DNA from: Candidatus Aenigmatarchaeota archaeon
Lineage (GTDB): Archaea; Aenigmatarchaeota; Aenigmatarchaeia; Aenigmatarchaeales; Aenigmatarchaeaceae
Direction: 5' to 3'
Assembly (NCBI GenBank): GCA_021163145.1
Contig: JAGGXH010000001.1
Coordinates: 1-32,666, forward strand
DNA: 32,666 bases
A program made the position numbers and the translations under genes. Under the pieces are notes generated by a model. The model made no database searches. It worked only from the letters and a program-made list of their open reading frames with translations, and was not told where the DNA came from. Below are positions 1 through 32,666 of the stretch, in pieces. How positions within the stretch are numbered: the first letter of the stretch is position 1; each line of letters begins with the position of its first letter.

Positions 1-397
1 ACTTGATATAATGTGCCATCTGTTCAAAATTAGAATGTCCTACACTATCATAGAAGCATGCAGGACTCCAAAAATGACCTTTCTGAAATGATCTGTTTCT
101 TAACCATGGGTTTTCTCTAAATAATTCATAAGATGATCTTCCCTTGAATAACTGAACAGCCTGTGAAATACTGTGTTTATGTCCAATATCAACTAACATA
201 TGAACATGATCAAGTCCAAATGATAATTCAAGTATTCTAAATCCATATTTCTCTGCTGTTTTCTGAAAACTCTTCAAACAGCATCTTTTTATTTTAGGAA
301 AATAAAATATTTTATGTCTATACTTTGGAATAAAGCATAGATGAAACACTGCTCTTCCAATTGAAGAGCTTGAGTGTTTATAGCTAACGCTATACAT
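1..397 (-). CDS. tnpA: IS200/IS605-family Y1 (HUH) transposase TnpA, 3' end cut off by the window edge
   Basis: Not in the ORF track. Manual translation from ATG at 397 gives MYSVSYKHSSSSIGRAVFHLCFIPKYRHKIF...DHVHMLVDI...LFKGRSS...GHFWSPACFYDSVG...MAHYIK. It shows the HxxFxxKYR motif, the HUH motif (DHVH), KGxSS, FW and the catalytic Tyr helix. SD-like GGAGTTGAT lies just upstream. Confidence 0.95.
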   Translation of the reverse strand, partial: MYSVSYKHSSSSIGRAVFHLCFIPKYRHKIFYFPKIKRCCLKSFQKTAEKYGFRILELSFGLDHVHMLVDIGHKHSISQAVQLFKGRSSYELFRENPWLRNRSFQKGHFWSPACFYDSVGHSNFEQMAHYIK

Positions 398-409
398 ATT
401 ATCAACTCC

Positions 410-452
410 AGCAGCAGTCTTCCTTGGCAGATAAATCTGCGTGACTGCTGCT
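410..452 (-). promoter_or_regulatory. Nested stem-loop in the tnpA 5' leader next to the RBS
   Basis: agcagcagtc (410-419) pairs with gactgctgct (443-452), a perfect 10 bp stem. Inner gcagat (427-432) pairs with atctgc (435-440). The base of the stem abuts the SD. Confidence 0.6.
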
Positions 453-501
453 ATTATTTTCTATGTGGACATTGATAGAAAAGAATTATGCAGAATATGA
501 A

Positions 502-524
502 TCCACTGCCTAAAGGCAAGTGGA
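502..524. repeat. Subterminal imperfect palindrome (left-end hairpin) of the IS200/IS605 element
   Basis: tccactgcc-taaa-ggca-agtgga with a one-base bulge. It is GC-rich against an AT-rich background, lies about 105 nt upstream of tnpA, and has the typical form of TnpA-bound end hairpins. Confidence 0.8.
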
Positions 525-606
525 ATTAAAGTTTAAATATTTTGAAAAAATTTATAAAAATATAAACTGGAATATAATGTCTAAAAAACTATTATATCTC
601 TACAAA

Positions 607-2034
607 TCACTTTAATTTTAAGAACAATCTTGCAAGATCAGAATCATGTTTTTCAAAAACTTTTAGAAATTTAAGTAAAAACACGTAAACAACAGATGAT
701 ACTAAAACAAATAGTATTGAATATAATAAATTAAAGCCATAATTACTAATTAAATAAATAAGTAATGCAAATATTATCATTGCAGGAATAGAATTAATTA
801 ATTTCTTTGAAAACAATTGCCCCATTATTTTATATGAACCAATTGATAAAAATATTAAAATTATTATTTGGCTTAAAAAATATGAATAACTTATTCCAAC
901 TGGTCCAAATGCATAATAAAATGGTATAGATAAAATAATAGTCATAAATGATGCAACTGAAATATAAATAAGTCGTAAAACATGTTTACCATATGCATAT
1001 AAAGAAGTTAACAATATTAGATTAATACTAAGCAGCATAAATGCTGGTATCATAAAAGGGAAAAATATGTTTGCATCAATATAAGACAAATTATAAATCT
1101 TTAATATCAATTGTTTTGAAAAAATTATAATGAAGATACAAAGAGGCAACAAAAACAAAGCTATATTTTTTAATGATATTTGGATTATCTTTCTAGCACG
1201 ATTAATTTTATTTCTTGCAAAAAGTTGAGAAAGATAAGGAAGTAGAACACCTGTAACTATCAATGGAATAGATAATATTACTTGTCCAAAGATAATTGAA
1301 ACACCAAATAATCCTGCTTGATTCATATCAAATATACTAAATATTAATATCCCACTTTGTATAAGCAACCACATTGCAGATGAAAAAAATGCAGCAGATA
1401 TACCAAAAGCATAAAATTCTTTTTTAACTGGTAATGTATTTTTTACATTAAAATGTTTATTAAGATAAACTCCAGTAGCCAATATAAATATTATAAACCC
1501 AATTACCCAGCCTGCAAGTGCACCGGTTGCACCAAATCCATATGAAACAAGCATAATTGGAATAATCAATCTAAATATTTGTGAACCAGAATCAGCAATA
1601 AACATAGTTAAAAATTTCTTTAATCCTTGCAACACTCCTTTAAGCACAAGAGTAAGTGATCCAAACACTATCATAAGAGCTAATAATACAAATGCCTGTA
1701 TAATTTCTGGATCAGAATAAACATAAAACGATACTATTGTTAAAATAAATGAAAACAAAACAGATACTATTATAACCTTTTTAAGAGAATATACTATATA
1801 TGTTCTAATTTTATTTTTTCCAACAATTGGTAAAAATCTTGCAAGTGCCTCATTAAATCCAATAGATGTTAGTGGTGAAAGCACAGTAAATAATCCAACT
1901 GATGTCATCATTACACCATATTGTAATGGTGTTAACATTTTTCCAATTATAATATAAAACAAATATCCTATTATTGATATTAATACAATATCTAAAAAAT
2001 AATATCTGAGATCTGAAACCATTTTCTCTTTCAT
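607..2034 (-). CDS. Oligosaccharide/polysaccharide flippase (Wzx/MOP superfamily)
   Basis: 475 aa with about 14 hydrophobic segments. N-terminal 'KMLTPLQYG...GFNEALARF' and 'LQGLKKF' patterns are typical of Wzx-like exporters. Confidence 0.85.
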   Translation of the reverse strand: MKEKMVSDLRYYFLDIVLISIIGYLFYIIIGKMLTPLQYGVMMTSVGLFTVLSPLTSIGFNEALARFLPIVGKNKIRTYIVYSLKKVIIVSVLFSFILTIVSFYVYSDPEIIQAFVLLALMIVFGSLTLVLKGVLQGLKKFLTMFIADSGSQIFRLIIPIMLVSYGFGATGALAGWVIGFIIFILATGVYLNKHFNVKNTLPVKKEFYAFGISAAFFSSAMWLLIQSGILIFSIFDMNQAGLFGVSIIFGQVILSIPLIVTGVLLPYLSQLFARNKINRARKIIQISLKNIALFLLPLCIFIIIFSKQLILKIYNLSYIDANIFFPFMIPAFMLLSINLILLTSLYAYGKHVLRLIYISVASFMTIILSIPFYYAFGPVGISYSYFLSQIIILIFLSIGSYKIMGQLFSKKLINSIPAMIIFALLIYLISNYGFNLLYSILFVLVSSVVYVFLLKFLKVFEKHDSDLARLFLKLK

Positions 2035-2585
2035 TTACTCAGCTCCTTTTCTATAACTTCAAATATATCAAAATAATATTGCCCATGTGGAACATATTTT
2101 TTTGAAAGTTCTGGATCTTTAAGATCTTTTTCCAATTGTTCAATTGAAACAAATTTTACTTTCTCAACTTCTTTATCTTTGAACTTAAGCTTTGATGCAT
2201 CCTCATCAAATCTAAAGAGGTATATATAATCAAATTCCTTGTTGTGATAATTTATCTCATTAACATGCTTCTCGAATTTTCTAATACCAATAAACTTTAA
2301 TTTTGATAAATCAACTTTAATTCCAAGCTCTTCTTCTAATTCTCTGATAGCTGTTTGTTCAGGTGTTTCCCCTGCAGAAATATGACCAGCAGTTGAAATA
2401 TCCCACATTCCTGGCCAATAATCTTTATCTTCTGCTCTTTTTTGTAATAATATTTCTCCTTTTGAATTATATATCCAAATATGAACAGCTGAATGCCATA
2501 ATCCTTGTTCATGTATTTCTTTTTTATTCTTTTGAATACCTGTTTTATTTCCTTGTTCATCTAATACATTTAATAATTCTGCCAT
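2031..2585 (-). CDS. Nudix hydrolase, IDI type 1-like subfamily
   Basis: Nudix box GETPEQTAIRELEEELG and IDI-like 'H..GLWHSAVHIWIYN..GEILLQKR..K..WPG.W'. The IDI1 catalytic Cys is absent (STAGH). Confidence 0.85.
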   Translation of the reverse strand: MAELLNVLDEQGNKTGIQKNKKEIHEQGLWHSAVHIWIYNSKGEILLQKRAEDKDYWPGMWDISTAGHISAGETPEQTAIRELEEELGIKVDLSKLKFIGIRKFEKHVNEINYHNKEFDYIYLFRFDEDASKLKFKDKEVEKVKFVSIEQLEKDLKDPELSKKYVPHGQYYFDIFEVIEKELSK

Positions 2586-3196
2586 TAAATTACCTTGTTT
2601 CTAATTAAAAAATCTTTCACAGCTTCAAATATTTTTTTGTGACCTTCTGCATTTGGATGCAAACCATCGTCAAGCAAAAATTTTTCATAATCAATTTTTA
2701 GCCATTCATCGAATAAATCTAAAAATAAAATTTTTTCTCTGTTGCAAATCTCCTTCATTAAATTATTATATTTTTCTAGACTAGTATTATAAAAATATTC
2801 AGTTGGGCTCCATATTGTTGGAGTTGTTTTTGATTCTACACAAGGTAAATTTCCAATAAATATAATTTCTTTCGTAAATTTTTTACAAATATCTATTATA
2901 TTCTTTATATTATCCTTAAATTTATCTATTGGTATTTCTACACTATTTTCAGTTATATTATTGTATCTTGCATCATTTGCACCTATTCTTACAATAATTA
3001 TATCTGGGTTTCTTGCTTTACATTCAGTATCTATTCTTTCAAATAAACCGGTACTTGTTTCTCCTCCTATACCTAAATTAAAAATACTTGCTTCTTCTTT
3101 AAGATTCAGGAATTTTCTTAACATCCTCACCCAATCATCAAATTCTAAATATATTTCATCTGATACTAAACTATCTCCGAACACACATACCCTCAT
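2585..3196 (-). CDS. SGNH/GDSL hydrolase
   Basis: Blocks FGDSL, NLGIGGET, GAND and DGLHPN. The ATG at 3196 is preferred to the track's 3205 because SD AGGTG lies upstream of it. Confidence 0.9.
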   Translation of the reverse strand: MRVCVFGDSLVSDEIYLEFDDWVRMLRKFLNLKEEASIFNLGIGGETSTGLFERIDTECKARNPDIIIVRIGANDARYNNITENSVEIPIDKFKDNIKNIIDICKKFTKEIIFIGNLPCVESKTTPTIWSPTEYFYNTSLEKYNNLMKEICNREKILFLDLFDEWLKIDYEKFLLDDGLHPNAEGHKKIFEAVKDFLIRNKVI

Positions 3197-3205
3197 TTTA
3201 AACAC

Positions 3206-4096
3206 CTAAAATATCCAATCATTATCAAATATAATTCTTTTTGGAACCAAAAATGGCAAATGATATCCCATAAACATACCAATTTTCATAATCATTTTTG
3301 AAAGGAATATCTTTGGCTCGAAAAATTTTCTTAATTCTTTATTGTATTTTTTCAAATCTGGATAAGTTCTTAATAAAATATTTGCAGATTCAAGCCCCCA
3401 TATAAGGCCTCCACCAGAATGTACTTTGCAAAGACCTGCTGCATCGCCAACAAGTGCAATTTTATCTGAGACATAAAGACCAATTGGAATTTTTGCAGCA
3501 CATATCTTTCCTTGTATCTTATGAACTTTATCAAAATATTTTTTAGCAGTATTAATTTCCTCAATAACTCCATATTCAATTTCATTTGCTCTTGGAAATT
3601 CCCATGCAAATCCATTTTTTAATGGTTTGATATTTATTTGATTTGATTTCTTTTTTCCTTTTTTTCTTATATATATTGCTAATCTTGTTTCTGGAATACT
3701 AAATCTAGAACTAGCACCATATGCACCAACAATAAAATCAAATCCTTTTAGTTTGTCAATTGATTTTACTTCTTTTTTAACAAATTTTACACCAGCTTTT
3801 TTTGCTAAATTTTTAACATATTGATTTAATTTCTTTCGATTTACAACAATTAAATCTGGTTCTACATCTAATATTATTGTCTTCTTTGGAAAATGTATAT
3901 TAATGCAATCAAATTCATTTTCTATTAATGATTTGTTTTTAGGTATATAATCCCATATTCTTTTCGACACTAGTCCAGAACATATATGTTTCCCATGTGT
4001 TTGTCTCTCAAATATTGTTACATTTTCGCCTTTTTTTGTAAGTTTCCACCCTGTATAAAGTCCTATTGTTCCACCACCAATTATTGCAATTTTCAT
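3206..4096 (-). CDS. Geranylgeranyl reductase-family FAD-dependent oxidoreductase (short form)
   Basis: Rossmann IAIIGGGTIG, CSGLVS, FAWEFP (WxFP) and LVGDAAG..KVHSGGG. At 296 aa it is compact for the family. Confidence 0.8.
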   Translation of the reverse strand: MKIAIIGGGTIGLYTGWKLTKKGENVTIFERQTHGKHICSGLVSKRIWDYIPKNKSLIENEFDCINIHFPKKTIILDVEPDLIVVNRKKLNQYVKNLAKKAGVKFVKKEVKSIDKLKGFDFIVGAYGASSRFSIPETRLAIYIRKKGKKKSNQINIKPLKNGFAWEFPRANEIEYGVIEEINTAKKYFDKVHKIQGKICAAKIPIGLYVSDKIALVGDAAGLCKVHSGGGLIWGLESANILLRTYPDLKKYNKELRKFFEPKIFLSKMIMKIGMFMGYHLPFLVPKRIIFDNDWIF

Positions 4097-4169
4097 AAAA
4101 ACACCATATACTTTAAATATGTATCGTTCAATATAAATATATAGATATAAAAATTACAGTTGATGTGTT

Positions 4170-4475
4170 ATGACTTATTTGGACCCATGGTGCATAGTAG
4201 AACCTGAACCAGATATACCAACACCAACAAAAAAAGATATATATGATTTCCTTAGACCTGAATTAAAAAATATTTATAATCTATTAAATTCTAGAAATAA
4301 TGGTGAAGGATATACGGCAAACCAAATTTCAGAGATGTTAAAAATAGATATTAATAGAGTAAGATCTCATCTTACTTTCTTATATGTTCCTTGTGGCCTT
4401 GTTGAAAAAGAAAAAAATGGGAACAATGTTGTATATTATAAAGTACCCTTGCTTGATAACGAAGAAACTTCTTAA
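4170..4475 (+). CDS. Winged helix-turn-helix protein (ArsR-like)
   Basis: TANQISEMLKIDINRVRSHL helix-turn-helix followed by a GLVEKEKNG..VYY wing. Confidence 0.7.
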   Translation: MTYLDPWCIVEPEPDIPTPTKKDIYDFLRPELKNIYNLLNSRNNGEGYTANQISEMLKIDINRVRSHLTFLYVPCGLVEKEKNGNNVVYYKVPLLDNEETS

Positions 4476-4525
4476 AAACCATAAGAAAGCATATTCTTTA
4501 AATATATATCATCTAATATAAATTT

Positions 4526-5344
4526 ATGAATTATAGATTGTTATTAGTAATACCTTTATTACTTTTAATAGCTAGTTCTGGAATATTATTTCTAAAATCA
4601 TCATCAGGAACACTTAATCTCGATATTGATTTTAAAGGCGGAACACAATTAACTGCAGAAACAAAAACACAGATAAATGCTAAAAATATAGAAAATATAT
4701 TAAAAGATTATAATGTAAATGTAAGAACTGGAAGAGGATTTAAGTCATATACTTTAATAATAGAATTTGATTCAGATATTAAAGCATCAGATGTTATTGA
4801 AAAGCTTGCTGAAAATGGTTATGATCTAGATTATTCAATACAAACAATATCACCATCTCTTGGAGAATCGTTCTTTAAACAATCTAGAATTGCATTAACA
4901 CTTGCATTTATCTTTATGGGAGTTGTTGTATTTATTTTGTTTAAAAAACCACTACCGTCAATGTATGTAATTCTTGCAGCATTTGCTGATATTGTAGAAG
5001 CTCTTGTTTTTTCACAATTACTTGGAATTAAATTATCATTAGCTACATTTGCAGCTTTGTTATTAACACTAGGTTATTCTGTTGACACAGATATTTTATT
5101 AACAACACGTGTACTTAAAAGAGAAGGAGAACTTAATGAAAAAATAAAAACAGCATTCAATACAGGAATTACTATGTCAACAACAACATTAGCAGCAATG
5201 ACAGCATTATATTTCCTAACAACATCAATTGTAATCAAACAAATTGCATCAATATTATTAATTGCACTGATTGCTGATTTAATTAATACATGGATGATGA
5301 ATGCTGTATTATTAAGATGGTATATGGAGAGGAGAATCAAATGA
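4526..5344 (+). CDS. secF: Protein translocase subunit SecF
   Basis: IDFKGGT, ISPSLG, GYSVDTDILL and six TM segments. Overlaps the secD start. Confidence 0.95.
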   Translation: MNYRLLLVIPLLLLIASSGILFLKSSSGTLNLDIDFKGGTQLTAETKTQINAKNIENILKDYNVNVRTGRGFKSYTLIIEFDSDIKASDVIEKLAENGYDLDYSIQTISPSLGESFFKQSRIALTLAFIFMGVVVFILFKKPLPSMYVILAAFADIVEALVFSQLLGIKLSLATFAALLLTLGYSVDTDILLTTRVLKREGELNEKIKTAFNTGITMSTTTLAAMTALYFLTTSIVIKQIASILLIALIADLINTWMMNAVLLRWYMERRIK

Positions 5345-7005
5345 AAATATTAAAAAATTGGAAAATATTTGTATTAATATTTTTCGTAATTTTAGCAATA
5401 ATCTCAATTATACCAAGTTCAAAGACTGGAGTTATAGTAAGATCTGTTTCATATGATTCTCCATTATATGGAAAAATAAAGGAAGGTGAATACATTACAT
5501 GGATAAATGAAAAAACAATAGAAACACCAGATGATTTTTATGCTTTTTCAAACTTTACTGGAATGTTAAGATTTATGCATAATGGTCAACTTGATCTAGC
5601 AGAAATAAAAACACCTAGTTTAGGTGTTGTTGTAGATAGTGCAGATACATCTAAAATAAAATTAGGAATGGACCTTGTTGGTGGAACACGTGTACTTCTT
5701 AAACCAGAAGGAAAAAATGTTTCTGATGATATAATAGACCAAACAATTGCAACACTGCAAACAAGAATAAATACATATGGTTTAAAAGAAACAAAATTCC
5801 AAAAAGTAAAAGATATTTCTGGAAATTCATATGTTCAAATTGAAATGGCTGGTGGGTCATTAAAAGAAATAGAAGAGCTTTTGTCAAAGCAAGGAAAATT
5901 TGAAGCAAAAATAGAACAAGAAATAAAACTAACAAATAATAAAGGATTATATACACTTGAAGAGAATTATCCTGTTTCAATAATTAATAAGACATTATAC
6001 ATTAATAATAATGCTTATAATATTGGAGATTATTTTAAATTGGAAGGAATTAAATTTGAGTATGCAAATTTAACAAATAATTCAGTAATAATAACACCAA
6101 TTGTGTTTACTAGTAGTGATATAAAATCTGTATGCATGCAAGATCAACCAGGTATTTGTGTATCAAGAATAATGAAAAGAGCAAATAGTTATTCATTTAT
6201 GTTTCAACTATTTATAACACAAAATGCTGCAGAAAGATTTGCAAAATTAACGAAAAACTTAGAAACAATTGTTGATCCTAATACAGGAGAATCATATTTA
6301 GAATCAAAATTATCATTATATCTTGATAATAAATTAATAACAAAATTATCCATATCATCTGAATTAGCAGGAAGAGCATTTACACAACCATCAATCACAG
6401 GTGCAAGACCAACAAAAGAAGAAGCATTAAAAGAAAAATTAATGTTGCAAAGTATATTATCATCAGGAGAATTACCAGTAAAATTAGAAACAATTAGAGT
6501 TGATCAAATATCTCCAATGTTAGGAACAGAATTTGGAAAATCTGCATTATTAGCAGGATTAGTTGCATTAATAGCAGTATCAGGAGTTGTATTTATAAAA
6601 TATAGGAAATTGAAAATAGTAATTCCTATTATAATAACAAGTGTATCAGAGGTTATAATTATTTTAGGAGCTGCATCATGGATAGGATGGACAATTGATT
6701 TAGCTGCAATAGCTGGAATAATTGCAGCTGTTGGAACAGGAGTAGATTCTCAAATAATGATAATAGATGAATTAAGATCTAGTAAAAAAACAGTTTATAC
6801 ATTAAAACAAAGAATAAAAAGAGCATTTTTCATTATCTTTGGTGCAGCATCTACAACAATTGCAGCAATGTTGCCATTAATGTTTATTGGAATTGGTATA
6901 ATGAGAGGATTTGCAATAACAACAACAATTGGCGTTTTAGTTGGTATATTAATTACAAGACCTGCATTTGGACAAATTATTGAAAAAGTTTTAGAAAATA
7001 ATTAA
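5341..7005 (+). CDS. secD: Protein translocase subunit SecD with a PDZ-like N-terminal extracellular insert
   Basis: KLGMDLVGGTRV, RINTYGL, SGELPV, ISPMLG, GTGVDSQI and GFAITT. The ATG at 5341 (ATGA-type overlap with the secF end) is more likely than the track's 5290. Confidence 0.95.
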   Translation: MKILKNWKIFVLIFFVILAIISIIPSSKTGVIVRSVSYDSPLYGKIKEGEYITWINEKTIETPDDFYAFSNFTGMLRFMHNGQLDLAEIKTPSLGVVVDSADTSKIKLGMDLVGGTRVLLKPEGKNVSDDIIDQTIATLQTRINTYGLKETKFQKVKDISGNSYVQIEMAGGSLKEIEELLSKQGKFEAKIEQEIKLTNNKGLYTLEENYPVSIINKTLYINNNAYNIGDYFKLEGIKFEYANLTNNSVIITPIVFTSSDIKSVCMQDQPGICVSRIMKRANSYSFMFQLFITQNAAERFAKLTKNLETIVDPNTGESYLESKLSLYLDNKLITKLSISSELAGRAFTQPSITGARPTKEEALKEKLMLQSILSSGELPVKLETIRVDQISPMLGTEFGKSALLAGLVALIAVSGVVFIKYRKLKIVIPIIITSVSEVIIILGAASWIGWTIDLAAIAGIIAAVGTGVDSQIMIIDELRSSKKTVYTLKQRIKRAFFIIFGAASTTIAAMLPLMFIGIGIMRGFAITTTIGVLVGILITRPAFGQIIEKVLENN

Positions 7006-7008
7006 ATA

Positions 7009-7332
7009 TTACTTCTTTAGCTTCAAAATTGTTTCAGCAATATCTTTGGTTTCATCTAGTGTCTTTATTATTTCTTCTTCAGATGCACCAGTTTGCTCTT
7101 TGATCATATCAATGTCAGCTTGTGTAAATTCTTGTGCTTCTTTTTCAGAAATATCCCCCATTATTTGAAATGTATCTTTACCTTGCATACTTATTTTTGT
7201 AACATGAGGGTTTGAAACAACTATATTTTTATCTGGTGTCTTTATTATAACTTCTGTTGCATCTATATTTTCTGTCTTAATACCCATTTGCTTCATCATC
7301 TTTTCCATTTGCTTAGCTCCAAGATTAAACAT
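7009..7332 (-). CDS. nac: Nascent polypeptide-associated complex protein (archaeal NAC)
   Basis: QMEKMMKQMGI...EVII...P.V..I.MQG..TFQI.G followed by a UBA-like C-terminus (DIDMIKEQTG...DIAETIL). Confidence 0.93.
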   Translation of the reverse strand: MFNLGAKQMEKMMKQMGIKTENIDATEVIIKTPDKNIVVSNPHVTKISMQGKDTFQIMGDISEKEAQEFTQADIDMIKEQTGASEEEIIKTLDETKDIAETILKLKK

Positions 7333-7439
7333 ACTATCAATTACTATCTAATATTTATAAAATTAATTATCTATACATTAGAAATTTTCTTCCATAAGGG
7401 TAAAAACAGTTTATAATTCATATTTTCATGAAGTAAATT

Positions 7440-8624
7440 ATGTTTTACATATTAGCATCAATGTTATTAGGGGTTATTATAGGTGTAATTGCTGGATTAT
7501 GTCCTGGTATACATCCAAATACATTTGCAACAATAACATTACCATTACTTGCAGCAACCAATCCACTTTATGCATCTATATTTTTATTATCATCAACAGT
7601 TGTAAACTCATTTGTTTCAACTGTACCATCAATATTATTAGGTGCACCAGAAGATACAGATATCTTAGGAGTATTGCCTGGGCACAAAATGTTAATAAAA
7701 GGTAGAGGATATGAAGCAATTAGACTAACTGTTGTAGGTAGTATTGGAGGTGCAATTTTTTCTATAATATCATTACCAATATTTTATTTTATAATTCCAT
7801 TTCTATATAACACCATAAAACCATTTATCTCGATAATATTATTATTAATTGTAAGCTATATGATCTACATAGAAAAAGGATTTAAAAAGAAAGCATTTTC
7901 TCTTTTTATTTTTATTTTATCAGGTATTCTTGGAATTATAACACTAAATTTTTCAAATAAATTGATATTTCCATTATTATCTGGTCTCTTTGGTTTACCA
8001 CTGTTAATATTAGCAGTTTTTACTAAAACAAAATTTCCAGAAAAATTTACATTCAAATATGAAAAATTCAATTTTAGAAGAATATCATTAAATTCAATTA
8101 TTGGAAGCTTATCTGGTATAATAACTGGGTTATTACCAGGTATAGGAGCTGCACAAGCAACATTAATGACACAACAAGCAACAAAGTCAAAAAATGATAA
8201 AGATTTTCTAATGGCACTTGGTGCAGTAACAACTGCAAATGTTATTTATTCTATATTAGCTTTATGGTTAATTGGAAAAGGTAGATCAGGCATAGCAGTT
8301 GCAATATCAGAATTAATAAACATAAATATTAATTATGTGCTCCTATTTCTTTGTATTATAATCATTAGTTCTGGAATAGCAGCATATCTAACTTTAAGGA
8401 TAACAAAGCATGTAATGAACATATTGAAGAAAATTAATTATTCTTTATTAAATATATCAATAATTATCATGATATTTATAATAGGGTTTTTGTTTTCTGG
8501 AATAATTGGATTATATGTATTAATTATTGCTATGTTTATTGGGCTAATACCAAATTACGCAAATGTAAAAAGAACACATTGCATGGGATGTCTTATTATG
8601 ATAGTTTTAAGTAATTTGATATAA
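7440..8624 (+). CDS. Tripartite tricarboxylate transporter TctA-family (DUF112) membrane protein
   Basis: Duplicated GLxPG motifs (GLCPGIHPN, GLLPGIGAAQA), 'PSILLGAP' and 'LPGHKML..G.GYEA'. Polytopic membrane protein. Confidence 0.88.
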   Translation: MFYILASMLLGVIIGVIAGLCPGIHPNTFATITLPLLAATNPLYASIFLLSSTVVNSFVSTVPSILLGAPEDTDILGVLPGHKMLIKGRGYEAIRLTVVGSIGGAIFSIISLPIFYFIIPFLYNTIKPFISIILLLIVSYMIYIEKGFKKKAFSLFIFILSGILGIITLNFSNKLIFPLLSGLFGLPLLILAVFTKTKFPEKFTFKYEKFNFRRISLNSIIGSLSGIITGLLPGIGAAQATLMTQQATKSKNDKDFLMALGAVTTANVIYSILALWLIGKGRSGIAVAISELINININYVLLFLCIIIISSGIAAYLTLRITKHVMNILKKINYSLLNISIIIMIFIIGFLFSGIIGLYVLIIAMFIGLIPNYANVKRTHCMGCLIMIVLSNLI

Positions 8625-8664
8625 GTTTAAAAATTTTATTGTCAATTAAATAAAAGGTGAAAAT

Positions 8665-8982
8665 ATGGAAGCAAATATATGTGAAGAATTTTGGCAAAAA
8701 GTATATGAAATAAATAACAGAATATGGATAACTGCAAAATTCCCAAAACACATTGGGTGCTGGGAACTGTATCATAGTACAAAATCTTATCATATTCAAG
8801 GAACTTATCATAGCTTACTTGAATTAATTGAAGAATGTAAAAAATTAAATTGTAGAAATATTGAAATTGGTTATAATGGAAATTATTTTGAATTAAAAGA
8901 AATTAAAAAATCTATAATAGGTATTAAAAGAAGCATAATTTTATCAGACATATATATAGAACCTGCGTTATATCATGAATAA
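8665..8982 (+). CDS. Hypothetical protein
   Basis: 105 aa ORF with a strong SD (AGGTGA) filling the gap between genes. No family recognised. Confidence 0.7.
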   Translation: MEANICEEFWQKVYEINNRIWITAKFPKHIGCWELYHSTKSYHIQGTYHSLLELIEECKKLNCRNIEIGYNGNYFELKEIKKSIIGIKRSIILSDIYIEPALYHE

Positions 8983-8983
8983 A

Positions 8984-11900
8984 TTACTTAATCTCTATTG
9001 TTTTTCCAATAGAACCATTTCCAGAAAAATATAAATTTCCACCACATTTTGGACAACATCCACGCAATGGTGGCCTTCTATCAGACCAATGACATTTATT
9101 ACAAACAACCGCATCAAATGAGTTTAATACCATATCTTCTGGAGAAATTGGTTTAGTTCCAGAATTTATCATATCAAACAATGTTGTTTGTTTAGAACCT
9201 TCTAATAATTCTGATTGTGAAACACCACATGTTTCAAATATTCTTTCTAGTGGTGGCAATATTTGATTTTTAATATAATATTCAGAATCTATTTCTAAAT
9301 TTTTCTCTTTAATATAATTTGGATCTTCTGCTCTTCGTGAAACAAGCTCATTTCCTTTAATTATAACATAAGGCAAACGCTGACCAACCATACTACCAAC
9401 AGTTGGGTCTCTTTTAATAATTTTTTTAGCTAACTCAACATGTGGCTGAACATTATCATATTGATCGAGTGGTTTGGTTATTCCTTTTACAACAGCAAGA
9501 TCTTCAATTGGAATAAGTCCTTTATTTAAGTCATGTATAATTTTTCTAACATATTTAGCAGCTGCCTTTGTATCACCTTCCTTAAGAATTGTCTCAAGAA
9601 CTTTTTTCATTGTCTTTGTTGTTAATGGACACCAATCTCTTCTTACAACCTCAATTCCTTTAAATGCAATTTTATCTTTCCACCCATCTGCTCTTTTTTC
9701 AAATTGCCAACCTGCATATCTTTTTTTACTTAAAATTAAAAATGTTTTAAATGCTTTTTCAAACTCAAGCTCCATTCCCTCAAGTTTTTGTGTAATAAAT
9801 TTTGCCATTTCTTCTCCTTTCTTTGCAGCTTCTTCTAAATCTGTAATATCAGTCTTAACAAATACTGAGTCAGTATTATGTAATAATATTTGTCCACAAG
9901 AATCTACAAACATATGACTATTATCAACATTTAAGTCATAGACATATCCAGAATATTTTTCTACTTTTAATTTAGCATTTATAGATTTTCTATAATTAGA
10001 ACATGTTGTTATTCTATAAGTTTTTTTATTATAATCATACCTTATAGTATATTTTTGATTTAATTGATTTAATAAAAACGACAAACCGCATATTAAATGT
10101 AAAGATTTTGTGTCATATCTGAAATTTTCTTTTTTATATTTATTAGAATATCTTGCATCTGCCCATCTAGACCCATCTCCTTTTATCATATATTCTAACA
10201 AAAGTTCTTTATATTTCTGTGGAACATGATATATAAAATCTGGTAATTTCTTGTTTTTTGATTTTTGTCCACCAAGTATTTTGAAGAAAACCGCTGCTAA
10301 TTCATTTGTCATTTGTAATTTGTATGTTTTATCTTTATATATTATATTTTTTTCTTTGCCATTATTTGTTTTATATGTTAAATTTCTTGTTTTTTTAGTA
10401 GATCTTATTATAGATGCTTTAGAGTTTTTAAACAATCTCAAGTAATCTTGTTTTATTTGTTTTAGTAATTGTTTATCAGATGAACATATGCTTGCACACA
10501 TTTTATGCTTAGTTGTTTCTATTGTTGAAGCACTTCCCTCAGATATATATAATCCAAGCAATCTACACAATGATTCAAATTCTTTAGATCTGACATAAAT
10601 AAATCTTTTAAGTTTTATTCTTTTTTTCCTCTTTGTCCACCCAAACCAAACATAATTTTTATCTTTATGAATGCATGAAATTCTTTTTTTACCTTTATAA
10701 ACTGTTGTCTTTGAATAATGTTTCAATATTTCATACAAATCTATTTTATTAATTTGTTTAACATTTGGTATTTTATCTACTCTTATCATTGATTTGTTTA
10801 ACATTTCTTTAGGTTTTGATTCAACAAAATTTCCATTTTGTAATGTTATTAAAGAATGATCTTCTGTAACTATTGTTTCTCCAAACTTCTGGTTTACTCT
10901 ATATATTTTTTTGCTTGTTTTATGTCTTATTATTTCATTTATTTTTCTCCATACTGGTTTTTTTGTTTTAGGATCAACTGAAAGAACCTTTATGGTTCTT
11001 TCTGGTATCACTATTTCTTTTTCTCCTCTTCTAAATAAATTGTTCTTATGTTCTTGGAATAGTTCTTCTATGTTTTTTATTTTAACAATATTATTATCAA
11101 TAATTGTAACAAATCTATCTTTAGTAACACTATCACCGTAGATTACTTTATAACCAAAATTTTCTTCAACTAGTTTTTTTGTTACATCAATATTATATCT
11201 TCCCCAACCTGTTATTGATGCAGCAACTTCAGGTGTAAAAAATCTTGCACCAACAAAACCAATATAGCCCCATAATGAAACCAACATTCCTTTTAATGCA
11301 TATTGTTTTGCATCCAATAATTTAAGTATTTCTTCATTTGTTTCTTTTTTCATTAAATCTTTTACCTTAAATCTTGTATCAAAATAATATCTTGCAACAT
11401 ATGGAAATATTCCTTCTCTAATATTCTTTTTAACAAATTTTGCATTAACAGGAGAAACATAATAATCATCAGGGGATATGTTTTTCTCCTCTCTTAGCAA
11501 AGTACTTGGACATATATTATAATGCATTATCATAGAAGGATACATTGATTTAAAATCTAATACAAGAATATATCCATCTTTATGTAATCCAACATCTGGT
11601 TCCAAAACAGTTGCACCCTTAAATTTGTTCGATGCTCTAGCTTTTATTGTATTTCTATCTGGTTTACATGGCATTAGTATATTTCTTTTTTTAACTTCGT
11701 GAAGCAAAGCATTTTCATGTCTTGCAGATTGTCCTGCCATAAGATCCTGAAGAGTTAATCCAGATAACTTTGACATTTCTATAAATTTATCCATATCAAC
11801 AAGTTTATGACTTATTATTAGTTCCAATACTAAATCAGAATCTGTTTGACAATATTCTGCAATTTTAGTTATTTTGTTTATATCATTACTTTTCCAATAT

Positions 11901-12913
11901 TCAAGCATTTGATTGTGATTTAAATCTTTTTTACCTTTTCCCAACAATTGATTTGCAACTGTATCTAAATTAAATCTTCTGAATTTATGAGGTTGGTCAT
12001 AAACAGAAAGATATCTTATTATATAATAAGGATCTAATAAAAATCTTCCTGTGATTGCAGTTCTTTGTGTATAACTTAAATTCTTTGTCCATGCCTTTTT
12101 TTCTGCTCTACCAATATCTGTTGGAATATTATATAATTGCATTCTCTTTAAAATATATGGAACATCGAAATTCTCAATATTATAACCAGCTAAAACATCT
12201 GGATCAAAATCTATAATAATTTCTTTGAATTTTTCAAGCATTTGTTTTTCATCTGAACACACAATAGCATTACATGTCTTATTAATTTTCTTTGTGATAA
12301 GAACAAGTTGTTTCATATTCTTATATTCAGGATAAAAAGCCATTGATATCATGATTATAGGATCAAAATTAGCATCAGGCATTCTATATTCATCTGTTAT
12401 ACATTCTATATCAAATGATAAATATCGTAGAGGTGCATTTTTAACATTTTCAATTGATGTTATTTTCTTTGCTTGGATTGCCTTACATTTTACAGTTGTT
12501 GTTCTTATAAAATTTCCTTCCACATCTATCCATTTCATAGCTCTTAGACCAGCATCAACCATATATCTATATTTATAAAGAATATCAGCTTCATATGGTG
12601 TTCCTAAGTGTTTAACAGCATTTTTTATCTCAGGTATCTTAGCTGGATTAGTACCAATTATTTTAATTACTTTTTTTGGTTTTTCTGAATATCCAATTGG
12701 TAAATATTTTTCAACTATTTCTGTTTTTAATCCCATTTTTTCTAATTCATATAATGTATCATGAATATCATTTTTTGGATCCAAATAAAAATATGGTTTT
12801 GGTCCTTTTGTAAAAACACATATTGTATTACCTATAATATCTTTACAAAACAACCTAACTACTGGTCTATTGTCCAAAAGAACATAATCAACATCAAAAA
12901 TTTGTAGTTGCAT
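8984..12913 (-). CDS. polB: Family B DNA polymerase with a LAGLIDADG intein, PIP-like box and C-terminal DP2-like Zn finger
   Basis: ExoI FDIE, ExoII YNIENFD, ExoIII YCQTD, motif A DFKSMYPS, variant motif B KGMLVSLWG, motif C YGD|TDS split by the intein, KKRY and KGIEVVRRD. The tail has QTTLFDM and CNKC...CPKC. About 890 aa after splicing. Confidence 0.97.
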   Translation of the reverse strand: MQLQIFDVDYVLLDNRPVVRLFCKDIIGNTICVFTKGPKPYFYLDPKNDIHDTLYELEKMGLKTEIVEKYLPIGYSEKPKKVIKIIGTNPAKIPEIKNAVKHLGTPYEADILYKYRYMVDAGLRAMKWIDVEGNFIRTTTVKCKAIQAKKITSIENVKNAPLRYLSFDIECITDEYRMPDANFDPIIMISMAFYPEYKNMKQLVLITKKINKTCNAIVCSDEKQMLEKFKEIIIDFDPDVLAGYNIENFDVPYILKRMQLYNIPTDIGRAEKKAWTKNLSYTQRTAITGRFLLDPYYIIRYLSVYDQPHKFRRFNLDTVANQLLGKGKKDLNHNQMLEYWKSNDINKITKIAEYCQTDSDLVLELIISHKLVDMDKFIEMSKLSGLTLQDLMAGQSARHENALLHEVKKRNILMPCKPDRNTIKARASNKFKGATVLEPDVGLHKDGYILVLDFKSMYPSMIMHYNICPSTLLREEKNISPDDYYVSPVNAKFVKKNIREGIFPYVARYYFDTRFKVKDLMKKETNEEILKLLDAKQYALKGMLVSLWGYIGFVGARFFTPEVAASITGWGRYNIDVTKKLVEENFGYKVIYGDSVTKDRFVTIIDNNIVKIKNIEELFQEHKNNLFRRGEKEIVIPERTIKVLSVDPKTKKPVWRKINEIIRHKTSKKIYRVNQKFGETIVTEDHSLITLQNGNFVESKPKEMLNKSMIRVDKIPNVKQINKIDLYEILKHYSKTTVYKGKKRISCIHKDKNYVWFGWTKRKKRIKLKRFIYVRSKEFESLCRLLGLYISEGSASTIETTKHKMCASICSSDKQLLKQIKQDYLRLFKNSKASIIRSTKKTRNLTYKTNNGKEKNIIYKDKTYKLQMTNELAAVFFKILGGQKSKNKKLPDFIYHVPQKYKELLLEYMIKGDGSRWADARYSNKYKKENFRYDTKSLHLICGLSFLLNQLNQKYTIRYDYNKKTYRITTCSNYRKSINAKLKVEKYSGYVYDLNVDNSHMFVDSCGQILLHNTDSVFVKTDITDLEEAAKKGEEMAKFITQKLEGMELEFEKAFKTFLILSKKRYAGWQFEKRADGWKDKIAFKGIEVVRRDWCPLTTKTMKKVLETILKEGDTKAAAKYVRKIIHDLNKGLIPIEDLAVVKGITKPLDQYDNVQPHVELAKKIIKRDPTVGSMVGQRLPYVIIKGNELVSRRAEDPNYIKEKNLEIDSEYYIKNQILPPLERIFETCGVSQSELLEGSKQTTLFDMINSGTKPISPEDMVLNSFDAVVCNKCHWSDRRPPLRGCCPKCGGNLYFSGNGSIGKTIEIK
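9875..11131 (-). mobile_element. Intein (419 aa) with LAGLIDADG homing endonuclease in PolB motif C
   Basis: Begins SVTKDRF after YGD. Block B TEDH, endonuclease motifs LLGLYISEG and YMIKGDG, block F VYDLNV, ends LLHN before the +1 Thr of TDS. Confidence 0.96.
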
Positions 12914-12961
12914 GTTTTTGTTTATTGTTTCTAACCTTTAAATGATTTTTGATTATTAAAA

Positions 12962-13855
12962 CTATATATCCATTATTTCTCTGTTTCTTAAATTAATCTG
13001 TTTATTTAACGAAACAATACTAATTCCTTTATAATTTTTATTTATTGATTCATTGAAAACAATATCTGGAACAACATCTAATAGAAAATCAGTATTATTT
13101 ATAGAAATATATCTCTTTCTTAACAATTCAAGAGCATTATATCCAATAACAATAAGAATATTTATACCATTAATTTCAAATAAACTAACTGGCTTATTTA
13201 CAAAGTATGCATTATTAACATTCTTGTCCTCTAGAATAAATGTAAAGTCAGATTTTACATCTGGATTAAATTTTTCTGAAAAAGAAACAATAATATCATT
13301 ACTACTTAAAATTGGAACTCTTAAAGGAACATCAGGAAACATAATTTCATTTACATGAAAAATATTGTCAGAATAATAACCATTTAGAGCAATTACATCA
13401 TCAAACTTTATCTTATCCAAATAGTCTTTTGATAAACTACAATTTATCATACCTGTTTGATCTTCTACTTCAATAAATAATTCTGTATTACTAGAATCAA
13501 TTGTTTTTATCATACCTATTATAGAACATTTTGTACCATTAGATAATTTGTTTATTGAAATTAAATTGGTTATCTGGGTTTTATTAACCAATATTTGTTT
13601 TAAAAAAGCAAATCTATCATTTATTTGTTTTATAAAGTCATCTATTGTATATTTTTTTATTATTTCAAATTCTTTTATTTTCTTAAAATTAACTTGTCTT
13701 ATATATGAATCAATAATTTCTTGTGTTAATACTAATGGTCTATATTCTTTTGCTTTAGTTATAACTAATTTAATGTCATTTTTGCTCATTTTTTCCAATT
13801 TAGAGAGAGCTTCTGGCTCTATTAAAATACCAGAACCTTTTAATTCCTCTAACAT
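12962..13855 (-). CDS. Inactivated, shortened homologue of PolD small subunit DP1 (B-subunit-like)
   Basis: DP1-like segments in order: N-terminal 'GILIEPEAL', 'IDDFI...DRF..LK.IL', OB fold 'IIGMI...EVEDQTG...DDVIAL.G...FPDVP', 'LELLRKRYI', 'VPDIVF' and 'YKGI'. No phosphoesterase DxH, GD, GNHD or GHxH motifs. 297 aa; overlaps the cdc6 stop. Confidence 0.8.
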   Translation of the reverse strand: MLEELKGSGILIEPEALSKLEKMSKNDIKLVITKAKEYRPLVLTQEIIDSYIRQVNFKKIKEFEIIKKYTIDDFIKQINDRFAFLKQILVNKTQITNLISINKLSNGTKCSIIGMIKTIDSSNTELFIEVEDQTGMINCSLSKDYLDKIKFDDVIALNGYYSDNIFHVNEIMFPDVPLRVPILSSNDIIVSFSEKFNPDVKSDFTFILEDKNVNNAYFVNKPVSLFEINGINILIVIGYNALELLRKRYISINNTDFLLDVVPDIVFNESINKNYKGISIVSLNKQINLRNREIMDI

Positions 13856-15054
13856 AAAAATATCTGCCCCAACATCTTTTTTAACTTTTCTTCAGTTTCA
13901 TTATTTATATTCAATGAAATAAGCTTGGTTCTCCCATATCTGCCTCTCGATACAACCTTACTGTTTAAAATACCGAATAAAACAAGCTCATTTATTAAAT
14001 CAGATATTCTTCTTGACGTTAATTGTTTTAAACCATTTTTAACACAAATTTCTTTATATTTATCTAGAATATCTGAAGTTTCTATATATCTCTTTTCTAA
14101 ATTCAAAATAGACCATAAAACAGCTTGGCTTTGTTTAGGCTGTGATTTAACAACTTCAATTATTCTATCAACATCTATTTTATCTTCTGCAGCATCAATA
14201 TCTTCTATAGATACTTTTGATTTAAGCTTTCTTTCAGCTATTTCACCTGCAACTCTTAATAGATCTAAAGCTCTTCTTGCATCACCATGCTCTTGTGCAG
14301 CTAATGCAGCACATTTTTCAATTACCCCATCTTCTAAAACATTTGGCATAAATGCTATCTCTGCTCTTTGTCTCAATATATCCTGTAATTGTATTGCATT
14401 ATATGGAGGAAATACAATTTCTTCTTCAGATAATGAACTTCTAACTCTTGGATCTAATTTTTCTATAAAATCAAGATTATTAGTAATTCCAATAATTGTT
14501 AACCTAGAATTTTTAAGATCTTCATTAATTCTAGTTAGATTATATAGTATCTCATCACCTGTTTTTTGAACTAATGTATCTATTTCATCTATTATAAGAA
14601 TAACTGTTTGGCTTTCAGAATCAAGTGCTTTAAAGAAAATATTATATATTTGATCTGTTGGCAAACCAGTAAAAGGTACATCATAACCAAATTCTCTAGA
14701 TAAACCAGCCAATAATCTATACTCAGTATCTGCTGATTTCTTCATCTTACAATTAATATATAATGTTTTTACATTAAACCCATTTATATGAGCTGCTTTC
14801 TCTAATTCAGATGTTACCATTTTAGCTAAACATGTTTTTCCTGTACCTGTTCTACCATAAATAAAAATATTACTTGGTCTTCCACCTTTTAATGCAGGTG
14901 CTAATATTCTACCAAGCTCATTTGTTTGTTCATCTCTATGTGGAATCTCCCTAGGAGTAAATGATATTGTTAATACTTGTCTGTTTGCAAATATTGGTTT
15001 ATTTTCTAAAAACTTATTAAATATATTTTGAATATCTGCCATTGGAATCACCAT
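13849..15054 (-). CDS. cdc6: Orc1/Cdc6 replication initiator
   Basis: Walker A GRTGTGKT, Walker B IIDEID, 'LDPRVRSSL', 'FPPYNA.QL..IL', 'HGDARRALDLLR' and a C-terminal winged helix with GRYGRT. The true start may be the ATG at 15042, which has SD GGTGAT. Confidence 0.97.
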   Translation of the reverse strand: MVIPMADIQNIFNKFLENKPIFANRQVLTISFTPREIPHRDEQTNELGRILAPALKGGRPSNIFIYGRTGTGKTCLAKMVTSELEKAAHINGFNVKTLYINCKMKKSADTEYRLLAGLSREFGYDVPFTGLPTDQIYNIFFKALDSESQTVILIIDEIDTLVQKTGDEILYNLTRINEDLKNSRLTIIGITNNLDFIEKLDPRVRSSLSEEEIVFPPYNAIQLQDILRQRAEIAFMPNVLEDGVIEKCAALAAQEHGDARRALDLLRVAGEIAERKLKSKVSIEDIDAAEDKIDVDRIIEVVKSQPKQSQAVLWSILNLEKRYIETSDILDKYKEICVKNGLKQLTSRRISDLINELVLFGILNSKVVSRGRYGRTKLISLNINNETEEKLKKMLGQIFLC

Positions 15055-15097
15055 TTTTTCTTATGGAATATATACATGTTACCACATATAAGCTTGT

Positions 15098-15157
15098 CTT
15101 CACGTTACCCCCTTATTTCCCATGGAACTTCACGTTACCCTATTGTTTCCAATAGAA
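15098..15157. repeat. Two tandem 30-bp ORB-containing units
   Basis: cttcacgttacccccttatttcccatggaa followed by cttcacgttaccctattgtttccaatagaa. A partial third copy, cttcatattacc, lies at 15169-15180. Confidence 0.9.
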
Positions 15158-15376
15158 GTTAACAAAACCTTCATATTACCATATAATTTATCATATTTCC
15201 ATTAGAAACCATACCACCAATATTTCCATTGGAAATAATATTTATGATACGAACCAATTATTTTTCTAGTGGAAATCAGATTAAAGACATAATATCCTAT
15301 AACAGTGTTATAATAATATATAATATCTATATATGAAATAAAAACATAAAATAATTTTTCCATTGGAAAACTAGGG
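15098..15376. other. Probable replication origin (oriC) with ORB elements and an AT-rich unwinding tract
   Basis: TTTCCAnTGGAAA-like cores at about 15117, 15146, 15196, 15223, 15263 and 15357. The first two carry G-strings on the minus strand (GTTCCATGGGAAATAAGGGGG). The last carries one on the plus strand (TTCCATTGGAAAACTAGGG). AT-rich tract about 15308-15356. Directly upstream of cdc6. Confidence 0.92.
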
Positions 15377-15382
15377 TATGTA

Positions 15383-16102
15383 TCATTGTTTTTTATAATA
15401 TTTTAATTTATTAAGAATATTATTATTACTGATATTTGTTTTTGCAATACATATGTTCTCTATTTCACCTATTCTAGCTGCAAGATCATCTACTTTATTT
15501 GCACCTTGTAAAACCACTAATCTTGGTTTTAAATTAGTAACTTTTAGTGCCACCATCACTGTTTTACCACTATGAGACCCAAGAAATATCAGAGCTCTTT
15601 CAGTCGTTAATCCATATAATTTCACAAGTTCATTTGGAGATAAATTTAATATTGCTTTTAAACTATCTATTACAGTATAACCATATATTTTATTTTCACA
15701 TAAATCTTTTCTAACAACAATATTTGCATCTAATTTATTACAAAAACTCTTTATTTTAATAGGTGTTGTAAATTCTTTCATATCAATTATTGCTTTATTA
15801 AGTAAAGCTTTAGATGGATATATTTCAAATTCATGTATTATCTTTCCACCATTCTTTTTATCAATTTCTATCATGGATTTTACAATCTTATTAATTATCT
15901 TTATACCAGGTGATTTTCTCCTAGAATTTTCATAATCAGATATAACAGATGGCATAATATTCATATGATCTGCAAGTGTTCTCTGTGAAATACCAAATAT
16001 ATTTCTCCATTTTTGTATTGTTTTTCCAGGATCTGAACTTAAAACAATTTCTCCAGCTATTTTCTTTTCAAGATTTTCTATTGATAATTCATTTATATCC
16101 AT
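15383..16102 (-). CDS. XRE-type HTH transcriptional regulator, conserved archaeal family (COG1709-like)
   Basis: IAGEIVLS..PG.TI.KWR..F.ISQ..LA...PSVISDYE..RRKSPG, with C-terminal 'IYGYTVIDS.KAI...LYG.TTERALIF'. Confidence 0.88.
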   Translation of the reverse strand: MDINELSIENLEKKIAGEIVLSSDPGKTIQKWRNIFGISQRTLADHMNIMPSVISDYENSRRKSPGIKIINKIVKSMIEIDKKNGGKIIHEFEIYPSKALLNKAIIDMKEFTTPIKIKSFCNKLDANIVVRKDLCENKIYGYTVIDSLKAILNLSPNELVKLYGLTTERALIFLGSHSGKTVMVALKVTNLKPRLVVLQGANKVDDLAARIGEIENICIAKTNISNNNILNKLKYYKKQ

Positions 16103-16194
16103 ATAATAGATATATTGACGTATAATTATATATAAATTATCGTTATTCTGAGCTATATGAAACTTTAAATATATGCATTTGATTAATTTATTTT

Positions 16195-16752
16195 ATGTCA
16201 ACAAATGTCAAAGTAAAAGATGCTATGATAACAAATGTAATTACAGGATCACAAACTGAAACAGTTCAACAAATTGCAATAAAAATGAAAGAAAAAGATG
16301 TTGGTTCTATTATAATATGTGATGATTCTAAAGTTGTTGGTATAGTTACAAGAGAAGATATAGTAAATAAAGTAGTTGCTGAGAACATTAGCTCAGCTGA
16401 CTTAATTGTTAAAGAAATAATGTCACTTAATGTTGTTTCTGTTGAACCAGATGCAGATTTAACAGATGCAGCAAAAACAATGACTAAATATGGATTTGAA
16501 AGACTTCCTGTTATCAAAGATGGTAAATTAGTAGGTATTATCTCAGATAGAGAAATTGCAAAAATTTCTCCATCATTAATTGAAATATTAAGAGAAAGAC
16601 TGATGTTAGAAGAAGATCAAGGACCTGAAGATGAGCATATTGATAGAACATCTGGTATTTGTGAATTATGTGGAAACTTTTATGAAGATTTACAGCAAAT
16701 AGATGGCAAGTGGGTCTGTGAAACTTGTAAAGAAGAAGCAGCTGAAGTTTAA
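16195..16752 (+). CDS. CBS-pair protein with C-terminal Zn ribbon
   Basis: Two CBS repeats (VKDAM...VVGIVTREDI; VKEIMS...LVGIISDREI) and CELC...CETC. Confidence 0.92.
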   Translation: MSTNVKVKDAMITNVITGSQTETVQQIAIKMKEKDVGSIIICDDSKVVGIVTREDIVNKVVAENISSADLIVKEIMSLNVVSVEPDADLTDAAKTMTKYGFERLPVIKDGKLVGIISDREIAKISPSLIEILRERLMLEEDQGPEDEHIDRTSGICELCGNFYEDLQQIDGKWVCETCKEEAAEV

Positions 16753-16880
16753 AACAAATTGTTTTCTATATATAATATTTCATTTCCCACACCTTCATAT
16801 GTTTTTTCAAATTTATCTGGATCTTTGAATAGCAGAAATATATTGTTATAATATTCTTTAATTTTACTTATTAAGACCAT
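16749..16880 (-). CDS. Putative small protein (43 aa)
   Basis: Not in the track. MVLISKIKEYYNNIFLLFKDPDKFEKTYEGVGNEILYIENNLF fills the gap and overlaps the CBS gene stop by 4 nt (TTAA). Confidence 0.45.
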   Translation of the reverse strand: MVLISKIKEYYNNIFLLFKDPDKFEKTYEGVGNEILYIENNLF

Positions 16881-16912
16881 ATTTAATAAATATCTTATAA
16901 CAAATATTTAAA

Positions 16913-17113
16913 ATGATAATTAAAATAAAAGTAAAAACAAATTCAGATAAATTTAAGATTATTAAACATAGAGATTATTGGTTAGTATATGTTAAATCAA
17001 AACCAGAACAAAATAAAGCAAATATTGAGATTATAAAACAATTTTCTAAGATATATGGTAAATGTAGAATATTAAAAGGATTAAAATCTAACAATAAATT
17101 AATTGAAATTTAA
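16913..17113 (+). CDS. DUF167 / UPF0235 (YggU-like) protein
   Basis: IKVKTNS...VYVKSKPEQNKANIEII...ILKGLKSNNK. Confidence 0.88.
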   Translation: MIIKIKVKTNSDKFKIIKHRDYWLVYVKSKPEQNKANIEIIKQFSKIYGKCRILKGLKSNNKLIEI

Positions 17114-17697
17114 ATATAATCAACAACAAATCTTAAAGCTACGTAAATATCATTATGTATCTTATCTATTTCTATTATGTTTTGCTCTTTATCCCATTTT
17201 CCATACAAATTATTATCCAATAAATCATTTATTCCAGAAAACTCTTTTTTGTTAGTTTCTTGTGCTATTGTCTTTGGGATTATGGTTTTCTTACTAGAGC
17301 ATATTTGTGAGAAATCATCTTCTCTTAACATTCTTAATTCAAAATCATTATCCATTCTTTTACAAACACTAATATATTTTTTTACAATATTATTTAGTTC
17401 TTCTACACTATACATATATCTGTGAAGATAAATTGGTTTGTTTTTTCGAGGCACACCTTCATATGGGATTTTAGTGATTATGCACCTAGATATTTGTTTC
17501 TCTTTACTAAATACTTCTACCTTTTTGATAGGATCAAAATATTTAGTAACAATTAAACCTGTTTCATTATCATTATATACATTATCTATCATTCTTTCTA
17601 TTTTGCTTGCAATGTTGAAATCATCTATTGAAAATTTCCGTAAATAAGAGTATTCTTCAAATATTTTACTCGTATAGTCGGGTACAGCTTTAGTCAT
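17110..17697 (-). CDS. Hypothetical protein
   Basis: 195 aa ORF downstream of tgtA. No recognisable motif. Confidence 0.65.
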   Translation of the reverse strand: MTKAVPDYTSKIFEEYSYLRKFSIDDFNIASKIERMIDNVYNDNETGLIVTKYFDPIKKVEVFSKEKQISRCIITKIPYEGVPRKNKPIYLHRYMYSVEELNNIVKKYISVCKRMDNDFELRMLREDDFSQICSSKKTIIPKTIAQETNKKEFSGINDLLDNNLYGKWDKEQNIIEIDKIHNDIYVALRFVVDYI

Positions 17698-17723
17698 AAA
17701 AACTTTATTATTACAATAAGTAT

Positions 17724-19403
17724 TTAAACTTTTCTGGTTTTAATAGCAACACCTTTTTCAAATTCTTTGATCTCATCTGAGTTCAACATAGCTTTTCCAA
17801 GTGCAATTATTTTCTTACCATCTGTAATAGCGATCTCTTCACCAGGAACAAAATCATCACATTTATCTACAAATTTTGCAAACAATGATTTACCTTCTTT
17901 AACATATTCTAGTGCTTCTTTATTGACAATAATCTTTTTCATGTTTATGTATTTAGCACCTTCTATAGTAGGTAAAAATAAACCATCGTTTGCTCTTATT
18001 GTTCCTAATAATTTTTTATTTTTCCAAATTCTTCTTATTCTACCTGTTTTTTTAGAAACCTCTACATTAAAATCAGTATTTATCTTAGAATTATATTGGT
18101 ATTTAATAATCATTTTAACAGCTTTTTTAGAATCTATTTTTATATCAAGAGGTTTTTTTGATAATAAAACAGATTGTCCAAATGGATATACTAATAATAG
18201 TTCTGGTGGTATTTTTCCAAAAGGTTTTAATAAAACATGATTTTTTGATTTTACATTTTTTAACATTTTCTTTGCTCTTATAACCTCAGGTCTATATTTT
18301 GATTCTTCACCAAGTTCAAAAAAAGCAGTTTTTTTAGTAAACAAATCTTTCTTTAAAAAATAATTTTTATGTTTTTTAAGAATATGTTTTAATGCTTCTA
18401 ACAAACTTGGGTGTGCTCTTACTCTTTGTTGAACAAGTTCCCATAATGAATTATTCTTGATGGCTTGTTTAATTGTATTTATTTCAGAGTAAGTAACATA
18501 TAAGTTATGCATTGCAAGAATTTTTTCTTTTTCAACTTGTGGCATTTGTCTTACTTGTTCTGGTGTATATGTTGAACAGATTGGGCATGAACAAGGAAAA
18601 TAGGATAAATCATTTAAATTATATGTCCCATGTTCTGTTAAATAACCATTTCTTTTAGCAGCAAGAGCATACATCGCACTATCAAATAAATCAACACCAA
18701 TTGCAATTAATAAAGAGAATATCATTGGGTGTCCAGCACCAAATGCATGAATAATTTTATTTGATGGTAGATTTTTCTTACATGTGATTATTATATCACA
18801 TAGTTCCTTGAATCTATATTGTTCCATTAAAGGAACAATTCCACCTATTGCAAATAAATCTGGATTTAATTTACTTGCTTGTTTACATGCATTTTTTCTC
18901 AAATCTAAATACATACCTCCTTGTATTGGTGCAACAAGATATTTATCAATCTTTTTTCTAGCACTTGAAATTCTTTTCATTGTTTCTTTTAATTTTATTT
19001 GTGCAATTTTTCTAGAATCTTCTGGTAAAGTAAATAAATCAACTGGTGTTATTATATCTGAACCTATTTTTTGTTGAAATTCTAATATTTGATCTTGATT
19101 TATATCTTTAATTCTTTGTGAATACATTTGATAAACTCCACTATCTGTATATATAATACCATCAAACTTTAGAAATTTATGTAAACCATCATCTAAGACA
19201 TTTTTCTTATATTTGCTTTTATCAATAATATAAGAATTTGTTATTATAATATTTGTGTTAAACTTAGATTTCATTTCTTGTGGTGATATTAATTGTATAT
19301 TAGGGTTAATAACAATACAAATATTTGGTGTTTCTATTGTTTTTTTGTTTACTGTAAACTTACATATTCTTCCAGCAGCATCTCTATTTATTAACTCTAA
19401 CAT
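17724..19403 (-). CDS. tgtA: Archaeosine tRNA-guanine(15) transglycosylase with C-terminal PUA domain
   Basis: RDAAGRI, ITNSYII, TDSGVYQ, PIQGG, HAFGAGHP, GVDLFDSA, Zn site CSCPIC...HN and a PUA domain (GKSLFAKFV...GVAIKTR). ATG at 19403 chosen over the TTG at 19412. Confidence 0.96.
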   Translation of the reverse strand: MLELINRDAAGRICKFTVNKKTIETPNICIVINPNIQLISPQEMKSKFNTNIIITNSYIIDKSKYKKNVLDDGLHKFLKFDGIIYTDSGVYQMYSQRIKDINQDQILEFQQKIGSDIITPVDLFTLPEDSRKIAQIKLKETMKRISSARKKIDKYLVAPIQGGMYLDLRKNACKQASKLNPDLFAIGGIVPLMEQYRFKELCDIIITCKKNLPSNKIIHAFGAGHPMIFSLLIAIGVDLFDSAMYALAAKRNGYLTEHGTYNLNDLSYFPCSCPICSTYTPEQVRQMPQVEKEKILAMHNLYVTYSEINTIKQAIKNNSLWELVQQRVRAHPSLLEALKHILKKHKNYFLKKDLFTKKTAFFELGEESKYRPEVIRAKKMLKNVKSKNHVLLKPFGKIPPELLLVYPFGQSVLLSKKPLDIKIDSKKAVKMIIKYQYNSKINTDFNVEVSKKTGRIRRIWKNKKLLGTIRANDGLFLPTIEGAKYINMKKIIVNKEALEYVKEGKSLFAKFVDKCDDFVPGEEIAITDGKKIIALGKAMLNSDEIKEFEKGVAIKTRKV

Positions 19404-19457
19404 ATTAAACAATATGATTTTTTATTAAAAAAGATTTTATATTGTTATTTATATATC

Positions 19458-20081
19458 ATGTTTGAAATATTGTTTATGGGAAAAGTTCATTTTCAGGTAG
19501 GTAAATTGAGCTTTGATTTAATTATATTTGAAGATGTTTATTCTCCATTAGAAGATACAATATTGATTGCAAAACATATTCCTGAAAATTTAAATGGAAA
19601 GAAAGTATTAGAAATTGGTGTTGGTTGTGGAATATTATCTATTATTGCTGCAATACGTGGCGGAGATGTTACTGGAGTAGATATAAGTGAAGATGCATTA
19701 AAAAATACAAAATTAAATGCAGAAAAATATAATGTTGATATAAAATTAATTGAAAGTGACTTGTTTTCAAATATTAAAGGAAAATTTGATTTAATTATAT
19801 TTAATCCACCATATGTACCCTCTGATAAAAATGACAAATATCTTTCAAAAGGAATTAGATATGCTGTTTCAGGTGGATTATATGGAACTGATATAATAGA
19901 AAGATTTCTAGCTTCTTTCAAAAAACATTTAAATAAAAATGGAAAAGTATTGTTAATAATATCATCTCATAACAATATCAAACAAAAAATGGAAAAACAG
20001 GGATGGAGAAAAATTGATTCAGCAAATTTTTTCTTTGAAAAAATATATTTAATGGAATATATTTATAATTCAGCTAAATAA
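19458..20081 (+). CDS. HemK2/PrmC-like glutamine N5-methyltransferase
   Basis: VYSPLEDT, LEIGVGCG, SDLF, FNPPY, SGG..G and FFEK. Confidence 0.9.
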   Translation: MFEILFMGKVHFQVGKLSFDLIIFEDVYSPLEDTILIAKHIPENLNGKKVLEIGVGCGILSIIAAIRGGDVTGVDISEDALKNTKLNAEKYNVDIKLIESDLFSNIKGKFDLIIFNPPYVPSDKNDKYLSKGIRYAVSGGLYGTDIIERFLASFKKHLNKNGKVLLIISSHNNIKQKMEKQGWRKIDSANFFFEKIYLMEYIYNSAK

Positions 20082-20632
20082 CTATCTATAATCTGTTTCA
20101 CATTTTCAATATTTTTTATTAAATCATTGCTTGCATTAACTAAACAAACATTTTTTACATCTCTATAATCATTATAATACTGTAAAAAGGCATTATTTAT
20201 TTTTCTAACATAATCAATATCTTGTTCTCCCCATGAGGTTCTTCCTCTTTTCTTTATTCTATCAAATATTATTTCATCAGGTGCATGTAAGATTATTTCT
20301 AAATCAGGTTCTTTTAAATCAAGTTTTTGTAGAATTGTCTTGAATATTTCAAGTTGATAATCATTCATGTTAGCTTTTGAATATATGTATATAGAACTTT
20401 TTCCTCTATCAGAAATATATATTCCATTATTATTCATTTGTGCTTCTTTTAAAATCATTTGTCTTAAGAACCAGCATTGTGATAAAAATATATCACCATT
20501 AGGACCTATTTTTGGTGGTGGTAATAAATTATCTTTTAATTCTTCAATAAACGTATAATGATATTTTTTAGAAAGTTCTCTGCATATACTTGTTTTACCA
20601 ATTCCATGACAACCTTCTACAGCAATATACAT
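20063..20632 (-). CDS. Deoxynucleoside kinase / thymidylate kinase family protein
   Basis: IAVEGCHGIGKTS P-loop, SDR motif, PDL.I.L and lid RIKKRGR. Confidence 0.88.
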   Translation of the reverse strand: MYIAVEGCHGIGKTSICRELSKKYHYTFIEELKDNLLPPPKIGPNGDIFLSQCWFLRQMILKEAQMNNNGIYISDRGKSSIYIYSKANMNDYQLEIFKTILQKLDLKEPDLEIILHAPDEIIFDRIKKRGRTSWGEQDIDYVRKINNAFLQYYNDYRDVKNVCLVNASNDLIKNIENVKQIIDSYLAEL

Positions 20633-20717
20633 GAATGAAAAACTAGTGATTTTTTTATTTAAGCTTTTATTTACATAAAAATATTTGTTAGAAAAATTGT
20701 TTTAACTTGTATATCTT

Positions 20718-21014
20718 CTAAGCCTTATAACGACGAATAATTGGATATTCTTCAAATCTATAAAGTGTTTTACACTTTGGACAACCAGCTGCATAAATTT
20801 TTATTGCTCTTTCATCCAACTCCCTAATGATATTATCTGAAGCAACATCGGTACCAAGATTATCATGATAATCCATTTTTGAAATTATTAGTTTTTCATT
20901 ATTACATTCTGGTCTAGGGCATGTAAAATATTTTTCTATATGTTCATATGCTGTTTCTTGAATTTCAGGTGGTAACTCTAATACAGACAATTTATTTACT
21001 TCTTCTTCAGTCAT
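20718..21014 (-). CDS. Hypothetical Zn-ribbon protein
   Basis: CPRPEC and CPKC cysteine pairs; 98 aa. Confidence 0.65.
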   Translation of the reverse strand: MTEEEVNKLSVLELPPEIQETAYEHIEKYFTCPRPECNNEKLIISKMDYHDNLGTDVASDNIIRELDERAIKIYAAGCPKCKTLYRFEEYPIIRRYKA

Positions 21015-21035
21015 ATATTCTGTTATATGATTTAT

Positions 21036-21059
21036 ATATACAGTAAAATATACAGTAAA
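21036..21059. repeat. 12-bp perfect tandem repeat in a divergent promoter region
   Basis: atatacagtaaa twice. Confidence 0.7.
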
Positions 21060-21136
21060 ACTTAAATACTTTTCTATAATAATAGAAAACTTTTTGAAAT
21101 TAAATGTTTTTAAAGTCTTAATTATTATTCTTAGTT

Positions 21137-22390
21137 ATGAAGCAAGAAATAATATTTCTTTCTTCAGGAAAATGTTCTTGGGGAAAATGTTTTGCATGTG
21201 GATGGGGAAAGTTAAAAGGCCCAGAACCTAATTTACATAGATTAAAGAATATTATAGATAAGAAATTTAAAAAATTGAAAAACATAGATAGATTGAAAAT
21301 ATTTGTAAGTGGATCATTTTTAGATGACAAACAATTTCCAAAATCTATAAGAAAATATATAATACAAAAAATTAAAGAAAATAATATAAAACAACTTGTC
21401 ATTGAATCACGACCAGAATTTATTTCAAATGAATCATTGTCTGATTTTAAAGGAATTGATTTATATGTTGCAATTGGATTAGAATGTGCTGATAACAAAA
21501 TATTAAAAAAATATAATAAAGGTTATACAGTTGAAGATTTTGTAAGAGCAGCTGAAATTTTGCATAAGAATAATTTTAAAGTAAGAACATATTTAATGGT
21601 TAATTTACCATTTTTAAAAGACATTAAAAAAGATTTAGATAAATCTGTTAAATTTGCAAAAAAATATTCTGATGAAATTGTGCTAATAAACACATTTCCT
21701 CATAGTGAATCAGCTTTATATGATTTATATATAAAAGGAAAATGGAAACCATTAGATAGACAACAGTTTGATAAAATAACAAAAAAATATAAGAATATTG
21801 AAAAAGATTTTGATAATTTTGCATTTATTCCAAGATTTAAACAGAAACCATTGGTAAAAGGAGCAACAAAAGAAAGTTTGTTACATCCTTATTTTGAGAT
21901 ATGGCAAGATTATATACAAAGATTTTACAAAAACCCTTCTAAAAAACCAGTACTGTTCCTTCCTTGTGCATTTAAAAAACCATATTCAAAGTCAAAATTA
22001 CACAAAGCAATATTTTCAGTTGTTAATAAAGATAAAGTGCATCCTGTTGTAATATCATCTCCAGGAGTAATACCATATGAATTTATTGACAAATATCCAT
22101 TTAATAAATATGACTGGCCAGAATGGGAAGAAACATCAGAAATAAAAAAAATATATATTCAAGTTACACAAAAAAGAATTGAAAAATATCTGAAAAACCA
22201 TAAATATAGAAAATATTATTGCTATCTGAAATATGATTCTGAAACTTACAAAGCACTTTCAAAAGCATGTAAGAAACTAAAAATAAAATTGGTGAATATA
22301 TTACCAGAACATGTTTATGAAAAAATAAAATATAGAAAAAATTCATTATCATTACCAGAAGCAACAAAATTTTTAAAGGTGTTTAAGTGA
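21137..22390 (+). CDS. Fusion of a RaSEA-like radical SAM domain and an ArcS-like (DUF5591) domain; probable archaeosine synthesis enzyme
   Basis: N half: CSWGKCFAC, KIFVSGSFLDD, IESRPEFI, VAIGLE and TYLM. C half: ESLLHP...Y..P...LFLPCAFKKPYSKSKLH...VISSPGVIPYE...YP...YD. Confidence 0.85.
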   Translation: MKQEIIFLSSGKCSWGKCFACGWGKLKGPEPNLHRLKNIIDKKFKKLKNIDRLKIFVSGSFLDDKQFPKSIRKYIIQKIKENNIKQLVIESRPEFISNESLSDFKGIDLYVAIGLECADNKILKKYNKGYTVEDFVRAAEILHKNNFKVRTYLMVNLPFLKDIKKDLDKSVKFAKKYSDEIVLINTFPHSESALYDLYIKGKWKPLDRQQFDKITKKYKNIEKDFDNFAFIPRFKQKPLVKGATKESLLHPYFEIWQDYIQRFYKNPSKKPVLFLPCAFKKPYSKSKLHKAIFSVVNKDKVHPVVISSPGVIPYEFIDKYPFNKYDWPEWEETSEIKKIYIQVTQKRIEKYLKNHKYRKYYCYLKYDSETYKALSKACKKLKIKLVNILPEHVYEKIKYRKNSLSLPEATKFLKVFK

Positions 22391-23067
22391 GACTTGGAGT
22401 TCTTTTTTCTGGAGGAAAGGATTCAGTTTATGCAATGTATAAAGCAATGCAAGAGCATGATATAGTTTGTTTAATTACTGTTGTTTCTAAGAATCCAGAA
22501 AGTTTTATGTTCCATACACCAAATATTGAATTAACAGAGATTCAATCAAAAGCTCTTGATATACCAATTATTTCAATTGTTTCAAGTGGTATTAAAGAAA
22601 AAGAATTAGATGATTTAAAAGAAGTAATTAATCGCACAATAAAAAAGTTTAATATAGATGGGATTGTTACAGGTTCAGTTGAATCTGTTTATCAATCTAC
22701 ACGAATTCAGAAAATATGTAATGAATTAAATATCTGGTGTTTTAATCCAATCTGGCTTATTGATCAGATAGATTTATTAGAAAAAATGGTTGAAAAAGGT
22801 TTTAGGATAATTATTACTGGTGTTTTTGCACAACCATTTGATAAAAAATGGCTTGGAAGAGAGATTGATTATGAAACAATACAAGATCTTAAGGATTTAG
22901 CAAATAAATACGATATAAATCCTGCAGGTGAGGGTGGGGAAATTGAGACATTTGTGATAGATGGGCCAATATTTAAGAAAAAAATAGAAATCTTAAAAAC
23001 AAATAAGGAATATTCAGATTATTCTGGAACTCTTTTAATTGAAAAACTAAAGGTAGTTGAAAAATGA
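22387..23067 (+). CDS. Diphthine--ammonia ligase family PP-loop ATPase (Dph6-like)
   Basis: LFSGGKDS, SFMFH, YQSTRI and GEGGEIET. Its GTG start overlaps the upstream stop. Confidence 0.92.
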   Translation: MRLGVLFSGGKDSVYAMYKAMQEHDIVCLITVVSKNPESFMFHTPNIELTEIQSKALDIPIISIVSSGIKEKELDDLKEVINRTIKKFNIDGIVTGSVESVYQSTRIQKICNELNIWCFNPIWLIDQIDLLEKMVEKGFRIIITGVFAQPFDKKWLGREIDYETIQDLKDLANKYDINPAGEGGEIETFVIDGPIFKKKIEILKTNKEYSDYSGTLLIEKLKVVEK

Positions 23068-23597
23068 TACTTATTGTTGATATGTGCTATAGAAAAAAAT
23101 CTCTAAGTTATTATGAATTTGTAAGACCTATTGAAGATATAGTTAAAGACAATTTTATTGTAAAGCATTTTTCTGAGTTAAAAGATTTTAATTTTTCTAA
23201 TATAGATAAAATAATCTTTTGTGGAACCGCTCTAAAAGATATAGAATATACAAAACATATTAATTTGTTTGAGTGGTTAAAAAATATTGACAAGCCTGTT
23301 CTTGGAATCTGTGCAGGTATGCAGATTATTTCTTTAGTCTTTGGTGGAGAATTAATTAAAAAAACAAAAATAGGTATGAATAAAATAGCAGTAGTTAAAG
23401 ACAACAAAATTTTAACTAAAAAAGAATTTGAAGCATATGAATTGCATAATTTTTCAACCAATGTTCCTGAAAAATTTGAAATAATTGCAAAATCTAATAA
23501 CTCTGTTGAGGCAATTAGATATAAGAATATATATGGTGTTTTATTTCATCCAGAAGTTAGAAACAAAGAAATTATTAGAAATTTTGTTACTCTATAA
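23064..23597 (+). CDS. Class I glutamine amidotransferase (GMP synthase subunit A-like)
   Basis: PVLGICAGMQ (nucleophile Cys) and FHPE (His-Glu). ATGA overlap with the upstream gene. Confidence 0.9.
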   Translation: MILIVDMCYRKKSLSYYEFVRPIEDIVKDNFIVKHFSELKDFNFSNIDKIIFCGTALKDIEYTKHINLFEWLKNIDKPVLGICAGMQIISLVFGGELIKKTKIGMNKIAVVKDNKILTKKEFEAYELHNFSTNVPEKFEIIAKSNNSVEAIRYKNIYGVLFHPEVRNKEIIRNFVTL

Positions 23598-23766
23598 TTT
23601 TTACATGATATGGTTTATCACTACCTGAAACTTCTATCATTTTTGGTTTTCCCATTTTAGAATATGCAGTTTCTGGTATTGCAAATCTTTTCTTTGTTTG
23701 TGTATTCTTATAGTTGGCAATACCATTTTCAACTGACAATAGTTCAAATATTTCTTCTTTTGGCAT
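23587..23766 (-). CDS. Putative small protein (59 aa)
   Basis: Just below the track cut-off. MPKEEIFELLSVENGIANYKNTQTKKRFAIPETAYSKMGKPKMIEVSGSDKPYHVKIIE fills the gap and has protein-like composition. Confidence 0.65.
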   Translation of the reverse strand: MPKEEIFELLSVENGIANYKNTQTKKRFAIPETAYSKMGKPKMIEVSGSDKPYHVKIIE

Positions 23767-23791
23767 AAAATTTTTAATTATAATAAAGTAT

Positions 23792-24868
23792 TTAAATTAA
23801 CCACTTTCCATTTTTCATAACAACTTTTCCATCTACAATTATTTTTCCATCTTTTCTTAGGTCTTTTACAATATCCCAATGCAATGCAGATTTATTTGGT
23901 TGCCCACATTCTTTATATGCCATTCCAAATGCTAGATGTATTGTTCCACCTATTTTCTCATCAAACAACAAATTTTTTGTAAATTTGTTTATCTTTGGGT
24001 TCATACCTAACCCAATTTCACCAATATACCTTGATCCTTTGTCTGTATCTAACATCTTATTTAGAAAGTTTTCATTTTTATCTGCAGTTGCTTTTATACA
24101 TTTTCCATTTTTAAATTCACAATATATGTTTGTGACCTCAACTCCTGATCTAATTGCTGGATATGTAAATCTTATATAACCATTTACAGAATATTTTTGT
24201 GGAGCACCAAATACTTCTCCACCAGGCATATTTTCATGCCCATCATCAAGAACAAAACTTTTAGGGTATATTTTCATTGTTAGATCTGTATCTTTAGAAA
24301 CAATTCTAAATTCTGTTGACTTGTTTAAATAATCTCTTATTCTTTTCCATTTTTTTGAAAGCTTTTTCCAATCTAATAAACATGCATTAAAGAAGAAATT
24401 CTCGTATTCTTCTAAACTCATTTCTGCATCTTGTGCAAGCGCATTTGTTGGAAAATCCATTGTACATCTATATATCTTTGGCTTTGCATTTACAATATAA
24501 TCAGTTATTTTGTTAGTAACTTTATTTCTAATGGCGATTTTCTTTGGATCAATATTACTTAATTCTCTTGTGTTTAATGGTGATCCTATTCCTAAGAACT
24601 TTTGAGTATTTTTTACCTCATACCAATATATTTTTGGAAAATGTGTTAATTGTTCCTTAGAAGCATTTTTATAATAAAAATATGTAAGCCCAGGTATTCC
24701 AAGATGTATAGATGGATATGCACCTTTTTTCAAAACAAGCTTGTAAACTTCTTTTACTAAATCTTGTGATGGAATATCTGCAGAAATTATAACTCTTTCT
24801 CCTTTTTTTACAAATAAAGAATATTCAACAACAATTTTTGCTAGTTTTTTGATTCTTGGATCAGTCAT
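23792..24868 (-). CDS. Aminopeptidase, M29 family (AmpS/AmpT/PepS-like)
   Basis: DPRIKKLA, AQDAEMS, NMPGGEVF, YIGEIGLG, LFDEKIGGTIHLAFG and SALHWD. ATG at 24868 follows SD GGTGAT. Confidence 0.95.
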   Translation of the reverse strand: MTDPRIKKLAKIVVEYSLFVKKGERVIISADIPSQDLVKEVYKLVLKKGAYPSIHLGIPGLTYFYYKNASKEQLTHFPKIYWYEVKNTQKFLGIGSPLNTRELSNIDPKKIAIRNKVTNKITDYIVNAKPKIYRCTMDFPTNALAQDAEMSLEEYENFFFNACLLDWKKLSKKWKRIRDYLNKSTEFRIVSKDTDLTMKIYPKSFVLDDGHENMPGGEVFGAPQKYSVNGYIRFTYPAIRSGVEVTNIYCEFKNGKCIKATADKNENFLNKMLDTDKGSRYIGEIGLGMNPKINKFTKNLLFDEKIGGTIHLAFGMAYKECGQPNKSALHWDIVKDLRKDGKIIVDGKVVMKNGKWLI

Positions 24869-24877
24869 TATAATCAC

Positions 24878-25516
24878 CTATATGTCTTTATTTAAATTTT
24901 TAATACCTTTTTTAGTTAATAAATACATATCTTCAATTCTTATTCCTCCAAAAGACCCATGTAAACCAGGTTCTAATGTAAATATATCACCTACTTTAAA
25001 AACATCTTTTGATTTTGGACTAATTTTTGGTTTTTGGTGAATTCTTTTTCCAACTCCATGTCCAAGTGCATATGGAAATTTATATTTTGTATGTTTCTTT
25101 AGATAGTTTCTAACAATAATATCAACTTTAGAACAAGGAACTCCTGACTTAATTTCATTTTCAGCAAGCTTTTTTGCATTTTGTATTAATTTAATTAATT
25201 TTAATTTTTTAATATCAGGGTTTATGCAAAATGTTCTAGTAACATCTGTTTTCTTATTACCAACCACAACACCAAAATCTATAATTGCAAACTGATTTTC
25301 TTTTAGTTTTTTATTAGTTGGTTTAGGATGTATTGCTTTTGCATTTATGCCAAATGAGACAATTGGTGTAAATGATAATTTTTTTGCACCTAATTGTAAT
25401 GCTTTATTTTTCATTAAATCTGCAACTTGTTTTTCTGTTATTCCAGGTTCTAATATTTTATCTAATATCTTAAAACATTGTTTTGTTATTTTAATTGCTT
25501 TGGTTAGGTCATTCAT
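24878..25516 (-). CDS. M24 metallopeptidase (Xaa-Pro type), catalytic domain only
   Basis: IDFG, TDVTRT, LGHGVG..IH, TLEPG and GIRIED metal ligands. No N-terminal creatinase-like domain. Confidence 0.9.
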   Translation of the reverse strand: MNDLTKAIKITKQCFKILDKILEPGITEKQVADLMKNKALQLGAKKLSFTPIVSFGINAKAIHPKPTNKKLKENQFAIIDFGVVVGNKKTDVTRTFCINPDIKKLKLIKLIQNAKKLAENEIKSGVPCSKVDIIVRNYLKKHTKYKFPYALGHGVGKRIHQKPKISPKSKDVFKVGDIFTLEPGLHGSFGGIRIEDMYLLTKKGIKNLNKDI

Positions 25517-25713
25517 AAGAATATAATTAATATTGATGCTTATATTTAACTATGATTGATATATATATGAATATATATGAATACAAATTTTATAATTATT
25601 ATATTATTATACACTAACACTATTTTAGTTAAACTTTAAATTTAATTTATCCCAACAGGTTTTGAAAAAATATAGAAAAGCAATTATTTAAGAATTGAAA
25701 AATAATAATAAAT

Positions 25714-26592
25714 ATGGAAAATAGTTACTTAAGACAGGTCTCACAATTTGGGCCATTATCAGCTTATGATATTTGGTTTATAGATTTTAATTATGATCCG
25801 AACGAATTAAAAAGACGAACATTTTGGAGAAGGACAAATATCTTTGATTATGAAAAGCAAATAAATGAAACATTTGATATAATAAAAAATACATATCATG
25901 AAAAATTATTATATTTTGGTATATGTGGAAGTTATAAAAACGGTACTCAAGATAAAAATTCAGATATTGATGTAATTTCGGTTGTTTCTTCATTAATACA
26001 AGAACCATTATATACTCATGCTGATGCAAAATTAATTGAAAAACAAGAACTTAAAAAATATTTAGAATATGGCGAACCACTTATAACAAATTTCTTTTTA
26101 AATTCTAAACCATTCTATGATATAGATAATATAGAAAATATGAAAAGCATAAAACCTGTAAAGAAAAAAGCAATACCATTTCTTTTAACAAAGGCTGATT
26201 TTTATATTGATTCAATAAAAATAATAAAACTTGTTGCTAAAAAATATGATAAAATGATAGAAAGCATAAATAAATTAAATTTAACAATCTCTACTAAAGG
26301 TTGTGCAAATATAAGAGATTTCTATCTTAAAGCTGCACTAGAAAGAATGCATTCTTCTTCAGTTTCTCTAGCAGAAGCATTACACATCAAAGAAAATGAA
26401 ATTGTTGTTGATCTGCAAGAACTTTATGAATATATTGCAAAAAAAGATGAATATATAGCAAAAACTATGAAGGAAATTAGAAATAGAAGAAAACAATGTT
26501 CAGCAAGGATAAAAAATATTACTATTCCAGAGTTTGAAGAATTTTTAAATAAAACAGAACTAAATAATAAAAAGTTAAAGAGTATGATTTAA
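25714..26592 (+). CDS. Pol-beta-type nucleotidyltransferase domain protein with a helical (HEPN-like?) C-terminus
   Basis: GSYKNGTQDKNSDIDV matches GS...DxD. The C-terminal half looks alpha-helical. Confidence 0.7.
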   Translation: MENSYLRQVSQFGPLSAYDIWFIDFNYDPNELKRRTFWRRTNIFDYEKQINETFDIIKNTYHEKLLYFGICGSYKNGTQDKNSDIDVISVVSSLIQEPLYTHADAKLIEKQELKKYLEYGEPLITNFFLNSKPFYDIDNIENMKSIKPVKKKAIPFLLTKADFYIDSIKIIKLVAKKYDKMIESINKLNLTISTKGCANIRDFYLKAALERMHSSSVSLAEALHIKENEIVVDLQELYEYIAKKDEYIAKTMKEIRNRRKQCSARIKNITIPEFEEFLNKTELNNKKLKSMI

Positions 26593-27380
26593 TGATAAAA
26601 ATAGGTGTACCATATTGGTATGGTGAACATCCTTTTAATAAATTTGTTAAAAAAACAATAAAGCAAAATATAGATTTTATTGAGATATCTCTTAACTATC
26701 CACATCCTGATAAAATAGGTGATATTGAAACAATAAAAAGAAAATTCAATATTGATATTTCTTTCCATTCTGCATGGGCAGATATTTCATTGTGTAATCC
26801 AATTGATAGTATCAGGAAAACATCTATTGAAATAATAAAAAACCATATCAACTTTTCTAAAAAATTCAATCCATTATATTTTGTTTTTCATCAAAGTACA
26901 AGACTACCTACAATTAAATTTGATGATATAAGAGATATTATATACAAAAATGCTATTAAAACAACAGAAAATTTATTTGAATTTGGTAATAATATTGCTT
27001 TAGAAAACATGTCATTCCCTTTATTATTCGGGAGTTCAACAGATATGTTGTTTATTCTAAATAATGAAAATGGAAATATATGCTTGGATATAGGCCATAT
27101 TGCAAAATATTGTGCAAGGACAAGAAAAAATTTTAAAGAAGAGTTTGATAAATGGATAAATATATTTAAAGAAAAAATATTGGTTGTTCATTTACATGAT
27201 TTTATTCCACCAGAAAAAGACCATGTTCCAATTGGTACAGGAAAGTTAGATATTGAATATATAATAAAAAGAATAAAGGAAACTAATTGCAAATATATAC
27301 TTCTTGAATATCATCACAATTTCAATTTTAATACATATGGTAGAGATATAACTAAAATAAGAAATATGTTAAATATTTAA
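26592..27380 (+). CDS. Sugar phosphate isomerase/epimerase (AP endonuclease 2 TIM barrel) family protein
   Basis: SFHS, VFH, ALENM, CLDIGH, VHLHD, DHVPIG.G.LD and LLE. Confidence 0.9.
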   Translation: MIKIGVPYWYGEHPFNKFVKKTIKQNIDFIEISLNYPHPDKIGDIETIKRKFNIDISFHSAWADISLCNPIDSIRKTSIEIIKNHINFSKKFNPLYFVFHQSTRLPTIKFDDIRDIIYKNAIKTTENLFEFGNNIALENMSFPLLFGSSTDMLFILNNENGNICLDIGHIAKYCARTRKNFKEEFDKWINIFKEKILVVHLHDFIPPEKDHVPIGTGKLDIEYIIKRIKETNCKYILLEYHHNFNFNTYGRDITKIRNMLNI

Positions 27381-27407
27381 ATCTATCTTTTTAATAAAAA
27401 CAAATAG

Positions 27408-27430
27408 TGGTGTGATATAAAACCACACCA
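27408..27430. terminator. Short hairpin between convergent genes, possible terminator
   Basis: tggtgtg (27408-27414) pairs with cacacca (27424-27430), directly after the dnaG stop. A T-rich run follows on the minus strand. Confidence 0.35.
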
Positions 27431-27431
27431 A

Positions 27432-28640
27432 TTATTCTTCTAAATCTTTCATCACTACTGTGTGCAATCCTTCAGGTCTTTTTATTCTTCCTTTAACATC
27501 TTTTCCAACTATCCACTGAACACCAGATTTATAACATATTTTTATCAAATTTTGATCTATTGTACCATCAAAGATTACAATATTTGGTTTTGATTCTTTG
27601 ATCATATTTCCCATTTCTTTTATTGGTACTTTTCCAAGTGGTTCAAAATCAGATGTTAAGAAAAATGCAGCTCTTGTTCCAATCAAATCATCTAAATATT
27701 TTTTAAATATTTCCTTTTTCTCAGGATCAATTATATACTTATTTGATTTTTTGCTGTTTATTTGTTTTATAGACCTAGAATTATATTTTCTTGTTGATCC
27801 TGCTTCTTCTCCTGTTTTATATTCAAATTTTGCTTGATCAACTGGAACTTTTTCTCTTAATGCTTTAAATATTTCTTTTATTGATAAATCTTCAACTTCT
27901 TTTCCTTTTGGTGCTCTTGCTACAAAATCTACATCAGTAACAGATAAAAGTTCTTTTAATATCAAATCTCCGCCTCTATCACCATCTAAAAATACTGTTA
28001 CTATCTTTGTTTTACATAGATCTATCATTTGCTTAGATACAGATGTACCACCATTTGCAATTACATTCTTTATACCAGCTTTTAATAGCTTGACAACATC
28101 TGCTCTTCCCTCAACAACAATTATTGAATCTGAGTCTGCTATAGAAGGTCCTGCAACAAGACCATTATATTCAGTAACCTCAGCTGCTCTAACTTCTTTC
28201 TTTAACTCATCACTTAATTGCTGTGTATCAGGCATGTCTTGCTCCATCATTTTTGCTAATAGTTCTTTTGCTCTATTAATTACATATTGTCTTTTTGTTA
28301 TTCTAACATCTTCTATTTTATCAACTTTTATTTTAGCATTACATGGTCCAACTCTTTCAATTGTTTCTGTACATGCTGCTAACAATGCTGTTTCAGATGC
28401 ATCTAATGAAGATGGAATAATAATTTCTCCATTAGATTTACCATTTTCTGTATTTATTATAACATCAATTCTTCCTACTCTTCCTGTTCTTTGAAGTTCT
28501 CTTAGATCCATGTCAGGACCAAGCAATCCTTCTGTTTGTCCAAATATAGCACCTATTACATCTGGTTTTTCAACAGTACCAGTAGCATGAAATTTAGCAA
28601 TTATTGTGTATTTTGAGCTTGATTGTGCTAATTTTCCCAT
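27432..28640 (-). CDS. dnaG: Archaeal DnaG (bacterial primase-like TOPRIM protein, exosome-associated)
   Basis: VEKPDVIGAIFGQTEGLLG..DLRELQ..GR.GRI, VVEGRADV, FLDGDRGG and ARAP.GKEVE. SD GAGGTGA. Confidence 0.97.
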   Translation of the reverse strand: MGKLAQSSSKYTIIAKFHATGTVEKPDVIGAIFGQTEGLLGPDMDLRELQRTGRVGRIDVIINTENGKSNGEIIIPSSLDASETALLAACTETIERVGPCNAKIKVDKIEDVRITKRQYVINRAKELLAKMMEQDMPDTQQLSDELKKEVRAAEVTEYNGLVAGPSIADSDSIIVVEGRADVVKLLKAGIKNVIANGGTSVSKQMIDLCKTKIVTVFLDGDRGGDLILKELLSVTDVDFVARAPKGKEVEDLSIKEIFKALREKVPVDQAKFEYKTGEEAGSTRKYNSRSIKQINSKKSNKYIIDPEKKEIFKKYLDDLIGTRAAFFLTSDFEPLGKVPIKEMGNMIKESKPNIVIFDGTIDQNLIKICYKSGVQWIVGKDVKGRIKRPEGLHTVVMKDLEE

Positions 28641-28658
28641 TTATTTCACCTCTTTATC

Positions 28659-28751
28659 AATTACAGAAACAGAGTTCTCTTTAAATTAGCCTTCATGGCT
28701 AATTTCTAGCAAATAAATTAATAATCATGATATGAACTCTTTTCTGTAATT
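28659..28751 (-). promoter_or_regulatory. Structured 5' leader of dnaG (candidate cis-regulatory RNA)
   Basis: Outer stem 28659-28677 pairs with 28734-28751 (18 bp, one bulge). Inner perfect 9 bp hairpin aaattagcc-ttcat-ggctaattt at 28683-28705. Confidence 0.55.
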
Positions 28752-28985
28752 ATTAATTTTTTAATATTGTTATTAATTATATATAAAATATTACTTTAAA
28801 TATTTAAATACTTTATGGTAGTTAAATAACATAATAATTATTATAATTAACATTTTATGTGAGACTTATTTAAAAATATTAGTAATTTTAAAATCAAATT
28901 TTGGCGCTATTTGGCTATTAGACTTAAAATTTGAATGTTTTTGATTTTAGATAACTTTATATTACTTTGATAGTAATAGACTATT

Positions 28986-29312
28986 ATGAAAAAGAAAATA
29001 AAGCGAAATAGAACAATAAGAAGAGGAATAGATTATGTAAAACTTAGAAAAATCTGGAAAATATTGGAAATTGCAAGAGATAAAAATACATGGTTATATG
29101 TTGCGCAAATATCAAAGGTAACAAACATACATGAATCAACTATAAGATATTATTTGAACAAGTATCTAAATAGAGCAATTGAGAAAAACCCATCTATACC
29201 ACCTGGCATAAAACTAAGGCAAATACGATTAAAACCAGGAATTTTGCTAGAGAATTATATAAATGCATTGGAACATATTGAAAACAGAAAAAAATCTCTT
29301 AAAAAAACATAA
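28986..29312 (+). CDS. Basic helix-turn-helix protein
   Basis: LYVAQISKVTNIHESTIRYYL HTH pattern. Confidence 0.7.
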   Translation: MKKKIKRNRTIRRGIDYVKLRKIWKILEIARDKNTWLYVAQISKVTNIHESTIRYYLNKYLNRAIEKNPSIPPGIKLRQIRLKPGILLENYINALEHIENRKKSLKKT

Positions 29313-29643
29313 TTTTATCAGCAATTATTTCCAATTCATTTTTATATTTAGAAACTTTTCCAGTTACTGATACAACATCACCTTGTTTTAATTGCTCTGC
29401 TTCAGGTATTTTAGATTTCTTAAAAACTACTACTTTAATATCACCAGAAAAATCATATAATCTAAAAAACGTATTCCCATTTTTTCTAAATATTTGGCCA
29501 ACATTTCCCCTGATTGTTACTTTTTCTCCAAAATGCTTATTTGCTTGAGAAATATCTATTTTGTTTTCAAGATAATTTGTTATAAAATAAATTGATATAA
29601 CTCCAATAATAGCAACAATAATTGAAATTTTTAATATATTCAT
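29299..29643 (-). CDS. Membrane-anchored OB-fold protein
   Basis: N-terminal TM helix, then VTIRGNV...FFRLYDFSGDIKVVVF...GDVVSVTGKV..Y..ELEI. Confidence 0.85.
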   Translation of the reverse strand: MNILKISIIVAIIGVISIYFITNYLENKIDISQANKHFGEKVTIRGNVGQIFRKNGNTFFRLYDFSGDIKVVVFKKSKIPEAEQLKQGDVVSVTGKVSKYKNELEIIADKIMFF

Positions 29644-29734
29644 GATTTTGCTAATAAATAATTAGAATATAATTATTAGTTACTTATATGAGTTTAAATA
29701 TGCATTTAAATGTTTTTCGATAGTATAAATTATT

Positions 29735-30760
29735 ATGAGTAAGCAAAGGCGGGACAAAATTAACATTGAAGCAGACTATGATTTTTTAAGAAAATGCTTT
29801 AATAATGAAGATTATAATTCTGTTATTCAATATACCTATGATATATATTCTGATATTGGAGAGCCGCAGCTTACTAAATGCGAGATGAGAAAAAATAGTA
29901 AGTGTGTTAGAATATGGGATAAACAGGGAAAATTGATTACAATTAATATACCAAATAATAATGACAAGAAAACAGCAGCTTATTTTGCATATATTTTAAG
30001 CAGAATTGGAGGGGTAAATAAAAATAAAATATGTATATATACAGATGATCATATTAGAGTAACTACTAAACACAAAAAAGAACATGCAAACAAATCCTGT
30101 AAAAGAACTCTTGAACAATTAGATACTTTTTTAACAGAATATCAACAACCAAATAAAACATATATGAATAGAGAAACAGATGAAGATGCAGAGTTATTAA
30201 AAATAGCAGGTCTAGAATTTCTTTCAGAAGATATTTCAATCGATACACCTAATTTACAAGATAAACAGCCTATAAGATGGCAACAACTATCACAGAATAA
30301 AAAAGAAGACATAGAATCACTGGTGTCTCTGATAGCATATTCATCAAAAAATTTATCCTTAAGACAAATATCAGAGCATATTATGCAAAAAGCAAATGTA
30401 ATTGTTTCTATACCAACTTTAAAGAAAATAATTTCTGAAAATCAAATAAAAACAATAGCATTACAATATGATTCTCAAGAATATGCTATACTATATAATC
30501 AAGAAGATGAAGATATTAAAGATGATTATCAAATTAAAGAAGAATATATAATTAAATTAAATAATTCAGATACTTTAATAGAAAAGAGAAAGATATCAAT
30601 CGATTATGAGGAAATTCCTGAAAAAGAAGAAATAATAGTAATAGAAAATAGTCAAGAATGGCCATTTGAAGATGATCGAGATTTTATTGGTAGTTATATA
30701 CTTGAGTTCAGAGTAGATAAAAAAACAGGATTATTAAAACCAATATTAAAATATTTTTAA
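29735..30760 (+). CDS. Hypothetical protein with possible internal HTH and acidic C-terminus
   Basis: 341 aa ORF. LSLRQISEHI...VSIPTLKKII is HTH-like. Confidence 0.65.
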   Translation: MSKQRRDKINIEADYDFLRKCFNNEDYNSVIQYTYDIYSDIGEPQLTKCEMRKNSKCVRIWDKQGKLITINIPNNNDKKTAAYFAYILSRIGGVNKNKICIYTDDHIRVTTKHKKEHANKSCKRTLEQLDTFLTEYQQPNKTYMNRETDEDAELLKIAGLEFLSEDISIDTPNLQDKQPIRWQQLSQNKKEDIESLVSLIAYSSKNLSLRQISEHIMQKANVIVSIPTLKKIISENQIKTIALQYDSQEYAILYNQEDEDIKDDYQIKEEYIIKLNNSDTLIEKRKISIDYEEIPEKEEIIVIENSQEWPFEDDRDFIGSYILEFRVDKKTGLLKPILKYF

Positions 30761-30791
30761 GCATATAGTCAATTCTTATACTTATATCCAT

Positions 30792-31325
30792 TTAAATAAA
30801 CTTTTTAACATATAATTTCTCATAAACAGGTCCATTAGGGGTTAAATTTGATTTAAATAATATAATAGACGAGATTTCCATTTCACCAATATAAGATTGT
30901 TCTTTAATTAATGATGTTAATTTATCTTTATTTCTATTAGATTTAACTCTACCAATTGTTAAATGAGGAACATATGATTTTTCTTCTGAAAAACCGAGTT
31001 GTTTTAATCCTTCTTTTAATAAATTATACATTTCAATTATATTTTCTTTTGGTTCTATATTTAACCACACTACTCTTATATAATCAAGTGAAGGAAAGGC
31101 TCCTGCGCCATTTATATTTACTTTAAATGGTTTTAAAGAAATTTTATTCATTATTTTTTTAATTAGATCAATTTTATCATTTTCAATATCACCCAAGAAA
31201 ATTAAATTAATATGTAAGTTTTCTTTCTCAACAAGTTTTATATCAAAATTAGAAAATCTTTTTTGGATCTTTGCAATTTTTTCCTTTAAATCATCAGATA
31301 TATCTATTCCAATAAAGCATCTCAT
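30792..31325 (-). CDS. thpR: RNA 2',3'-cyclic phosphodiesterase (2H phosphoesterase)
   Basis: MRCFIGID, ENLHINL.FLG, GAFP...RVVW, PHLTIGR and S.LTP.GPVY. Confidence 0.93.
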   Translation of the reverse strand: MRCFIGIDISDDLKEKIAKIQKRFSNFDIKLVEKENLHINLIFLGDIENDKIDLIKKIMNKISLKPFKVNINGAGAFPSLDYIRVVWLNIEPKENIIEMYNLLKEGLKQLGFSEEKSYVPHLTIGRVKSNRNKDKLTSLIKEQSYIGEMEISSIILFKSNLTPNGPVYEKLYVKKFI

Positions 31326-31427
31326 ACTATATTTTACACAACAACAATATTTATATGTGATAAACTTCCTTTATTATTTACTTAACAAATTTTATAACAC
31401 CCAGAGCCGCGATACGGGTGATAATTT

Positions 31428-32666
31428 ATGAAAAAAAACTTAATATCTAGGTCAGAGGTAGAAACCTTCTATATTGAAGATAAATCAAATATAAATTTTT
31501 GGTTAGCTAGAACAGAAAAATATTCTCCACAAAATGTTATTAAAGCATGTTTAAGAGCAGGTGCATCTTATGATGTTGCACAAGAGATAGCAAGAGAGCT
31601 TGATAATTATGCTGATTCTAGAATAAAAATGTCTGAAATCAGACCACTTATCTATAAATTATTATTATCAAAAGATAGACAAGCTGCTAAAAAATTTAAA
31701 GCAGGTGAAATTTATGTTGATACAAGTTTGGAAACAATAGAGGTCTTTAATAGAAACAAAATTGTAAAATCATTGATAAAAGAAACTGGATTAGATGAAT
31801 CAATAGCTGAACAAATTGCATTTGAAACAGAAAAATTTATTAAAAATTCAAATTTAGATCATGTTTCTGCTCCTCTTATAAGAGAAATAGTTAATTTCAA
31901 GTTGCTAGAACATGGATTAAAAAAAGAAAGAAATCTTTATACAAGAATTGGTATGCCAGTTGCTGATTTAACAAATTTAATAAACAGAGGCTCAAAAGAA
32001 AATGCAAATTTACAATATAATCCAGAGACAATACATAAAATAATGGCAGATTCTGTAAGTAAAGAATATACAATGTTAAAAATATTGCCACATGATATAA
32101 CTGATGCACATCTAAAAGCACAAATTCATGTACATGATATGGATTATTTTTGTATTGATGGGGAAACTCCAATATGGACAGTTAATCCAGAGCCACATTT
32201 TACAACTATTGGCAATATAATTGATGAAAAAATAAATTATAATTATTCAGATGTTGTCGTAAAAAGAACTAATATGAAAATTTTTTCAGGAATTGACGAT
32301 TCTTATCCACTTAATATAACTCATATAATAAAAAGAAGACCTATAGGAAATTTTTATAAATTAGTATTCTCAAATGGTGATTGTATAAAATGTCTAGGAA
32401 TGCACAAAATGTTTACATTAAGGTTACCATATAAAAAAATACGAACAATAAAATATTTATCAACTAAGAATTTAATAGAAAATTCAAAAGGATTCCATAT
32501 AGAAAGAAGCAAGTTTGATATCCCAAAGCAAATTACTGTGACAGATGAACTTAATTTTATTTTAAATCAGGTTCTTTATGGAAGAACAATAAAAGAAAGA
32601 ATTATATTCAGAACAGAATTTAATAATAAGCTAGAAACCGCTTTAAATAAACTTAATATACCTTAT
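31428..32666 (+). CDS. nrdD: Anaerobic (class III) ribonucleotide reductase with two ATP cones and an intein; 3' end cut off by the window edge
   Basis: Not in the track because there is no stop in the window. ATG at 31428 follows SD GGGTGAT. Translation includes 'FNRNKIVKSLIKET...SAPLIREIVN.KL', 'YTRIGMPV', 'KENANL..NPETIH' and 'DAHL...IHVHDMDYF'. Confidence 0.93.
   Translation, partial: MKKNLISRSEVETFYIEDKSNINFWLARTEKYSPQNVIKACLRAGASYDVAQEIARELDNYADSRIKMSEIRPLIYKLLLSKDRQAAKKFKAGEIYVDTSLETIEVFNRNKIVKSLIKETGLDESIAEQIAFETEKFIKNSNLDHVSAPLIREIVNFKLLEHGLKKERNLYTRIGMPVADLTNLINRGSKENANLQYNPETIHKIMADSVSKEYTMLKILPHDITDAHLKAQIHVHDMDYFCIDGETPIWTVNPEPHFTTIGNIIDEKINYNYSDVVVKRTNMKIFSGIDDSYPLNITHIIKRRPIGNFYKLVFSNGDCIKCLGMHKMFTLRLPYKKIRTIKYLSTKNLIENSKGFHIERSKFDIPKQITVTDELNFILNQVLYGRTIKERIIFRTEFNNKLETALNKLNIPY
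32151..32666 (+). mobile_element. Intein in NrdD (N-terminal part only)
   Basis: After HDMDYF the NrdD similarity stops and CIDGETPIW (block A) begins. Block B-like FYKLVFSNGDCIKCLGMHKMF follows, then an eroded LAGLIDADG-like helix ELNFILNQVLYG. Confidence 0.82.

Follow-up and report, generated by a model that had tools for sequence, protein, structure and literature searches.

The family B DNA polymerase (PolB) encoded in the window, by which we mean the whole 32,666-nucleotide stretch of Candidatus Aenigmatarchaeota archaeon DNA analysed here, ends in a zinc ribbon of about 42 residues, set after a PIP-like box, that shares ancestry with the Zn-III module of DP2, the large subunit of PolD, the other archaeal replicase; the polymerase itself is of the proofreading type. 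We consider it probable, at roughly 0.85, that this DP2-type ribbon docks the polymerase onto a reduced and catalytically dead DP1-like protein encoded next door, which would give a replicase of eukaryotic style. The tail is a real feature, had been read correctly in a preliminary description of this DNA, and is already known, as the PolB belongs, by its domains and tail, to the 'B6-aenigma1' group of Aenigmarchaeota polymerases described by Kazlauskas et al. (NAR 2020, PMC7544198). Because the arrangement has been published, the window adds one further member to it, and any novelty would lie in the strong reduction of the DP1 partner.

The PolB gene and its C-terminal tail

The features considered here, in order of transcription, are as follows.

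13849..15054, minus strand: Orc1/Cdc6 initiator gene (Pfam Cdc6_lid 1.5e-25, Cdc6_C 3.8e-22, AAA 2e-13)
12962..13855, minus strand: gene for a reduced, catalytically dead DP1/B-subunit-like protein of 297 aa, the predicted docking partner of the PolB tail
8984..12913, minus strand: PolB gene, 1309 aa with intein, stop codon included
9875..11131, minus strand: intein with LAGLIDADG endonuclease, PolB residues S595-N1013, in polymerase motif C between YGD and TDS
9167..9190, minus strand: PIP-like box QTTLFDMI, PolB residues 1242-1249, coordinates checked by translation
8993..9118, minus strand: DP2 Zn-III-like module FDAVVC...GKTIE, PolB residues 1266-1307, coordinates checked by translation

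The three genes form a co-directional row opened by cdc6 and followed by the DP1-like gene, which ends 48 nt upstream of PolB. Exonuclease and polymerase domains are both present in PolB, as seen from Pfam (DNA_pol_B 5.8e-99; DNA_pol_B_exo1 1.1e-35) and from the motifs FDIEC (Exo I), DFKSMYP (motif A) and the intein-split motif C, while motif B carries N-to-V and Y-to-W changes. The boundaries of the intein (Pfam Intein_splicing 4.6e-10; LAGLIDADG_3 5.3e-7), whose +1 residue is T1014, were set by translation and by comparison with an intein-less homologue, P0003, which has human Pol delta as its best PDB match (3.8e-110) and matches Thermococcales PolB at about 1e-100. Among named homologues of the window PolB, nine are from Aenigmarchaeota or Aenigmatarchaeota and two from Micrarchaeota; of five genome records with a related locus, three bear the former names. 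Its C-terminal 160 aa share 45-68% identity with the PolBs named Aenigm(at)archaeota.

Translation of the gene bears out the C-terminus given in the preliminary description, in which a linker of 21 aa separates the PIP-like box from a Cys4 ribbon (CNKCHWSDRRPPLRGCCPKCGG), and the last 80 residues read ...KQTTLFDMINSGTKPISPEDMVLNSFDAVVCNKCHWSDRRPPLRGCCPKCGGNLYFSGNGSIGKTIEIK. Judged by its residues, QTTLFDMI is a PIP-like, putative PCNA-binding box, and it is internal to the protein, 21 residues ahead of the first Cys. A box of the form Q-x-x-[LIMF]-x-x-hydrophobic-hydrophobic occurs in 109 of 120 PolB homologues, with an aromatic residue at position 7 or 8 in only 12 of those 109. The ribbon has a single Cys4 pattern, with no second module in the tail; its predicted ligands are Cys 1271, 1274, 1287 and 1290, and the metal, going by homology to Zn-III, is presumably zinc. 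An RRPPL loop (R1279, R1280, L1283) forms part of the module and is followed by the strands LYF and GKTIE. The Cys4 pattern recurs in all 120 listed homologues, in which the first Cys follows the PIP-like box after 17-34 residues and 18-36 residues come after the last Cys (19 in the window PolB). In an alignment of 32 tails, no variation is seen at the four Cys or at the Leu of RRPPL, and conservation besides the Cys is highest at L1283 and G1285, which lie in the DP1-docking loop. An AF2 model of the tail (pLDDT 87.6) is made up of strands and one three-residue helical turn.

The likeness of this tail to DP2 is evident in searches of the PDB. With the tail alone as phmmer query, the top three matches are DP2 chains (8.1e-5, 1.7e-3 and 1.7e-3) and the next lies at 0.46, while a profile of 32 tails finds DP2 at 1.1e-10, 1e-9 and 1.1e-9. 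The unrelated generic zinc ribbons, which as best matches would have refuted the reading in the preliminary description, begin only at 1.5e-3, a gap of seven orders of magnitude. The motif that it gave for DP2, CxKCxxxxRRxPLxGxCxxCGG, agrees with the window sequence at each specified position and is matched by the solved DP2 chains in our alignments. The tail aligns to DP2 residues 1119-1160, RRPPL included, and identity extends beyond the Cys ligands through RRPPLxG and then a strand of the form G-x-[LI]-x-[FL]...G-[ST]-I-x-K. Foldseek with the tail model places P. abyssi DP2 at ranks 1-3 (rmsd 0.6 Å, 31 columns, 45% identity, E 0.011), with no match at E<=1e-3. Pfam matches to the 80-aa tail are all generic and sub-threshold (DUF1272 at 0.0021, CpXC, HypA, PADR1), so that no curated family names it. 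Similarity to eukaryotic polymerase C-terminal domains (CTDs) was not found: the tail-profile search of the PDB returned no Pol alpha, delta, epsilon or zeta CTD at E<=10, and we therefore dropped a direct sequence link to them.

What tail and DP2 have in common is the zinc ribbon and the strand that follows it. The helical bundle that flanks Zn-III in DP2 and touches the PDE domain of DP1 was not found in the window tail, by either the AF2 model or residue spacing, and DP2 proteins from within the phylum continue for 42-54 residues past the tail-matched region. The matched stretch of DP2 contains R1131 and R1132, which belong to a KxRRxP loop reported to dock on DP1 in an electronegative groove between the OB and PDE domains (Raia et al. 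2019, PMC6355029); the same article refers to a Zn-III peptide of 20 aa with nanomolar affinity for DP1.

The DP1-like protein and its predicted contact with the tail

The 297-aa protein starts with helices, continues with an OB fold and ends in a trimmed calcineurin-like PDE scaffold. It matches P. abyssi DP1 at 2e-12 (phmmer), and a profile that takes in seven canonical DP1 rows as well reaches DP1 (3.4e-48) and also subunit 2 of Pol epsilon (2e-5) and of Pol delta (2.9e-5). Its model is compact (pLDDT 95.7; Foldseek 4.5e-17), and VIA-align superposes model residues 56-297 on residues 196-612 of DP1 6t8h_A over 242 residues (Z 19.4, rmsd 3.1 Å); p50, Pol alpha B and Pol epsilon subunit 2 also superpose on it, with Z values of 15-17. 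The PDE domain has shrunk by about half and lacks an active Mre11-like nuclease site, a hallmark of active DP1 but not of B subunits: set against seven canonical DP1 sequences, the catalytic columns D, GD, GNHD, H, H and GHxH correspond to K195, a gap, a gap, I237, Y249 and a gap or N268, so that each is substituted or deleted.

This partner lies at the short end of the DP1 length range. Top full-length matches of the DP1-like search have 282-325 aa, frames in its own family 303-353 aa, and DP1 frames in the DP2-bearing family 460-523 aa (seven genomes listed). We considered whether the protein is a fragment of a split DP1 and rejected this, since the 48 nt before PolB are too short to hold a second ORF; the recurrence of forms of about 300 aa and the compactness of the model also speak against it.

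A model of the tail in complex with the DP1-like protein scores an ipSAE of 0.82 (0.82, 0.79 and 0.82 over three runs), the best control scoring 0.00, although complexes of this kind from PolD have been solved and the score may reflect those structures. In the calibration of this ipSAE mark, which had neither riding Zn nor user-supplied alignments, 58 of 80 solved complexes attained it, as did 2 of 110 mismatched pairs. At least 97% of contacts are common to the runs, and the partner has a pLDDT of 86. On the tail side the predicted interface comprises, in the numbering of the modelled tail, R31-G37 (RRPPLRG), L46-F48 and G55-K61, and on the DP1-like side residues 65-82, 115, 117, 131-133 (E-D-Q), 151-152 and 253-254. 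The model supports placement of the RRPPL loop on the DP1-like protein, with docking predicted at its OB side and hardly any contacts to the PDE domain. For the phylum itself, binding of an Aenigmatarchaeota PolB-DP2CTD to DP1 has been reported from yeast two-hybrid assays and AlphaFold3 (Nat Ecol Evol 2025, PMC12680538).

Taken together, we suggest that this archaeon of the Aenigmatarchaeota (DPANN), in whose draft genome DP2 was not found, has retained a shrunken, nuclease-dead DP1, and that the ribbon most likely serves as a plug by which PolB docks onto it. The RRPPL loop and C-terminal strand would bind the OB-side groove of the protein encoded alongside, and the physical contact, if it occurs as predicted, would yield a two-subunit, eukaryote-style replicase with PolB as its catalytic and the DP1-like protein as its non-catalytic B subunit. 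PolB would provide both synthesis and proofreading, while the DP1-like subunit would have a scaffolding role and might connect to other parts of the replisome; a role in replication for the pair is what we infer from this arrangement.

Distribution in the phylum and competing explanations

The genome that holds the window is a draft of 68 contigs, 93.54% complete, in which neither DP2 (PF03833) nor PF04042 found a match. Of 201 genomes searched in the phylum, 196 matched the tail profile, 197 the DP1-like profile and nine DP2. In five DP2-bearing genomes that were examined, the motif lies inside DP2 itself in every case, and four of the five PolBs end within the locus (762-783 aa) at a terminal QxxLxxF and lack the tail; the motif is found, among the genomes examined, either in DP2 or at the C-terminus of PolB. 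In a hand-picked set of 20 genomes, the DP1-like gene lies upstream of PolB in the same orientation in 15 and does not adjoin it in the other five. One genome, G090 of family f16, has a DP2 beside a second DP1 on a 3-kb contig in addition to a tail-bearing PolB, and that contig is possibly mis-binned.

Zinc ribbons are short and common, and neither Pfam nor Foldseek gave the tail a significant assignment, so one might argue that it is a generic ribbon whose likeness to Zn-III arose by convergence or chance. The seven-order gap in the profile search and the identity with DP2 past the Cys ligands make this very improbable, as does a tail that is missing from the PolBs of the examined DP2-bearing genomes and present across the rest of the phylum sample. 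It is also conceivable that the module mainly binds DNA or another partner such as PCNA, primase or GINS. The basic residues kept in the tail (K1273, R1279, R1280, R1284, K1289) and the five genomes with unlinked genes would suit such a role, but the complex model favours the DP1-like protein over controls at 0.00, the strongest conservation outside the Cys falls in the docking loop, and two-hybrid binding is in print for the phylum (PMC12680538). Moreover, 197 of 201 genomes retain a DP1-like protein even though the one in the window is catalytically dead, and such retention needs a reason. We regard a principal partner other than the DP1-like protein as improbable.

As to the origin of the ribbon, we allow a substantial minority chance that the tail is what erosion has left of a complete DP2-type CTD, helical bundle and zinc module together, inherited with the PolB lineage, for example from a PolB related to the PolB3-DP2CTD of the Asgard Baldrarchaeia or from a mobile element; docking on DP1 would be unchanged. 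In the 2025 study the CTD of Aenigmatarchaeota is described as 'degenerate' and 'shorter', and the PolB is placed near the Baldrarchaeial PolB3 (PMC12680538), and the PolB core matches Pol delta best. The tail profile scores DP2 from within the phylum at 39.9-45 bits, no better than Thermococcales DP2 at 41-44 bits, so a local donor is not indicated. Both the tail helices and the PDE loops that they would touch are missing, as co-erosion would predict. Against erosion, none of 120 homologues shows traces of a helix beside the ribbon, and Kazlauskas et al. favour direct acquisition from DP2 Zn-III by recombination, interpreting the finger as captured from DP2 (PMC7544198). The preliminary description had likewise proposed capture, which fits the distribution in the phylum; since only the ribbon and strand are common with DP2, reduction of a full CTD is just as possible as capture of the finger by itself. 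Docking of the ribbon onto the DP1-like protein would be part of either history.

A further idea, which we offer tentatively and think rather unlikely to hold in full, is that a 42-residue ribbon and a 297-aa B subunit with a halved PDE domain form the smallest natural version of the eukaryote-type contact between a catalytic and a B subunit. The contact between helices and PDE would have been lost on both sides in step, and its place taken by the RRPPL loop, seated in the groove of the OB fold, and by pairing of the PolB C-terminal strand GKTIEIK, residues 1303-1309, with DP1-like residues 67-72. If this is true and undescribed, it would define the minimal determinants of the interface and offer a compact system for structural work.

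Significance and relation to known systems

The design of eukaryotic Pol alpha, delta and epsilon has an archaeal counterpart in a PolB that docks by a DP2-derived finger onto an inactivated DP1, and this bears on the origin of the chimeric eukaryotic replicases. This significance has been in print since 2020, with a binding test reported in 2025; the window also offers a tally across the phylum that is consistent with those papers and, possibly, the extent of DP1 reduction. In the account of Kazlauskas et al. (PMC7544198), B6-aenigma1 PolBs have a single C-terminal Cys4 motif nearest to DP2 Zn-III and occur in genomes that encode an inactivated DP1 but no DP2. The window PolB has exonuclease and polymerase domains, one Cys4 motif of that type and an inactivated DP1, and DP2 was not found in its draft genome; nothing essential differs. 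Set against that description, the window copy has its intein in motif C, its motif B changes and its short DP1.

The Baldrarchaeial PolB3-DP2CTD (PMC12680538) is alike in that a PolB is fused to a DP2-derived C-terminus in a lineage that lacks DP2 but has DP1. According to that article its CTD is full length and eukaryote-like, whereas the Aenigmatarchaeota CTD, and with it the window tail, is shorter ('degenerate'). Comparison with the DP2 CTD bound to DP1 in PolD of P. abyssi and T. kodakarensis (6HMS, 6T8H, 6KNB) gives the Zn-III ribbon, the RRxPL loop and the strand as common elements, as well as docking on the OB side of a DP1-fold protein, which in the window is predicted only. Unlike in PolD, the catalytic subunit is a PolB and not a two-barrel DP2; the helices alpha1' and alpha3' around Zn-III, which also contact DP1, and a terminal PIP are missing from the tail; and the partner, unlike PolD DP1, is without all of the PDE catalytic residues and about half of the domain that held them. 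With eukaryotic Pol alpha, delta and epsilon the window would share, if the predicted contact holds, a PolB tethered through a C-terminal metal-binding module to an inactive DP1 homologue, but the eukaryotic CTD has two modules (CysA, CysB) and a helical bundle where the window tail has one Cys4 and no bundle.

The PolB tail and its likeness to DP2

The polymerase gene of the window encodes a family B enzyme that is interrupted by an intein and extended by a putative C-terminal zinc module, and a convergent reading frame ends one base short of its stop codon.

Features of the PolB locus
8984..12913, minus strand: family B DNA polymerase, 1309 aa (Pfam DNA_pol_B 5.8e-99, DNA_pol_B_exo1 1.1e-35)
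9875..11131, minus strand: intein with LAGLIDADG endonuclease, 419 aa, PolB S595-N1013 (Pfam; boundaries from comparison with P0003, a homologue without the intein, and from translation)
9167..9190, minus strand: PIP-like box QTTLFDMI (translation)
8993..9118, minus strand: Zn module FDAVVCNKCHWSDRRPPLRGCCPKCGGNLYFSGNGSIGKTIE in the PolB tail (translation)
8665-8982, plus strand: 105-aa ORF, convergent with the PolB gene (no Pfam match)

The preliminary description had PolB ending in a PIP-like box, a linker and a finger, and the translation of the last 80 residues agrees, with QTTLFDMI followed by a 21-residue linker and then FDAVVCNKCHWSDRRPPLRGCCPKCGGNLYFSGNGSIGKTIE. A search with the C-terminal 160 residues retained 147 of 378 candidate homologues at E<=1e-3, and among the 120 of these that were listed the Cys4 pattern is universal (120/120), the strict basic-pair-plus-PL pattern occurs in 89, and 109 have a PIP-like box upstream of the Cys4. 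Organisms named among the listed homologues are Aenigmarchaeota/Aenigmatarchaeota (9) and Micrarchaeota (2).

Searches against known structures point to DP2, the large subunit of PolD. A phmmer search of all PDB sequences with the 80-aa tail puts DP2 chains in the top three places (T. kodakarensis 6knb_B, 8.1e-5; P. abyssi 6hms_B and 6t8h_B, 1.7e-3), aligned over DP2 residues ~1122-1164, with the first non-DP2 match at 0.46. A profile built from 32 diverse PolB tails (A1) matches DP2 at 1.1e-10, 1e-9 and 1.1e-9, and a CTCF zinc finger comes next at 1.5e-3. The AF2 model of the tail (pLDDT 87.6) retrieves P. abyssi DP2 at Foldseek ranks 1-3 (rmsd 0.6 A, 31 columns, 45% identity), with an E of 0.011 that is weak alone; Pfam names no family on the tail. 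Since these searches rank DP2 ahead of generic ribbons, the best matches are not such ribbons. The expected kinship to DP2 is thereby borne out; no eukaryotic polymerase CTD appears among the PDB matches of A1 at E<=10.

Of the 109 listed tail-bearing PolBs with a box at the PIP position, 97 have an aliphatic version (such as QxxLxxIL) and only 12 an aromatic at box position 7 or 8; in the family f11, the tail-less PolBs still terminate in QxxLxxF. PCNA binding by PolB may have been weakened after tail addition.

The intein sits inside motif C, between YGD and TDS. Of the 120 listed homologues, nine have a length of 1303-1387 aa, each with a Pfam intein-splicing domain. The exonuclease motifs are present in the window PolB. 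Its motif B, within residues 534-593, reads KGMLVSLWG, in which Val and Trp replace the usual Asn and Tyr; most relatives have KxxxNSLYG, and among 91 homologues with a pattern-detected motif Val occurs in eight and Trp in two.

The DP1-like partner and the upstream region

Directly upstream of PolB lies a shortened relative of DP1, the small subunit of PolD.

Features upstream of PolB
12962..13855, minus strand: DP1-like protein, 297 aa (DP1 homology), 48 nt upstream of PolB
Preceding the DP1-like ORF: Orc1/Cdc6 gene (Pfam)

Residues 9-178 of this protein match P. abyssi DP1 at 2e-12, and a 100-row DP1-like profile that includes seven canonical DP1 rows (A3) matches DP1 at 3.4e-48 and the second subunits of Pol epsilon and Pol delta at 2e-5 to 3e-5. 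Its AF2 model (pLDDT 95.7, pTM 0.86) finds DP1 in Foldseek at 4.5e-17, and in VIA-align residues 56-297 superpose on DP1 196-612 with Z 19.4 and an rmsd of 3.1 A over 242 residues, eukaryotic B subunits following behind DP1 at Z 15-17. The protein lacks roughly half of the PDE domain, and in alignments the PDE catalytic columns of canonical DP1 are all substituted or deleted (K195, gaps, I237, Y249, N268); E131, D132, D152, D175 and D264 are kept across short, middle-length and canonical forms. Reduced DP1 forms are common: an exhaustive search returned 514 matches at E<=1e-3, and the 150 listed are mostly 255-400 aa long, the best full-length ones 282-325 aa.

Raia et al. 2019 (PMC6355029) report docking of the DP2 Zn-III loop with R1131/R1132 (KxRRxP) in an electronegative groove at the DP1 OB/PDE interface, and nM affinity for DP1 in a 20-aa Zn-III peptide. 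The residues of the window PolB aligned with this arginine pair are R1279/R1280. Complex prediction that combined the tail (61 aa) with Zn and the 297-aa protein, alongside three controls, gave an ipSAE of 0.82 (runs 0.82, 0.79 and 0.82; best control 0.00). Among solved complexes 58 of 80 reach this mark, as do 2 of 110 mismatched pairs, in a calibration that covered neither a riding ligand nor user-supplied alignments. At least 97% of contacts are common to the runs, and partner pLDDT is 86. Predicted contacts involve RRPPLRG, LYF and GKTIEIK of the tail, and 65-82, 115, 117, E131-Q133 and 151-152 of the DP1-like protein, with only 253-254 from its PDE remnant. The model supports binding of the tail to the DP1-like protein, and because like complexes have already been solved, the pass is a likeness and not proof. 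The pair would then form a heterodimer of PolB and a B subunit, in which both synthesis and proofreading would fall to PolB and the catalytically dead DP1-like protein would be the scaffold. Only studies of canonical DP1 (abstract of PMC9023282) suggest that the DP1-like protein may be linked to GINS/CMG.

In the intergenic stretch 15039-15369, upstream of Orc1/Cdc6, a palindromic box is present in five or six copies.

Repeats upstream of Orc1/Cdc6
15098-15157: tandem 30-nt pair
15219-15235: palindromic box, example AATATTTCCATTGGAAA
15353-15369: palindromic box, example AATTTTTCCATTGGAAA

We take these boxes to resemble archaeal origin recognition boxes, and on that resemblance 15039-15369 is probably a replication origin directly adjoining cdc6, the DP1-like gene and PolB.

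Distribution in the phylum and comparison with PolD

The window's own genome (725,527 bases in 68 contigs, 93.54% complete) gave no match to the DP2 N-domain or to PF04042. Across a phylum sample of 201 genomes that includes it, DP2 occurs in nine (f11, 8/8; family f16, 1/42), the tail profile matches 196, and the DP1-like profile 197. The family f11, which falls in the window genome's own class, keeps a full PolD, with a DP2 of 1108-1605 aa that has its own Zn-III and terminal PIP, and DP1 frames of 460-523 aa versus 292-452 aa in rows listed for other families; it also has an ordinary tail-less PolB ending at the PIP box (e.g. G097:C8, G059:C59, G005:C12). In each of the five f11 genomes examined, the tail profile finds its best match within the DP2 frame itself, and the PolB shares ~32% identity with P0003; the four complete PolBs (762-783 aa) have a terminal QxxLxxF PIP box, and the fifth, cut by a contig end, has the same ending. 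Since f11 has the motif in DP2 and a PolB without the tail, the Zn-III motif sits either in DP2 or at the PolB C-terminus, and in the latter position it goes with a shortened DP1. For the replacement, the f11 genomes serve as a natural comparison group.

On a 3058-nt contig (C64) of G090, from f16, DP2 adjoins a second DP1, and elsewhere that genome has a reduced DP1 along with a PolB that bears the tail; the contig may be a binning error. Among 20 genomes hand-picked (not random) across ~17 families, the DP1-like ORF lies upstream of the tail-bearing PolB on the same strand in 15, at a gap of <=153 nt in 12 and 0.5-2.1 kb in three. It was not in the fetched stretch around PolB in the other five, and in four of these it is elsewhere in the genome.

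The window's own genome holds two further PolB-like genes.

Further PolB-like genes
C65 (L002 1441-2568), minus strand: 375-aa polymerase-domain-only PolB-like protein (Pfam 3.6e-51)
C27 (L004 127-2760), plus strand: 877-aa very divergent PolB-like ORF (26 bits, genome search)

The former keeps YADTDS and is without the exonuclease part, a TAA standing just upstream; the latter, whose protein has no Pfam match, is possibly from a mobile element.

The reading of the tail as DP2-like is real and correct, though already in print. Within the portions consulted, Kazlauskas et al. 2020 (PMC7544198) describe PolBs of exactly this kind, most Aenigmarchaeota without DP2, and an inactivated DP1 in Aenigmarchaeota; a 2025 paper in Nat Ecol Evol (PMC12680538), likewise in part, describes the Aenigmatarchaeota CTD as shorter and 'degenerate' and reports binding of Aenigmatarchaeota DP1 to PolB-DP2CTD by yeast two-hybrid and AlphaFold3. 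Supplements aside, the extent of partner reduction in this lineage may be new to print, as may the apparent loss of the tail helices together with the PDE loops that they would contact.

As to history, the finger may have been captured alone or may be a remnant of a full CTD; A1 scores for DP2 from within the phylum are no higher than those for Thermococcales DP2. What in-phylum DP2 and the PolB tail have in common is the ribbon and the next strand (GNLVLTVSEGTISKYLE in DP2, GNLYFSGNGSIGKTIE in the window PolB), and the two differ in that the DP2 of PolD in this same phylum has flanking helices and a terminal PIP, both of which are absent from the PolB tail.
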